From contig OY761159.2 of assembly GCA_963664395.2 (NCBI GenBank), positions 64,001 through 128,000 of the forward strand: a DNA stretch of 64,000 nt. Direction: 5' to 3'. Both the position numbers and the translations under genes were made by a program. Source of the stretch: Candidatus Binatia bacterium. GTDB lineage: Bacteria; Desulfobacterota; Binatia; Bin18. The notes under the pieces are model-generated. The model made no database searches, was not told the origin of the DNA, and saw only the letters and a list, made by a program, of their open reading frames with translations. Of this stretch, positions 1 to 64,000 are shown one piece after another. Positions within the stretch are counted from its first letter, which is position 1, and every line of letters begins with the position of its first letter.

Positions 1-918
1 AGCATTACAGGTGAAGACGGAAGGTTTAATGAGCTAGCCATTCTGTTTTCCGAATACTGGCAAGAGGCATCGGTATTAACTGAAGAAGTGCTCAAAAAAT
101 ACAAAAAGCTCTATTTGTCCCACTCAAAAATAGATCAGGAAATTTCTTCACTGGCAAAGACCGTTAATCAAGACATCGGAAATGTTGTATTTCACAATAT
201 CGGGAGAGAAAAAAGAAAAGTCTCAAAGGAGAATATTTTTCTTGAAGACTATCGAAAGACGTATCAAGAGAATGTAGCCGCTTTCAACAAAATCCAAGTT
301 CTGTACAAGTCACTTCAGAAGCGGAAAGTGGCCGAGAGTCTTATTCCGCTGCGGTTGGAGATAGACTCATTTCTGAGTTTCGTCAGAGATGAATACGCAT
401 CTGGTGATTCATGGTCAGAGCCGCCGGTCGGTTGGGGAGACCTACAGGTTTCTCGGGTCAAAGGATACCTGGACAAGTGGTTTACCACATCGTGGCCACA
501 TCTCGAAGATACGATTGTAAACGTCAACTACCCAAGCCTCATACAGATTTTCTCTTCACGCAAAACCGTCATGGATAGTCATGATGACGAGCTTTTTGAC
601 GCTTTGACTACAGTCCACTCTCTTCACGACCGCCTTAGATTCTTTCCTGGAGGACTCCCAAAACTGCGTATAACGTTCTTTGAGACGAATGATGGAAAGC
701 AGATTAGAGAAAGCCTTTCCTACTTGGTATTTGGCGATGGTGATGTAATAGAAAGGATGGCGAATCTGATATTTCACCCTAAATACAAGCTCAACCAGTT
801 CGGCCAAGCGAACGTTCAAGAACTTGTAGGCTGGTGTAGTGAGGAATACCCCGTAATCAATGGACGAACAACAAAAATACTCCGGTTCTTTGGGTTCGAT
901 GTGCGGCAGCTCTCATGA
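1..918 (+). CDS. 5'-truncated defence-like protein, possibly a PLD-family nuclease with a C-terminal DNA-recognition domain
   Basis: Frame is open from base 1 (SITGEDGRFNELAILFSEYWQEASVLTEEVLKKY...), so the gene starts before the window. AT-richer than its neighbours. The first residues resemble the end of PLD-type nuclease domains, and the C-terminus (FGQANVQELVGW..EEYPVINGRT..LRFFGF) resembles domains fused to restriction GTPases. No catalytic motif is visible. Confidence 0.4.
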   Translation, partial: SITGEDGRFNELAILFSEYWQEASVLTEEVLKKYKKLYLSHSKIDQEISSLAKTVNQDIGNVVFHNIGREKRKVSKENIFLEDYRKTYQENVAAFNKIQVLYKSLQKRKVAESLIPLRLEIDSFLSFVRDEYASGDSWSEPPVGWGDLQVSRVKGYLDKWFTTSWPHLEDTIVNVNYPSLIQIFSSRKTVMDSHDDELFDALTTVHSLHDRLRFFPGGLPKLRITFFETNDGKQIRESLSYLVFGDGDVIERMANLIFHPKYKLNQFGQANVQELVGWCSEEYPVINGRTTKILRFFGFDVRQLS

Positions 919-990
919 AGAGAAGCAAGCGGCACGGGTTCAGTTCGAATGGTACTTGGAGAATTGCTCTCGGACGAGATCTTCTGAATT

Positions 991-1238
991 ATGGATCAAT
1001 CACCCTTAAAATCCTCACACCCTGAAAGTTCATTAAGTCAGCCTAAGTTGGCTCATTTAACAAACTGACAACCACAGAACTCATGAAATCGCTCAGGCCC
1101 GGACAAAAGGGGACGCTCAAGGTCAAGCGCGACGGAACTATGGTCGATGGTCATCATCGGATTAAAGTCTTACGAGATCGAGGGATTGACGTAGATGCGC
1201 TACCCCGTGAACTTTTTGACGAAGAGTCACTGTCGTAA
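991..1238 (+). pseudogene. small ParB/Srx-like domain protein, frameshifted
   Basis: Manual translation: MDQSPLKSSHPESSLSQPKLAH, frameshift at ~1056, then NKLTTTELMKSLRPGQKGTLKVKRDGTMVDGHHRIKVLRDRGIDVDALPRE. DGHHR is the ParB/Srx motif. An alternative short ORF is 1083-1238. Confidence 0.6.
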
Positions 1239-1251
1239 CAAAGAGACTTGC

Positions 1252-1752
1252 ATGAGAACAACCGCGTATTGGATAGCAGGTCCCTGGTCAGGTCGCCTGG
1301 CGATAGTCCCGCGTCCGCGTGGAGGCCGACTGGCTCGAAGAGGAAGTCCGCTCCTGGCAGGAAGCCGGGCTGGATGTAGTGGTTTCACTGCTCACCCACG
1401 CTGAAAACACCGAGCTTGAACTACATCAGGAAGCGCTTTTGTGTCGGGCACGGGGCGTCCAATTCTACGCCTATCCGATACCGGACCGAGGTGTGCCTGT
1501 ATCACGAAAAGCGACGGCTGACTTAGTACAGAAACTGGAGACGACACTTGAAGCTGGCAAATCCGGGCCGTCCATTGCCGGCAAGGGATTGGGTGCTCAA
1601 GCCTGATAACGGCACTCTTACTCGTCTCAGCCGGGATAGACCCAGAAGCCGCTCTGGACCAAATTAGTCAGGCACGAGGATGTGCAGTCCCGGATACTCT
1701 CGAACAGAGCAACTGGATAAAAAGCTTTGCCGTGATTCCTATAGACGCGTGA
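1252..1752 (+). pseudogene. protein-tyrosine/dual-specificity phosphatase, two frameshifts
   Basis: Three frames join into MRTTAYWIAGPWSGRLAIVPRPRGG / DWLEEEVRSW...PIPDRGVP...AGKS / AVHCRQGIGCSSL...VPDTLEQ. The HCX5R P-loop has Cys in place of Arg. Shifts at ~1326 and ~1565. Confidence 0.8.
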
Positions 1753-1794
1753 CGAGAACCCATGCGTGCAGGCTCGGAACGACCCCTCTCCCGT

Positions 1795-2862
1795 CTACAC
1801 AACCAGCATCGCGTCCCCATAACTGTAAAATCGATAGCCCTGCTTCACCGCTTCCGCATAGGCGTGCAGTAGTATGCGTTCTCGTCCGGCGAAGGCTGAG
1901 ACCAGCAGCAGCAGGGTCGAACGGGGCAGATGGAAATTGGTGATCAAACCGTCTATCACCTGAAATTCATAACCGGGATAGATGAACAAGTCGGACTGAT
2001 TCGGTCCGGGCTGGACGTGGCCTGTCTGTTGGGCGGACGATTCGAGCGCGCGTGTTGTGGTTGTCCCAACGGCAATGATTTTTCTGCCAGACGCTTTGGC
2101 TGTGTTGATGAGTGCTGCGGTCGTCGAATCGATTTCGTACGATTCGACCCCCATGGCATGCTGCTCAATTTGCTCGACACGAATGGGCTGGAATGTCCCC
2201 AAGCCAACATGCAGGGTCACGAAGCAAAGCTGTATTCCAACCCGTGCCAGCCTGTCGAGCAATTCCGGCGTAAAATGCAGCCCGGCAGTAGGAGCGGCCA
2301 CAGCGCCAGGTTGCTGCGCATACACCGTCTGGTAGCGTTCCTGGTCTGCGGCATGCTGGCCCGGCGAACGCCTGATATACGGCGGCAGCGGGACTTCTCC
2401 GTGTTGTTCTACAAGTCGCTGAAAATCCTTTTCCGGAAAAAAGCGCATACTCCCCTGACCGGCCCTCGGCGCCTCCACCCACTTGCCCCAAAATTTATCC
2501 GCAAAATTAATGCGTCCGCCGACTTTCTGGTTTTGGCCGCCTTTACACAAGACCTGCCAGGTTTCTCCCTCAGTAGCAGTCCGTCGAACGAGGAGGAGTT
2601 CGACTTTTCCGCCAGTCTTCTTCTTCCCACGTAAGCGGGCCGGGATAACCCGGGTGTTGTTACAGACCAGCACGCAGTCTTTGGGCAACAATCGGGGCAG
2701 GTCCGAAAACTGGAGATGAGAGAGGGAATCGTCGTCGCGCCCAACACGCAAGAGACGGGACTGATCGCGTTGTTTAGCCGGCTCTTGGGCGATTAATTCG
2801 AGTGGCAGAGCGTAGTCGAAGTCGGAAAGATTCATTAAAGATTCATTGAGGAGAGCTGACAT
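1795..2862 (-). CDS. queA: S-adenosylmethionine:tRNA ribosyltransferase-isomerase
   Basis: Motifs LSDFDY.LP.ELIAQ, AAPTAGLHFT, TLHVGLGTF, TNFHLP.STLL, YRFYSYGDAM. The start may be the second Met (MNLSDFDY). Confidence 0.97.
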   Translation of the reverse strand: MSALLNESLMNLSDFDYALPLELIAQEPAKQRDQSRLLRVGRDDDSLSHLQFSDLPRLLPKDCVLVCNNTRVIPARLRGKKKTGGKVELLLVRRTATEGETWQVLCKGGQNQKVGGRINFADKFWGKWVEAPRAGQGSMRFFPEKDFQRLVEQHGEVPLPPYIRRSPGQHAADQERYQTVYAQQPGAVAAPTAGLHFTPELLDRLARVGIQLCFVTLHVGLGTFQPIRVEQIEQHAMGVESYEIDSTTAALINTAKASGRKIIAVGTTTTRALESSAQQTGHVQPGPNQSDLFIYPGYEFQVIDGLITNFHLPRSTLLLLVSAFAGRERILLHAYAEAVKQGYRFYSYGDAMLVV

Positions 2863-2863
2863 T

Positions 2864-2894
2864 CCCCTCTCCCGTGAGGGAGAGGGTGAGAGGG
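2864..2894. repeat. REP-like palindrome (CCCTCTCCC...GGGAGAGGG family)
   Basis: cccctctcccgtgagggagagggtgagaggga, an intergenic hairpin; related copy at 26383. Confidence 0.6.
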
Positions 2895-2933
2895 AAATAC
2901 ATCTTGAGTCAATCGACTCGCAAGAAAGACCTC

Positions 2934-3728
2934 TTACGTTGTCGAATTATCTGGCGGACTGTCTGTTGGTGCTGAGCCGCCTATCCCGCGTAGGAACGGC
3001 TGCAAGAGATCAATCGGTATCGGGAAGAGGGTTGTTGAGTTGTTCTCCGATGCGACTTCAGAAAGCGTTTGGAGATAGCGCAGTTGGAGGGCGACCGGGT
3101 GTTGTTCGATAATGACAGAGGCATCAGCCAGCCGCTGGGCGGCCTGGAATTCCCCCTCGGCATTAATCACTTTGGCCCGTCGTTCACGCTCGGCTTCAGC
3201 CTGTTTTGCGAGAGCACGCTGCATCTCCTGAGGGAGGTCAATATGTTTGACCTCAACCAATGAGACCTTGACCCCCCACGGGTCCGTCTGGGTGTCAACG
3301 ATCTCTTGAAGATGGGCATTGATCTTATCCCGCTCGGAGAGCAGCTCGTCCAGTTCGGCTTGGCCGCATACACTCCGCAGCGTCGTTTGGGCGATTTGCG
3401 AGGTGGCAAACAGATAATTCTCGATCTCAATCGTTGCGCTACTGGGCTCTAAAACACGGAAATAGAGGACAGCATTGACTTTGATCGAAACGTTGTCTTT
3501 GGTAATAACGTCTTGTGGAGGAATGTCCAAGGTAATCGTTCGCATGTCCATACGGACCATGCGTTCAATCACGGGGATAACATAGATCAGTCCTGGACCA
3601 CGCTGCTTCACGAGTCGTCCAAGTCGAAAAATAACCCCCCGCTCATATTCGGGCAGAACCTTGATACCGCTCGCAAGGAGTACCAGACCTATAACCAGAA
3701 ACGTGATGACCGGACCAAAGCCAAACAT
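2934..3728 (-). CDS. slipin/SPFH (band 7, stomatin-like) membrane protein
   Basis: [54 protein letters not shown]; paired with nfeD. Confidence 0.95.
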
Positions 3729-3746
3729 ACATCCTCCTTTTTGTAA

Positions 3747-5087
3747 TCAACCCGCTGCTCGACGCACATGTAAGACTAGATGATCTACTGCAACGATTTG
3801 GACCTTTTGACCGACCTCAATCTCTTCATCACTCTCGGCCGTCCAATACTCACCGTGTACCCAGACTTTTCCCTGCGGACCAAGACGGGTGCGTACTTCG
3901 CCGATTTCCCCCTGTAGGCCCTCTACGCCTGAGGCTGCCGGGCGACGCCAAGCCCGCACAGCCAGCGAGCCGACAACAAACATGAATGTCCCCACGGCCA
4001 GCGAAGCGGCAAAAATAATTCCGCGATCAACCGCCAGCTCGGCGTCCGGCGTATCGAATAAGAACAACGAGCCTAGCACAAAGGCCACAATACCGCTGAC
4101 GCCCAAGATGCCAAAACTCGGGAGAAACATCTCGGCTATGAGCAGCGCCATGCCGAGTCCGATTAAGACCAGACCGGTGTAATTAATGGGTAAGACTTGA
4201 AAGGCAGTCAGCGCGAGAATCAAACAAATGCCGCCCGCCAGACCGGGGAAAAGCAGACCGGGGTTAGAGAATTCAAGATACAGGCCCAACATGCCAGCCA
4301 TCATGAGAAGGTACGCAATATTGGGGTCTGCCAGGATATTCAGGACCTTATGCTTGAGCCGCATCTCAACCGTGACAATGTTGAAGCGGCCCTCACTCAG
4401 TTGGGCAGCGGTAAAATCCAAGGTAATCTTTTCTGAACCAACCTCAACTTCACGTCCACTGGCCTGGCTCAGCAAATCGTGGACATCCGTAGCAACAAGA
4501 TCAACCACGTTCTTCTCTAGCGCTTCGACCTCAGTGATCGAGACACTTTCGCGGACCGCTTTCTCCGCCCACTCGACATTTCGGCCTCGGCGCTGAGCAA
4601 TGGATTCGATAAACGAAACCGTGAAATTCTCAATCTTCTCCCGCATGTCGCCTTCGATGTTTTGCCCGCCGCTGGCAACCGGATGCGCCGCGCCTATGGT
4701 TGTGCCCGGAGCCATGGCAGCAATATGACCGGCCAGCGTAATAAACACGCCCGCCGAGCCAGCCCCCGCCCCGCTCGGAGAGACATACAGAAGAACGGGC
4801 AACGGAGCGCCAAGCATATCTTTGACTATGCTCTTGGTCGAGTTGAGCAACCCGCCGGGGGTATCGAGCTGAATAATGAGCGCTAAGGCCCCCTCTTGGG
4901 CTGACTGGCCAATATTCTCGCGGATAAAGTCACCTACAGCCGGATTAATCGAGGCATCAATGACAATACGGTTGACATGGGCTTGCTGACTCCGGGCGTG
5001 CACACCGAGGAGCATACCCAGGCCCGTCAGGAGACAGACGCAAGACAAGAGTCGTACGGGTCCAACTTTACGGCATCGCTTTCGCAC
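3747..5087 (-). CDS. nfeD: NfeD membrane-bound serine protease (long form)
   Basis: LDTPGGL, SAGVFI, AAMAPGTTIGAAHPV, a TM bundle and a C-terminal OB fold (GKVWVHGEYWTA); upstream of the slipin gene. Confidence 0.93.
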   Translation of the reverse strand: MRKRCRKVGPVRLLSCVCLLTGLGMLLGVHARSQQAHVNRIVIDASINPAVGDFIRENIGQSAQEGALALIIQLDTPGGLLNSTKSIVKDMLGAPLPVLLYVSPSGAGAGSAGVFITLAGHIAAMAPGTTIGAAHPVASGGQNIEGDMREKIENFTVSFIESIAQRRGRNVEWAEKAVRESVSITEVEALEKNVVDLVATDVHDLLSQASGREVEVGSEKITLDFTAAQLSEGRFNIVTVEMRLKHKVLNILADPNIAYLLMMAGMLGLYLEFSNPGLLFPGLAGGICLILALTAFQVLPINYTGLVLIGLGMALLIAEMFLPSFGILGVSGIVAFVLGSLFLFDTPDAELAVDRGIIFAASLAVGTFMFVVGSLAVRAWRRPAASGVEGLQGEIGEVRTRLGPQGKVWVHGEYWTAESDEEIEVGQKVQIVAVDHLVLHVRRAAG

Positions 5088-5088
5088 G

Positions 5089-5961
5089 CTAGAGACGTCC
5101 TATTTCTCGGAGCACAGCTTTAATATCTTCCCACACCAAACGCTTCTCTTTAGGGTTGCGCAGTAAGTAGGCCGGATGCAAGGTCGGCATGAGTTTTATG
5201 CCGCGATAGGACTGCCACTTGCCGCGCAAGCGGGTAATGGGGGTCGTATCCTTCAGTAGCGTCTGGGCGGCAAATTTTCCTAAGGTAATGATAATCTTGG
5301 GCTGTATGATCTCCAGCTGTTTGATCAGAAAGGGCTCACACGCCGCAATCTCAGCAGGTTCAGGATTGCGATTCTCAGGCGGACGGCATTTGACGACATT
5401 GGCAATATAGACGTCCGCCCGCTGCATTTGCATGCCTTTGGTAATGATCTGCGTCAGCAACTGCCCGGCCCGTCCAACAAAGGGTTCGCCCTGTTTGTCC
5501 TCCTCGTAGCCTGGTCCCTCACCAACAAACACGATCTCCGCGTCGGGATTACCGACGCCAAAGACGATGCTATTACGTTTTTCACACAAACGACAGCGTT
5601 GGCAATCCCCAATTTCAGCTCGGAGCTCTTCCAGGGTGTGGACAGCAGCCCGAAATGATTCGGAGGATTCCTCGGCTGGGGCTGCTGTGACAGCAATGTC
5701 CGGGGACGAATCCGCCTTGACCTGTAAAAGGGCGGCGTCGGCCTGCTGAGGCAGGTGTTCGGCAGGTTCCACACTAATATCTGCAATTGGTACTGGCTGT
5801 TCCTCGCCAACCTTTTCAGTCGAAGAAATCGGAGACGGCATGGGCGGAGAGGCTGGGAAGCCTTCGACTCCGCCGGCCTGCAACTCTTTTGCATATGTGT
5901 GCAGAGAGTGAGTAATGCGTGTCAGCAATGCGTGGGGGGCGTGTGGCGAATCGGCAGTCAT
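5089..5961 (-). CDS. uracil-DNA glycosylase family 4 (Fe-S)
   Basis: CQRCRL, GEGPG.EED.QG.PFVGRAG, NVVKCRPP.NR, HPAYLLRNP. Confidence 0.95.
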   Translation of the reverse strand: MTADSPHAPHALLTRITHSLHTYAKELQAGGVEGFPASPPMPSPISSTEKVGEEQPVPIADISVEPAEHLPQQADAALLQVKADSSPDIAVTAAPAEESSESFRAAVHTLEELRAEIGDCQRCRLCEKRNSIVFGVGNPDAEIVFVGEGPGYEEDKQGEPFVGRAGQLLTQIITKGMQMQRADVYIANVVKCRPPENRNPEPAEIAACEPFLIKQLEIIQPKIIITLGKFAAQTLLKDTTPITRLRGKWQSYRGIKLMPTLHPAYLLRNPKEKRLVWEDIKAVLREIGRL

Positions 5962-5979
5962 GGCCGCTTGAGGATATGC

Positions 5980-6966
5980 CTAGGCAGTCCGATTGACAAG
6001 CTGAGACACGAAAAAAGAAAGACCGTCGTAATACGGAGACGGCGGCAGAATTTCCAAAGCCTCCAGGGCCTGTTTCCCATAGGCGTGAGCCATGCGTGTG
6101 GCTTCGTCGAGCACCCCGGAGCGACGAATTTGTTCCAATGCGGCTTCAATTTCTTGCTGACTCGGCGCCTGTTTCTCAAATACGCGTTTAACTTCAGGAT
6201 CATGGGCAAGAGCCAGGACAAGCGGCAAAGAAGGATTGCCGTCTCTGAGGTCAGCCCCGGTTGGCTTGCCTGTCCGGTTGCCATCGCCAGCGACATCAAG
6301 GACATCATCAACAATTTGGAACGCCATACCAATGCAATAGCCGGACTCAGCCAGACCCTCAATCACGTCCTGCGAAGCCCCTGCAAGATGGGCTCCCATA
6401 CGCGCCCCTTGGGCAAACAACGAGGCAGTTTTGCGTTCGATGATTTCCAAATAGTCGTCCCGCGTCACGCTGGAGTCATGGCGCAAGCGGTCTTGCAATA
6501 CTTCTCCTTCAGTGAGGCTGATACAGGCATCGGTTGCCCAGATAATGACTTTTTCCTCAAAACGGCCGCACAGCGCGAAGGCCCGTCCGAATAAAAAATC
6601 ACCGGCTATCAATGTCGCAGTCGGTCCAAAACGATGCAGGGCCGACTCTTTCCCACGACGCGTCTCAGCTTCATCAATAATATCATCGTGGAGCAGGGAG
6701 GCGGAATGAATGAGTTCCAGGGCTGTGGCCACATCGACAATGTCATTCACATTTTTTCCGTCACAGGCGCGAAATACCATTAATGCCACGGTTGGCCGGA
6801 CTCGTTTCCCGCCAGCCCCAACAAGATAATTCCCGATGTCACTCAGCAGTGGTTCGCGAGATTGGAGTAACTCAGCGAGCCGTTCTTCGACTTGCTCAAG
6901 TTCGGCAGCGACGCAGGCTTGGGGAGAAAGGGAATCTGGTTGCGAGAGGATTGCTTTGGCAGACAC
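5980..6966 (-). CDS. polyprenyl diphosphate synthase
   Basis: GGKRVRP, first DDxxD (LLHDDIID..RRG), KTASLF, second DDxxD (FQIVDDVLD). Confidence 0.95.
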   Translation of the reverse strand: MSAKAILSQPDSLSPQACVAAELEQVEERLAELLQSREPLLSDIGNYLVGAGGKRVRPTVALMVFRACDGKNVNDIVDVATALELIHSASLLHDDIIDEAETRRGKESALHRFGPTATLIAGDFLFGRAFALCGRFEEKVIIWATDACISLTEGEVLQDRLRHDSSVTRDDYLEIIERKTASLFAQGARMGAHLAGASQDVIEGLAESGYCIGMAFQIVDDVLDVAGDGNRTGKPTGADLRDGNPSLPLVLALAHDPEVKRVFEKQAPSQQEIEAALEQIRRSGVLDEATRMAHAYGKQALEALEILPPSPYYDGLSFFVSQLVNRTA

Positions 6967-7240
6967 ATTACACTCAAATCAGTCAGCATTCCCTCAGGCC
7001 CGTCCTGAGGCTACCCACATAATGCCAAAGGGAGGGAAAACGTCAAGGAGTGCAATGTCTTGTCAATAAAACGTTTTCTTACACCACGCCGCAAACGCTC
7101 GTCACAATGCCCGGCTGTATGTGGAACTCTCCCAGCGGCCTCTCTTCAAGACCTTGCCTCCCTCCTCTTCTCCCCCGTATGATGCGAGAAGGGAATGGGA
7201 TGAGAAAGAAGTGCATGGGGCGCAGGGCTCCACTATAACC

Positions 7241-8446
7241 ATGGGACTACAAAACAAAGACATCCTCCTTGGGGTAAGCGGCGGCATCGCCGCCTATAAG
7301 TCAGCCGAGCTCGTCCGACTTCTGGTCAAGGCAGGAGCCAATGTTCGGGTGGTAATGACCAAAAATGCCCAGGAGTTCATTACTCCCCTCACCCTTCAAT
7401 CGCTGTCCGGTAATCCGGTTTCAACCAACACCTTTGACCTGACTCAGGAATCTGAAATCGGGCATATCCGACTGGCAGATACCGCCGACCTTGTTCTCAT
7501 TGCTCCCGCAACGGCTAATATGCTGGCCAAGCTTGCTCACGGGATCGCCGATGATCTGCTTTCAACTGTGCTCTTAGTGACTCGGGCTCCAGTCGTCATT
7601 GCTCCGGCCATGAATGTCCATATGTACACTCACCCCACAACGCAGGAGAATCTCAAGAAATTACAGCATTTTGGCCATAGGATTATCGAGCCAGCTGAAG
7701 GCGCACTGGCCTGTGGCTACGAAGGCAAGGGCCGTTTGGCTGATCCTGAGCAGATTGTCGAGTGCGTGGAAGCGACGCTGGCGAAGAAGGATATGCAGGC
7801 AGAGCATGTCATCGTTACGGCTGGTCCCAACTGTGAGCCTATTGACCCTGTCCGCTTTATAACCAATCGCTCGACCGGGAAAATGGGCTTTGCCATGGCC
7901 CGCATTGCCTACCAGCGTGGTGCAGAGGTCACCTTAGTCAGTGGGCCGACCGCTCTCGCCTCACCGCTAGGGGTGCATATGTGTGCAGTGCGAACGGCAC
8001 TCGAAATGCAGCAGGCAGTACTCGCCCACTACCCGCGTGCCACCATGGTTGTCTCAGCCGCGGCCATTGCCGACTATCGTCCGGCCCAGGCTGCTGCTCA
8101 GAAGATCAAAAAAAAGGAAGGCAGTTTTTCTATTGCGCTCGACCGCAATCCGGATATTCTGGCCGGACTCGGCCAGGACAAGGGCAATCGGCTCCTGGTC
8201 GGCTTTGCCACAGAAACAGAAGACGTCCTCCAAAACGCAGCGCGCAAGCTGCGCTCGAAAAACCTCGATATGATAGTGGCGAACGATGTGACTCAAGCAG
8301 GCGCTGGATTTGCCGGCGATACCAATATCGTTACCTTGTTGGACCGGACCGGTAAGCACGAGCCTCTCCCCCTGATGTCCAAAGACGACGTTGCCCATGC
8401 AGTGTATGACCGTCTGCTCGCTTTGAAAAAATCCTCGACCCCTTAG
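7241..8446 (+). CDS. coaBC: phosphopantothenoylcysteine decarboxylase/synthetase
   Basis: [50 protein letters not shown]. Start moved to ATG 7241. Confidence 0.96.
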
Positions 8447-8468
8447 CTCCCGAGCCCCGCATATCGTT

Positions 8469-9020
8469 ATGGGCACGCCGACCCTACCCGCGCCAGTGAA
8501 GTTGTTGATTGCCCTGCTTGCCGCCGATACAGCACTCTTCGCCCAGGCGACTACGCGGATAGAAGCGGCATATGGTCGGATTGATTTGGAGAGTCCCGTG
8601 TTTCCGTGGGAGACCACAGACTATTACCAAACAGAGATGGGCGGACATCTGCTGCGGCGCTTTGTGACGTGTGAGCAACTCATCAGGCCTGAAGACCTGA
8701 TTCGGCTGAAACGCGAAGCGAACGAGATGGAATACGCCTTTGCCTCTCCACCAGGCCCCTCTTCGCCGCGCCGCTTGAATCTCGACCCTGGCTATATTGA
8801 TACGACAAAACTTGTCCTGGCATCAACCAAAGCCCAGGCTCATCGGATATATCTCTCTCAGGGCATCTATGCCGAGGTGACGCTCCTCTATCACCACGGC
8901 ACGTATCAGCCCTTTATTTACACCTACGATGATTATCGCTGGTCGGAGACACATGAATTCTTGAAGCAAGCCCGCAAGAAATATTTGGGACAGCTGCGGG
9001 AGCGGGAGAAAAAAGTGTAG
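8469..9020 (+). CDS. DUF4416 family protein
   Basis: TDYY..EMG, RRLNLDPGY, LVLASTK, HRIYL.QGIYAE, TY.DY. Confidence 0.85.
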   Translation: MGTPTLPAPVKLLIALLAADTALFAQATTRIEAAYGRIDLESPVFPWETTDYYQTEMGGHLLRRFVTCEQLIRPEDLIRLKREANEMEYAFASPPGPSSPRRLNLDPGYIDTTKLVLASTKAQAHRIYLSQGIYAEVTLLYHHGTYQPFIYTYDDYRWSETHEFLKQARKKYLGQLREREKKV

Positions 9021-9028
9021 GGGCAGCT

Positions 9029-9475
9029 CTACCTTCCCAACACCCCCCTCAACTCAGGCGGCAAGCGTTTCACTTTCCCCGCGTCATCAACACACGCATG
9101 CTGCGTAGCCCCTTCCGCAATCAACATATCGTCGGCCGTACGAACGATCCGGTACCCAAATCGGACACTGGCTCCACCGACCGCCTCAATCGTTGTCGTT
9201 ATATTGAGTACGTCATCAAAAAGCGCGACCGCCCAGTAGCGACAGTGGACTTCTCGAACGGGAAAGTGAATGCCTTCCGCTTCAAGCTCGCGGTACGGCT
9301 TCCTCAGCGCTCGCAAGAATTCAACCCGCCCTTCTTCAAACCACGGCAGATAGGCGGCATGATGCGCCATACCGGCTTGGTCGGTCTCCGCATAGCGTAC
9401 GCGCAGGGCGTGGGTGTGGGAGAGGCGGGATTGGGAACTCGGGATTGGGGAAGGAGATTTTTCTCTCTTTGACAT
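9029..9475 (-). CDS. acyl-CoA thioesterase (YbgC/4HBT hotdog fold)
   Basis: RVRYAETDQ.G.AHH..Y..WFE.GR motif. Confidence 0.9.
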   Translation of the reverse strand: MSKREKSPSPIPSSQSRLSHTHALRVRYAETDQAGMAHHAAYLPWFEEGRVEFLRALRKPYRELEAEGIHFPVREVHCRYWAVALFDDVLNITTTIEAVGGASVRFGYRIVRTADDMLIAEGATQHACVDDAGKVKRLPPELRGVLGR

Positions 9476-9516
9476 GAACCCCTCACCTCCAACCCCTCAC
9501 TCCTCATCCCCAACCC

Positions 9517-10293
9517 CTACCTGCCCTTCCAATTGGGTTTGCGCTTTTCGGCAAATGCCCGTGGCCCTTCGACCACGTCTTCGGAATTCATCATCTGCTT
9601 GAGAGCCGGGTAGGACTGGGTAAAGGCTTCGTCCAGGGTCAACCCCGCGCCCAGCATGGCACACTGTTTGGTCGCCCGGACCGAGAGGGGTGCACACTCC
9701 TGGATTTCATCCGTCCAGCGCTTGACGGTCGCCTTGAGGTCTGCCAAGGGGACGACTTCATTCACAACGCCCCAGCTGTGCGCTTCTTGGGCGGTCATAT
9801 GCTTGCCGGTCAGCATATAGCCCAGCGCAATCTTGAGCGGCATTTGGCGCGGCAAACGGTGGACGCCCCCAGCGGCAGCCGCCAGGCCGACTCGGGGTTC
9901 AGGTAAACCGAGCCGCGCATGATCGGCCGCCACGATAATGTCGCACGCCAGAGCCATCTCAAATCCCCCACCCAGGGCAAAACCGTTCACCGCAGCAATA
10001 GTCGGTTTCCAAATATCGGTGCGGTCCGTCAGGCCACCAAAGCCCCCCTTAGCTCTTTTTTTCGGGAAGCCGTGCTCTGCGGTGTATTTGAGATCATTCC
10101 CGGCCGAAAACGCCTTCTCCCCAGCGCCAGTCAAGACAATAACCCAGGTATTGTCATCCGCGAGGGCGTCATCCCAAATTTCCGACAACTCCTCTGCAGC
10201 CGGTGGGTGCACGGCATTCAGCCGCTCCGGGCGATTCATGGTGATTGTGGCAACATGGCCGTCCTTTTCATATACTGCATATTCGTACGCCAT
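9517..10293 (-). CDS. enoyl-CoA hydratase/isomerase
   Basis: NRPERLNA, AFSAGNDLK, IAAVNGFALGGGFE.ALACD, GLPEPRVG. Confidence 0.95.
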   Translation of the reverse strand: MAYEYAVYEKDGHVATITMNRPERLNAVHPPAAEELSEIWDDALADDNTWVIVLTGAGEKAFSAGNDLKYTAEHGFPKKRAKGGFGGLTDRTDIWKPTIAAVNGFALGGGFEMALACDIIVAADHARLGLPEPRVGLAAAAGGVHRLPRQMPLKIALGYMLTGKHMTAQEAHSWGVVNEVVPLADLKATVKRWTDEIQECAPLSVRATKQCAMLGAGLTLDEAFTQSYPALKQMMNSEDVVEGPRAFAEKRKPNWKGR

Positions 10294-10403
10294 AGGTCCT
10301 CCCTCGTTGTGTGTTTTTCTTCACCTGACTATCTTTACTATCTTTGTCCGGCGGGGCAAAAGCGGGTTGGATAGTACCGTTCCGGCATGCTAAAAGCAAC
10401 AAA

Positions 10404-11138
10404 ATGACGCCTCAGCCCGCCCCTCTCTCAGATCAAGTTGCCCTGATTACAGGCGCGGGCCGAGGCATTGGGAGAGCTATCGCCCTCAGACTCGCTCAGG
10501 CAGGAGCGAAGACGGTTCTTGCTGCCCGGACCGAACAGGAACTCCAAGCAACAGCACGGAGCATTCAGGAAAGTGGAGGCCAAGCGCTCTCGATTCCGAC
10601 TGACTTACAGCAAGATGAGCAGGTCACAACTCTCGTAGAGAAAACGCTGACGCAATACGGACGCATTGACATCCTTGTCAATAATGCCGGCGGCGGGCCT
10701 CCGCGCACGCCGATTGTGAAAGCGCGCCTCACCGACTGGGAATACGTGCTGCGGGTTAATTTGTTCGCGGCCATGTCTCTCACCAAGCACATCCTCCCGT
10801 CCATGATCGAACGCCGGCACGGAACAATTATTATGCTGGGATCAATTGCCGGTTTAACCGGGCGGGCGGGCGAGGCTGCCTATGCAGCCAGTAAGTTTGG
10901 CTTGCGTGGGTTTACGCAAGCATTATTTGCAGAGGTTCGGCGCTACGGCATCAAGGTCTCGTTGCTCTGTCCGGGCTCTGTTGACACCACTCTCATTCCG
11001 CCCAACAAGCGTCTTGATCGCGACAAGCTCCTCAGTCCGAACGACGTAGCGGAAGCAGTCTGCAACATTGTGGCCTCCTCGCCGCGCGCCTGTCCGGCTG
11101 AAGTTATCCTGCAACCACAATTTGAGCCGTTTCAGTAA
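10404..11138 (+). CDS. short-chain dehydrogenase/reductase
   Basis: TGAGRGIG, LVNNAG, YAASK. Start set at ATG 10404. Confidence 0.92.
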   Translation: MTPQPAPLSDQVALITGAGRGIGRAIALRLAQAGAKTVLAARTEQELQATARSIQESGGQALSIPTDLQQDEQVTTLVEKTLTQYGRIDILVNNAGGGPPRTPIVKARLTDWEYVLRVNLFAAMSLTKHILPSMIERRHGTIIMLGSIAGLTGRAGEAAYAASKFGLRGFTQALFAEVRRYGIKVSLLCPGSVDTTLIPPNKRLDRDKLLSPNDVAEAVCNIVASSPRACPAEVILQPQFEPFQ

Positions 11139-11194
11139 ACCAGCCCTCAGCCCTCACCCTAGAGGATGCCTCAAAGAACCCCTACTATTCTCCT

Positions 11195-11926
11195 ATGGAC
11201 CTCACCGGCAAAGTTGCCCTTGTCACTGGCGGAGCAAAGCGTATGGGGAAAGCCATCGTCTGTGCTCTTGCCGAACGGGGCTGCAAACTCGTTGTCCACT
11301 ATCACACCTCTCAGACTGAAGCGGAAGAAACCGTTCGAGAACTCCGGAGTGCCGCTCATGAGGCTCTCGCGCTTCAGGCTGACATTAGCCATGAAACAGA
11401 TGTTGAGAGCATGATTGAGCAGGCGCTGGATCATTTCGGTCGCATCGACGTGTTAGTCAACAACGCGGCTGTCTTTTACCGCACCCCGATTGATACGGTC
11501 ACGTTTGATGACTGGGAACAGATTATGGACGTGAACGTGGACGGTAGCTTCTATTGTGCGCATAAAATCGGCTTGCGCATGAAGGAATGGGGCTGGGGGC
11601 ATATTATCAACATGGCCGATGTCGCCGGACAAAGCCCATGGGCCGACTACGTGCCCTACTCTGTCTCAAAGGCGTGCGTGCTGGCCTTCAGTCAGGGACT
11701 GGCAATGGAACTCGCTCCCGAAGTCATGGTCAATGCCATTATTCCGGGACCGGTCCTGTTCCAAGAGGACACGCCACAGGAGGTTCAGCGCCGCGAGATA
11801 GAGAAGACCCTGGTCAAACGCGCCGGAACCCCTGAAGAAGTCGCCAAGCTCGTTGTCTTTGTCGCAGAGTCCGATTTTAGTACGGGGTCGATGTTTTCGG
11901 TGGATGGAGGACGAGGGCTGCTCTAG
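11195..11926 (+). CDS. SDR, pteridine reductase-like
   Basis: TGGAKRMG (FolM/PTR1-like), HY..S, LVNNAA, YSVSK. Confidence 0.85.
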   Translation: MDLTGKVALVTGGAKRMGKAIVCALAERGCKLVVHYHTSQTEAEETVRELRSAAHEALALQADISHETDVESMIEQALDHFGRIDVLVNNAAVFYRTPIDTVTFDDWEQIMDVNVDGSFYCAHKIGLRMKEWGWGHIINMADVAGQSPWADYVPYSVSKACVLAFSQGLAMELAPEVMVNAIIPGPVLFQEDTPQEVQRREIEKTLVKRAGTPEEVAKLVVFVAESDFSTGSMFSVDGGRGLL

Positions 11927-12015
11927 GGCACACGACACTTCAATCGCAATCAGGACTCGGTCGCCCAGCATAGAGTGGCAAAATCCTCTACAGACCGCTA
12001 CACTCTCTCCCCATT

Positions 12016-12615
12016 ATGAGCGCTGAATTCTCCGCCCCCCCCCGCCTCACTCCACCTGCGTGGGAGGACGTATTCGGCAACGTCAATCCCGTCGAAGTCG
12101 AAATAGGCTCCGGGAAAGGTGCTTTTCTGCTGGCCGCAGCCCAAAGCACACCGGAACATAATTTCTTTGGTGTAGAGTTCTCCAGACGGCGGGTGTATCG
12201 GATCAAACAGCTGATCGAGCGCGAACAGCCCGGTAACGTGCTCGCTATTGCCGCTGATATCGGTTGCGTTCTCAAAACCCTGATTCGGCCCGAATCAGTG
12301 ACAACCTTTCATCTCTACTTCCCAGACCCGTGGTGGAAGCGGCGGCATCACCGCCGGCGTCTGTTTCGTGATGATTTCTGTGTTGTACTCACACGAGCGC
12401 TCATGCCCGGCGGAAAAATATTGATTGCCACAGATGTCCATACATATTTTATCGAAATAGTCAGACAATTGGAGTCAGTCCCTGAGCTGACACAATTCCC
12501 CTGGCAAAGAGACCAGCGGAATCAGAACGGTAGATTGATCCTGACCGACTTTGAACGTCAGTTTATGGACGAAGACAAGCCTATCCACTACGCCGGCTTC
12601 CGCAAAGAAGTCTGA
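12016..12615 (+). CDS. trmB: tRNA (guanine-N7)-methyltransferase
   Basis: EIGSGKG, FPDPWWK.RH.RRRL, ATD, TDFER. Confidence 0.9.
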   Translation: MSAEFSAPPRLTPPAWEDVFGNVNPVEVEIGSGKGAFLLAAAQSTPEHNFFGVEFSRRRVYRIKQLIEREQPGNVLAIAADIGCVLKTLIRPESVTTFHLYFPDPWWKRRHHRRRLFRDDFCVVLTRALMPGGKILIATDVHTYFIEIVRQLESVPELTQFPWQRDQRNQNGRLILTDFERQFMDEDKPIHYAGFRKEV

Positions 12616-12643
12616 CCAGCAAAGTGTGGCCACCAATCGCTTG

Positions 12644-14485
12644 CTAGGCTGCCAGCTTTTTTACATGTGCAACAATATGTTGGGCGCTGATGCCAAAGGC
12701 ATCCAGCAACTCTGCCGACGTGCCGGAGCGCGGGACGCCGTTCACGGCGAGTTTGTGGACCTTGACCGCATGAGCCGCAACCGCGTTCAGCACAGCGTCC
12801 CCCAAGCCACCGTCATAATAGTGGTCTTCAACGACGAGTACTGTGTTATTCGTTTGTCTTGCTGCAGCCAGTATGCCTGGGGCATCAATCGGTTTCACTG
12901 AATAGGCATCAATCAGGCGAATAGCGATAGCCTCGCTTTTGAGTATCTCGCTGGCCGCAAGCGCCTCGTGCAGCGTCACACCAGCGGCAACGACTGTCAG
13001 AACATCAGTATCACTGGACTGGAGCAGCTTGCTTCCGCCAATGGGAAACTCCTCCGTATTGGGATAGAGCACCGGCGTTGCCGGACGGGTCGTGCGAAGA
13101 TAGGTCGTGCCGGGCAGGTCGGGCATTGCAGCGACCAGACGTTCGGCTGCAACCGCATCGCTGGGGTAGAGTACGACCGAGTTCGGAATTGCCCGCATCA
13201 TCGCCAAATCTTCCAGCCCCATCTGAGACGGGCCGTCTTCCCCAATCGAGACACCACAATGCGAGCCGACGTATTTGATGGCAACGCCAGAGATTGCCGC
13301 CATACGGATATGGTCAAACGCGCGCGTAAGGAAGGCAGCAAACGTCGAAACAAACGGAATCTTGTCACAGGCAGCCAACCCAACCGCGGCTCCGACCATA
13401 TTTTGCTCAGCGATATAACTCTCAAAATACCGCTCCGGGTGGGCCTTGAGAAAGGTTTCCGCAAACGTCGAGTTCTTGGTGTCACCGTCGAGGGCGACAA
13501 TACGGGGATGCACTGCTCCGAGCTTGGCCAGCGCTGTTCCATATGCCACGCGGGTCGCAATCTTTTCCCCTAATTCATAGGTGGGAGCCGAGACAGTTCC
13601 GCTGGCACAAGCCGGAGAAAAACCATTGGTTTGCGGCCGGGTCACTGAGGGTATATTTGCGCTCCGGTTGAGTACCAACTCACCCAGCGCTTTGTCCAGA
13701 TCATCCCCCTTGACCGGCTTTCCATGCCAGCCGGGTTTATCCTCAAGAAAAGAGACGCCCTTTCCTTTGAGCGTCTTGGCCACCAACATCGTCGGCTGGC
13801 CGTGGGTTGCGTGGGCCTGCTTGAGTGCGGCCACGACCTCTCCGATGTTATGGCCATCAACGACAAGAGCATTCCAGCCGAACGCGGCAAAACGGCGCTG
13901 ATAGGTTTCCACGTCAAAGTTGTACATGGTCCGTTCGCTCTGCCCCAGGCCATTCACATCGACAATGCCGATGAGGTTGTCGAGTTGATAGTACGACGCC
14001 ATGGCCGCCGCTTCCCAGACTCCGCCCTCAGCGACTTCTCCGTCGCCCAGCAGGACATACACGCGGTAGTCGAGCTTATCCAGGCGTTTGCCATTTAGCG
14101 CCATGCCAACCCCAACCGAGAGTCCTTGCCCGAGTGAGCCGGTTGCGGCCCCAACCCATGGGATACGAGGCGTTGGGTGGCCTTCCAGGTTGCTGGAGAA
14201 CTTGCGGAGTGAGGGAAGCTGATCAACAGGCAGCGCACCGGCTTCTGCCAAGGCCGCATACAGGACGGGAGCGGCATGTCCTTTTGACATCACAAATCGA
14301 TCATTACCTGGGTGGGCTGGATTCGCAGGGTCAAAACGCATGTCTGCAAAGAACACCGCAGCCATAATATCAGCGGCGGACATGCAAGACGTAGGATGGC
14401 CCGACCCTGCTTCAGCTGTGGTACGAAGCGAATGGATACGTAATGTATCTGCGGTTGCCTGTAAAGCCTCGAGATCAACCATCAC
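12644..14485 (-). CDS. tkt: transketolase
   Basis: SGHPTSCMS, SKGHAAP, ATGSLGQG, TPP motif GDGE..EG.VWEA, IAEQNMVG, IGEDGPSQ. Confidence 0.95.
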   Translation of the reverse strand: MMVDLEALQATADTLRIHSLRTTAEAGSGHPTSCMSAADIMAAVFFADMRFDPANPAHPGNDRFVMSKGHAAPVLYAALAEAGALPVDQLPSLRKFSSNLEGHPTPRIPWVGAATGSLGQGLSVGVGMALNGKRLDKLDYRVYVLLGDGEVAEGGVWEAAAMASYYQLDNLIGIVDVNGLGQSERTMYNFDVETYQRRFAAFGWNALVVDGHNIGEVVAALKQAHATHGQPTMLVAKTLKGKGVSFLEDKPGWHGKPVKGDDLDKALGELVLNRSANIPSVTRPQTNGFSPACASGTVSAPTYELGEKIATRVAYGTALAKLGAVHPRIVALDGDTKNSTFAETFLKAHPERYFESYIAEQNMVGAAVGLAACDKIPFVSTFAAFLTRAFDHIRMAAISGVAIKYVGSHCGVSIGEDGPSQMGLEDLAMMRAIPNSVVLYPSDAVAAERLVAAMPDLPGTTYLRTTRPATPVLYPNTEEFPIGGSKLLQSSDTDVLTVVAAGVTLHEALAASEILKSEAIAIRLIDAYSVKPIDAPGILAAARQTNNTVLVVEDHYYDGGLGDAVLNAVAAHAVKVHKLAVNGVPRSGTSAELLDAFGISAQHIVAHVKKLAA

Positions 14486-14512
14486 AATTCTTGCCTCCCC
14501 TTAAATTTGAAA

Positions 14513-14540
14513 AAAGGGGCACGGTGTACCGTGCCCCTTT
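14513..14540 (-). terminator. GC hairpin with T-tract (REP-like), probable intrinsic terminator after the MoaD-like gene
   Basis: aaaggggcacgg-tgta-ccgtgccccttt; on the minus strand the stem runs into a T-run. Confidence 0.6.
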
Positions 14541-14581
14541 CCACCATCCCATACTCTGGCATGCTCGCTTCTTGTCTTTGG

Positions 14582-14839
14582 CTAACCACACCCCCCCCCT
14601 GCAAGCGGCGGAAAAATACTCAGCTCCAGTCCGTCTTCAAGGACCGTCCCAACTTCAACATACGTATCACCGGCAACGAGCATGCCGGCCTGCTCGCGTG
14701 GAATGTTTAGCATAGCAACCACATCTTGGACAGTTGCCCCAACCGGCAGGGAGAGCGAGATCCCATCCGTACTTCCCTGTGGTGTATATTTCTTCAGCGT
14801 CGCAAAAAGCTTGACGGTGACTGTGACGGAATCGGCCAT
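14582..14839 (-). CDS. MoaD/ThiS-family ubiquitin-like sulfur carrier
   Basis: MADSVTVTVKLFATLKKY...LEDGLELSIFPPLAGGGCG*, a beta-grasp pattern. Start set at ATG 14839. Confidence 0.88.
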   Translation of the reverse strand: MADSVTVTVKLFATLKKYTPQGSTDGISLSLPVGATVQDVVAMLNIPREQAGMLVAGDTYVEVGTVLEDGLELSIFPPLAGGGCG

Positions 14840-14849
14840 ATTCTTCAGA

Positions 14850-16103
14850 TTAGTACTGCGGAACGCGGTGACTGACGTCCGCATACACAAACTTAGGCTG
14901 GCGACCGTTCTGAAAGCCTTGCCATTTCTCACGCCGGCGGATGGCGCTGTGAATGACTCCCATCTCGGCGACGCCGTTTTCATCACCCAGATATACTGCG
15001 CCCACTATACTTCCCTCTTTGTCCACTACCACCTTACGATACAGGCCGTTCGTGCCTGGACTGAGCAGTTTGACTTCGTCCTCCGGCCCTTCGCGAAAGC
15101 GTCCTAATTGAGCCAGGGTCACCTGAAAGAGCTCAACAACATTCATCCCCAGACTCCCTGGATAGGCTTGTTGAGCGCCAGCCATATTAGCACCCGCAAC
15201 ACGCCCCTGTTCAACAGCAGTCGGCCAGATAGCATAGATGGAGCGCTCATCAGACAAAAAGTCGGGCGTTTCCGCCACATCTCCAGCTGCATAAATATCG
15301 GGCTGGCTGGACTGGAGATATTCATCGACGAGCACACCTGTACTGACCTCAACCGCACTGTTTTGCAGGCACTCGATATTCGGCTTCACGCCAGTCGCGA
15401 CCACGGCCATATCCACACTCAAAGCCTCTCCATCCTTCAAAGAGACGGTGATACCGGCGTCCGTTTGTTCAAGCCCAGCAACCATAGAGTCCGTTTTAAC
15501 CGTCACTCCATCATCACGGACTGCTTGCAAGAAGAGCTTCCCTGCGCCTTCATCAAGGAGCTGGGGCAGCAAGATGGGCGCGACCTCAACAATGGTAAGT
15601 TTGATCCTCAGCTTTCGGAGCGCTTCGGCAGCCAGCATGCCAATAAAGCCGCCGCCAATCACGACAGCTGTCGACGCCTTTTCTGCTGCCTGTTTCATAC
15701 CAATTGCATCGTCCAAGGTCCACAAATAATGGTGCGGCACTTGGTCCAGACCCCGGATTGGCGGCGCTATCGTCTCTGAACCCGTCCCAATAAGGAGCTT
15801 GTCATACGCGACCCTTTGCCCGCTTTCCAACTCGACCTGTTTATTTGCCGGGTCGATAGCCGTGACGTTCGACGTCTCAGTCAAAGAGACGCCCATCTTG
15901 GTATAATCAGTTTTCTGTCGGATCAGCAGGGCCTCCAGCGTCATTTCACCAGCAACATAGTAGGGCAGTGCGACACGTGAGTACGCCGGTCCTTCTTCCC
16001 GGTTGATGAGGGTAATCTCGCCAGCCGGGTCATGTTTGCGAATGCCATCAACCGCGGCGAGCGCCGCCGCGCTGTTTCCGATCAGGACATATTTCGTTGC
16101 CAT
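14850..16103 (-). CDS. NAD(P)/FAD-dependent oxidoreductase (NirB/AorC-like)
   Basis: LIGNSAAA, YDKLLIGTGS, VIGGGFIG, ATGVKPN, IYAAGDVAE. Confidence 0.9.
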   Translation of the reverse strand: MATKYVLIGNSAAALAAVDGIRKHDPAGEITLINREEGPAYSRVALPYYVAGEMTLEALLIRQKTDYTKMGVSLTETSNVTAIDPANKQVELESGQRVAYDKLLIGTGSETIAPPIRGLDQVPHHYLWTLDDAIGMKQAAEKASTAVVIGGGFIGMLAAEALRKLRIKLTIVEVAPILLPQLLDEGAGKLFLQAVRDDGVTVKTDSMVAGLEQTDAGITVSLKDGEALSVDMAVVATGVKPNIECLQNSAVEVSTGVLVDEYLQSSQPDIYAAGDVAETPDFLSDERSIYAIWPTAVEQGRVAGANMAGAQQAYPGSLGMNVVELFQVTLAQLGRFREGPEDEVKLLSPGTNGLYRKVVVDKEGSIVGAVYLGDENGVAEMGVIHSAIRRREKWQGFQNGRQPKFVYADVSHRVPQY

Positions 16104-16136
16104 AACCGCCCCCGTGGCTTAGCGTTTCAAGTCCGC

Positions 16137-16619
16137 TTACTCGCTTTGTCCGTGGGCAGGTGGCAGTCCTAAGGCGGCGGCAGCTTTCTGCTTGGCGAGC
16201 GCTTCGACAGAAACCACGTCGGCATATTCAAGCGCCCCCGGAGTACAGAACTCAACACATTGGGGGGTGTTGTCGTCACACAAGTCACAGTTGTGGGCGA
16301 CGCCGGTATCAGGAGAGAAGCCCATCACGCCGAACGGGCAGGCCAGGAGGCACATTTTACAGCCGATACAGCGATCGGCTAGGACTCGGACCTGACCGTC
16401 AGGCTGACGCTGGATGGCCATGGTCGGACACACCGTTGCACACGGGGCGTCAGCGCAATGGACACACACCATGGGCTGGTAGAATTGTTCTTCGTAGAAA
16501 TCAGCGACCCGGATACGGGAGAGCGTCGGCAGGAATTTCCCCTCATGCGAAAAGGAACAGGCCAGCTCGCATTCCCGACAGGCCGTGCATTTTTCCTGGT
16601 GCACAACGATCTGCTTCAT
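16137..16619 (-). CDS. multi-[4Fe-4S] electron-transfer subunit (DmsB/CooF/AorA-like)
   Basis: CTACRECELAC, CVHCADAPCATVCP, CIGCKMCLLACP, CDLC...CVEFC. Confidence 0.92.
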   Translation of the reverse strand: MKQIVVHQEKCTACRECELACSFSHEGKFLPTLSRIRVADFYEEQFYQPMVCVHCADAPCATVCPTMAIQRQPDGQVRVLADRCIGCKMCLLACPFGVMGFSPDTGVAHNCDLCDDNTPQCVEFCTPGALEYADVVSVEALAKQKAAAALGLPPAHGQSE

Positions 16620-16664
16620 ATGCCCTCCTAGACCTCGTTCGTCGCTTCAACAGACCTGCCGGGG

Positions 16665-17843
16665 CTACGCCGCGTTGACCGGCCGCAAGCCGCAAAACTC
16701 TTCATAATCGATCAGTTCCGTGATTTTCGGATTTTCACTGCAGACCAAACAGTTCGGATCTTTTCGCAGTTTGAACACCCGAATTTCTGCGCTGAGGGTG
16801 TCAAAATGCATCATCCGTCCGACCAGCGGCCTGCCAGCACCGAGGATAACCTTAATCGCTTCAAGCGCTTGCATGCAGCCGACGAGGCCGGGCAAAACAC
16901 CGAGTACACCAGCTTCCGCACAGCTCGGCGCTGCCCCTGGTGGTGGTGGCTCAGGAAATAAACAGCGATAGCATGGGCCTTCGTTCGGATCGACAACCGT
17001 GACCTGGCCCTCAAACTGGAAGATTGACCCATCGACAAGGATCTTCTTGGCCATGATACAGGCATCGTTGATGAGATAGCGGGTCGGGAAATTATCACAC
17101 CCGTTCACCACGATATCGAAGTCGTCAATAATGCGCATGACATTATCGGAAGATAAGCGCTCTTGGAATTGAACAACGTTCACATCCGGGTTGAGCGCGT
17201 TCAGGGTCATCTGGGCCGACTGTACCTTAGGCATACCGACCCGATCGTTGGTGTGCAGGATCTGGCGTTGAAGATTACTCATATCGACGGTGTCATGATC
17301 GGCAATGCCTATCGTGCCTACCCCAGCTGCGGCCAGATACAATGCCACCGGCGACCCGAGGCCACCCGCACCAACGCACAACACTTTGGCGTCAAGCAGC
17401 TTGGCTTGGCCCTGTTCCCCGACTTCCGGCAGGGTGAAATGGCGCGCATAACGCGTAATCTGGTCCGGGGTGAACTGTCGGTCCGCCACCCATTTATAGC
17501 CGGCATTTTTCCAGGCCGTATAGCCGCCGGACATGGAAGTCACATTTTCATAGCCCATTTCTTTGAGCGTGCGAGCGGCGATGAGCGAGCGGACGCCGCC
17601 AGCACAATACGCCACTATGGGCGTGCTCTTATCCGGCACGGTCTCTTCGACTCGCATTTCGAGAAATCCGCGTGGGAGTGGGACAGACCCTTCGAGATGG
17701 CCTTCGCGATACTCTTCGCGTTCCCGTACATCGAGCAAGGTTGGCCGCACGCCGTTTTCCATATGCGCCTTCACCTCGTCAATCGTGACTTCCGGTACGG
17801 CGTCTCGGGCTTCGTCCATGAGTTCCTGGTAGGTCTTTGCCAT
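16665..17843 (-). CDS. moeB: rhodanese-MoeB/ThiF adenylyltransferase fusion
   Basis: N-terminal rhodanese (DVRE.EE, YCAGGVRS), then RYARH..L, GAGGLG, SNLQRQ, CYRC, C.EAGVLG, C..C. Confidence 0.92.
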   Translation of the reverse strand: MAKTYQELMDEARDAVPEVTIDEVKAHMENGVRPTLLDVREREEYREGHLEGSVPLPRGFLEMRVEETVPDKSTPIVAYCAGGVRSLIAARTLKEMGYENVTSMSGGYTAWKNAGYKWVADRQFTPDQITRYARHFTLPEVGEQGQAKLLDAKVLCVGAGGLGSPVALYLAAAGVGTIGIADHDTVDMSNLQRQILHTNDRVGMPKVQSAQMTLNALNPDVNVVQFQERLSSDNVMRIIDDFDIVVNGCDNFPTRYLINDACIMAKKILVDGSIFQFEGQVTVVDPNEGPCYRCLFPEPPPPGAAPSCAEAGVLGVLPGLVGCMQALEAIKVILGAGRPLVGRMMHFDTLSAEIRVFKLRKDPNCLVCSENPKITELIDYEEFCGLRPVNAA

Positions 17844-17864
17844 ATTCTGCCTCCGGGGGAGAGG

Positions 17865-18476
17865 TTATGAGGCGCCAGGAGCGCCAATCTCCCTTGACAA
17901 TCTCTGCTCTGCTTCCTGGTAACTCTCCAGCATCTCAGTCATGAGGGAATCCCGTCCACCCGTCGCCAGTGTTCGGGAACGATTCATAAGGACTTCTTTG
18001 GACTCGATAAAATCTTGGCGGGCATAGCCCCAAATGCGCGGATGAACAGAGGTATCCATCCGTATGGCGTCACACGGACAGGCTTCCACGCACATCCCGC
18101 AGTAGATGCAGCGCAAGGTATCGATTTCATACCGCAACGGAAATTTTTCCACTTCGGGATCAGGATGTTCCCCGGCTTCGATATGAATGCAATTGGCCGG
18201 GCAGGCCGTTGCACACAGAAAGCACGAGGTGCAGCGGACCGAGCCGTCTTCTTTGAGCGTCAAACGATGACTGCCACGGTAGACGTCCGGGTACCGCTTG
18301 CGCTCTTCCGGGTATTGAACCGTATACGCGGCTCGCGTCTCTTTTGCAAAGCCGAGAGCGTGCAGGAGATGGAGCGTGAGATTTCGCCAGAAGTGGGACA
18401 TCGTGACAAGAAGACCACGAACAATTTCCGGAATATACAACCGCTCCCACCAAGTCATCTCTTCTTTACGTTTCAT
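17865..18476 (-). CDS. nuoI: NADH-quinone oxidoreductase subunit I-like 2x[4Fe-4S] protein (stand-alone)
   Basis: T.QYPEE, RG.HRL, CTSCFLCATACP, RCIYCGMCVEACP.DAI. Confidence 0.85.
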   Translation of the reverse strand: MKRKEEMTWWERLYIPEIVRGLLVTMSHFWRNLTLHLLHALGFAKETRAAYTVQYPEERKRYPDVYRGSHRLTLKEDGSVRCTSCFLCATACPANCIHIEAGEHPDPEVEKFPLRYEIDTLRCIYCGMCVEACPCDAIRMDTSVHPRIWGYARQDFIESKEVLMNRSRTLATGGRDSLMTEMLESYQEAEQRLSREIGAPGAS

Positions 18477-18494
18477 GGTGTCCTATCTACCTCC

Positions 18495-18523
18495 GTATAA
18501 TAGTATACGTGCCACTATTATAC
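18495..18523. promoter_or_regulatory. perfect inverted repeat, candidate operator
   Basis: GTATAATAGT-N9-ACTATTATAC just upstream of the nuoI-like gene; a further half-site CACTATTAT at 18531-18539. Confidence 0.45.
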
Positions 18524-18569
18524 TGCACCTCACTATTATGAGGGGACCCGTGTTTGTCAAGGCAGTTTT

Positions 18570-19244
18570 TTAGTGGAGACGACCTTTTCCCCCACCTTCT
18601 GGCCAGCGGCTCTCTGACAACTTGAATTCAAGAATATCCCCTAAGCAGGTAGCGCGCTTGCCTAGCGTTGCGGCATCAAGCACGCTTTGCTTCTCAATGG
18701 GCAGGAGATCGAGCTGGAAGGCAAAGAAGTTAATGAAGAGTTCGTCATTAACACTGGGATCTGCCAGGAATTTCTGTACAACCTCGTCTTTTTGCAAATA
18801 GGACGATAATAGCTTCCCGACGGCCTCACGTTGCCCCGGCTCAAGGGTCTGGTTCCTGTGCGGGAGCCATTCTACCCGTGCCTGACGATAGCTCTTGTCG
18901 TGAAATTCTTCCTGAATGCGATATTCACGCAGCCCCTGCAGGAGAATATTAAACCGACCGTCCGGGAACGGCACGGTCTTCACCACCTTCCCCACGCAGC
19001 CGGTAGAGAAAACTTGAGGATTGCCTTCATACTGCCCTTGCCATTCACCACGGAGCAAGGCCATTCCGATGAGCGGCGGCTCTGCCTCAACGACATCTCG
19101 GACCATGGCGCGGTAGCGGGGCTCAAAGATATGCAGCGGAAGCTGCACACGCGGGAAAAGGACAACGTTCGGCAATGGGAAAACGGGAATAATGTCGGAC
19201 AGTTCAGACACAGCAACCTCGCCTTTCTCACAGAGACACGGCAC
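18570..19244 (-). CDS. LON peptidase substrate-binding (LON-N) domain protein
   Basis: IPVFPLPNVVLFP..LPLHIFEPRYRAMV, DGRFNILLQG. True start probably the GTG near 19211. Confidence 0.9.
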   Translation of the reverse strand: MPCLCEKGEVAVSELSDIIPVFPLPNVVLFPRVQLPLHIFEPRYRAMVRDVVEAEPPLIGMALLRGEWQGQYEGNPQVFSTGCVGKVVKTVPFPDGRFNILLQGLREYRIQEEFHDKSYRQARVEWLPHRNQTLEPGQREAVGKLLSSYLQKDEVVQKFLADPSVNDELFINFFAFQLDLLPIEKQSVLDAATLGKRATCLGDILEFKLSESRWPEGGGKGRLH

Positions 19245-19292
19245 ATCTGAGCTGCCGGTATTTTCCCTATCCGGGACGATACCGGACAGACC

Positions 19293-19910
19293 CTACGACA
19301 TGTTGAGCTCTTTCAGCAGCTGTACCACAGACGGACGTTGCGATAAGCGTTTAATCCAATCAGAGACACTTTTGAGTCGAGAAGGCAGTTCAACCCCAAG
19401 CTGCGACAGAATCAACAGCCGTGGAGTAAAAGCGAGGTCGGCTAACGAAAAGTCATCAACTAAGTATTCTTTGCCGTTCAGATGCCGGTCAAGGAATTCG
19501 AGCACACGAATGAGGTCTCCCTGATAGCGCTGGACTCGCTCTTGGTCGATTTGATCTTCGGGTTTCCGCAGTTCTGCATAGAGCAGCCCACATTGTACCG
19601 TAAAGGACGTGTCAGCAAAGTCTTCAAACATCCGGGCCCGGGCCCGGGCCCCGGAAGGCTCAGGCCGCAGTGGGGGATGCGGATATTCATCATCAAGGTA
19701 TTCGTTAATAAACGTCGAGTCGTAAATGATTTCTTCGTCATCAGCGAGGACCGGCACCTTGCCGTACGGATTTAACCGGAGAAATTCAGGACTGCGCTGT
19801 TCGTTTTTCGTCAGATCAACAAAGACTTTACCGTAAGATAGCTCTTTTTCAGTCAGTACGAGGCGTACTTTTTGGCAGTAGGGACTGAGAGGGAAGTCGT
19901 ACAATTTCAT
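19293..19910 (-). CDS. glutathione S-transferase family protein
   Basis: SPYCQKVR, LNPYGKVPVL, YDST.INEYL, FSLADLA. Confidence 0.93.
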   Translation of the reverse strand: MKLYDFPLSPYCQKVRLVLTEKELSYGKVFVDLTKNEQRSPEFLRLNPYGKVPVLADDEEIIYDSTFINEYLDDEYPHPPLRPEPSGARARARMFEDFADTSFTVQCGLLYAELRKPEDQIDQERVQRYQGDLIRVLEFLDRHLNGKEYLVDDFSLADLAFTPRLLILSQLGVELPSRLKSVSDWIKRLSQRPSVVQLLKELNMS

Positions 19911-20045
19911 GGTTCTACTCTCCTGTCTGATGCCATGGTAGTGTAGTTAAAAATAAAGGAGCTGGCAAATAAAAGATGCTGCTCCTTCCGTATCTACCAA
20001 GGGCTGGACTCAACTTCTGCTTCGTAATAGCGCAGCGTACCACTC

Positions 20046-20909
20046 ATGAGCCAAATCCCCCCCTCCATCTCTGCGCAATTAGCGGGCATCCCGGTCGGCG
20101 ACACTCTGCCGGTCCGGATTATGGCCATTCTTAACGTCAGCCCTGAATCTTTTTACCCAGACTCAGTCCACACCAATCTTGAGCAGATAACGGAAACGGC
20201 ACATGCACTGGTAAGTGAGGGAGCTGATATCATTGATATTGGGGCTATGTCCACCGCCCCATACTTAAAAACAGATATTTCAATTGCACAAGAAACCGAG
20301 CGTTTAGCCCTGGCAATTGAAGCCGTTGCCGGTGCTGTTTCGGCTCCAATCTCAGCCGATACCAAGCGGGTCCAGCCGGCCCAAGCCGCCCTCAGTGCCG
20401 GCGCTCGGATTATCAACGATGTGAGTGGCTTAAAGAATGATCCGGCCATGGCTCCGCTTATTGCCCGTTTCGGCGCAGGCGCGATTCTTATGGCGAGTGA
20501 ACAGCATCCCCAGAGGGGATCGCCTTTGGAGCGAATCCGGAACGCACTGACGGAAAGTCTGACGCGTGCGGAGCACGCCGGAATTCCAGAGCAGCAGATC
20601 GTGCTTGACCCCGGGATTGGATTTTTTCGTGAGCCCGGGATTGCCTGGGATGAATGGGATTGCCTGGTTTTGCGAGCACTCGCAGACCTGCGGTCCTTGG
20701 GTTTTCCCCTCCTCGTGGGAGTGTCTCGCAAGTCCTTTATCGGCAAGATTCTCGATCAGCCCAAGGCCCACGATCGTCTCATTGGCTCGCTGACCTGTGC
20801 CGCCATTGCCGTGGCCAACGGGGCGCACATCATCCGCACCCATGATGTCAAAGAGACAATTGAAACGGTCCGCGTGGCAGAGCGGCTGCGCAGGCCGTTA
20901 GGGTGCTAG
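20046..20909 (+). CDS. folP: dihydropteroate synthase
   Basis: MAILNVSPESF, IIDIGAMST, INDVSG, DPGIGF, GVSRKSFIG, IRTHDV. Confidence 0.95.
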   Translation: MSQIPPSISAQLAGIPVGDTLPVRIMAILNVSPESFYPDSVHTNLEQITETAHALVSEGADIIDIGAMSTAPYLKTDISIAQETERLALAIEAVAGAVSAPISADTKRVQPAQAALSAGARIINDVSGLKNDPAMAPLIARFGAGAILMASEQHPQRGSPLERIRNALTESLTRAEHAGIPEQQIVLDPGIGFFREPGIAWDEWDCLVLRALADLRSLGFPLLVGVSRKSFIGKILDQPKAHDRLIGSLTCAAIAVANGAHIIRTHDVKETIETVRVAERLRRPLGC

Positions 20910-21572
20910 AGACTCACAAAAAGCGATCCGGTGAAGTGCCTGTACCGTTTCAACCAGAAACGTTGGTGGAAACGTCTCGAAACCCGCCCGTCCAAACCCC
21001 CACGTCACCCCGCAGGTGGCAATACCTGCGGCCCGCCCCGTGCGTATATCAATATCGGAGTCGCCGATCAGCAGCGTATCAGTTAAAGGGCAGTCAACCG
21101 TTTTGTGCAAAACAAAAACACCGCCCGGATCAGGTTTTCTCTTCGGCAAGGTGTCGCCGCCAATGACGACGCTAAAATAATCCGCAAGACCAAGGCCCGA
21201 CAGGATCGCTTGCGTGGGCTGTTCCGGTTTATTCGTCAACACAGACAAGCTCATCCCCCGGGTGCGGGCAGCCACGAGAAACGCTTCCATGCCTGGATAG
21301 GGTTTGGTCCGATCGAGCAGATGGGCATTGTAATAGTTCATGAAGAGAGCGAATCCGTCCGCAACAAGATCGGTCCTCTCTTGTCCCAGCGCCCGTTCGA
21401 TCAGTACACGTGCGCCGAGCCCGATAAAACTTTCGATTTGATCGACAGACAAGAGGGGGAGGCCCAACGCTCGCAGCATATAATTGGCTGCCGCCGCCAG
21501 GTCGGCTTTGGTATCAACCAGCGTCCCATCAAGATCGAAAATAAGGTGTGCGAAGCAGGGCATAGAAAGCAA
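20898..21572 (-). CDS. HAD-IA hydrolase (phosphoglycolate phosphatase-like)
   Basis: IFDLDGTLVD, LTNKP, KPDP, IGDS..D. Confidence 0.9.
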   Translation of the reverse strand: MLSMPCFAHLIFDLDGTLVDTKADLAAAANYMLRALGLPLLSVDQIESFIGLGARVLIERALGQERTDLVADGFALFMNYYNAHLLDRTKPYPGMEAFLVAARTRGMSLSVLTNKPEQPTQAILSGLGLADYFSVVIGGDTLPKRKPDPGGVFVLHKTVDCPLTDTLLIGDSDIDIRTGRAAGIATCGVTWGFGRAGFETFPPTFLVETVQALHRIAFCESLAP

Positions 21573-21626
21573 AAGGGCATGGAATGCTCCATGCCCTCAT
21601 GTTTTTCACATTTGGAAAGACAAGCG

Positions 21627-22052
21627 TTAGACAGAAAATGAAGACCCACAGCCGCAGGTACGGGTCGCATTCGGGTTCACAAACCTGAAGCCCGCCCCAT
21701 GCAGACCACTGACATAATCAAGCATGGTCCCATGCACATACTGGTGGCTGGTCGGATCAACAAAGAGTTTGACACCAGCCTGTTCGACAACGATGTCATC
21801 TTCCCGCGCAGTTGCATCAATACCGAGGCTATATTGGAATCCGGAACAGCCCCCACCCACAACCGAGATCCGCAACCCACCGTCTTCCATGCCTTCCTTG
21901 AGCATGGTTTCTCTCACTTTTTCTACTGCCAAGTCAGACAGGGACAGGGCAGGCCCATCAGATGCTGAAGCTGCCTCTTGCGGCGTATGGCTGGCCTGTT
22001 GGGATTGTTCGGCCTGTTGGGATTGTTGCATCTCTTGATCCAGATTTTCCAT
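21627..22052 (-). CDS. A-type Fe-S carrier (HesB/IscA/ErpA)
   Basis: GGGCSGFQY, NPNATRTCGCGSSF. Start set at ATG 22052 after a GAGGAGG RBS. Confidence 0.93.
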   Translation of the reverse strand: MENLDQEMQQSQQAEQSQQASHTPQEAASASDGPALSLSDLAVEKVRETMLKEGMEDGGLRISVVGGGCSGFQYSLGIDATAREDDIVVEQAGVKLFVDPTSHQYVHGTMLDYVSGLHGAGFRFVNPNATRTCGCGSSFSV

Positions 22053-22068
22053 ACCGGCCTCCTCAACG

Positions 22069-22120
22069 GAAGTTTCCGAATTGTTTGATGTTGTGAAGTT
22101 TCCGAATTGTTTGATGTTGT
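22069..22120. repeat. perfect 26-bp tandem duplication
   Basis: gaagtttccgaattgtttgatgttgt at 22069-22094 and 22095-22120. Confidence 0.9.
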
Positions 22121-22240
22121 TAAGAAGTCGTGTTCTCGACACGTGAGTTCAGGAGTAAGTCAAGACAGTTAAGAGGGTTACATAGATAGATAAGGCTTCT
22201 CTGTATCTGCGTCAATCCCTTTTGGCGTATTCTGCCCGTT

Positions 22241-23395
22241 TTGACTCTTGCTTTTGTATGCTACCACAAAGCCGTGTCACTCGAAAATGCGATTCAGGCC
22301 CAGGCGCGAGCGCTGGGCTTTCGCCTGTGCGGCTTCACCCGCCTATCGGTGCTGCCACGTGCATCATTTTTCACTACCTGGCTCGCCCAGGGGCATGCCG
22401 GAGAGATGCATTATTTAGCCAGGGAACCCCACAGACGCATTGATCCACATATTCCGTTTCCAGAAGCCCGCAGCGTCATTTGCCTGGGCTTCCCCTACTC
22501 TCCGCCCGTGCTGCCCAAGATAAACAAGATTAGTTGGCAAAACGAGCTACGTGGCCGCATGGCCGCCTATGCGGCTGGAGCGGATTATCATGATGTCATT
22601 AAAAAAAGGCTGGGGCAGTTGATTGCCTTTCTGAAAGATCAGCAGCCTGGGCTCTGGGCGCGGCCCTATGTGGACACTGGCCCTCTGCTGGAACGCGACT
22701 GGGCGTATCGCAGCGGCCTGGGCTGGTTCGGCAAAAACACCATGCTGCTGCATAAAGCCATGGGTTCGTGGTTTTTTCTGGCCGAGGTTCTTGTCAGCCT
22801 GGACCTTGAGGGTGAAGGCATACCGAGCGCCCATTGCGGCACCTGTACCCGGTGTATAGATGACTGTCCGACCGACGCGCTGGCTGCGGGCTATGTCCTC
22901 AAGTCGCCGCTGTGCATCTCCTATCTGACCATCGAACATCGCGGTCCAATTCCGCACGCGCTACGCCCCAAGCTCGGAAACTGGATTTTCGGGTGCGACA
23001 TCTGCCAGGAGGTCTGTCCGTGGAATGACAAATTCGGCCAGCCCCGCCAAGACCTGACGGACGAGTTGTTTCCGTCCCTGCCCGAACTGTTACGGCTGGA
23101 CGAGGATGGCTTTCGGGCCCGTTTCCGGCGCTCCGCGGTATGGCGCACCAAGCGCCGCGGTTTGCTGCGTAATGTCGCCGTCGCTCTGGGCAACAGCGAC
23201 AATCCCGCCGCGGTCGGTCCGCTGCAAGCAGCTCTCCACGATCCCGAACCCCTGATCCGAGGTCATGCGGCCTGGGCGCTGGGCCGCCTGGCGCAAACGA
23301 CCAGTCTCAAGACCGCCCTGGACCGCGAACGAGACGCCTACGTCCGCCAGGAATTTCTGGTGGCCCTCGGCGAGCAGCCGGCGCCTGAGCCGTGA
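22241..23395 (+). CDS. queG: epoxyqueuosine reductase
   Basis: DYH, VDTGP.LER, GWFGKN, CGTCTRCIDDCPT, CISYLTIE, FGCDICQEVCPWN and a HEAT tail. True start probably the GTG near 22275. Confidence 0.95.
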   Translation: MTLAFVCYHKAVSLENAIQAQARALGFRLCGFTRLSVLPRASFFTTWLAQGHAGEMHYLAREPHRRIDPHIPFPEARSVICLGFPYSPPVLPKINKISWQNELRGRMAAYAAGADYHDVIKKRLGQLIAFLKDQQPGLWARPYVDTGPLLERDWAYRSGLGWFGKNTMLLHKAMGSWFFLAEVLVSLDLEGEGIPSAHCGTCTRCIDDCPTDALAAGYVLKSPLCISYLTIEHRGPIPHALRPKLGNWIFGCDICQEVCPWNDKFGQPRQDLTDELFPSLPELLRLDEDGFRARFRRSAVWRTKRRGLLRNVAVALGNSDNPAAVGPLQAALHDPEPLIRGHAAWALGRLAQTTSLKTALDRERDAYVRQEFLVALGEQPAPEP

Positions 23396-23425
23396 GGTTC
23401 AGAGGCCGGGGACAAGGGAGCGCGC

Positions 23426-24475
23426 TTACAAGAGGTCGAGAATAGTCCAACTTCCATCGGCATTCTTGGCGGCAAAAGCGCGGATTTCGATAACATCGTC
23501 GATCTTGTCAAGAGCCTTTTGGAAAGCCTTACCAGTATCAAAGCACGCATCAATGCCCTTATCATCCACTAGAGGCACATCCACCTCGGCCTCGATACAC
23601 CCTCGTCCGCTGGCTTCAACAGAAAAAGTAAAGTCAATATCGCCAAAGGGAATATCTACAGAGCCACTGCACTTCGCTCCCGGCTTCACCCTTAAGTCAA
23701 TAACGCACTCCCCAAGATCAACAAGTGGGAAGCGATCAATGGTCCAACTCCCATCCTCATTCCTGATGACAGAAACCCCGATCTTACGCAGAACATCCGG
23801 CAGGCGGGCCGAATAGCAATAATTGAATGCAGGAATGCCGCTGATGCTTATGCACCCCCGGCCCTCAGCCTCAACAGAAAAAGCAAAGCCGGTGCTGACC
23901 TCACCCAGGCGGGAGGTCTCAAGCTCAAGAAATATGGAGCCACGGCACGTCTCTCCCGGATTCATCGTGAGCGTCTCTCTACATGCCGGTTCCCGCGAGC
24001 CCGCTTCCAGATGCTGAGTCGCCTGATTCCACTTAAAGGTCGTGGTCTCACCGGCATGAGGAAAGTCCGGGACACTGACCTGGATGCTCGCTCCTGTCAA
24101 GAACTCCGTCCCGAGGGTGGTTACCGTGAACGTACTCTCGGCAAACTTCACACCATTATCGTAGGCCACCGCGGTGTGTTCTCCATCACCCAAGTTCCCC
24201 CAGTTCGTGTAGCTGAAAAATCCATTATTCCCATCATTGTCACAGACCCCGCTGGTGTCTGCACGGGGCAACCCATACGTCGCGGGAATAGACTCTCCAG
24301 CGTTGAGTCTGATGGTGATGTCCCCCTCGGCCTCACACTTCCAGCCCGAGATAACCCCGATACCCGACACGGTGGTCCCGTTGCCGGGAATCTCAAGGAC
24401 ACCGGTGAGTTGGGCGTGCGCCAGAGACGGAACCAAGACTATGAGCCCAAGGCAAAGGCGAAGCAGGAAAGACAT
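23426..24475 (-). CDS. secreted protein: signal peptide + 'LENP'-type domain + two Cys-rich repeats
   Basis: Signal peptide MSFLLRLCLGLIVLVPSLAHA. LEIPG..SGIGVISGWKC..NWGNLGDGEH..TTLGTEFL..WNQ matches the domain at 46.5-49.8 kb. Two repeats end in N.DGSWTI. Confidence 0.75.
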   Translation of the reverse strand: MSFLLRLCLGLIVLVPSLAHAQLTGVLEIPGNGTTVSGIGVISGWKCEAEGDITIRLNAGESIPATYGLPRADTSGVCDNDGNNGFFSYTNWGNLGDGEHTAVAYDNGVKFAESTFTVTTLGTEFLTGASIQVSVPDFPHAGETTTFKWNQATQHLEAGSREPACRETLTMNPGETCRGSIFLELETSRLGEVSTGFAFSVEAEGRGCISISGIPAFNYCYSARLPDVLRKIGVSVIRNEDGSWTIDRFPLVDLGECVIDLRVKPGAKCSGSVDIPFGDIDFTFSVEASGRGCIEAEVDVPLVDDKGIDACFDTGKAFQKALDKIDDVIEIRAFAAKNADGSWTILDLL

Positions 24476-24562
24476 CAGCATCTCCTCATAGGAACGTGAG
24501 AATAGTACGGGCACGTTGTATCTTTTCGATAGGGAGGACACAAGCTTGACGTTCCCTTGGCT

Positions 24563-26299
24563 TTACGCGGTCAGAAACGCGATGCCGGTCCAGCAGACGG
24601 CCGCCAGACCGGCGGCAACCGAGGCTTGCGGGAGCTGCGTCTTAACGTGGTCCATCAGGTCGCAGCCGGTGCACATGGCGCTCAGGACGGTCGTATCCGA
24701 GATCGGCGAGCACTGGTCGCCATAGACGCTACCGTCCATCACCGCGGCAAAGCACAGCGTCATGAACAGCTCGGGGTGGGCGAGACCGTGTGCCCCGGCA
24801 ATAGCCCAGGCGAGCGGCATGGCAAGCGGAAACGCCACCGCATAGGTGCCCCAGCTCGTCCCGGTGGAAAAGGCAATAATCATGGTCAGGAGCTGAAGCA
24901 GGACCGGCAGGAGGAAGTAGGGAATGCTCTCGCCGAGCAGGTCAACCAGAAAGACCGCCCCCCCGGTTTGGGTGTTGACACCGCCGATCGTGATGGCCAG
25001 CAGCAGGATAACAGAGCCGAGCACGACGCCCCGGATGCCATCGTGAAACCCGGCCATGAGTTCCTTGAGCGCCATGCCCTTGGCCAGCGCTATGCCCACA
25101 GCCAGGAGGAGGGCAGCCCCAAACGCCCAGTGCACATTGGGCGAGCCAGTCACCACAAAGGTGCCTATGGCAATGCCAATCAGCGTGCCCAGCGGCAGGA
25201 AGAACTCCAGCACGTGCGGCGTATAGCCCGCGGGCACGTTGCTGGTCTGCAATTCTCTGGCGCTCAGCGGTTCGGCCCCGTCCGCGTCGAGTTGACCGGT
25301 AGTACGGGAACGGTCTATGGCCGCAGCCAGTCGCTTGCCCAGGAAAAGGGGCTTTTCAATGCCGAGCAAAAACGTGCCGAGGACGGCGAAAATGGCATAG
25401 AAACAAAACGGGACGCTCTGAAAGAAAAAGCTGATGCGGTCCGCTTCGGTCGCCAGAAAACTGACTCCGGAGACAAAGATGAACGCCTGCACATAGCCCG
25501 GCCAGGCGTTGAACGCGAGTTGTGAGGCAATGGGCGAGGCGGTCGAATCGACAATATAGGCCAGTTCTTCGTGGCTCACATTTTCCCGGTCGGCAATCGG
25601 CTTGACCGTGGTGCCGACCAGCACGGTGCTCATGGTCCCGCCCTGAAAAAATATAACGCCCAGCATCCAGGCCACCAGCTTGGCCGTCTTGGGGCCACGC
25701 ACGAAACGCGCGGTCATGAACTCGGCGAAAGCCTGCGCCGCGCCGGTCCGCGACCAGACCCCCATCAGCCCACCGAGCAGCCACAAATAGAGCAACAGAA
25801 TGCCGGCCACATTGGTCGTGGCCAGGGCGGGAATCAGCACCTGGCCCGTCAGGTCGTACTGACCCAGAATCAGCGCCCCGGAGACAATGCCGCCCAGCAG
25901 CGCGGGGACGGGTTCTCTGGTAACCCAACACAGCAGCACGGCCACAATCGCGGGCAATAATGACCAATAGCCCCAGTGATACTGAGCGGTGAGCCGGTAA
26001 TAGACGCGCGTGGCTTGTCCGTCGCGCGTGACGGTGGCCGTAACAAATTCCTCCGTCACCGCCGGCGCGACGTTCGAGCCGTCGACCCGATCCGGGTTGA
26101 GTTCTGCCCGTTCAATGGGAACCGGCTCGAAATACACCGGCTCACCCCGGGCGATGTAGTACACATGCCCGTCGCCGTCCGTGCGGACGTCCAGCACGGC
26201 CTGGCTCACCGTCCAGGTTGGCGGCACGACTGCACCGACAACCCAAGAGAGAATCAGGGCACCGGAAAAAATGAAAAAATTAAGCAAGTGGGCAGGCAT
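24563..26299 (-). CDS. Na+/H+ antiporter NhaC-family transporter
   Basis: WSLLPA, ELAYIVDSTASP, FSTGTSWGT, GDQCSPISDTTVLS..CDLMDHVKTQLP. Confidence 0.92.
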   Translation of the reverse strand: MPAHLLNFFIFSGALILSWVVGAVVPPTWTVSQAVLDVRTDGDGHVYYIARGEPVYFEPVPIERAELNPDRVDGSNVAPAVTEEFVTATVTRDGQATRVYYRLTAQYHWGYWSLLPAIVAVLLCWVTREPVPALLGGIVSGALILGQYDLTGQVLIPALATTNVAGILLLYLWLLGGLMGVWSRTGAAQAFAEFMTARFVRGPKTAKLVAWMLGVIFFQGGTMSTVLVGTTVKPIADRENVSHEELAYIVDSTASPIASQLAFNAWPGYVQAFIFVSGVSFLATEADRISFFFQSVPFCFYAIFAVLGTFLLGIEKPLFLGKRLAAAIDRSRTTGQLDADGAEPLSARELQTSNVPAGYTPHVLEFFLPLGTLIGIAIGTFVVTGSPNVHWAFGAALLLAVGIALAKGMALKELMAGFHDGIRGVVLGSVILLLAITIGGVNTQTGGAVFLVDLLGESIPYFLLPVLLQLLTMIIAFSTGTSWGTYAVAFPLAMPLAWAIAGAHGLAHPELFMTLCFAAVMDGSVYGDQCSPISDTTVLSAMCTGCDLMDHVKTQLPQASVAAGLAAVCWTGIAFLTA

Positions 26300-26344
26300 C
26301 TGTTTTCTCCAATGGGGCTCGGTGAGGTAAAGAATCGCTCGGGG

Positions 26345-26445
26345 TAGCGCTAGTTCAGTGAATAGGCTTTCCGGTGTTTACACCCTCTCCCTCTGGGAGA
26401 GGGTGGCCGAAGGCCGGGTGAGGGATTTCCAGCTTAGTAGCGCTA
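26345..26445. repeat. REP/MITE-like element bounded by TAGCGCTA palindromes
   Basis: Core ccctctccctctgggagagggtggccgaaggccgggtgaggg (26383-26424), with gtagcgcta on both sides. Confidence 0.55.
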
Positions 26446-26463
26446 TACGGTTAGAAACACAAC

Positions 26464-26718
26464 TTACGCGGAGTCCTTGGATTCTGGAGAATCGTCGTTG
26501 GGTCTCTTCGCCGCCTGTTCCGTAGGAGCCTCTTGCTCGGCTATCATCTCTTCGAGCTCTTGGTGTACCTCCTTGGTCGTCATCGTCTCAACTCTTAATC
26601 GGTCGGAGCTAGAGACCTTCCGGAAGTGCTTTTCTATTTCCTTTAACACGTTCACAAGGTCCGTCTCGATTTTCGGCGGCGGTGGTGAGGAGAAACCTAA
26701 GAACTGCGATATGTCCAA
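26464..26718 (-). CDS. small hypothetical protein, possibly a gene remnant
   Basis: 84-aa ORF with a TTG start directly downstream of the RM gene; no recognisable motif. Confidence 0.3.
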   Translation of the reverse strand: MDISQFLGFSSPPPPKIETDLVNVLKEIEKHFRKVSSSDRLRVETMTTKEVHQELEEMIAEQEAPTEQAAKRPNDDSPESKDSA

Positions 26719-26747
26719 TTTGACTGTTTTTTTGTACGCCTTACCGT

Positions 26748-29582
26748 TTACGACTTACGCAAATTTAACCCCAATAACTCCCGCAACGCTTCATCGTCAG
26801 AAATATCCGCGTCCCAGCCGTAGGCCGCCGCCACGGCGGCATCAAGGCTTGCGTGGGCATCAGCCAACCATTGCGGGCGGGCATTGTAGAGGTTGGTCAG
26901 GGTACGTTTCTTGAGTTCTTTCGCCGCGTCCTCGTTGCGAGGAACCGGGCGTTTGGGATAGCCGGAGACTGGCTCGTCTACCCACTCCACCCATTCGGGC
27001 GGGTTGAGCCAACGGTCGCGGAGTTCGACCAGCCGCCGGGCGGCCTCGGCAATGGCAACAGCATGCGGATTATCGGCATAGTCGGTAGCGGGGATGTCCG
27101 GCGTTAGTTCATCTGGAAAAGGGAACGTCGCGAAGGTCGTGGTCGGTGTGTAGCGCGGACGGTCTTCCAAGCTCGTACCAAGCCGCAATGACCATGCTTC
27201 ATGAAAGCGGCTATGCAGAATACCAAAGGCCGTGTCGTCGTCGCGGGCGATGACGATCAGCTGACAGTCGGGGCAGATACGGGCGTCGCACCAGACGAAC
27301 AACCGGTGCTTGGCAACGCGCGGCGTGGCGATGTAGCGCGACAGGCCCTTTAGCGCCCGCCACATCTCCGGGCGAGGGCACCAATGTTGCCACCACACCT
27401 CTTGGATACCTTTTACTTTACTTTTTTGCCGCATGGGCCAAACATGGTCTTGGACATAAGCAAAAGGTATTTCGTAGAGCGCGGCTTCGGCCTCGCTCAT
27501 TGTATCTCCGAAATCGACGATCCATTTCCCTGCCGGACGCCGGGTCACAGCCATTCCATTGACCCAGGGCTTGAGCACATCAGCATTCGGGCGACCATTG
27601 GGATTGGCCGGTAGGCGAAGCCACTCTCGGGCCGTGTCACCGGGAATGTCGAAGGGACCGGACTTTTGGTCGCCAACGAACGCGACACTACGATTTGTCA
27701 GCAACTTCCCGGCTTTGGTGAGATCGGCCTTTCCTGCGGTGAGATCCGCAGCAATTTGTGTTGACTCCTCATCGTTGAGGTACACGGGGAGACCGGCTTC
27801 CTCATGTCCAAAGCAAACAAGCGAGACCCGCACTGAAGCACCATCAACCATCCACGGCTCGTCCGACCAAGCATCAAAGATCACCGACCGCTTGACGATA
27901 CTGTCGAGTACGGTACGGTTGCTGCCACCTCGAATGGAGTTGGTAGCGACGAGCCCCGCTCGCCCGACTTTGCCCTGAACAACCAGGTCCGCCGCTTTGT
28001 GGAACCAGTAGCAGACCAGATCGGTGAATGCAGGAAGCGAACCTTTGTAAGCCTTGCGCAACGCCGCGGTGTACTCCCCACCGAGGCCACTAAGCAAAAG
28101 CTTACCTCCCAAAAACGGCGGATTGCCGATTACTACATCGGCCTCGGGCCACTGGGGCTCCTCCCTTTCCGGGGTCAGGATGGCGTCTCGGCACTCGATG
28201 GTATCGAGCGGCTTCAGGATGGGATCGCGGGATTCGTTGAAGCCGTTGCGCCGCATCCACTGTATTTCGCCAATCCACACCGAGACGCGGGCCAACTCCG
28301 CAGCGTAGGCGTTGATCTCAATGCCCTTGACGTTGGCCGGGCCGATGGTGGGAAATTCTCTCTCTAAGCCCAGCGCTTCAGCTTCCAACTGTACCCGATG
28401 CTCCAGGTCCTTGAGGGCATGTAGGGCCAGATACAGAAAGTTGCCCGACCCGCAGGCAGGATCAAGCACCGTAAAGGCGCGCAGCCGCTCAAGGAACTTG
28501 CCTAACAGGCGCTCGGCTTCGGCCCGGCGGCGTGTGCGTGTGGCTGGGGCCTTGGCCGTCTCCGCTTTTTCCAGGACAGCGGCGATCTCGGCCTTGGCCG
28601 TCTCCCATTCGGTCAACCAGGGGCGAATGATTACCGGCTCGACAATCAGCATGATCTTATCGCGGTCGGTGTAATGCGCGCCCAGTTGCGAGCGTTTGTC
28701 CGGGTCAAGCCCGCGCTCGAACAGCGTGCCCAGGATCGAAGGATCAATCTCCGACCAGTCGAGTGCCGCCGCCGCGAGCACGGAGGCAATATCGGTTTGT
28801 TCTAACGGCAAGGCCGTGTCGTCGTCGAACAACCCGCCGTTGAACCACGCCACTGCCTCGAAACCCACATCGCCGCCCGTGGACATCGCGCCAAACAGGC
28901 GCGATGCATACTCGACAAACTGATCCGGCTTGAGCCGGCTGTGTTCGAGCATCCCGGTGAACATGTTGCCGGGCAACAGGCCCACATCCTCCGCGAACAT
29001 GCAGAAGACGAGACGGTTGACGAAATGCGCGACCTCCTGCGGGTCGCGGCCACGCTCTCGCAGGGTGTGGGCCAGTGCGGCGAAGGTGGTCGCCGCCCGC
29101 TCGGTGAGTGCCTGCCGGGTGTCTTCCGGCCGCAGCCGTTCGGGGTCGGCCATCGCCCATTTGAGTTGGTCGCGGATAGCTGCATCCGCGAGATCGTCCA
29201 GCCTGAATTCGTAGATTTTGCTGACGCTGTTGGTCCAGTTGGTGTGGATGCGGAACCGGGCCATGTCCGAGACGATCAGCAGCGGCGGGTTTTCCAAGGC
29301 GAGTGTGTATTGGCGCAACTGCCTGAAGGCGGCGTCGAGGTTGGCCCGCTTGCCCTTGTACTCCCAGGCGAAGTGATGGCGTTTCCAGACATCGGCCCAC
29401 CCGTCGCCGCCGGTGTCCTTGCGGGCGCCGCGCTCGAAGCAGTACCGCTCCCCTTTTGGATCAGCTTCGGCGGGCGTCGGCTCACCGAGCAGCCGGCACA
29501 GGTCGAGAAAGTGCTCCTGTGACGACGCACTCTCTTTGAGTTCGGAGGCTCGCCACTTGGTGATGAATTCTGTCGGCGTCAT
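26748..29582 (-). CDS. MmeI-like Type IIL/IIG restriction-modification enzyme (nuclease + m6A MTase + TRD)
   Basis: N-terminal PD-(D/E)xK-like ADVWK...WEYK, GAHYT, DPACGSGNFL, GNPPF, VATNSIRGG, C-terminal RTLTNLYN.RP.WL..AH..LD.AVAAAYGW. Confidence 0.92.
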   Translation of the reverse strand: MTPTEFITKWRASELKESASSQEHFLDLCRLLGEPTPAEADPKGERYCFERGARKDTGGDGWADVWKRHHFAWEYKGKRANLDAAFRQLRQYTLALENPPLLIVSDMARFRIHTNWTNSVSKIYEFRLDDLADAAIRDQLKWAMADPERLRPEDTRQALTERAATTFAALAHTLRERGRDPQEVAHFVNRLVFCMFAEDVGLLPGNMFTGMLEHSRLKPDQFVEYASRLFGAMSTGGDVGFEAVAWFNGGLFDDDTALPLEQTDIASVLAAAALDWSEIDPSILGTLFERGLDPDKRSQLGAHYTDRDKIMLIVEPVIIRPWLTEWETAKAEIAAVLEKAETAKAPATRTRRRAEAERLLGKFLERLRAFTVLDPACGSGNFLYLALHALKDLEHRVQLEAEALGLEREFPTIGPANVKGIEINAYAAELARVSVWIGEIQWMRRNGFNESRDPILKPLDTIECRDAILTPEREEPQWPEADVVIGNPPFLGGKLLLSGLGGEYTAALRKAYKGSLPAFTDLVCYWFHKAADLVVQGKVGRAGLVATNSIRGGSNRTVLDSIVKRSVIFDAWSDEPWMVDGASVRVSLVCFGHEEAGLPVYLNDEESTQIAADLTAGKADLTKAGKLLTNRSVAFVGDQKSGPFDIPGDTAREWLRLPANPNGRPNADVLKPWVNGMAVTRRPAGKWIVDFGDTMSEAEAALYEIPFAYVQDHVWPMRQKSKVKGIQEVWWQHWCPRPEMWRALKGLSRYIATPRVAKHRLFVWCDARICPDCQLIVIARDDDTAFGILHSRFHEAWSLRLGTSLEDRPRYTPTTTFATFPFPDELTPDIPATDYADNPHAVAIAEAARRLVELRDRWLNPPEWVEWVDEPVSGYPKRPVPRNEDAAKELKKRTLTNLYNARPQWLADAHASLDAAVAAAYGWDADISDDEALRELLGLNLRKS

Positions 29583-29625
29583 GGCCTTATGAGGAAGGGA
29601 TACGAGAGTTCGGGCTGGGGCTCGC

Positions 29626-30180
29626 TCAGCCCACTTTCAACTTATCTCCGCCGGCCTCACCTCCGCCTGATGCAACCTGGTCGCGCATTTTGGAGCCTTG
29701 TTCGTAGAAGCGCGTGGCCCAGATGCCGCTGAACGGTTCGTCCTCGCCGGGCATACGCCAGGTCATGACCTTGGCCGATTCCAGCGCGACACCGATCAGG
29801 GCGCGGGGCTGGTCGTGGGTCTCGGTCAGATAATAGTCGCCGGAGGTTTCGTCCACGTAGCGCAGGGTGATGCGGCGGTAGATGTCCCGCCATTCGTCGT
29901 CGTGGCCGAGTGGATACAGAATCTCGGCTTTGCCCTCGACCAGCACTTTGCGATACACACCTTCTTCTTCATCAATCGTAATGGCAACTCGCGCGTCCTT
30001 CTGGATGTTGGTCCAAAAGGCTGAGTATTTGCGCGGGGTGATGATGATTTTTCCGTCCTCGTATACAAACCATACCGGCACCACGCTGGGGCTGCCGTCT
30101 GCCTGAAGGGTGGCAATCCGGGCCAGATGGCCGCGCTCCTGGAGAAATGCGTCCCGTTCTTCAACTGATAATTTTGGCAT
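29626..30180 (-). CDS. pyridoxamine 5'-phosphate oxidase-like (flavin/F420-binding) protein
   Basis: ARIATLQADGSPSVVPVWF, NIQKDARVAITID, VLVEGKAE. Start set at ATG 30180. Confidence 0.85.
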   Translation of the reverse strand: MPKLSVEERDAFLQERGHLARIATLQADGSPSVVPVWFVYEDGKIIITPRKYSAFWTNIQKDARVAITIDEEEGVYRKVLVEGKAEILYPLGHDDEWRDIYRRITLRYVDETSGDYYLTETHDQPRALIGVALESAKVMTWRMPGEDEPFSGIWATRFYEQGSKMRDQVASGGGEAGGDKLKVG

Positions 30181-30324
30181 ATGGCCTCCTTTTTCCGATA
30201 TTGTTGACGCCACAAAAGAATGCTTTTTCTCTTCCGTCGTCAACTGCTCCTCTTGCTCGGCGGCCTGCCCCTGGGCGTGCGGGGTTGGAGTCTGGGGGCT
30301 CAGCGTGTAGACAATAGTCTAAGT

Positions 30325-31731
30325 ATGGAAGCTGTAACTGAAACCCCGGTTCAAGCCGTCTCACCCGAACGCCTGCCGGTCGTTGCCCTGGTTGGACGAC
30401 CGAACGTTGGCAAATCAACGTTCTTTAATCGTCTGAGTCACAGGCGCAAGGCCGTAGTAGACAATACCCCTGGTGTCACCCGGGACCGCAATTTCGCCCA
30501 AGTACAATGGGATCATACACCGTTTTTGCTCGTGGATACCGGCGGTATCGAGTTGAGCGAAAAGGAGGGTATAGTCGGACGGGTCCAGGAACAGACGCGT
30601 GTGGCCATTGAGGAAGCCGACCTTGTTATTTTTTTGCTCGATGGCAAAGAAGGCATCAATCCGGCAGATGCGCAAGCCGTTGATTTACTCCGGCGGAGTG
30701 ACACGCCTGTTTTTTTTGCTGTCAACAAGATCGATGGCGACAAGCAGGAACTCACCTCGAACGAGTTCTACACCCTTGGCCTCGAATCTCTCTTTCCTAT
30801 CTCGGCCGCACACGGTCGGGGCATTGCCGATCTGCTGGATACTGTTGTCGAGACCTTTTCAGAACGTGAAGCGGCTCCTGACGCCGCAGCGCCATCTGTC
30901 AAACCCGACCTCAGGCTCGCTATCATTGGTCGTCCCAATGTCGGCAAATCTTCGCTCCTCAACCGCCTTGTGGGAGTAGAGCGCTCCATTGTTGACGCCA
31001 CTCCGGGGACGACGCGCGATGCCGTTGATAGCCGGCTGGTCTGGCAGGGCAAGCATATTCTGCTGGTCGATACCGCCGGCGTGCGCCGGCGTACGCGCAT
31101 TCATGAGCATATTGAGCAGGCCAGCTCGCTTATCGCCCTGAAGGCCCTGGAACGGGCAGAGATTGGCCTGCTGGTCTTCGACGCACAGGAAGGCATGACC
31201 GACCAGGACGCGCGTCTCATCCGGTATGCCTGGGGGCGCGGGCGCGGCATTGTTCTTGTCGTCAATAAATGGGACCTGATCCCGTCAGACAAAAAAGACC
31301 AGCCCCGATTCATAGACGCGCTGCATGAGGAGTTCCCGGTCACCCACCCCCTACCGATTGTTTTTCTGTCCGCGCTGACAGGCGCGCGGGTCAAGAACCT
31401 GCTACCCACTATTGATCGCGTGGCCCAGGCGCATCGCACCGAGATTCCAACTCCCGTCTTGAACCAAGCGTTTGAACAGTGGACCACCCGCCACCCGGCT
31501 CCCATCTATCATCGCAAGCCGGTCCGCTTTTATTACACGACCCAAGTCGAAACCAGGCCACCCAAAATTGCCGTGTACACCAGCTCGCCAGATGGCGTCC
31601 CGGCACACTACGAGCGCTATTTGGAGAACCAGATCCGAGGCGCGTTTGATCTCGAAGGCACGCCTGTCCGGCTCGACTTCCGCGCCCGCCGCCCGCAACG
31701 GTATGGGCGGGATGGGAAAAAGCGTCGCTGA
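30325..31731 (+). CDS. der: ribosome biogenesis GTPase Der
   Basis: Two GRPNVGKS G-domains, PGVTRD/PGTTRD, DTGG/DTAG, NKID/NKWD, KH tail Y.RYLEN..R. Start set at ATG 30325. Confidence 0.97.
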   Translation: MEAVTETPVQAVSPERLPVVALVGRPNVGKSTFFNRLSHRRKAVVDNTPGVTRDRNFAQVQWDHTPFLLVDTGGIELSEKEGIVGRVQEQTRVAIEEADLVIFLLDGKEGINPADAQAVDLLRRSDTPVFFAVNKIDGDKQELTSNEFYTLGLESLFPISAAHGRGIADLLDTVVETFSEREAAPDAAAPSVKPDLRLAIIGRPNVGKSSLLNRLVGVERSIVDATPGTTRDAVDSRLVWQGKHILLVDTAGVRRRTRIHEHIEQASSLIALKALERAEIGLLVFDAQEGMTDQDARLIRYAWGRGRGIVLVVNKWDLIPSDKKDQPRFIDALHEEFPVTHPLPIVFLSALTGARVKNLLPTIDRVAQAHRTEIPTPVLNQAFEQWTTRHPAPIYHRKPVRFYYTTQVETRPPKIAVYTSSPDGVPAHYERYLENQIRGAFDLEGTPVRLDFRARRPQRYGRDGKKRR

Positions 31732-31801
31732 CACAGGCGCTGGCAGGAAACGGCGTGCAGCCCAGATCGTTCATTGATGGTCGCGGCAAGAGCAAACGGT
31801 T

Positions 31802-32263
31802 TTAGTACACCCCCGTCGGCAATTTGGTATGATCCCAGCTTGAGGTTTTAACCGGTGTAATCTTGAGCACGGCGCGTTTTTTGGCACGCTCTTTCAGCGC
31901 CGCGTCTTCCGACCGTGTCACCGTTGTTCCCTGGAAGTCACGCACTTCTTTCATGATCTGCCAGACTTTTTCCGGCTCGTCGATCACTTCACACTCGCCC
32001 CGAATCAGGACGCCCTTGAGTTCGCTATAGGCATCGCCGGATTCGACCATGACCGCAACCTTGGGATTTCTTTTGGCATTCACGACTTTTTGGGCCTTCT
32101 TGAAGGACGACATATAAATAAGGCCGTCCTTGGCCATATACGACATGGCCACCACATGCGGATAGCCGTCCTTGCCGATGGTACACAGCGCCATATTCCG
32201 CGCTTCATTCAGGTAGGCGGAGAGTTCTTCTGTCGTCATGGCAATTTTATTTCGTCGGTTCAC
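31802..32263 (-). CDS. pyridoxamine 5'-phosphate oxidase-like (PPOX-class) protein
   Basis: CTIGKDGYPHVVAM, QKVVNAKRNPKVAVMVESG..YSELKGV, SWDHTKL. GTG start at 32263 after an RBS. Confidence 0.85.
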   Translation of the reverse strand: MNRRNKIAMTTEELSAYLNEARNMALCTIGKDGYPHVVAMSYMAKDGLIYMSSFKKAQKVVNAKRNPKVAVMVESGDAYSELKGVLIRGECEVIDEPEKVWQIMKEVRDFQGTTVTRSEDAALKERAKKRAVLKITPVKTSSWDHTKLPTGVY

Positions 32264-32547
32264 TGTCGTTCTCCCTTCTGTGTTACTAGCTTCGTTACCG
32301 GGCAAACCAGCCGCCGTCGATGACCCAGCGATGTGAGTTGCTAACCCTCACAGAGAAGACCCACCCCCTGACTCGCCCCGTCTGCGGCCGTTCTGAGAGT
32401 CGGCCAACTCGGTCCGCACCTTAGCTGGGGCGGTTTCTTCACGCAAGGAATCCGACGGCGACCCAAAGCGCCTCCCGCAGCGTGGGGAGGAATTGGCAGA
32501 GCCGCAGTCAAATGGTAGAGATGAGGCGCACGCAGGAGGATTTTCTT

Positions 32548-33714
32548 ATGGATTTTCAGTTGACGGATGAGCAAGAAGAGATTCGCAAACAGGTCCGTGC
32601 GTTATGTTCGCGTTTTCCCGACGAGTATTGGCGGGAGCGGGATGAGAGCGGGGAGTTCCCCTGGGAGTTTTACCGGGCTATTGCAGATGGCGGTTGGCTG
32701 GGGATCACGATTCCGAGAGAATACGGCGGGGCCGGTCTGGGCATTACCGAAGCCGCGCTCGTCATGCAAACCGTGGCTGAATCTGGCGGCGGCACCCAGG
32801 CCTGCTCAGCCGTTCATTTGGGTATCTTCGGTCTTGAGCCGCTCATCAAATACGGCACCCAGGCAGCCAAAGACAAATACCTCGCGCCCATTCTCAGGGG
32901 CGACATTCATGTGTCGTTTGCCGTGACCGAGCCGGACGCCGGCACGAATACGACCCAGATCAGCACCTTTGCCACCAAGAGCGGTGACGGCTATCTCATC
33001 AACGGTCAGAAGGTCTTTATTACCAAGGCCCAAGAGTCCAAGAAAATGCTGCTGCTGACGCGGACCACACCGTTTGATCAAGTGGAAAAGAAAACGCTGG
33101 GTATGAGTCTCTTCTTTGCCGACATCGACCCCGAGGCCGTGGAAATCCAGGAACTCCACAAACTCGGACGCAAGGCGGTTGATACCAATATGCTGTTTAT
33201 CGACAACCTGTATGTGGAGAAAGACGATTTAATTGGCGAAGAAGGCCGGGGCTTTTATTACATTCTTGACGGCATTAATCCGGAACGCATTCTGATTGCG
33301 GCCGAGTGTATCGGCATGGGCAAACGGGCGATCGAAAAAGCGGTCCAGTATGCCAAAGAGCGCGTAGTCTTCGGGCGCCCGATTGGCAAGAACCAGGGCA
33401 TTCAATTTCCGCTGGCCGAATCCTTTGCCAAGCTTGAAACCGCTGAACTCATGGTCCAGAAGGCCGCTTTTCTGTACGACCAGGGTCAGCCGTGCGGCAA
33501 AGAAGCCAACATCTCAAAGTATATGGCGGCGGAGGCCGCCTGCGAGGCGGCCGACCGGGCTATTCAGGTCCACGGCGGCTACGGCTATATCAAAGAGTAC
33601 GACGTGGAACGCTATTGGCGCGAGGTGCGGCTCTTTCGCATCGCTCCTATCTCGCAGGAAATGGTGCTGAATTACGTGGGCGAACACGTGCTCGGGCTGC
33701 CGAGGTCGTACTAG
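32548..33714 (+). CDS. acyl-CoA dehydrogenase
   Basis: EYGGAGLG, FAVTEPDAGT, INGQKVFIT, R.VFGRPIG.NQ.IQ, QVHGGYGY..EY.VER. Confidence 0.95.
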   Translation: MDFQLTDEQEEIRKQVRALCSRFPDEYWRERDESGEFPWEFYRAIADGGWLGITIPREYGGAGLGITEAALVMQTVAESGGGTQACSAVHLGIFGLEPLIKYGTQAAKDKYLAPILRGDIHVSFAVTEPDAGTNTTQISTFATKSGDGYLINGQKVFITKAQESKKMLLLTRTTPFDQVEKKTLGMSLFFADIDPEAVEIQELHKLGRKAVDTNMLFIDNLYVEKDDLIGEEGRGFYYILDGINPERILIAAECIGMGKRAIEKAVQYAKERVVFGRPIGKNQGIQFPLAESFAKLETAELMVQKAAFLYDQGQPCGKEANISKYMAAEAACEAADRAIQVHGGYGYIKEYDVERYWREVRLFRIAPISQEMVLNYVGEHVLGLPRSY

Positions 33715-33770
33715 CCCAGTGCTCATAATCGAATCCCGACCAGTTGTCATTCCGAGGAGAGAGACGACCC

Positions 33771-34811
33771 ATGAAAATCGGCTATATGCCTGACACCCAC
33801 GGCGGCCCGTATAATCAGCCCGAGCCCTCACCCGAGGCGGCAGCACAGTTCTGCGACCAGTTGCTGAACGAAGGCATTGAGGCCGAGCAAGCCGGCTTTG
33901 ACGGCATCTTCCTGCCCGAGCGGCATCACCGCACCGAGACCATGTTCCCGCCGCCGTTGGTCATGCTGGCCGGCTATGCCACGCGCACCGAGCGGGTTGA
34001 CCTTGGCACCTTTGTCCTGCAAACGCCGTATTACAATCCCATGCACTTGGCTGAAGATGTGGCCATGATTGACCTGATGTCCAAAGGCCGGGTCGTGTTG
34101 GGCGTTGGGCTCGGCTATCACCCCGATTATTTTCGGCTCTTCAACGAACCCTACAAGCAACGCTTCTCGCGCTTTGAAGAAAGCCTCGATATCCTGCGTC
34201 TGGCCTGGAGTAGCCACACCCCATTCTCCTACCACGGGCAGCGCTTTCAGTTTGACGATGTCATGTTGACCCCGAAACCCTATCAGGCGGGGGGTCCACC
34301 GCTGTGGATTGGTGCCGCTTACCCCGAGGCCATCAAACGCGCCGGACGGCTAGGTGATGCCTGGGGCATTCTGCCCTTCTGGGACCCCATACCGAATTTG
34401 CGGGCCCAGGCCGCCCAGTATCGCGAGAGTGCAGCGGAGCACGGTCGCTCCCCCAAAGTTGTCCTCATGCGGGATGGCTGGGTAGCGCCCACCCGCAAAG
34501 AGGCCGAAGACACTTTTGGTCCGCTGTGGGTTGAAGAGATGCTCTTCTACTGGCGCTGGAAACTCCTCTCACCAAACGAAGCATTTACCTCAGAGGCAGA
34601 CTTCACCATTGAGAAGCTGAGCCCATACCTGGTCATGGGCTCACCCAGCGAATGCATACAGCAGCTTGAAATGTGGAAAGAGGTGGTAGGGGCGGACTAT
34701 ATTATTATGCGCTTCCGGCTTCCGCTCGGTCCGGCACCGGAGCGGGTTATCGCCTGTATCCGTCAATTTGGAGCCGAGGTCATTCCGCACTTCAAGCCGC
34801 ACTTCAAGTGA
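33771..34811 (+). CDS. LLM-class flavin-dependent oxidoreductase
   Basis: AEQAGFD...ERHH, P..LAEDVAMIDLMSKGRVVLGVGLGY, PKPYQ..PPLWIG. Confidence 0.92.
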   Translation: MKIGYMPDTHGGPYNQPEPSPEAAAQFCDQLLNEGIEAEQAGFDGIFLPERHHRTETMFPPPLVMLAGYATRTERVDLGTFVLQTPYYNPMHLAEDVAMIDLMSKGRVVLGVGLGYHPDYFRLFNEPYKQRFSRFEESLDILRLAWSSHTPFSYHGQRFQFDDVMLTPKPYQAGGPPLWIGAAYPEAIKRAGRLGDAWGILPFWDPIPNLRAQAAQYRESAAEHGRSPKVVLMRDGWVAPTRKEAEDTFGPLWVEEMLFYWRWKLLSPNEAFTSEADFTIEKLSPYLVMGSPSECIQQLEMWKEVVGADYIIMRFRLPLGPAPERVIACIRQFGAEVIPHFKPHFK

Positions 34812-34815
34812 TCAT

Positions 34816-35409
34816 ATGCCATCTAAAAAAAGCCCTCCCCATCTCATCTTGGCTTCGGCCTCGCCTCGGCGTCGAGAGTTGTTACAAAAAACTCAACTCC
34901 GGTTTCGAATCATCCCAAGCCAAACAGAGGAAACCCATCGCAGTGGGGAAACGCCGGAGACCTATGTCACGCGTGTTGCAGCAGAAAAGGCAGGCGCGGT
35001 TGCCCAACATCATCCAGGCTTCTGGGTCTTAGCCGCAGATACCATAGTCACGTTTGAGGGGCAAATTTTTGGCAAGCCGGCAAATCCGGACAGCGCTCGA
35101 CAGATGCTCACCACCCTCTCGGGGCAAACACATCAAGTCCTGACGGCTTTTATCTTATTGGATAAAGCAGGCAATACGACCACCGCTGAAGTGGTGACCA
35201 GTCAGGTCACCTTTAAGGCGCTGTCGGAGACGGGGGTTGCAGCCTATCTCACAACCGGAGAGCCCTTTGACAAGGCAGGCGCCTATGCCATTCAAGGCAA
35301 GGGGCGAGACCTCATCGCTCGGGTCTCCGGTTCACGCACCAATGTCATCGGCTTACCAATGGACGAGGTAACAGCTGCCCTGCGTACGGTCGGCCTGCTG
35401 TCAGCGTAG
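34816..35409 (+). CDS. maf: Maf/YhdE nucleoside triphosphate pyrophosphatase
   Basis: LILASASPRRRELL, LAADTIV, GKP, DKAGAYAIQG, NVIGLP. Confidence 0.93.
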   Translation: MPSKKSPPHLILASASPRRRELLQKTQLRFRIIPSQTEETHRSGETPETYVTRVAAEKAGAVAQHHPGFWVLAADTIVTFEGQIFGKPANPDSARQMLTTLSGQTHQVLTAFILLDKAGNTTTAEVVTSQVTFKALSETGVAAYLTTGEPFDKAGAYAIQGKGRDLIARVSGSRTNVIGLPMDEVTAALRTVGLLSA

Positions 35410-35431
35410 CGTACGCATCGAAAAAAAGGCC

Positions 35432-36118
35432 ATGGATGACATAGCCAGTAATTATGCCCGCGTGTCCGAGCAGGTCGCCCGGGCTGCCGAGCGCGCGGGG
35501 CGGCGCGCAGACGAGGTCACTCTCGTTTGTGCGGCTAAGACAAAAGGACCCGAGTTCGTACGTGCCGCATTACAAGCCGGGGCAACGGATATTGGGGAGA
35601 ACTACGTCCAGGAAGCGCAACACAAGGTTCCAGCCGTTCCAGAGTCGGCAACCTGGCATCTCATCGGCCATCTTCAGCGCAACAAGGCCAAGATTGCCGT
35701 CTCGCTTTTTCATCTCATTCATTCCCTTGATAGCCTTTCACTTGCCAAAGAACTGGACCGGCAGGGCGCAAAACGGGGAGCAACGGTGCACGCCTTAATT
35801 GAGGTGAATCTTGCGGCAGAGGAAACCAAGGCCGGGGTACGTCCCGATGCTATTGACGCCCTGCTCGAAGGGGCCAGTTCCTTGTCTCACCTCCGGATTG
35901 ACGGCTTTATGGCTATTCCTCCGGCGGTCTCAGCTCCTAACCAGGCGCGTCCCTACTTTCGTACCCTGGCGCGGCTTCGGGAGCGCTATGCTACAGTGGC
36001 AGCAACCAAGACTCCGTTGCGCGAGCTTTCGATGGGCATGACGCAGGATTTCGTTGTTGCCATTGAAGAGGGCGCGACCATCGTCCGTGTTGGACGAGCT
36101 ATTTTTGGCGAGCGGTGA
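35432..36118 (+). CDS. yggS: PLP homeostasis protein YggS
   Basis: [43 protein letters not shown]. Confidence 0.96.
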
Positions 36119-36157
36119 CAACGAACACCGCAAAAGGCGCTAAGAGAAAGGACCAAG

Positions 36158-36967
36158 ATGAAAAAAGTTGGCTTTATTGGCGCGGGGAATATGGCTGGAG
36201 CTCTGATTAAGGGCCTCATCAATGCACAGCTCTACACGCCCCAAGAGATTGTCGTCAGTGACGCCCTCCCCGCACAACTGCGCAAAGTCAAACGCCGCTA
36301 TCAGGTCGATGGAACGAAGGATAATCAAGCAGTTGTGCAGCAGGCACAGACCATAGTTCTTGCGGTAAAGCCGCAAATCATTGATCGGGTCTTGGCTGAA
36401 ATTCAGCCCGTGGTGACACAGACGAAGCGCTTTATTTCTATTGCCGCCGGCGTCACGCTCAAGCGTTTGGAAAAAGGCTTGGGAGGGAATGCCAGAGTGA
36501 TACGCGTCATGCCGAATACACCGGCGCTTCTGGGGAAAGGTATGACGGTTGTCGTCCGCGGCACGAAAGCGAAGGCCGCGGACGAAAAACTTGCCCTCCG
36601 GTTCTTCCGGGGCGTTGGCGATGCGTTAGCCGTACAAGACGAGAAGTTGCTCGACCCGGTGACCGGACTGAGCGGCAGTGGGCCAGCCTATGTGTATTTA
36701 TTCGCGGAAGCGCTGATTGCAGGAGGTATCAAAAAGGGTCTCAGCCCGGCGGTTGCCGAACGCCTCACCTTCCAAACCCTGGAAGGCGCGGTGGCCATGC
36801 TCAAGGAAACGAAACAGAGTCCCAAAGAACTCCGTGAAATGGTCACCTCACCCGGCGGCACAACTTTGGCTGGTCTCACCCGCCTCGAAGCAGGCACATT
36901 CTCCAAGACCGTCAGTGCAGCAGTCGATGCCGCCACACGGCGGTCACGCGAACTCGGACGAGGCTAA
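36158..36967 (+). CDS. proC: pyrroline-5-carboxylate reductase
   Basis: [36 protein letters not shown]. Confidence 0.97.
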
Positions 36968-36986
36968 GGGGAGGAGGGAGAAGAAT

Positions 36987-37292
36987 ATGTTTATTCTCGG
37001 GAATCTTTTACAAGCAGTGGCCAGCATTTTGGGCTCTTTACTCTGGCTCTATTTCTGGATCTTAGTCATCCGTATTGTCCTGTCCTGGGTCAATGCAGAC
37101 CCCGACAACCCCATTGTCCGCTTTCTCTCTTCTGTGACCGACCCCGTCCTGTATTACCTGCGTCGGCTCCTGCCGTTTCCAACCACAATCGGCTATGTTG
37201 ATCTGACGCCGCTCCTGCTCATGCTCTTTATCCAGTTTCTCCAAATTTTTCTGGTTCAAAGCCTCGTAGATTTGTCCCTTGCTCTGCGCTAG
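36987..37292 (+). CDS. yggT: YggT family membrane protein
   Basis: LSWVN.DP.NP.VRFL..VTDP.L, DLTP; follows yggS-proC. Confidence 0.9.
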   Translation: MFILGNLLQAVASILGSLLWLYFWILVIRIVLSWVNADPDNPIVRFLSSVTDPVLYYLRRLLPFPTTIGYVDLTPLLLMLFIQFLQIFLVQSLVDLSLALR

Positions 37293-37327
37293 ACATAATG
37301 CCGAGCTGCCGCCCAAGGCCGTCAGTC

Positions 37328-37356
37328 TTGACAATCAATACGGTGATGATTAGCGT
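37328..37356 (+). promoter_or_regulatory. candidate sigma70 promoter
   Basis: TTGACA-17 bp-TAGCGT upstream of the FmdB-like gene. Confidence 0.45.
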
Positions 37357-37399
37357 TCCGTAGTAGGATAATCCCCCAGGGATTTGGAGGCCTGCGGTC

Positions 37400-37780
37400 A
37401 TGCCGATTTACGAATATGCCTGTAAAAAATGTGATGGAGAATTTGAAGTCTCTCAGCGAATTACCGACGAACCGTTGAACCGCCATCTGTGCCCGCACTG
37501 CGGAAAGAGGACAGTCGTCACCAAACTGATCTCCCGGTCCTCCTTTCATCTCAAAGGCAGCGGCTGGTATATGACCGATTATGGCAAGAACGGATCAAAA
37601 TCGTCCGACTCAGACGATGCCAAGAGCGGTGAATCCAAGAGCGAATCCAAGAGCGAGTCTAAAAGCAGCGAGTCCAAGAGTGAGACCAAAAGCAGCGAGT
37701 CCAAAGGCGAGACCAAAAGTTCCAGCTCATCTTCGAAAAGTGAGAGTTCGTCTCAATCGACGAGTTCTTCCGCCTCATAA
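37400..37780 (+). CDS. FmdB-family zinc-ribbon protein with Ser/Lys/Glu-rich tail
   Basis: [11 protein letters not shown]...CPHCG...[13 protein letters not shown], then ESKS repeats. Confidence 0.9.
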
Positions 37781-37846
37781 TACCAGGCCGCCTGCTAGTC
37801 GCCCCTCTTACACAAGTCGCATTGCCATGCTAGGAAGTCTCCTTAT

Positions 37847-37920
37847 GGTCGCATAGCTCAGCTGGCTAGAGCGCTTGCTTCACATGCAAGAGGTCCGGTG
37901 TTCAAGTCACCGTGCGACCA
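37847..37920 (+). tRNA. tRNA-Val (anticodon CAC)
   Basis: Acceptor stem GGTCGCA/TGCGACC plus A, D-arm TAGCTCAGCTGGCTAGAGC, anticodon arm CTTGC-TTCACAT-GCAAG, T-loop TTCAAGT. CCA is not encoded. Confidence 0.95.
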
Positions 37921-37923
37921 TGC

Positions 37924-37952
37924 AAGAGCCCGCCTCAGCGCGGGCTTTTTTG
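37924..37952 (+). terminator. intrinsic terminator after the tRNA
   Basis: aagagcccgc-ctca-gcgcgggc-tttttt. Confidence 0.8.
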
Positions 37953-38072
37953 CTAGCTGAGAGTGATATATCTCACAGTGCGCGTCCTTGACCCTCTTTT
38001 GCGCCACTCAAATAAATATGCTACATCTGGCAGCTCATTTTGCCTTGAGAAGGGTGAGGGAGGTCGTGCATC

Positions 38073-38495
38073 ATGGCTGATAAAAATTTTGGACGGGTGA
38101 TTGAAGATCGACGCCGTGAGTTAGGCCTGACACAGGAGATGATCGCGAAAAAAGTCGGCGTCCGAGCGAATTATATCGGGTATTTGGAGCGCGGGATGCG
38201 CCACCCAAGTCAGAAAGTCGTCGAAAAATTATCAAACGCGCTCAAACTCGATGCACAAGACCTCTACCTTCTGGCTAACCCGCGCGTGCGCTCGCTTCTT
38301 AGGAAAGCAAAGCCGACTGCGCCGGGCGTGTCTCCGTGGCAGAAGTTCATTCGTAATGCCTCTCTCCAGCAGAAAAACGGATTAAGTAAAACGGAGCGTG
38401 ACGCCCTAGCCCACATTGCCAAAGCAGAAAGAGCAACCAGCATGTCCGGCGTCATCAAGGCCGTCCGCGCCTTGCGCAAGGGGTTCAAGGGTTGA
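38073..38495 (+). CDS. XRE/Cro-family HTH regulator
   Basis: RRRELGLTQEMIAKKVGV..NYIGYLERG.R.PS; RBS GGGAGG. Confidence 0.9.
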   Translation: MADKNFGRVIEDRRRELGLTQEMIAKKVGVRANYIGYLERGMRHPSQKVVEKLSNALKLDAQDLYLLANPRVRSLLRKAKPTAPGVSPWQKFIRNASLQQKNGLSKTERDALAHIAKAERATSMSGVIKAVRALRKGFKG

Positions 38496-38521
38496 CCGCC
38501 CAGCCCAAGGCTCAGATCAGG

Positions 38522-40543
<2,022 letters not shown>

Positions 40544-40586
40544 TTACAAGCAGCATTGATGTACGATGGAAATGTTGAGACATCGT

Positions 40587-40685
40587 GCTCCCTTCGCTGG
40601 CATTACCCAGATCAGGTTCCAGGGGTCGATACACTGCACAACACAGTGCCTCCTCTCAGCCGAAAATCCAGCTCCCCCAACACCT
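40587..40685 (-). promoter_or_regulatory. TPP (THI-box) riboswitch
   Basis: Minus strand reads GGGGAGC..GGCTGAGA....GACCCCTGGAACCTGATCTGGGTAATGCCAGCGAAGGGA, upstream of thiC. Confidence 0.95.
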
Positions 40686-40784
40686 TAGGATCAATGTCGG
40701 ATTATGCTACGCCGCCCGTCTCGGGCTGTCAACGCAGGCTTACATTCCGAAGATGCAGGTGCTACGCCTGCCCCTCTATCCCTA

Positions 40785-41996
40785 TTAATCTTGTTCTCTT
40801 TCATCCGGTCCCTCTATGTCCAGGCTGCCGTAGACAAACGTTTTTTCGGCCGGGGTATGCTTGAGTTGGCTCTCTTCCCACATCCAGTCTATGGATTGAT
40901 CGGTGTGGTCCCGCTCGCGGGCTAAATAGTCGCTGACCGCTTCGTGCAAACGCGGATCAGTCAAATAGTGCATACTCACGGTCGGCTGGGGATCAAATCC
41001 GCGCAAACGCTTGAAGTCACCACCCGCGCCGGGTTCAAACCGAATGAGGCCATTTTCAATGCAGTGCCGAATGGCGGCATAGTAACTCACATTGAAATGC
41101 ATATGCCGTTGCTCGCGCAACACGCCCCAATAGCGGCCATACAACACGCCGCTCTTTTGGACATTAAAGGTCCCGGCGATGATCTCACCATGTTGACGGG
41201 CAATCACAAAGCACAGGTTGCGCTTAAAACGTTTGGCCAGCAGGTCAAAGAACTCGGGTAAGAGGTACTGGCGTCCCCAGTACAGATTGTTCACCGTTGC
41301 TTGATACAGGTTGAACATGACCGGGAACATCGCATCCGGAATAGCCTCGCCACTCAGGACTTCGATCTCTATGCCGAGCTTGTCCATCTCACGTATTTCA
41401 CGCTTGATCTGGTTGCGCCGTTTACTACGGAAATGCCCCAGATAGTCATCAAACGTCCGGTAGTGATGATTCAGCCATTGATACTGAATACCCAGACGTT
41501 TGAGATAGCCAATCTGAGACAAGGCTTCGGCTTCGTCCGGCAAACAGAAATTGACATGCACCGAGGACAGCTTGTTGCGTTCACACACCTCGCGCAGGGT
41601 TCTGCCTAATATGTGAATTAAATGTGTGCGGTCGGCGCCCGCCGCGGTCAGAAACCGCACCCCCGTTGCCGGCGAGAATGGGGACGCCACCAAGATTTTG
41701 GGATAATAATTGATCCCGGCGCGCTGGGCGGCATCAGCCCAGGAGTGGTCAAAGACAAACTCGCCCATGCTGTGCCCCTTGAGATACATCGGACACGCCG
41801 CAATCAGGCGCTCGCCGTCATAGACGGCCAAATGCTGGGGCTGCCAGCCGGTTTTGGCTCGGACACAGTGCGACTCTTCCAGACACGCCAGCCAGTCCCA
41901 TTCGAGAAACGGCGAGCCCCGCCCGAGCAGACTATCCCACTCCTCCCGCCCCACATCCTGCATGCTGTTGAGTATTGTGACTTTCAGCTCGGCCAT
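40785..41996 (-). CDS. GNAT/FemAB-like protein (DUF482)
   Basis: GWQPQHL, YLKGHSMGEFVFDHSWA, YYPK....PFSP.TG, LYGRYWG, FEPGAGG. Confidence 0.92.
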   Translation of the reverse strand: MAELKVTILNSMQDVGREEWDSLLGRGSPFLEWDWLACLEESHCVRAKTGWQPQHLAVYDGERLIAACPMYLKGHSMGEFVFDHSWADAAQRAGINYYPKILVASPFSPATGVRFLTAAGADRTHLIHILGRTLREVCERNKLSSVHVNFCLPDEAEALSQIGYLKRLGIQYQWLNHHYRTFDDYLGHFRSKRRNQIKREIREMDKLGIEIEVLSGEAIPDAMFPVMFNLYQATVNNLYWGRQYLLPEFFDLLAKRFKRNLCFVIARQHGEIIAGTFNVQKSGVLYGRYWGVLREQRHMHFNVSYYAAIRHCIENGLIRFEPGAGGDFKRLRGFDPQPTVSMHYLTDPRLHEAVSDYLARERDHTDQSIDWMWEESQLKHTPAEKTFVYGSLDIEGPDEREQD

Positions 41997-42109
41997 AATG
42001 AATCGGTAAATGAGGAATCGATACTTCGCGTTTCCCAACGCGGCTCAAGTCCGGCTACTATAGCGTAGAATACGGAGCCCAACACCCCTGCCTGAGCGAT
42101 CCGTTTCCC

Positions 42110-42148
42110 GTGGGGCGACTGGTACTGTCGGCCGCCGAATTCGCCTGC
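42110..42148 (+). pseudogene. 3'-end remnant of a third LuxR-type gene
   Basis: gtggggcgactggtactgtcggccgccgaattcgcctgc (..RLVLSAAEFA) aligns with the ends of the two intact regulators (RLVLSVAVLA*, RRVLSVATFV*) and precedes the same box. Confidence 0.6.
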
Positions 42149-42166
42149 CCCGCTGCGGTGCGATTT

Positions 42167-42211
42167 TCCTATAATTTTATAGGAGACGGGGGGCACGGAA
42201 TTGGGTACAGG
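42167..42211 (+). promoter_or_regulatory. lux-box-like palindrome + promoter, copy 1
   Basis: TCCTATAATTTTATAGGA (42167-42184) overlapping GAGACG-17 bp-TACAGG. Confidence 0.7.
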
Positions 42212-42431
42212 GAGGGGGTGATTTGTGCGAACACGAGGAGTGAAGCGCTGACAGGCGCATGCAGGCCAGCCGTCCGGCTTTTCATAGACACCATACGGAG
42301 ACGCTGTCGCAGGGATACTCCGTTCGAGAGTGTCCTTTCTTTTCCTTTCCATACTCCATGAACTGTCTCCAAGAAACGGATTTCCATCATGACTGCACCC
42401 CACTGGAAAAACCGGACAAGGACGCACCGGC

Positions 42432-43568
42432 ATGAGTGACCAAGATGCACTCGAACGTATCCTGGCGGCGTTACATGACGCCATGCTCGACGATAGCCAG
42501 TGGCCGGCCACCTCAGCCCTGATCGATGAAGCCTGCGGGATGCAGGGCAATGCCCTGCTGGTCCGCAACGGCCCACAGGACAATGCCCGGGTCCTTTTCG
42601 TCGGGCTCTATTACCGGGGGGAGCGCCGCGAGGACTGGGAGCGCGAGTACCTCGGGGTCTACCACCCCATCGACGAACGCGTGCCGCGGCTGATGCAACT
42701 GCCCGACAGCCGCCTAGTGCGGATCGCCGACCTGTACACCGAACAGGAGTTGCAGACCTCGCTCGCCTACAACGAGGGATTGTCCCGGGGGAGTGCCCGG
42801 CAGGGCGTGAATGTGCGGCTGGACGGGCCGGACGGCTCCCACATCTCCTGGGTCACCGCCGACCCCGTCTCCCCGAACGGCTGGGCGTCCTCGCAGCTCG
42901 CGCTGCTCAAAGCGCTGCTGCCCCATATCCGGCAATTTGTCCGCATCCGGCAGGCGCTGGCCAAAGCCGAGGCGCTGGGCGCGTCCCTGACCGCCCTGCT
43001 CGGCACCTCTCGGATCGGGGTCATCTGCTTGGACCGGCGCGGGCGGGTCGTGGAGGCGAATGACCGTGCCCGTGCCATCCTGCGGCAGAGCGACGGGCTG
43101 ATGGACCGGGGCGGCGTGCTGGCCGCCCGCGTGCCGGCTGACCATGCCTGCCTGGAGCGGCTGGTCGCCGACGCGCTGCCGACCTCCAGTGCGCCCGCCG
43201 TCAGTGGGTCAATGCGGCTCCACCGCGCGTCCGTGCAGCCACCGTTCGTGGTGCACGTCAAACCTGTGGGTATCCGGCAGATGGACTTCGGGGCGCGGCG
43301 CGTAGCTGCCCTGGTGCTGCTTGTCGAGCCGGGGCAAGTGGCCCGCATCGATCCCGCCCTGGTGGCCGCGACCCTGGGGCTGACGCCGGTGGAGAGCGAG
43401 ATAGCGGCCTGGCTGGCGGAAGGCCGGACGGTCCGCGAGATTGCGGGGGCGAGGGGGCATACGACAGGCTCCGTCTATTGGTACCTGAATCAGATTTACC
43501 GCAAGCAGGGCATTGCCCGGCAGGCGGACTTGGTGCGGCTGGTGCTGTCGGTCGCCGTGCTCGCCTGA
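42432..43568 (+). CDS. LuxR-type HTH regulator with N-terminal sensor and PAS-like domains, copy 1
   Basis: C-terminal LTPVESEIAAWLAEGRTVREIA...IYRKQGIARQADLVRLV; PAS-like GVICLDRRGRVVEANDRA. Confidence 0.88.
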   Translation: MSDQDALERILAALHDAMLDDSQWPATSALIDEACGMQGNALLVRNGPQDNARVLFVGLYYRGERREDWEREYLGVYHPIDERVPRLMQLPDSRLVRIADLYTEQELQTSLAYNEGLSRGSARQGVNVRLDGPDGSHISWVTADPVSPNGWASSQLALLKALLPHIRQFVRIRQALAKAEALGASLTALLGTSRIGVICLDRRGRVVEANDRARAILRQSDGLMDRGGVLAARVPADHACLERLVADALPTSSAPAVSGSMRLHRASVQPPFVVHVKPVGIRQMDFGARRVAALVLLVEPGQVARIDPALVAATLGLTPVESEIAAWLAEGRTVREIAGARGHTTGSVYWYLNQIYRKQGIARQADLVRLVLSVAVLA

Positions 43569-43587
43569 CCTCCGGCTGGTGCGATTT

Positions 43588-43632
43588 TTCTATAATTTTA
43601 TAGGAGACGGGGCTGCGCCAGTGCCTTATAGA
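43588..43632 (+). promoter_or_regulatory. lux-box-like palindrome + promoter, copy 2
   Basis: TTCTATAATTTTATAGGA (43588-43605), GAGACG-17 bp-TATAGA. Confidence 0.7.
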
Positions 43633-43732
43633 ACCTTCTCTGGGCGTCGGTGACCGCAGATTCCACACCGACCGCCTTGCTACCGCCCGACAAGAGAGGA
43701 CGGAGAGGTGGCTGGAAGAGGAGGAAGGTCAC

Positions 43733-46700
43733 ATGTTCTTGACACACCTGTGGTGCATGGCAGCCGGACGACCCGCCCCTGTCCGTTCAGATTCTGTCGG
43801 TCCGGGTGCCCTGCGGCAGGCCGTTCGCCCAGGCGGACAGAATCTCGGCGCGGGTCCCGGCAGGTGGGCGCGCGCTCTTCTCTGCGCGAGTGTCCTGCTG
43901 CTCCTCGGCTGGCCCGTCCCCGGCAGCGCCCAGACGACCTGCACCTCGACTAGCACGGCCGTCAGCGGGTTCACCGGTACCTTGGATGCCTTGGTGACAG
44001 ACTGCACCACCTTGCTGGGGCTCAAGGACGAGCTGCGTGGCACGGCGACCCTGGACTGGGCAGAGACTCTCGCCATGTCCTCGTGGGACGGCATTACCGT
44101 CGCAGGAGCCCCACCGCGGGTGACCCGTCTGGTAGTCCCCAATAAGAGCCTCACCGGCGTCATCCCCGCAGCGTTGGGCGACCTCACGAACCTGGCAGAG
44201 TTAACGCTCAACGGGAATGAACTCACCGGCACCATCCCCGCGGAGTTGGGCAAGCTCACGGACCTGGCGACCTTAGGGCTCTACGAAAACCAACTCACCG
44301 GCACCATCCCCGACCGGTTGGGCGCCCTCACGAGCCTGACACAATTATACCTCCACGATAATGAACTCACCGGCGCCATCCCCGCGCAGTTGGGCGCCCT
44401 CATGAACCTGCAACACTTATGGCTCAAGGGGAATGCACTCACCGGCGCCATCCCCGCGGAGTTGGGCGCCCTCATGAACCTGGAACAATTAGACCTCACC
44501 GAAAACCAACTCAGCGGCACCATCCCCGCAGCGTTGGGCGGCCTCATGAACCTGCAACACTTACACCTCGGTTTCAACCAACTCAGCGGCACCATCCCCG
44601 CAGCGTTGGGCGGCCTCATGAACCTGCAATACTTATTGCTCCACGATAATCAACTCACCGGCACCATCCCCACGTGGTTGGGCGCCCTCACGAACCTGGA
44701 ACAATTATACCTCCGCGAGAATCAACTCAGTGGTTCCATCCCCGCAGCGTTGGGCGCCCTCATGAACCTGCAATACTTATGGCTCAACGATAATCAACTC
44801 ACCGGCACCATCCCCGCGCAGTTGGGCGACCTCACGAACCTGGAACAATTATACCTCCACAGGAATGACCTCAGCGGTGCCATCCCCGCGGAGTTGGGCG
44901 CCCTCACGCTCCTGAAAGTGTTATGGCTCAACGAGAATGACCTGACCGGCCCCATCCCTAATGAGTTACAAACTCTCGCCGCCATGGAAGACCTGGACTT
45001 TTCCTTCAATGACCTGAGCGGCCCCATCCCCACGTGGTGGGGCTCCCTTTCCAACCTGCAATACCTCTACCTGCGCTTCACCGGCCTCAGCGGCCCTATC
45101 CCCACCGGGTTGGGCACCCTCACGAACCTGGCAGAGTTACACCTCGCCGCAACGGACTGGACCGAGACGATTCCGCAGGCGTTACTGACTAAGCAGACGA
45201 ATGGCACCCTGAGTTTGTGGACCAATCGGCGGCCCACCCCCCCGGAGGCTGAAGCCCCGGAGGCCGTAGTGGGACATGCGTACCAGTACACGGTGCCCTT
45301 CAGTGACCGAGATCGCGACCCGCTCCTTTTCCGCGCCAGCCAAGCCGGCGCCGGCAGCGCCCTGCCGGGCTGGTTGGCCTTTGACGAGCCGACGGGCACC
45401 CTCAGTGGAACCCCGCCCCGAGTAGGAGAGCGGGTCGCGGTGCAAGTAACCGCCACCGATGAGGACATGTTGGCCGCTGGGGACCTCCCCTGCGACCCCG
45501 ACAGAGACGAGGCCGCTACTGAGATGAACCCTCCCCGGCTGTGCGCCACCGTCACCTTCGAGCTCACCGTTGTCGCGAATCAGCCGCCGGTCGCCCCGGA
45601 ATTGACAGCGATCCTTTTTGAGCCGGGGCCGCACGTGTATCCGGTGACCTTCGAGGACGAGGGGGAAGTGACCTTCCAGGTCGCGCCGGCCGCGGGGCAG
45701 GCGCTGCCTGAGTGGCTTGAGTGGAGACCGGAAAGCCCCGGCGGTTTTTTTCAGGAAACATTGTGGTTCTTTATAGACGACACGGCTGTCAACCCAGCGG
45801 GAGGCTCCTGTGTGGTGGTGACGGCCACCGACCAGGGCGGCCTCAGCGCGTCGGTCGTCTTCGCCGCTCTCCTTGCCGCCGACCAAGGCGAGAACCCCTG
45901 CTTGGGAGTAGTGCCACCACCGCCTGGTGGCGGTGACGGTGGTGACGGTGGTGACGGTGGTGGCGGTGGTGACCGGTGGTGGCGGTGGTGGCGGTGGTGG
46001 CGGTGGTGGCGGTGGTGGCGGTGGTGGCGGTGGTGGCGGTGGTGGCGGTGGTGGCGGCGGTGGCGGTGGTGGCGGTGGTGGCGGTGGTGGCGGTGGTGGC
46101 GGTGGTGGCGGTGGTGGTCTCAGCAGTGACGACCACGGTAACACGGCTGCCCAGGCGACCCCCGTCCCCCTGGACTCCACCCGCATGTCCTCCACGACCG
46201 GCCAGCTCAATCCGGCGACCGACGTAGATTACTTCACCGTGGCCGTGCCCTACGCCGGCGTCTTGGTCGTCGAGACGACCGGCTCGACCGCTACCGTAGG
46301 CACGATATGGCAAGACGGCGAGGAACTGGCGAGTGCGGAGAGTGGCGGGGCGGGGCAGAACTTCCGACTCAGCGTGCGGGTCCAGGCCGCGCCGGTGGTG
46401 ATTGCCGTGCAGGGCAATGGGCAGCAGACTGGGGCGTACACGCTCCAGACGACCCTCATCGTGGGGTATCTGGAGAATCCGGGGGCGGCGTCCTTTCAGA
46501 GCGGCATCGGCGTCCTCTCGGGCTGGGTGTGCGAGGCCGACGCCGTGGAGATTGCGTTGAACGGCGTGCGGCAGCGGGCCGCGTATGGGACGGAGCGGCT
46601 CGATACGGCAGACATCTGCGGCGACACGGACAACGGCTTTGGGCTGTTGTTCAACTGGAACCTGCTGGGCGAGGGGGAGCATGACGTGGTCGCGTTCGTG

Positions 46701-47318
46701 GATGGGGTGGAGTTGAGCCGGACGACGGTGACCGTCACCACGCTGGGCACGGAGTTTCTGCGGGATGTAGCGGGCGCATGTGCGGCCGAGGACTTCCCGA
46801 TGCTGGGCGAGACGGTGACGGTCGCGTGGCAACAGACACAGCAGAACTTTGTGCTTGCCCACGGCCCGGCCCCGACCGGGGAGAGTCGGGCCGGAGCGAT
46901 TGACGTGGGGTTTCTGGAGAATCCGGGGCCGAACTCGTTTCAGAGTGGCATCGGGGTGATTTCAGGCTGGGTGTGTACGGCCGACGAGGTCGAGGTCGCG
47001 ATTGGGGACACCGGGCGGCAGCTCGCTGCCTATGGGACGGAACGGGTAGACACGCTGGATGCGTGTGGCGATACGGACAACGGCTTTGGGTTGTTGTTCA
47101 ACTGGAACCTGTTGGGGGACGGCGAGCATGCGGTGGTCGCTTATGTGGACGGCGAAGAGTTAGGCCGGGCCACGGTGCGGGTGACGACGTTGGGCGTGGA
47201 GTTTCTACGGGGAGCCGAAGGGGAGTGTGTCGTTGAGGACTTCCCGGCTCTGGGGCGGACCGTTACGCTTGAATGGCAACAGAGTCTTCAGAACTTTGTG
47301 ATTACGGATGTGGAGTAG
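43733..47318 (+). CDS. secreted LRR + Ig (He_PIG-like) + poly-Gly + PPC-like + 2x 'LENP' domain protein, split by a +1 frameshift at ~45974
   Basis: ORFs 43733-46129 and 45927-47318 join into ~1194 aa if the extra C in GACCGGT (45973/45974) is removed. Extended signal peptide, ~15 24-aa LRRs, LPGWLAFD..TGTLSGTP, DDHGN..DVDYF. Confidence 0.8.
44119..45185 (+). repeat. 72-bp tandem LRR-coding repeats (~15 units)
   Basis: Consensus LxxLxLxxNxL(T/S)GxIPxxLGxLxN; DNA frame aactcaccggcaccatccccgc..gttgggcgccctca.gaacctg. Confidence 0.95.
45926..46118 (+). repeat. (GGCGGTGGT)n / (GACGGTGGT)n 9-mer microsatellite encoding poly-Gly
   Basis: Directly visible ~190-bp tract. Confidence 0.95.
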
Positions 47319-47322
47319 AAGA

Positions 47323-49173
47323 ATGGGAATTAAAATGTTGTTTACCATCTTGTTTGTTCTGGTCCTTTTCCTGGTTCCCCAGGCGGAAGCTCATGTCGGT
47401 AATCCTTGTTTGGCGTCTGAACATTTGGATGAATCCCATGAATTCTGTTTTATAACAGACGAAGAAGCGGTTGACGTGCCACCGATAACAGAAAAAGTAA
47501 AACCCGCCACCGACCACTTAGACAGTACACGACTTTATGATCAAGAAGGTGACGCGGACCATCGTCATAAAATTCGTGCTATTGGAGTTCCGGGCGAAAA
47601 CTATGACAAGACTCATTTAGAGGATGACGGTCTTGGTACTAGGATAGTTTCTATTCCGGTATTTGATAGGGACTTTAATTCTTCTACTGGGTCTCCAAGC
47701 CCCTGTTATGAAATCAATTCAGACAGACTCGGGACTTTCTATTCCTACACGCATCGAAGAAATCCTCATCCTTTTGCCGACGAGGGAATAACGTACCCGC
47801 CGCTTAATCCGCCACATAATGTGAGCGTCATAGCTGTAGGAGTAGAAATTAAGTGGGATGGTGGTGCAGGTCCAGGATTGGATTATGAGACCGCTTCTGT
47901 CGATGGTGATGGAAATCATTACTATGATTATACTATCACCGCGTGGGACGCAGTTGATGAGGGGCGATCCTGTGAGAACTCAGTAGACCCGGCATGGAAG
48001 TTATCGGAGACTTTTCGTTTATACGTCACTGACGTAGATGAAACGATAAATTATCCCCCGACATTTGATACTCAGATGGACCAAATGGCGGTGTTTGAGA
48101 ATGCCGATCCTGATGTAGAGATATGTTGTTCCATAGTTGATGTTTCTGACAGGGATACCGCGCCCGAGGACTTGGTATACTCGTTACGTGGTGACGACGC
48201 TGATTCTTTTAGAATCACTACCGGCGCTATGTATCCTTCTGGAAACGGTCAACCAAATGGATTTATCTTTGCGACACGAACGTTTGATTACGAGACGAAG
48301 AATAGGTATGAAGTGACGGCTCGTGTAGAAGACCCAGAAGGACTATTCCTTGAACGTAGTTTTACAATACATGTCGTAGACGTAGTGAACGAAGGGTGCG
48401 GTCCTCCTCATTTCCCTGGAAATGGAATTAGTCCATTTGATGTACGGGTTCATTTAAGTAATACAGATTCAAATGGAAACATACGCTCGTATGATGATGG
48501 TAATTGTACTGTGGAGCCCCCGCCAGTAGAAGAGGAAGTAGAAAATACTCCTCCTCCAACAACTGGTAGAACTTCTCCTCCTCTGGTGAGTAATCCTCCT
48601 TCTTCTAGTAATTCAGATGGAGGTGGTGGTGGTGGATCCGGGGGTAATTCAGGCGGTGGAGGCGGAGGGTCCAGTAGTAGTTCAGGAAATGGAAATTCTT
48701 CTTTAACAAATACGACCCCTAACTCTGACGAGGAAACTCAACTGGGACCGGAATCGCCCGTTTATTCTCTGGAGAATCCGGGACCGAATTCCTTTCAAAG
48801 TGGAGTGGGACTCATATCCGGTTGGGTATGTGACGCCGAGGTTGTCGAGATCGAGTTGAATGGTGCGCCGCAGGAGGCGGCGTATGGCACGCTTCGGTCC
48901 GACACGGAAGCTGTCTGTGGCGATATCGACAACGGCTTTGGTCTCTTATTCAACTGGAATCTGTTGGGGGATGGAGAGCATACTATTGTCGCGTTTTCTG
49001 ACGGAGAAGAGTTCGGACGGACTACCTTCACTGTCACTACCCTGGGTCAAGAATTTGTGAGTGACGTTCCCGAAAGGACCGTAACTATTGAAGACTGGCC
49101 AGGATCGGGTGAAACGGTCACGCTTGAATGGCAACAGAGTCTTCAGAACTTTGTGATTACGGATATGGAGTAG
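47323..49173 (+). CDS. secreted cadherin-like protein with Pro/Gly/Ser linker and C-terminal 'LENP' domain
   Basis: Signal peptide (..VPQAEA), LDYET, VTDVDE, FDYETKNRYEVTARVEDPEG, VVDV cadherin motifs; AT-richer than the flanks. Confidence 0.82.
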   Translation: MGIKMLFTILFVLVLFLVPQAEAHVGNPCLASEHLDESHEFCFITDEEAVDVPPITEKVKPATDHLDSTRLYDQEGDADHRHKIRAIGVPGENYDKTHLEDDGLGTRIVSIPVFDRDFNSSTGSPSPCYEINSDRLGTFYSYTHRRNPHPFADEGITYPPLNPPHNVSVIAVGVEIKWDGGAGPGLDYETASVDGDGNHYYDYTITAWDAVDEGRSCENSVDPAWKLSETFRLYVTDVDETINYPPTFDTQMDQMAVFENADPDVEICCSIVDVSDRDTAPEDLVYSLRGDDADSFRITTGAMYPSGNGQPNGFIFATRTFDYETKNRYEVTARVEDPEGLFLERSFTIHVVDVVNEGCGPPHFPGNGISPFDVRVHLSNTDSNGNIRSYDDGNCTVEPPPVEEEVENTPPPTTGRTSPPLVSNPPSSSNSDGGGGGGSGGNSGGGGGGSSSSSGNGNSSLTNTTPNSDEETQLGPESPVYSLENPGPNSFQSGVGLISGWVCDAEVVEIELNGAPQEAAYGTLRSDTEAVCGDIDNGFGLLFNWNLLGDGEHTIVAFSDGEEFGRTTFTVTTLGQEFVSDVPERTVTIEDWPGSGETVTLEWQQSLQNFVITDME

Positions 49174-49177
49174 AAGA

Positions 49178-49820
49178 ATGGGAATTAAAATGTTCTTCAT
49201 TGTTTTCTTAATGATCGTATCTTTTTTGACGCCCTAAGCAGAAGCTCATGTCGGCAACCCCTGTTTGGAGGCGGATTACGCCGATGAAAGTCATACTTGT
49301 TACATAACCGAAGAGGAGAGTTTAGCCGGGGTAACAGACACAGCAGAACTTTGTGCGTGCCCACGGCCCGGCCCCGACCGGGGAGAGTCGGGTCGGGGTG
49401 CCCGGCGTCGGCACGCTGGAGAATCCGGGGCCGAACTCGTTTCAGAGTGGCATTGGGGTGATCTCGGGCTGGGTGTGTGCGGCCGACGAGGTCAAGGTCG
49501 CGATTGGGGACACCGGGCGGCAGCTCGCTGCCTATGGGACGGAGCGGGTGGATACGCTGGATGCGCGTGGCGATACGGACAACGGCTTTGGGTTGTTGTT
49601 CAACTGGAACCTGTTGGGCGAGGGCGAGCATGAGGTAGTCGCCTTTGTGGACGGCGAAGAGTTAGGCCGGGCCACGGTGCAAGTGACGACGCTGGGCGTG
49701 GAGTTTCTACGGGGGGTTGAAGGGGAGTGTACGGTCAAGGACTTCCCGGCTCTGGGGCAGACGGTCACGTTGGAGTGGCAACAGAATAGTCAGAACTTTG
49801 TGATTACGGCCGTGGAGTAG
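49178..49820 (+). pseudogene. chimeric pseudogene: N-terminus of a cadherin-gene paralogue fused to a 'LENP' C-terminus
   Basis: MGIKMFFIVFLMIVSFLTP*AEAHVGNPCLEADYADESHTCYITEEE (stop at 49235) is joined at ~49333 to a copy of 46831-47318. The domain Cys is changed (DARGD). Confidence 0.8.
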
Positions 49821-50327
49821 GGGACCGACCCGCCCCCTTGATACCTATATCATTCCCGAAAGGGAGGAGCACGTTTATGGCCCGTGGATTATCTGTACCG
49901 GCAAGAGATCGTCACCTGGCAGACCGTCTTGTGCAAGCGCTCCTGCCCCTCATCGAGGAACGCTTGGCCCACAAATTTGCGGCCTTTGAGCAGAGAATCG
50001 ATGAGCAGGTGCAAGCAGGTGAGAAGCGCAGGGGTCCTCGGTTCGAGGTCTTTTCCGATCTGTACTACCCCCATAGTCAAAGCGGTACACTTTGCTCGGG
50101 CCTTTGGTACACTTTCGCCCCTCACTGGTACAAATAGAAAGAGGAATGTCGATGAGTAAGCCTGACCGCCTATCGATAATCAGGAGAACGACCTGTTTAG
50201 TAGAGAGAGGCCGACTCAGTGGCAATGGACTACTGGGTGGTCGCGTCCGACGCTACAATCTCCGTTCTTCTCGGTACAGGACTCTACCCGGTAAGCAACT
50301 CAGTAGACGACGGCCGCTTGCCTGGCT

Positions 50328-50408
50328 CAAATACGCCGCCCACTGATCCACGAGTGTACGCCAGCGCTCAAATAAGTCTGAGCGCGCATAGGCCGCTTCT
50401 ACCTTGTT
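50328..50408 (-). mobile_element. C-terminal remnant of a P4-type tyrosine integrase
   Basis: Manual translation NKVEAAYARSDLFERWRTLVDQWAAYL, the typical catalytic-Tyr tail of P4-like integrases. Confidence 0.7.
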
Positions 50409-50601
50409 TGTTTAATATAGAGGGGAACATCTCGGACCTGCTGAGACCTGCTATCCCAACAAGAGGGATAGACTATCCAGGAACTTCTCTTGTGAAGGGC
50501 TGAAGGCATATGGGGGCGCTTCGTCCGAGAATATCCCTTCTTTTCCTGTCCATACTCCATGACTGCACCCCACTGGAAAAACCGGACAAGGACGCACCGG
50601 C

Positions 50602-51738
50602 ATGAGTGACCAAGATGCACTCGAACGTATCCTGGCGGCGTTACATGACGCCATGCTCGACGATAGCCAGTGGCCGGCCACCTCAGCCCTGATCGATGAA
50701 GCCTGCGGGATGCAGGGCAATGCCCTGCTGGTCCGCAACGGCCCACAGGACAATGCCCGGGTCCTTTTCGTCGGGCTCTATTACCGGGGGGAGCGCCGCG
50801 AGGACTGGGAGCGCGAGTACCTTGAGGTCTACCACTCCCTGGACGAAAGCGTGCCGCGTTTCCGGCAACTGTCCGACAGCCGCGTGGTGCACGTCACCAA
50901 CCTGTACACCGCCGAGGAGTTAAGGACCTCGCCCGCCTATAACGAAGGGTTCGCTCGGGCCAGCATGCAGGATGGCGTGAAGGTGCGTCTGGACGGGCCG
51001 GACGGTTCCCATATCGCCTGGGCGACCGCCGACCCCGTCTCCCCGAACGGTTGGGAGTCCTCGCATCTCACGCTGCTCAAAGCGCTGCTGCCTCACATCC
51101 GGCAATTTGTCCGGGTCCGGCAGACGCTGGTCAAAGCCGAGGCGTTGGGCGCGTCCGTGACCGCCCTGCTCGACACCCCTCGGGTCGGCGTCATCCATCT
51201 GGACCGGGACGGGCGGGTCGTGGAGGCGAATGACCGGGCCCGCGTCCTCCTGCGGCACGGCGATGGGCTGTCGGACCGGGACGGGGTACTGTCCACCCGC
51301 GTGCCGGCCGACCGGGCCCGCCTGGAGCGGCTGGTGGCCGCCGCGCTGCCGACCTCCCGCGCCCCCGCCGTCAGTGGGTCGATGCTGCTCCACCGGACGT
51401 CCACGCTGCCGCCGTTCGTGGTGCACGTCAAACCCGTGCGTGTCCGGCAGCTGGACTTTGGGGCGCGGTACGTCGAGGCGCTAGTGCTGATTACCGAGTC
51501 AGGGTACGTGCCCCGCATCGATCCCGCTCTGGTGGCCAAGACCCTGGGGCTGACGCCAGTGGAGAGCCAGATGGCGGTCTGGTTGGCGGAAGGCCAGACC
51601 GTGCGCGAGATTGCCGGGGCGACGGGGCGCACGGCCGGCTCCGTCTATTGGCACCTGAATCATATCTACCGCAAGCAGGGCCTCTCCCGGCAGGCGGACT
51701 TGGTACGGCGGGTGCTGTCGGTGGCTACGTTCGTCTGA
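50602..51738 (+). CDS. LuxR-type HTH regulator, copy 2
   Basis: 378-aa paralogue of 42432-43568 with identical N-terminal ~74 aa and the same HTH pattern. Confidence 0.88.
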   Translation: MSDQDALERILAALHDAMLDDSQWPATSALIDEACGMQGNALLVRNGPQDNARVLFVGLYYRGERREDWEREYLEVYHSLDESVPRFRQLSDSRVVHVTNLYTAEELRTSPAYNEGFARASMQDGVKVRLDGPDGSHIAWATADPVSPNGWESSHLTLLKALLPHIRQFVRVRQTLVKAEALGASVTALLDTPRVGVIHLDRDGRVVEANDRARVLLRHGDGLSDRDGVLSTRVPADRARLERLVAAALPTSRAPAVSGSMLLHRTSTLPPFVVHVKPVRVRQLDFGARYVEALVLITESGYVPRIDPALVAKTLGLTPVESQMAVWLAEGQTVREIAGATGRTAGSVYWHLNHIYRKQGLSRQADLVRRVLSVATFV

Positions 51739-51757
51739 CCCCCGGGCGGGGGAATTT

Positions 51758-51802
51758 TTCTATAATTTTATAGGCGACAGGGGCCGCGGAATTGCGTATA
51801 GG
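51758..51802 (+). promoter_or_regulatory. lux-box-like palindrome + promoter, copy 3
   Basis: TTCTATAATTTTATAGGC (51758-51775), GCGACA-17 bp-TATAGG. Confidence 0.7.
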
Positions 51803-51940
51803 AACCTTTCCTCAGACGCCGGCGGGCGGAGAGGTGGTAGGAAGAGGAGAAGCCTCACATGTTCTTAACCAGCCTGTGGTGCACGGCCGCATTACAAGGT
51901 GGGACGGCCTTGGCCGTCGCCGGCGCGGAAGGCGGAGGGC

Positions 51941-52555
51941 GTGACGACCCGACTCTCGAACGCTGAACGCTCTCACCGGACCCGGCGCGCCCTGCTTGAC
52001 GTGGGTCGGGCGTTGTTTGCCGACGTGGGCTATGCCCGCACCACGACGGAAGAGCTTGTCCGGCGGGCGGGCGTGACCCGCGGGGCGTTGTACTATCACT
52101 TTCCCGACAAAACCGCGCTCTTCGAAGCCGTGTTTGAGGAAGTCCACCAGGAATGCCTCCAAGCGATGAGCACAGGCATGGAGACGGCTGAGGGCGACCC
52201 GTGGGAACGGTTTATGGCGAGTCTGCGGGTGTTGATTGCACAGCTTGGACGCCCGGACGTCCAGCGTATTGTCGTTGATGGTCCGGCGATCCGGGGTTGG
52301 TCCAGCACACGACAGGGGCCGCTGGGTCCGCAGAGCCTGCGTGCCGTTTGTGAGCAGTTGGTCGCCGAGGGGGTGATTACACCCCTGCCACTCGATCCCC
52401 TGTGCCGCCTGGTGTGGACGGCCTGCTCCGAGGCGGCGCTCCACATTGCCCAGCCCGAGACGAGCGGTGGGGACCAGCAGGAAATGATCGCCACGCTGAT
52501 GTGTCTGCTCGGCAGACTGCGGTGCAAGCAGGAGGCTGGGGACAGGCAGGAGTGA
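51941..52555 (+). CDS. TetR/AcrR family regulator
   Basis: TRRALL..GRALFA..GYA.TTTEELVRRAGVTRGALYYHF.DK.ALF. GTG start after GGAGGG. Confidence 0.92.
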   Translation: MTTRLSNAERSHRTRRALLDVGRALFADVGYARTTTEELVRRAGVTRGALYYHFPDKTALFEAVFEEVHQECLQAMSTGMETAEGDPWERFMASLRVLIAQLGRPDVQRIVVDGPAIRGWSSTRQGPLGPQSLRAVCEQLVAEGVITPLPLDPLCRLVWTACSEAALHIAQPETSGGDQQEMIATLMCLLGRLRCKQEAGDRQE

Positions 52556-52705
52556 CGCACATGGGCCGGTGGGGGTCGCGTATGCCTAGCCTCTCTCTCC
52601 GAGAGAAGCGGCGACGAGAATTTTGGTAGGGCTCTCGCAAGTCGAATAGATTCGAAGGTGGCGAAGAGGGTCAGCGTATTTCGGGGTGGGAATCTCATTC
52701 ATCTC

Positions 52706-52819
52706 CGTATCACCTGGGAGGGGCAGGAATTCATCGACAGCACCCGAAATGAAGATGTTTGGAAACGCGCAAAAGAGCAGTGCGGTGGACGTTCGGGCTT
52801 ACGCAGTCTCGACGAGTAA
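52706..52819 (+). pseudogene. DUF2513-like C-terminal remnant
   Basis: RITWEGQEFIDSTRNEDVWKRAKE resembles the LTW.G.EFLD..R...VW..K motif; no start found. Confidence 0.45.
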
Positions 52820-53665
52820 GGGTGGCCGCGCAGTTTGAAAGCCGGCGGCATTCCGATGTCCGCCTCCGCCATAGTGCTTGGCGACCGCACTGACATCGAA
52901 GTCTCCCACCGAGCGGAGACTCCACTCCCGGCGGTCCTCGGCAGTATCCCGATAGCTGGCACTGAACGCCGCCGCGGGAAACATCTCGCATAATCGATGC
53001 CCCAGGTCGGAGGTATTCCCGGTGGCATTGACGACGGGGACCCGGTAGCCACCCAGCTCCATCCACATCACTGCGGCCAGCAATTCCTCTACGTCGTGGG
53101 CTTGTTTGCGCAGAATCGCCTCGCCGTCCGCAAGAAGCTGCGGCAGGGCATCCGCCGCGGCTAATTTTTCCGCCCAGACGCTAAAATCGTACGGATAGCT
53201 TCGGATGGCCGCATTGATCGCCTGACTGCCCGGCAAGGCATGCTGCCACAGGTCCCGATCTTTAATATAGCGCAGGAGTTGCGGGCAATCCATCTCGGGA
53301 TGAAAATACTGCCAGGCCAGGGTCGCGCCCGACTCATCCATGTCAAAAAGGGCAAAAAGACCTGACTGTGCCTGGTCAGGATCAAACCGAGGAGGTTGCT
53401 CCCGGATATCCGCAAGCGCGGCCTGCGCCGATTTATGATGATCCAGGATGGTAATGTGGGCAACGCTCTGCCTCAGTTGCGCGAGTTGTTCTGCCGGATA
53501 GGCAAAATCAACCATGAAGAGGCGCGCACAGTTCGGGAGGGGCGGCGGCGGCACACCGTGACGAACCGGCACATAGGTCGCCGTCTCGCCCAGTCGATTC
53601 CAGGCGGCCCAGGCTGCCCCAAAGCCGTCCGGACAATGGGCGTGGTAGAGAACATAGTCGCGCAT
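52799..53665 (-). CDS. DHH/DHHA1 phosphoesterase
   Basis: YH..C.DG..AA, DF, ILDHHKS, ESGA.L.W, DRDLW, SLRS, GGGGHRNAAGF. Confidence 0.9.
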   Translation of the reverse strand: MRDYVLYHAHCPDGFGAAWAAWNRLGETATYVPVRHGVPPPPLPNCARLFMVDFAYPAEQLAQLRQSVAHITILDHHKSAQAALADIREQPPRFDPDQAQSGLFALFDMDESGATLAWQYFHPEMDCPQLLRYIKDRDLWQHALPGSQAINAAIRSYPYDFSVWAEKLAAADALPQLLADGEAILRKQAHDVEELLAAVMWMELGGYRVPVVNATGNTSDLGHRLCEMFPAAAFSASYRDTAEDRREWSLRSVGDFDVSAVAKHYGGGGHRNAAGFQTARPPLLVETA

Positions 53666-53930
53666 CAGCTACTCCCGCATCATATTTGGGCGATATTGAC
53701 TATCCTGACGATATTGCACAAGCGTATAATTAGTATAGCAGTTCGGGCGACAGGCAGACGCCCGTTATTAGAATGCCCGAATACTTCTCTTTTTGATACC
53801 GGCCCAGACTCAGCGGCCCAGGGTATTTCTCTGGCCAATCCGAACAGGTATGTAGTACAATTCCATTCCGTCAGGACTCGGAACGGGCGGAAGAGCAGGC
53901 AGTACGATAAGCAAGAAGATTGAAATCCTT

Positions 53931-55982
53931 ATGCAACCTGGATCCATAGTTATTTACCGTGAACGTGGGCACCTCGCGCTGGGCGTTGTCCAAAAAGTAA
54001 GCACACTAGGAAAAGGCAGTCTGGAGCTGCTTGGAGAAAATGACAAAAAACTCTCCTTATCGAGGGATCGTATTTTCTTTGACTGTCGGTCGACGTTTCC
54101 ACTCGACCAGTCTCCCCTAGACCGCAAAAGACGCCTCACAGAGCTACGGGATCAAATACAGCATTACGCTCAAACTACCGATCTCAAAGAGCTGTGGGAA
54201 CTGTTGGAAGCGGACCATACGGCTGTCTTCACCTGGCAGGAATTAGCCGAATTTGTTGTTTCTGCTGATGAGCCGTTCGCCATGGCCGGTGTCCTCGATG
54301 CACTCTGGAACCAGTCTTTGTATTTTAAGGAAAAACAAGCCGGCTCTTTTTCTCCACGAGACGTGCAGGGTGTGGAAGAGTGTCTGCTTCAGCAGCAACG
54401 AGAATACGAAAAGGACCGGGAACAGCAAGTCTTCCTCACCTGGGTCGAAGCGCAGCTGCAAGGACAGCCCGCCGGTGAGCCACCTCCAGGCCATAAACAA
54501 TTTCTCTCACTGATTCAGGGCCTTGCTTTATACGGCGAGGGATATGACAAACGACTCCAAGCCCTTCAATTATTGAATGTCATTGGCTTTCAAGGCAAAG
54601 GACAGCCCTGGTATGTTGCGTTTCAGTTGCTCGTTCAGCTCGGAATCTGGCAGCCGGACGAAGAACTCTGCCTGCTGCGCTATCATATTCCGACCCAGTT
54701 TTCTGAGGAAGCACTCCAAGCGGCTCACGACCTGCCAACCTTTTCGCTGGAGACGGCAGACAGCAGCGAGCAAGACCAGCTGGAAGACCTGACCGCTTTA
54801 GAGACGCTGACGATCGATGACGCCGATACTGACGAGATCGACGACGCGCTCAGCCTGACCGAGCAGGACGGGCAGGTACTCATCGGTATCCATATTGCCG
54901 ATGCTGGCTATTATGTTCGCCCACACAGCATTCTCGACAAATCCGCATTGGCACGCGGGACGACCATTTATCTGCCGAGCGGCAAGTTCCCCATGCTGCC
55001 GCCCGTCATTAGCGAAGATAAAGCCAGTCTCGTTGCGCAGGCGGAGAGACCGGCGCTCAGCTTTTTTGTGCGTATTGATGATACGGGGCAACTCCAGCCC
55101 GAACGCATTACACGCAGTATCGTTCGGGTGTCACATCGCCTGTCCTATACTGAAGCAGACGCAGCCTTAGCCGCAGGCAGTACAGCATCCTATCGCTCGA
55201 CCCTACAGCGCCTCGCCCAACTCGCCCGGAAACGGAAAGAGCAACGGATCGCCCAAGGGGCCATTCTGATTGACGGAGACGAGGTCAAGGTCAAAGTCAG
55301 AGATGGAAGCATTACAACGACCTTGCTCAGCAATGACTCACCGTCTCGTGGTCTGGTGAGTGAATGTATGATCATGGCCAATGAAACAGCGGCCCGCTAT
55401 TGCCACGCCAACAACCTCCCCGCACTCTATATCGGCCAGCCGCCTCCGGATGAAACGATTCCGGTCCGATCCGATTTACCCACACGGCAAACCCATGTCC
55501 ATGCTGCCAGACGCTTGATGGCCCCGTCCCAGCTCGGCACCCTGCCAGAGGCGCATACCGCCTTAGGGCTCCCCTTGTATACCCAGGCAACCTCCCCACT
55601 CCGGCGTTATACCGATCTCCAGATGCATCACCAGATCAAGCATCATCTTACGCATGGCAGCCCCTTGTTTCAGGAAAGCCAACTCCAAGTCGTTGCGGCC
55701 AGTGCCCAGGCCGCGATTGGAGATGCCCGCCGCTGCGAGCGCGAGAGCACGCGATTTTGGTTACTGCGTTTACTTGAGGGGCAGCAAGGAGAGGTCGTCA
55801 GCGGTCAAGTCGTGCGCGCCCAGCACCGCCGACTCTTTGTCGAGTTGGACGAGACGCTGCTGTTCGTCCCCATTAACAATGCGCCGCCCTTACCCCTCGG
55901 AACGCCAGTCCGAGTCAGCCTCAACCACGTCGATGCCCGACGCGACACGCTGAGCGTGAAGCTCGTTGAGAGCGAGGAGTAA
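53931..55982 (+). CDS. RNB-domain exoribonuclease (RNase II/R family)
   Basis: TIDDADTDEIDDALS, IHIAD, RGTTIYLP, ECMIMAN, YTQATSPLRRYTDL. Confidence 0.92.
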   Translation: MQPGSIVIYRERGHLALGVVQKVSTLGKGSLELLGENDKKLSLSRDRIFFDCRSTFPLDQSPLDRKRRLTELRDQIQHYAQTTDLKELWELLEADHTAVFTWQELAEFVVSADEPFAMAGVLDALWNQSLYFKEKQAGSFSPRDVQGVEECLLQQQREYEKDREQQVFLTWVEAQLQGQPAGEPPPGHKQFLSLIQGLALYGEGYDKRLQALQLLNVIGFQGKGQPWYVAFQLLVQLGIWQPDEELCLLRYHIPTQFSEEALQAAHDLPTFSLETADSSEQDQLEDLTALETLTIDDADTDEIDDALSLTEQDGQVLIGIHIADAGYYVRPHSILDKSALARGTTIYLPSGKFPMLPPVISEDKASLVAQAERPALSFFVRIDDTGQLQPERITRSIVRVSHRLSYTEADAALAAGSTASYRSTLQRLAQLARKRKEQRIAQGAILIDGDEVKVKVRDGSITTTLLSNDSPSRGLVSECMIMANETAARYCHANNLPALYIGQPPPDETIPVRSDLPTRQTHVHAARRLMAPSQLGTLPEAHTALGLPLYTQATSPLRRYTDLQMHHQIKHHLTHGSPLFQESQLQVVAASAQAAIGDARRCERESTRFWLLRLLEGQQGEVVSGQVVRAQHRRLFVELDETLLFVPINNAPPLPLGTPVRVSLNHVDARRDTLSVKLVESEE

Positions 55983-56041
55983 TACCCTCGTCCGGTTTTA
56001 CGTCCTACCGGACGACCAGTCCCAGGCAGCTGCGGGCAGTA

Positions 56042-56854
56042 TCACCACATGACCACGCCGCCGTCGATATTGAGGGACTGGCCGGTAATATACGACGCCT
56101 CAGGCGTACACAGATAAGCCAGAAATTTGCCAATCTCCGTATCGGAACCGGGCCGATTCAGGGGGATCAACTGCTGAACCGTTTTGTTCCAGGTTTCATC
56201 ACGTCCGAGATCGTCCATACGCGAGGTATCAATGATGCCCGGACAGACCGCGTTGACCCGAATATTATGCGTGGCCAATTCCATGGCCAGGGCTTGGGTA
56301 AAACCCTGAATGCCGAAGTTCGACGTACAGTAGGCCACCATATTCGGGTTGCCCTTTTTGCCCGCAATGGACGAGACATTCAGGATACTTCCCCCCTGGC
56401 CTTGCTGAATCATGGTCGGCACCACAGCCTGACTCATCAAAAAACTACCGGTGAGCTTAATGTCGAGGACCTTACGCCACACGTCTTCGGGGAGTTCGGT
56501 CAGGGGCACCCGGTCCGGCCCACGTGCAAAAGCGGAATTGTTGATCAGGATATCAATCCGGCCGAATTCCTTGAGCGTTGCGTCCACGCTGTCTTGTACC
56601 GCCGCACTGTCGGTGATATTGGCAACCACAGGTAAGCAGCGCCTCCCAACGTCCCGAACCTGCTCGGCAGTACTCTCAATATCCCGCCAGCCAGCGGCCT
56701 TTTCATCTTCCGGATAATATTGGGGATCGCGCCCGGTTCCAGTGACAACAACGTCAGCTCCAAGTTTAGCCAGCGCCAGCGCGGCAGCGCGGCCGATACC
56801 GCGTAAGCGCCCTGCCCCGGTTATAATCGCTACTTTTCCATCAAGGCTGCCCAT
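56042..56854 (-). CDS. short-chain dehydrogenase/reductase
   Basis: TGAGRLRGIG, LINNSA, YCTSN (K of YxxxK replaced by N), VNAVCPG. Start set at ATG 56854. Confidence 0.9.
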   Translation of the reverse strand: MGSLDGKVAIITGAGRLRGIGRAAALALAKLGADVVVTGTGRDPQYYPEDEKAAGWRDIESTAEQVRDVGRRCLPVVANITDSAAVQDSVDATLKEFGRIDILINNSAFARGPDRVPLTELPEDVWRKVLDIKLTGSFLMSQAVVPTMIQQGQGGSILNVSSIAGKKGNPNMVAYCTSNFGIQGFTQALAMELATHNIRVNAVCPGIIDTSRMDDLGRDETWNKTVQQLIPLNRPGSDTEIGKFLAYLCTPEASYITGQSLNIDGGVVMW

Positions 56855-56879
56855 CGTTCTCTCCCCGGTCAGCGGTACG

Positions 56880-57620
56880 CTACGCACCAAGCGCTTCGGC
56901 AAACAGTTTTTTCACTCTATCCCAGGCGTCAGTCGCCGCGGCCTCATTATACGACCCGCGCTGGTTACAGAAAAACCCGTGATCGGCGTCAGGATAGACA
57001 ACCACTTCATGCCGAATGGCGTTGGATTCAAGGGCGGCCCGGATCGTATCCACATCGGTCATAGGGATGTGGGCATCCTTGCCGCCGAACAGACACAGCA
57101 TGCGGCCCTCAATGTGCCCGGTCCGGCCGACGGTTGACGGCTGGCCGCCAAAGCCTTGCGCCCCGGCAATCCCGCCGCCGTAGAAGCTGGCTGCTGCGAC
57201 CACATCGGTTTCACACGCCGCTAAATAGGTCATGTGCCCGCCAACACAAAATCCCATGGCACCAATTTTGTTGCCAATCACAAAGTTCTTTCGTTTGAGA
57301 AAAGAGACGGCCGCCAGCGCATCAGCCGCCATTTCATCTGCGTTGAGCTGGTTCAGGAGCTTAATGCCCTCTTCCATACCTGTTTCGTCATACCCGTACT
57401 CCACCCCAGGACCGGTACGATGAAAGAAGTCCGGCGCAAGCGCGACATAGCCCTCTTTTGCTATCCGTTCGGTGACATCCTGAATATGGGAATTTACGCC
57501 AAAAATTTCCATAAAGACGAGCACTGCCGGACGGGGCGTCGTGTCAGCCGGCCGGACCATATAGCCGCCCATAGTCTGCGCGTCAATATTGATATGAACG
57601 CGCTCAGTCGTAATCTCCAT
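56880..57620 (-). CDS. dienelactone hydrolase family protein
   Basis: EIFGVN, GY.ALAPD, GFCVGG, YP.ADHGF.C..R. Confidence 0.93.
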   Translation of the reverse strand: MEITTERVHINIDAQTMGGYMVRPADTTPRPAVLVFMEIFGVNSHIQDVTERIAKEGYVALAPDFFHRTGPGVEYGYDETGMEEGIKLLNQLNADEMAADALAAVSFLKRKNFVIGNKIGAMGFCVGGHMTYLAACETDVVAAASFYGGGIAGAQGFGGQPSTVGRTGHIEGRMLCLFGGKDAHIPMTDVDTIRAALESNAIRHEVVVYPDADHGFFCNQRGSYNEAAATDAWDRVKKLFAEALGA

Positions 57621-57785
57621 CAGATTCTCCTTATGCACTGTCCTATTTTCAGGCGTGACCTTACTACGAGCATGTACCAGCAGCAATGGTCGCCTCCGTT
57701 TTTCTCACATACCCGTACACCCTCGTCAAGGCGCTGGGGGTGTGATACAGCGGGGCGGTGGTCATCACATTATAAGGAGGGCGCT

Positions 57786-58583
57786 ATGCCGCATGTTCAT
57801 CGAGATGGAGTGAATATTTATTACGAAAGCTATGGATCAGGAACGCCGATTGTTTTTCTCCATCCTTTTTCGACTAATGGCTATATTTGGTATTTTCAGA
57901 CCTTTTCGTTTGCACAGAATTATCAATGCATCAGCGTCGATCACCGTGGACATGGGCGTTCGGACAAGCCCGAGTCCGGCTATGCCATTGCAGAGATGGC
58001 GGCTGATGTCGCAGCCATTCTTGATGCAACCGGCAACGAGAAGGCGGTCCTGGTCGGCAATTCGATTGGCGGCATGATTGCCATGCAGTTCAACCTCGAC
58101 TTTCCGGATCGAGTCCTGGGCACGGCCATCGTCAGCAGCGGAACCAACCTCGCAGCCGGCATGCCACCTGAAGCCATGCACGCCTTTCAGCAGGACCTCA
58201 ACGGCGCGTTCGGTGGACTGATGGAAGGGGCAGTCTCGGCGAAGACCAAGCAGGACAAGCCGGAAATTTTAGACCTGATAAAAGCCAGTTTCGCGGTTGA
58301 TGACAATTTCACCGAGCAGGTTTTCTTTGCCAACGCGGCCGACCCCAACGGGGTCTTTAACTGGAATATTTCGGATCAACTCAAGAACATTACAAAGCCG
58401 ACCATCATTTTTGCCGGTGAAGAAGATCACGCCACACCAGTCGAAGCCAACCAGTTCCTGGCTGATAATATTCCCAATGCCCGCATCAAAATCCTTAAAG
58501 ACGTTGGCCACTTTTACCAATTGGAAAAACCGGCGGATTTCAACGCGGACTTAGCTCAGTTCTTGAAACAGGTCGTTGCGTGA
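57786..58583 (+). CDS. alpha/beta hydrolase
   Basis: DHRGHGRS, GNSIGG nucleophile elbow, GEED, GH. Start set at ATG 57786 after an AAGGAGG RBS. Confidence 0.9.
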   Translation: MPHVHRDGVNIYYESYGSGTPIVFLHPFSTNGYIWYFQTFSFAQNYQCISVDHRGHGRSDKPESGYAIAEMAADVAAILDATGNEKAVLVGNSIGGMIAMQFNLDFPDRVLGTAIVSSGTNLAAGMPPEAMHAFQQDLNGAFGGLMEGAVSAKTKQDKPEILDLIKASFAVDDNFTEQVFFANAADPNGVFNWNISDQLKNITKPTIIFAGEEDHATPVEANQFLADNIPNARIKILKDVGHFYQLEKPADFNADLAQFLKQVVA

Positions 58584-58625
58584 CGCGCAGTTCCGGCTCG
58601 TTTCTTCATTGATGAGAGTTGAAAC

Positions 58626-60428
58626 ATGAGCGATGCTTCACTGGCCGGCATGGTTCTTGACCGGGCCGCGCGGTACGGCTCAAAGCGCGTTTTCATGCGC
58701 AAACGCGGCAGCTCTTGGGAAGACGTTTCCTGGCAACAGTTCGGCGATCAAATTGTTCGCGCCGCCCAGGGGCTGGCGGCCATAGGCTTTCAGCCGGGCG
58801 ACCGGCTGGCCATCCTGGCCGACAATCGACCCGAATGGCCGCTGATTGATCTGGCCTGTCTCTATCTCGGGGGCGTCGATGTTCCGCTGTATTTGACCAG
58901 CCCTCCAACTGATCTGGCCTATATCCTGAAAGACGCCGGCGTGACTTTCCTCGCCCTCGCGGGCGATGATCAACGCAAGAAAATTGAGCAGATAGCCTCA
59001 GACGTTCCCAGCCTGACACAGGTCATTCATCTCGACTCCGAGTCCACCCCAGACGCCGGACAGCTCGCCCACCTTCCCGCGCTCAGCCTGCAAGAACTCC
59101 TCGTGCAAGGCGAAAAAACGGCTGGCGCCACACAGCCAGTCCCCCATCCCGACCTGGCCACCATCATCTATACCTCAGGCACCACTGGCCAGCCCAAAGG
59201 GGTCATGCTGACCCACGCGAATATGCTGGCGAACGCCGAGGACGCCAGCGCCATCCTGCCGATTGCCGAAGACGACCTGAGCCTGTCCTTTCTGCCCCTG
59301 TCGCATGGCTTCGAGCGGACCGGCGGGCTCTACACGATATTGCGGGCCGGCGGCAGCATCGCCTACGGTGGCGGAATCGCCAGCCTGACCGATGACCTGC
59401 GCCAAGTCCGACCGACCATGCTGGGCTGCGTGCCGCGTGTGCTGGAGCGGGTCTACCAGCACGTGCTGGGCGAAAAAGAGAGTGCGTCCTTGGTGAAGCA
59501 GAAAATTCTCGGCTGGGTGCTGGACGTCGGACGAGCAGCCGGCCGGGTGCGCACGGCCGACACAACGCACGAAACGGCCCTGCCGTTTCCGCTCAGGCTG
59601 CAACATCACGTGGCCGACCGGCTCGTGTTCCGCAAGCTGCGTCAGGCACTCGGCGGGCAGATCCGCTTCCTGGTGTCCGGAGGCGCTCCGCTCAACGCGG
59701 ACTTGGCCTGCTTCTTTCACGGCGCCGGCATACCCGTCTATGAGGGTTACGGCCTGACCGAGGCCGGGCCGGTTGTCACCTGCAATGCACCGGGCCGCAG
59801 CCGGGTCGGCAGCGTCGGCCCTGCCCTGCCCCAGGTATCCGTGCGCATCGCCGCTGACGGAGAGGTGTGCGTACGCGGCCCAAACGTCATGCGCGGCTAT
59901 TACAACCGGCCGGACGACACGGCCGAGGCGCTGGATGCCCAGGGCTGGCTGCACACCGGCGACATCGGAGAGGTCGACGCGCAGGGCTTTCTGACCATCA
60001 CCGACCGCAAGAAAAACCTGCTCATCACCTCGCAGGGCGAGAACGTTGCCCCGCAGTCCATTGAAGGCTGCTTTCGCCAGGAGCCACTGATTGAAGAGGC
60101 CTGTCTGATCGGAGACCAGCGCCCCTATCTGACCGTGCTGCTGGTGCCCGACCGCGAGTTCGTGGAGATCACGGCACGCAAGCACGGGCTCAGCGGAGAG
60201 TGGCCGGGCCTGCTGGACCATCCCACCATCCGGGCACTGTTTGAGCAGTGTTTCGAGACCGTGAACAGCAGCCTGCCGCGGCATGCCCAGCCCCGCAAGT
60301 TCGCACTGCTCCCCGAGCCGTTCTCGCAGGAGCGCAATGAGCTGACTCCAACCCTCAAGGTCAAACGACGTACAGTGCTGCAAACGCGGCAGGCCGAGAT
60401 TGACGGCCTGTACCCGGACCAGCAGTGA
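58626..60428 (+). CDS. long-chain fatty acid-CoA ligase
   Basis: IIYTSGTTGQPKG, FLPLSH.FE, SGGAPL, EGYGLTE, LHTGDIG, ELTPTLK. Confidence 0.94.
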   Translation: MSDASLAGMVLDRAARYGSKRVFMRKRGSSWEDVSWQQFGDQIVRAAQGLAAIGFQPGDRLAILADNRPEWPLIDLACLYLGGVDVPLYLTSPPTDLAYILKDAGVTFLALAGDDQRKKIEQIASDVPSLTQVIHLDSESTPDAGQLAHLPALSLQELLVQGEKTAGATQPVPHPDLATIIYTSGTTGQPKGVMLTHANMLANAEDASAILPIAEDDLSLSFLPLSHGFERTGGLYTILRAGGSIAYGGGIASLTDDLRQVRPTMLGCVPRVLERVYQHVLGEKESASLVKQKILGWVLDVGRAAGRVRTADTTHETALPFPLRLQHHVADRLVFRKLRQALGGQIRFLVSGGAPLNADLACFFHGAGIPVYEGYGLTEAGPVVTCNAPGRSRVGSVGPALPQVSVRIAADGEVCVRGPNVMRGYYNRPDDTAEALDAQGWLHTGDIGEVDAQGFLTITDRKKNLLITSQGENVAPQSIEGCFRQEPLIEEACLIGDQRPYLTVLLVPDREFVEITARKHGLSGEWPGLLDHPTIRALFEQCFETVNSSLPRHAQPRKFALLPEPFSQERNELTPTLKVKRRTVLQTRQAEIDGLYPDQQ

Positions 60429-60444
60429 CGTTCCGCACCGTCTC

Positions 60445-61974
60445 ATGAGCCTGGAAACAGTTGACGACATTGAGGTACTGCTGGACGTTTTTCCGCCAGC
60501 GCTGCGCCAGGCCGTGTTGCAGGAAAGCACCCTGCACGACTTGCTGGAAGTCATTCTCGACCTGGGCCGCCCGCCCGAGGCGCGTTATGTCGCCAAGACC
60601 ACCGACCTGGCCTCCGAGCCGGTCGCTGCCGAGACCATCGCCTTCGTGGTGGAACGCATCGGAGCGTTCAGCCACGATAACCGGGCCGGCATTCCGCGCA
60701 CCCTGCACCGCATCTCCGCGCTGCGCAACCGCACGGGCGGCATCATTGGGCTGACCTGCCGGGTCGGCCGGGCCGTGTTCGGGACGCTCGATATCGTTCA
60801 GGACTTGGTCCACCAGCCGGACAAGAGCATCCTGCTCTTAGGCCCACCAGGGGTTGGCAAAACCACGTTGCTGCGCGAGGCGGCCCGCGTGTTAGCCGAC
60901 GAGGACGGCAAACGGGTCGTTATCGTGGATACCTCAAACGAAATTGCCGGCGACGGAGATATTCCCCACTCTGCTATTGGGCGCGCCCGTCGGATGCAGG
61001 TGCCCTCACCGGACCGTCAGCACCGGGTGATGATCGAAGCGGTCGAAAATCACATGCCCGAAGTCATTGTGGTGGATGAGATAGGGACAGAAGCTGAGGC
61101 CGAGGCTGCCCGAACGATTGCCGAGCGCGGAGTCCGGCTTATTGCCACGGCCCATGGTGGAACGCTGGAGAATTTAGTCCTCAATCCCACCCTGTCGGAC
61201 CTCCTTGGTGGCGTGCAGTCGGTGACCCTGGGCGATGACGAAGCCCGTCGCCGCCGGACCCAAAAGACCGTTCAGGAACGGAAAGCGCCGCCAACATTCG
61301 ACGTGCTGATTGAAATCCATGCTCGGCACCGCTTTGCCGTACATCCTGACGTGGCAGCCGCGGTTGACGGCTTGTTACGGGGCTGGAGTTCCAGCCTGGA
61401 GATACGTACCCGCCAGGAAGACGGCAGCATTACAACCGAACAACTGACGGATACGGATTCCTCTGTCCAGAGCAATACCGCAGCCCACACGCAGAGTACG
61501 CACCACACACAAGCGCGTCAAGTATTACGGATTTATCCCTATGGCATTAATCGACAGCGTCTTGAACACGCCATCCACGATCTGGATGTCCCCGCTCGCG
61601 TTGTCACCCAACCGACATATGCAGATGTCATTCTCACGGTCAGGGGCCAGACCAAACGGCAGCCAAAAGCGCTCCGTTTGCTGGTAGAACGCGGAATGCC
61701 GCTCTCCGCCTTACGGAGTGACACGGCATCTCAAATGGGGAAATTTCTACGCGATCATCTCAGCGAGGAATTTCCCGAGGACCGGGCCGCACTGGCCGAA
61801 GCAGAAGCAGGCGTGCAACGGGTGATTGCCCAAAACGAGCAGTGTGAGCTTTCTCCGCAACGCGCCCGGCTGCGCCGCCTGCAGCATCAATTGGTGAAGA
61901 GCTATGGCTTGATTTCACACAGCGAAGGGGAAGAGCCGTTTCGGCGGCTTATTGTCTATCCGGTCGGGCGCTGA
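60445..61974 (+). CDS. Ycf45/SpoIIIAA-like AAA ATPase with R3H domain
   Basis: GLTCRVGRA, GPPGVGKTT, DTSNEIAGDGD, AVENHMPE.IVVDE, C-terminal RRLQHQL..Y.L.S.S.G.EP.R. Confidence 0.9.
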   Translation: MSLETVDDIEVLLDVFPPALRQAVLQESTLHDLLEVILDLGRPPEARYVAKTTDLASEPVAAETIAFVVERIGAFSHDNRAGIPRTLHRISALRNRTGGIIGLTCRVGRAVFGTLDIVQDLVHQPDKSILLLGPPGVGKTTLLREAARVLADEDGKRVVIVDTSNEIAGDGDIPHSAIGRARRMQVPSPDRQHRVMIEAVENHMPEVIVVDEIGTEAEAEAARTIAERGVRLIATAHGGTLENLVLNPTLSDLLGGVQSVTLGDDEARRRRTQKTVQERKAPPTFDVLIEIHARHRFAVHPDVAAAVDGLLRGWSSSLEIRTRQEDGSITTEQLTDTDSSVQSNTAAHTQSTHHTQARQVLRIYPYGINRQRLEHAIHDLDVPARVVTQPTYADVILTVRGQTKRQPKALRLLVERGMPLSALRSDTASQMGKFLRDHLSEEFPEDRAALAEAEAGVQRVIAQNEQCELSPQRARLRRLQHQLVKSYGLISHSEGEEPFRRLIVYPVGR

Positions 61975-61977
61975 AAC

Positions 61978-61998
61978 GGGCGACCTGTCCGTCGCCCC
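61978..61998. repeat. REP-like hairpin between convergent genes
   Basis: gggcgac-ctgtcc-gtcgccc. Confidence 0.45.
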
Positions 61999-62029
61999 TC
62001 CAAACCTTGGTCTATCCACTGGTCACCGG

Positions 62030-63259
62030 CTACGAGCCAATGACCAGCGCCACGCTCGTCGTGCCCGAGCCACCAATATTCAAGGTCGCGATCTTTTTTG
62101 CGCCTTCAATTTGGTATTCTCCGGCCGTTTCCGTCACTTGGCGGAAGGCATCCAAGGCTTGCCGCGTACCTGTCGCGCCAACGGGATGGCCACAGCCGAT
62201 CAAACCACCGCTGGCGTTGATCGGCAGCTTACCGCCGAATTCAATCACGCCGTCTTCAATGGCTCGCCACGATTCGCCCGGGTCGGTTAAACCGAAATGA
62301 TCAATTGCCATATACTCTGACGTGGTAAAGCAATCGTGCGTCTCAATGCCCTGTACATTCCAGACATCGGACAAACCAGCCCGCTGGAAGGCATCGACAA
62401 TGGCCTGCCGCGTATGGGGCAACACGTAGGGATTGCCCTTGCTCTGGGCGATTTTGGTGTCAAATTTGATCGGCGCGGTGTGATGGCCCCACCCCAGAAT
62501 CTTGGGCAGACTCGCCAAGGCCCGGCCTGTACGTTCGGCGTATTTTTTCGCAAAGGATTCAGAGGCCAGGAAAATCGAAGCCGCGCCGTCTGTGATTTGC
62601 GAACAGTCGCGCACCCGCAGCCGACCGGCCACTGGATTCACATATTTCCCAGAGTCCAGGTTTTGCGACTCGTCCGAAAACCAGCCTCGGGTTTGCGCTC
62701 TGGGGTTGCGGCGGGCGTTTGAGTAATTGACCTCGGCAATCCGAGTGAGATGCTCTTCCTGAAGCCCATAGCGTTCTTCATAGACATCGCCGAGCCGGCC
62801 GAACAGCTTTGGAAACGCAAACTCGACCCCTTTGGCTTCCTGGTCGTACCAGGCCGCAGTTCCGAGAAAATCGCCGCCCGTTGCCGGATCGACGGTCTTC
62901 ATCTGTTCGACCCCAACGACCAGCGCCAGCTCATACCGTCCGGCTTCGATTTCAGCCGAAGCCATGAGCATGGAAATACTGCCTGACGCGCAGGCGGCTT
63001 CGTGTCGAGAGGTTGGAATACCTGAGAGTGCCGGATCGATTTCGGCCAGAAAGGCGCCGAGATGGCCTTGCTTGCAGTAGAGTTCAGCAGCGAAATTACC
63101 GACATGCGCGACATCGACTTCATGCGGGTCAATACCCGTTGATGTGAAGCCATCCGATACGGCTTCTTTGATCATATCGACAATGTCGTTCCCTTCTTTC
63201 ATCCAGTTGCGGGCGAAATCGGTCTGATGCCCACCAAGCACATATACGGGTGCCGCCAT
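62030..63259 (-). CDS. thiolase family protein (SCP2-type acetyl-CoA acyltransferase)
   Basis: EAACASG, DCSQITDG, IETHDCFT, N.SGGL...GHPVGATG. Confidence 0.93.
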   Translation of the reverse strand: MAAPVYVLGGHQTDFARNWMKEGNDIVDMIKEAVSDGFTSTGIDPHEVDVAHVGNFAAELYCKQGHLGAFLAEIDPALSGIPTSRHEAACASGSISMLMASAEIEAGRYELALVVGVEQMKTVDPATGGDFLGTAAWYDQEAKGVEFAFPKLFGRLGDVYEERYGLQEEHLTRIAEVNYSNARRNPRAQTRGWFSDESQNLDSGKYVNPVAGRLRVRDCSQITDGAASIFLASESFAKKYAERTGRALASLPKILGWGHHTAPIKFDTKIAQSKGNPYVLPHTRQAIVDAFQRAGLSDVWNVQGIETHDCFTTSEYMAIDHFGLTDPGESWRAIEDGVIEFGGKLPINASGGLIGCGHPVGATGTRQALDAFRQVTETAGEYQIEGAKKIATLNIGGSGTTSVALVIGS

Positions 63260-63379
63260 AATACTCCTCCTCATACGCTAGACGTTTGGTTTCCTTTTAG
63301 ATAAAGAGGGCGGTCGTTTGACGCAGTCGTCCTATCCTGCTCATAGGACAAGGTCAATCAGCACTCGCATGGCAGAGCA

Positions 63380-63817
63380 TCACACATCGCTCGCCGGTTG
63401 CCGCGCGTCCACCGCTTCGAATGGCGGCGAGGTCCCACCTACGGCTTCGAGCATTTCAACGACTTTGGCTTTGCTATTTTTCTTCGCAAAATAGAGTGCT
63501 GTCTGGCCGTAGTCATCCTCGGCGTTGACATCAGCGCCACGCGCAAGCAGCATTTCTACAATGTCAATGTGGCCGAGCCGCGCGGCCACGATGAGGGCCG
63601 TAGGGCCACCGAAGGGGCTGTGGGCATTGATGTCAACGCCTTGCTCCAGCATATCCATCATGGTCCTCATATCACCCAAACCGGCCGACCCAATAAAAAT
63701 GTCCCATTCTATCACTTCCGGCGGGACATCCGATGAGGACCCGGAACGGAGCCATTCCAGGGAAAAGACTATCACCACGATAAGCAATCCAACTGCAATA
63801 AGCATTTTCTTGTCCAT
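63380..63817 (-). CDS. membrane-anchored/secreted ankyrin-repeat protein
   Basis: N-terminal hydrophobic helix; G.TALI.AA..GH.DIV.MLL.RGADVNA, GQTALYFA. Confidence 0.88.
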   Translation of the reverse strand: MDKKMLIAVGLLIVVIVFSLEWLRSGSSSDVPPEVIEWDIFIGSAGLGDMRTMMDMLEQGVDINAHSPFGGPTALIVAARLGHIDIVEMLLARGADVNAEDDYGQTALYFAKKNSKAKVVEMLEAVGGTSPPFEAVDARQPASDV

Positions 63818-64000
63818 AGGGAAAGTCCTCCTTTCCTACAGCTGTATGGTATAATGTAGCGTCGAAAAAGAGGGGCTGTAAACCGTCCTGGCCGTTCTGC
63901 CGAGATATTGGGCGAGGCCGAATATCGTACTATGCGAGAGTGAGAGCAGCCTCTGGAGTCCGACCTAGTCGAGGCCAGTAGCGGCGCGCAACAGCACCTT

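Follow-up and report, generated by a model that had tools for sequence, protein, structure and literature searches.

The window, that is, the whole stretch of 64,000 nucleotides that was analysed, carries between positions 42110 and 52555 an island in which the end of a LuxR-type regulator gene, a palindromic box and a predicted weak promoter occur together three times. The features, all on the forward strand, are as follows.

42110..42148, +, LuxR-gene 3' remnant of 39 nt before box 1, recognised by alignment to both intact 3' ends; TGC in place of the stop codon
42168..42183, +, box 1, CCTATAATTTTATAGG; predicted operator ahead of LuxR-1 (autoregulation); promoter-frame HMM E 1e-8
42183..42211, +, predicted weak sigma-70 promoter 1: GAGACG (42183-42188), 17-nt spacer, TACAGG (42206-42211); start expected near 42218
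42389..42439, +, upstream open reading frame of 16 codons, MTAPHWKNRTRTHRHE, whose stop overlaps the LuxR-1 start; second copy at 50559-50609
42432..43568, +, LuxR-1, 378 aa: ligand-binding domain 1-181, PAS 184-301, LuxR/NarL-type HTH 313-376; recognition helix GSVYWYLNQIYRK
43589..43604, +, box 2, TCTATAATTTTATAGG; 20 nt past the LuxR-1 stop; predicted cargo-promoter operator
43604..43632, +, predicted promoter 2: GAGACG, 17-nt spacer, TATAGA (43627-43632)
43733..46129, +, cargo gene, 798 aa: leucine-rich repeats and Ig-like domain (Pfam LRR_8 2.7e-41, He_PIG 2.3e-10)
45927..49173, +, two further open reading frames: 45927-47318 without Pfam match, 47308-49173 with a weak cadherin match
50602..51738, +, LuxR-2, 378 aa, sharing 80% identity with LuxR-1; recognition helix GSVYWHLNHIYRK; the 320 nt upstream contain no box
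51739..51758, +, terminator-like hairpin CCCCCGGGCGGGGG, then AATTTTT, its tail being the T-run in front of box 3
51759..51774, +, box 3, TCTATAATTTTATAGG; 20 nt past the LuxR-2 stop; the genome's top promoter-frame match, E 4e-11
51774..51802, +, predicted promoter 3: GCGACA, 17-nt spacer, TATAGG (51797-51802)
51826..51890, +, remnant of a cargo gene's leader and opening codons (ATG at 51859, MFLTSLWC...), a homologue of 43699-43765
51899..52555, +, TetR-family regulator (Pfam TetR_N and TetR_C_41)

The cargo had been described beforehand as LRR/cadherin surface proteins and a TetR, and the Pfam matches at 43733-46129, 47308-49173 and 51899-52555 bear this out. The N-terminus of the 798-aa LRR/He_PIG protein is hydrophobic and signal-like, and the open reading frames at 45927-47318 and 47308-49173 probably share its transcription unit. 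A LuxR gene, a box and then a TetR of the same type are also found in four of the 36 relatives whose downstream genes were scanned (L043, L046, L048, and L059); this conserved pairing, with the TetR downstream, speaks against the earlier view of the TetR as mere cargo.

Boxes and Predicted Promoters

The palindrome CTATAATTTTATAG occurs three times in the window, against an expectation of none, and the rest of the 5.04 Mb genome lacks it; perfect copies of the island palindrome number just three in all 5,036,955 bases, each of them in the island. Matches to CTATAANNTTATAG with at most one mismatch lie in the window only at 42169, 43590, and 51760, and none of 100 dinucleotide shuffles of the window held a match, which confirms the three repeated palindromes of the preliminary description. 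The end of a LuxR gene precedes each box by about 20 bp, as had been stated there, in the form of the two 378-aa genes and the 39-nt remnant; the latter is too short for blastn at E 1e-3 and was seen by alignment. Comparable LuxR 3' remnants of 48-60 nt stand ahead of three other boxes in the genome. In ungapped comparison, the window boxes are identical at 15-16 of 16 positions; upstream of them the figure is 17-32 of 44, and between box and -10 it is 9-17 of 22, so that a box kept no better than the surrounding duplicated DNA, an outcome for which the preliminary description had allowed, is not what is seen.

A TAnnnn hexamer resembling a -10 lies 22 nt after each box, and the -35-like hexamers GAGACG, GAGACG, and GCGACA overlap the final base of boxes 1, 2, and 3, respectively. 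The geometry first described, a poor -35 on the box and 17 nt to a -10-like hexamer, holds at all three, and the dyad centre falls near -42.5 relative to the predicted start if the TAnnnn hexamer is taken as the -10. No strong sigma-70 promoter was found at the boxes in a consensus scan with a 9-of-12 threshold, as is expected of activator-dependent promoters. The overlap with the -35-like hexamer would fit repression as well as activation, and EsaR/ExpR-type LuxR proteins are repressors released by ligand. However, promoters needing no activator usually have better hexamers, whereas here the -35 (GAGACG, GCGACA) is poor, the -10 (TACAGG, TATAGG) is weak and none passes that scan, and activation classically goes with a centre near -42.5; a regulator that covers the -35 and represses until its ligand releases it therefore seems unlikely, though it is the rival to be taken most seriously.

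Domain Architecture of the Regulators

By sequence, LuxR-1 falls just below the Pfam cut-off for GerE (23.2 bits against 23.5), has a weak PAS_8 match besides, and gives no Pfam match to Autoind_bind. In its AF2 model (pLDDT 86.8), residues 1-181 resemble CepR2 (VIA-align Z 14.6, rmsd 2.9, 163 aligned), LasR (Z 14.5), and TraR (Z 12.3), and residues 313-376 resemble the DNA-binding domains of DosR (Z 10.8) and NarL (Z 10.2). According to the model, the regulator is a three-domain protein, in which a PAS domain and an HTH follow a ligand-binding domain of the LasR/CepR2 type. The LuxR-type label given to it at first thus stands for the LuxR/NarL-type HTH, but not in the sense of a classical two-domain LuxR, as the structure model places a PAS domain inside; the recognition helices are GSVYWYLNQIY and GSVYWHLNHIY, as had been stated.

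Modelled as a homodimer, LuxR-1 scored 0.69 against 0.01 for the best control, with a partner pLDDT of at least 84 and contacts agreeing by at least 82% across three runs; of proteins with solved structures, 20 of the 30 pairs and 1 of the 23 single chains attain the benchmark mark. In the model, the final helix of the HTH and the invariant LPHxRQFVR helix both take part in the interface. This pass may in part reflect resemblance to known structures, LuxR-family dimers being already solved.

Between -43 and about +210, LuxR-1 and LuxR-2 do not differ at all (100% identity), a sign of possible gene conversion. The upstream open reading frame of 16 codons is kept in the TATA/TATC clade only, with synonymous and non-synonymous changes. 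The positive feedback through box 1 that had been proposed is predicted from sequence for LuxR-1, but LuxR-2 has no upstream box to which it could extend. The LuxI family (PF00765) had no match in the genome, in a search whose control likewise matched in no control genome.

Genome-Wide Promoter Frame and Predicted Regulon

The genome encodes seven intact paralogues of the regulator, and about 50 of its promoters are built on one frame, consisting of a T-run, a 16-bp dyad box, a GACA-type -35, and a TA -10. An HMM of this frame, trained on 32 hand-aligned sites, returned 50 sites at E<=0.017, among them 31 of the 32 seeds, with the next match at E 1.2. Box positions A7, T8, T10, and G16 are conserved in 49-50 of these sites, G18 in 48 and C20 in 42, and a TA dinucleotide follows the box by 22 or 23 nt in 41. 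The dyad is kept while its sequence changes: arm complementarity among 22 distinct boxes is 0.72, compared with 0.55 +/- 0.04 after shuffling of the right arms (none of 2000 shuffles as high). Across the genome, 6-4-6 palindromes in general show no enrichment (88 vs 83 in the mirror control).

The enrichment of boxes upstream of surface-protein genes that the preliminary description led one to look for is found, with 26 of 29 LRR, fn3, or cadherin gene clusters lying at most 13 kb downstream of a frame box, against 5% of random positions. The family appears to have nearly every adhesin gene and eukaryote-like surface-protein gene of this uncultured bacterium under its control. As for the island, earlier called self-contained, the TATA-box regulon is indeed confined to it (three of three genomic copies); however, it is no stand-alone invention, and its sequences place it as one small, recent branch, the youngest, of a genome-wide, cross-phylum family.

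The same sites bear on whether the palindrome might be a terminator or stability hairpin of the LuxR transcript, or else a functionless, least-diverged part of duplicated DNA. Two of the boxes stand 20 nt past stop codons, and compensatory changes in the arms would also preserve an RNA stem. Against this, the T-run lies 5' of the palindrome rather than 3', and box 3 has a GC hairpin of its own, with a T tail, ahead of it; some 40 of the 50 boxes have no LuxR gene in front and are upstream of a predicted -10, thus outside the cargo transcript. Moreover, boxes of the CCTCC class are asymmetric, with mismatches (TG 14, CA 9, CT 11) free of G-U bias, the ATTT centre faces the promoter the same way round in 43 of 50 boxes, and the box is far better conserved than its flanks. 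Either version of this explanation is highly improbable.

Box Classes and Recognition Helices

Two positions of the recognition helix vary between paralogues, and we take them, from a hand alignment to the NarL helix sequence, to be the equivalents of NarL Lys188 and Lys192; this alignment agrees with the VIA ranges (313-376 to 151-215). Lys188, Val189, and Lys192 are given as base contacts of NarL in the excerpted account of that protein (PMC10853779). A Tyr/Asn helix pairs with a CTATA box in three of three proteins (two genomes), an Arg/His helix with a CTATC box in 11 of 11, one of which (L055) has imperfect boxes found by HMM only, and a His/(Gln or Arg) helix with a CCGTA box in eight of nine, while proteins with Lys at the second position have boxes with C-rich arms in loci of Binatia, Alphaproteobacteria, Vicinamibacterales, and Nitrospira. 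Across paralogues and genomes the box changes together with residues of the recognition helix, and at the sequence level it behaves like a cognate operator of the regulator beside it. The correspondence is not one-to-one: the genome offers no Arg/Lys paralogue for its roughly 22 boxes of the CCTCC type and roughly 10 of the CTACC type; these boxes could be served only by the Tyr/Lys pair P5/P6 and the His/Lys paralogue P7.

Given close-kin rows and physical linkage, most of the co-variation could be co-inheritance, and independent contrasts are few, with essentially one clear switch, L050 vs L004/L005. In a tree that excluded the HTH (first 300 residues), the Tyr/Asn protein L050, with its CTATA box, falls inside an Arg/His and CTATC clade (SH-aLRT 97), so that the link between box and helix is not one of shared descent alone. 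A single Tyr/Asn clade was rejected by the AU test (p 5e-5), the group having been named after the tree was seen. The C-terminal HTH end and the box seem to move as one unit, and on this tree evidence the portable regulator-plus-promoter cassette suggested at the outset gains ground.

The palindrome could instead be bound by another factor, such as the neighbouring TetR, and merely travel with the LuxR gene. TetR operators are typically short palindromes, and the same-type TetR follows LuxR and box in the window as in the four relatives. The neighbouring TetR was nevertheless rejected as reader of the box, its recognition helix (GVTRGALYYHF) being identical in CTATA- and CTATC-class loci, whereas the LuxR helix differs there at two base-contact positions; furthermore, there are about 50 boxes in at least five classes, but a TetR only beside some LuxR genes in the loci read. 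There is very little chance that the box belongs to such a factor rather than to the adjacent LuxR-type regulator.

Distribution in Other Genomes

Relatives were found in MAGs labelled with at least eight phyla. Among 28 genomes of the genus, nine have two or more CTATC boxes (2-13), each with an Arg/His-class LuxR beside boxes (9/9), and the 11 genomes without a LuxR homologue have 0-1; perfect CTATA boxes are restricted in this survey to the present genome. A strict-palindrome box lies within -320/+250 in 48 of 94 distinct homologues by hand count, some of these resembling chance GC hairpins, and no box by this strict definition was found at most Vicinamibacterales and many proteobacterial loci. 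Boxes of the form CCTCCCATTTGGGAGG number only 0-4 in each of five genomes from other phyla.

Such a spread across phyla, together with the multi-copy, reshuffled nature of the unit, the LuxR 3' remnants before four boxes, the cargo-leader remnant after box 3, and an IS240-type transposase adjoining one relative (L060), might indicate that a mobile or recombining cassette ends in box and promoter, which would then be an integration or recombination site rather than a regulatory one. However, no recombinase was consistently linked among the loci scanned, neither target duplications nor terminal repeats were seen, and the fixed -10 spacing and the co-variation with the helix are unlike a recombination site, which leaves this reading with scant probability.

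Proposed Mechanism and Comparison with Known Systems

The best reading, and a reasonably probable one, is that every box serves as a private operator for the LuxR-type regulators encoded next to it, a dimer of which would activate a weak sigma-70 promoter, at three targets in the island and at about 50 promoters through the paralogues. In the mechanism that we infer, from ligand dependence and DNA binding to start sites and activation, a ligand-gated regulator would form a symmetric dimer whose two recognition helices each read one 5-6-bp arm of the 16-bp dyad, the invariant A/T centre (ATTT) being left unread by the variable helix residues. The bound dimer, sitting on a poor -35 with its centre some 42.5 bp ahead of the predicted start, would bring in RNA polymerase by class II activation, like LuxR at the lux box and NarL at yeaR. 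The window would hold a young specificity class, with a Tyr349 and Asn353 helix, a CTATA arm, and exactly three targets: LuxR-1 itself (feedback), the LRR/Ig/cadherin surface-protein operon, and the TetR regulator. Other paralogues would use the arms CTATC, CCTCC, CTACC, and CCCCC, and jointly they would drive the roughly 50 promoters before most adhesin, eukaryote-like-repeat, and matrix-enzyme genes.

The regulator shares with the AHL receptors LuxR, TraR, LasR, and CepR2 the ligand-binding fold, the four-helix LuxR/NarL HTH, and the dimer model. It differs from them in length (378 aa against about 240), in the PAS domain between ligand-binding domain and HTH, and in the presence of seven paralogues with separate box classes in a single genome. 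The lux box is described as a 20-bp inverted repeat centred at -42.5 (PMC3376562, in excerpt), and the dyad here similarly lies over the -35 with its centre near -42.5, but the box has 16 bp and an invariant ATTT centre. NarL has the same HTH fold, and its base-contact positions vary here with box class; in contrast, it is a phosphorylated response regulator with a different site sequence and not a ligand-binding receptor. At yeaR, a NarL dimer centred at -43.5 activates, and the alpha-CTD binds the A/T minor groove in the space between the NarL monomers (PMC10853779, in excerpt); by analogy, an alpha-CTD so placed would explain the invariant ATTT centre.

A further parallel lies in the PAS4-LuxR solos of the animal-associated Photorhabdus, proposed to sense host signals (PMC4235431), which, as far as the excerpted account goes, likewise combine a PAS-type sensing domain with an expanded set of LuxR-type receptors; those solos have no synthase. 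In that account, PAS4 replaces the AHL-type domain, whereas here both are in one chain; the lineages are unrelated (Binatia and other phyla of uncultured bacteria here), and, unlike in the Photorhabdus solos as described there, operators and regulons are readable from sequence. The sole solved protein matched by the sequence of the HTH region was phage VqmA (7dwm, E 0.0097). Like VqmA, a DPO receptor with PAS and LuxR-type HTH, the regulator has this pair of domains, and its residues 184-375 superpose (Z 9.7), although VqmA is without the N-terminal LasR-like domain and shares about 18% sequence identity with it.

Boxes in the Window

The preliminary description of the window had placed the same near-palindrome behind three LuxR-gene ends, each copy overlapping a poor -35-like hexamer in fixed register with a -10-like one. 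This was borne out by pattern searches of the window and the genome, since the three copies, their positions and hexamers were found as stated. The sequence CTATAANNTTATAG, with at most one mismatch, occurs three times in the window (at 42169, 43590 and 51760) and in none of 100 shuffles, and its perfect copies in the whole 5,036,955-base genome are just these three.

Regulators and predicted operators of the window island
42110-42148: 39-nt remnant of a LuxR-gene 3' end
42168-42183: box 1, 16-mer CCTATAATTTTATAGG; -35-like GAGACG, -10-like TACAGG
42432-43568 (+): LuxR-1, intact LuxR-type gene, 378 aa
43589-43604: box 2, 16-mer TCTATAATTTTATAGG; -35-like GAGACG, -10-like TATAGA
50602-51738 (+): LuxR-2, intact LuxR-type gene, 378 aa
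51759-51774: box 3, 16-mer TCTATAATTTTATAGG; -35-like GCGACA, -10-like TATAGG
51899-52555 (+): TetR gene

Boxes 2 and 3 start 20 nt past the stops of the two 378-aa ORFs, and box 1 is preceded by the remnant. In all three, the last base of the box is overlapped by the -35-like hexamer, with 17 nt between this and the -10-like hexamer. Compared ungapped from copy to copy, the box is identical at 15-16 of 16 positions, against 9-17 of 22 in the spacer and 17-32 of 44 in the nucleotides upstream; the possibility that the box is kept no better than the flanking duplicated DNA was thus discarded.

A Genome-Wide Promoter Frame

The island, initially described as self-contained, is part of a much larger system comprising seven paralogues and 50 framed sites. 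The seven full-length paralogues of the window regulator (69-100% identity) are accompanied by one broken copy, and every paralogue is flanked upstream and/or downstream by a palindrome of the same build whose arms vary between paralogues: CTATA in the window, CTATC in two islands at 2.80-2.82 Mb and 3.25-3.28 Mb, and CCTCC and CCCCC at further paralogues. A class-wise scan showed that boxes far outnumber regulators and that all are set in one promoter frame, which runs from an A/T-rich run through the 16-bp box, (n)GACA and a G-rich spacer with ..GGAAT.. to TA. An HMM of this frame, built on 32 hand-registered sites, identified 50 sites in the genome at E<=0.017 (next match, E 1.2) and recovered 31 of its 32 seeds. 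The box centre is ATTT in 43 of the 50 sites, always pointing the same way with respect to the gene downstream; positions A7, T8, T10 and G16 are conserved in 49-50 sites, and TA begins 22 or 23 nt past the box in 41. The dyad symmetry is preserved while the arm sequence changes, as arm complementarity reaches 0.72 versus 0.55 with shuffled right arms (0 of 2000 shuffles as high). No genome-wide enrichment was seen for generic 6-4-6 palindromes with an A/T centre (88 versus 83 mirror controls), so that the informative searches are the class-specific and frame-based ones only.

Taking TA as the first two bases of the -10 hexamer (-12 to -7) would put the dyad centre at -42.5, the position likewise reported for the lux box (PMC3376562) and close to that of NarL at yeaR, -43.5 (PMC10853779). 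A scan with the sigma-70 consensus revealed no good promoter at the boxes, which fits activator dependence. A run search turned up two metatranscriptome runs, in which no more than 6% of the sampled words were present. We consider it fairly probable that the box is the operator of the LuxR-type regulator and that the regulator activates from it; repression through the same site would be an improbable variant. Of the earlier interpretation as regulator-plus-promoter cassettes, the operator role is backed by the frame and by the co-variation of helix and box described below, whereas the stand-alone island is not upheld. The palindromes could also be RNA hairpins or terminators, but this is unlikely: the T-run lies 5' of the palindrome (at box 3 belonging, as its tail, to a separate GC hairpin), approximately 40 boxes have no LuxR gene in front, the CCTCC class is asymmetric, and arm mismatches are without G-U bias.

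The idea that a remnant of a LuxR 3' end precedes most boxes was rejected, as blastn shows remnants at only three of the boxes that do not immediately follow a LuxR gene, whether intact or broken, to which the remnant at window box 1, seen by eye, is added. Separately, about ten boxes of the type CTACCAATTTTGGTAG or CTACTAATTTTGGTAG have flanks that are near-identical for more than 60 nt (contig C1 of the window's genome, approximately 1150181, 1193440, 1287293, 1756143, 3381022, 3395344, 3425970, 3454004 and 4330639; contig C14, 13237). These may represent a recently spread promoter cassette, and no paralogue of the genome is flanked by this box type.

Co-Variation of Box Arm and Recognition Helix

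Among 94 distinct homologues, taken from the window's genome, from its genus and from 79 loci in named MAGs, two positions of the recognition helix (Tyr349 and Asn353 in LuxR-1) co-vary with the box arms.

Residues at the two helix positions and arms of the adjoining box
Tyr/Asn: CTATA; 3 of 3, in two genomes (locus L050 is from a MAG titled Binatota)
Arg/His: CTATC; 11 of 11, including one with imperfect boxes found by HMM only
His/Gln or His/Arg: CCGTA; 8 of 9
Lys at second position: C-rich (CCTCC, CCCCC, CTACC); loci titled Binatia, Alphaproteobacteria, Defluviicoccus, Vicinamibacterales and Nitrospira

In a hand alignment with the NarL helix string, Tyr349 and Asn353 would correspond to NarL Lys188 and Lys192, in agreement with the VIA ranges 313-376 to 151-215; the sequence alignment of the HTH region is to VqmA and not to NarL. 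Base-specific contacts in NarL are reported for Lys188, Val189 and Lys192 (PMC10853779). The box could alternatively be read by the neighboring TetR (TetR_C_41), a conserved partner that follows LuxR and box in four further loci (L043, L046, L048 and L059); however, CTATA-class and CTATC-class loci share one and the same TetR recognition helix, making this reading unlikely.

Much of the co-variation between the LuxR-type helix and its box may be due to co-inheritance, since regulator and box are neighbors and most of the compared rows are kin. Trees were considered for residues 1-300, with the HTH left out, in a quick IQ-TREE run with AU test. L050, with Tyr/Asn and CTATA, is nested in an Arg/His and CTATC clade (support 97), and the AU test rejects a single Tyr/Asn clade (p 5e-5) for a group that was named after the tree had been seen. 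On these trees, the placement of L050 is one contrast independent of descent. Its last 40 residues resemble LuxR-1 and differ from those of its N-terminal kin, suggesting either that the HTH end and the box moved as a module or that the pair arose twice; both would tie the helix to the box. With the helix codons about 60-100 nt ahead of the stop and the box 20 nt beyond it, the specificity pair spans only about 130 bp, and we tentatively propose that it can be copied or swapped by short-patch recombination. Such kin regulator/operator pairs, which differ in two residues and in a single base pair of each half-site, would form a natural series useful for studying the origin of new specificities and for insulated genetic circuits. 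Apart from the window, the Tyr/Asn class was found only in L050 (WTHE01000043.1), where an in-frame TAG, at about 1390 in the locus, falls within the region of the last HTH helix; this reflects either a pseudogene or a sequencing error.

Predicted Domain Architecture and Dimerization of the Regulator

In searches with sequence profiles, GerE (PF00196) scored 24.9 bits in LuxR-2 and 23.2 in LuxR-1 (cut-off 23.5), both proteins had a weak Pfam match to PAS_8 (E 1e-3), and Autoind_bind (PF03472) matched neither at E<=0.01. The sole solved relative of the HTH region by sequence was phage VqmA (7dwm, E 0.0097). An AlphaFold model (36-row alignment, pLDDT 86.8) predicts three domains, on account of which the whole-chain TM-scores from Foldseek were low; the domain-wise VIA search was informative.

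Predicted domains and their structural relatives
Residues 1-181: autoinducer-binding fold; CepR2 Z 14.6 (rmsd 2.9, 163 aligned), LasR 14.5, CviR 12.9, TraR 12.3, QscR and RhlR 12-13; generic GAF approximately 10-11
Residues 184-301: PAS domain; Z 9.7 to the SrrB and TraJ PAS domains
Residues 313-376: LuxR/NarL HTH; DosR CTD Z 10.8 (rmsd 1.3), NarL-DNA 10.2, GerE 9.3

In the model, the PAS domain is directly N-terminal to the HTH, and residues 184-375 superpose on VqmA 7dwm (Z 9.7). AHL-type LuxR receptors have about 240 aa, with the ligand-binding domain joined straight to the HTH, whereas the protein modeled here has 378 aa with a PAS domain between; compared with PAS-LuxR receptors (VqmA, PAS4-LuxR solos), it has an extra N-terminal domain. 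This order of AHL-type domain, PAS and HTH would be new for the LuxR family, and our literature search returned no report of it in sponge symbionts; the closest published concept comes from Photorhabdus, whose expanded set of PAS4-LuxR solos has been proposed to sense the host (PMC4235431). Tyr73, Asp81, Trp140 and Trp151 are conserved in the family. A search with PF00765 (LuxI) gave no match in the genome (95.9% complete) and was also silent in 14 of 14 control genomes.

A homodimer is predicted with a score of 0.69 versus 0.01 for the best control, with contacts at least 82% alike between runs and a partner pLDDT of at least 84. Of the proteins with structures solved as pairs, 20 of 30 reached that mark, as did 1 of 23 among those solved as single chains, although the pass may partly reflect likeness to known structures, since solved LuxR-family dimers exist. 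The predicted symmetric interface takes in the invariant LPHxRQFVR helix and the last HTH helix.

Genes Downstream of the Boxes

Targets were assigned by a crude rule, as the longest ORF starting at most 520 nt downstream of each site, and 40 non-LuxR ORFs were scanned against Pfam. Adhesion or eukaryote-like domains or extracellular enzymes were encoded by 23 of them, the adhesion and repeat domains being fn3, cadherin, LRR, Calx-beta, PPC, CARDB, SWM, Glug, LapA and PKD, and the enzymes a sulfatase, two arylsulfotransferases, GH97, a subtilase, a reprolysin-like M12B protease and a matrixin. Two had other domains (YcjX-like, PPDK_N) and 15 had no Pfam match; the N-termini of the targets are mostly signal-peptide-like. 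The enrichment of boxes upstream of LRR and cadherin genes, a check proposed in the preliminary description, was found in a reverse test in which all genomic LRR_8, fn3 and Cadherin matches were merged into 29 gene-level clusters: 26 lie at most 13 kb downstream of a same-strand box, versus 5.2% of 20,000 random positions. The exceptions are an LRR-coding region split by TGA stops (C1, 686595-687551), the sole LRR locus without an upstream box and probably a decaying gene; a 2113-aa gene with a degenerate CTATC-like box in front; and one fn3 gene.

Eukaryote-like repeat proteins, cadherins and fibronectin-type adhesins are described as the best-known genomic hallmark of sponge symbionts, which exchange them laterally (PMC8163846); that paper contains neither 'LuxR' nor words starting with 'regulat'. 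Our literature search likewise returned no reported regulator of the genes for eukaryote-like proteins in sponge symbionts, nor a promoter motif for them. The kind of regulation would be known, namely LuxR-type class II regulation, while the domain order, the private operator family and the host-interaction regulon would be new. If this is true, it would be possible to predict from sequence how nearly all adhesin and repeat-protein genes of one such bacterium are expressed (26 of 29 clusters) and, though the organism is uncultured, to test this by a few binding and reporter assays in E. coli.

ORFs of 191-210 aa that are 70-84% identical, with a signal-like N-terminus, the motif AADLFTPV and no Pfam match, were observed at C1 784308-784916, 1912208-1912783 and 3259612-3260244, with a box on one side and a giant cadherin gene (1600-2600 aa) on the other. 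AADLFTPV also opens the reprolysin-like protease at C1 1753284-1755653.

Distribution across Genomes and Phyla

At least two CTATC 14-mers with at most one mismatch (2-13 each) are present in 9 of 28 genus genomes, and an Arg/His-class regulator adjoins boxes in all nine, the regulators having been read directly in seven and matched to named loci in two. The remaining 19 genomes have no such 14-mer (12) or one (7), and all 11 genomes without a detected homologue fall among them. Perfect CTATA boxes were found, among the genus genomes searched, in the window's genome only, with scattered one-mismatch matches elsewhere at about control level. The CTATA class, which differs from the CTATC class by one base pair per half-site and by Arg to Tyr and His to Asn, therefore looks like a recent offshoot of the latter. 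The 14-mer CTATAATTTTATCG, occurring once each in nine genomes of the genus (G001, G006, G007, G012, G014, G016, G018, G047 and G048), is probably a conserved unrelated site.

More than 3370 proteins of the collection belong to the family of the window regulators at E<=1e-3. Related loci occur in MAGs titled Binatia or Binatota (61-73% identity) and Vicinamibacterales or Acidobacteria (61-67%), as well as Thermodesulfobacteriota, Tectimicrobiota or Entotheonella, Alpha- and Gammaproteobacteria, Spirochaetia, Bryobacterales and Nitrospira, and several sit on multi-megabase chromosomes. Several bin-name series among these MAGs presumably come from sponge microbiome studies. An association of Binatota (UBP10) with sponges has been reported (PMC9999580, PMC8262859, PMC8163846). 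In the tree, the sequences from Acidobacteria group in a supported clade that lies inside those of Binatia, which points to lateral transfer. Applied to the 79 related loci, the frame HMM, built from the window's genome, found 22 sites, all in loci L043-L082 titled Binatia or Binatota except L044 (Thermodesulfobacteriota), and none in loci titled Acidobacteria, Proteobacteria, Spirochaetia or Nitrospira, where bare palindromes only were seen. A whole-genome pattern search of five genomes of other phyla gave 0-4 boxes each, and the large regulon would so far be a Binatia feature. The genes lying downstream in other phyla are of many kinds (LysR, enolase, hydantoinase, POR and others) and do not support a common cargo there.

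As a joint reading, which we put forward tentatively, horizontally shared three-domain LuxR-type receptors would be the master switch of host-interaction genes in several phyla of uncultured bacteria that probably live with sponges; these genes would code for adhesins, LRR, ankyrin and cadherin proteins, sulfatases, sulfotransferases and matrix proteases. Each paralogue would have a private operator set by two helix residues, and copying or swapping of the ~130-bp pair by short-patch recombination would yield mutually insulated pairs, of which the Tyr/Asn and CTATA pair of the window would be freshly born; the ligand would be a host or community cue.

Other Features of the Window

Between about -43 and +210 (42389-42642 versus 50559-50812), LuxR-1 and LuxR-2 show 100% identity, which drops to only about 80% beyond; this looks like recent gene conversion, with an assembly artefact as the alternative. 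A 16-codon upstream ORF, MTAPHWKNRTRTHRHE, lies at 42389-42439 and 50559-50609, its terminal TGA overlapping the LuxR start codon region; it is conserved in the CTATA/CTATC clade only, with synonymous and non-synonymous changes, and may couple or gate translation of the regulator. A perfect inverted repeat, GGATAGACTATCC, at 50466-50478, 136 nt upstream of LuxR-2, occupies the place where other paralogues carry a box, with half-sites in reversed order relative to the CTATC box. By eye, a possible 5'-leader hairpin (GTCGGTG...CACCGAC, 43646-43672) lies just past the predicted cargo transcript start, and these two words recur in the leaders of CTATC-class cargo genes elsewhere in the genome. An Rfam scan of the window returned nothing at the boxes or leaders, and only a tRNA (37847-37920) and a TPP riboswitch (40573-40688, minus strand, 61.6 bits), the latter directly upstream of thiC (38522-40540, minus strand; ThiC_Rad_SAM) in an ordinary arrangement.
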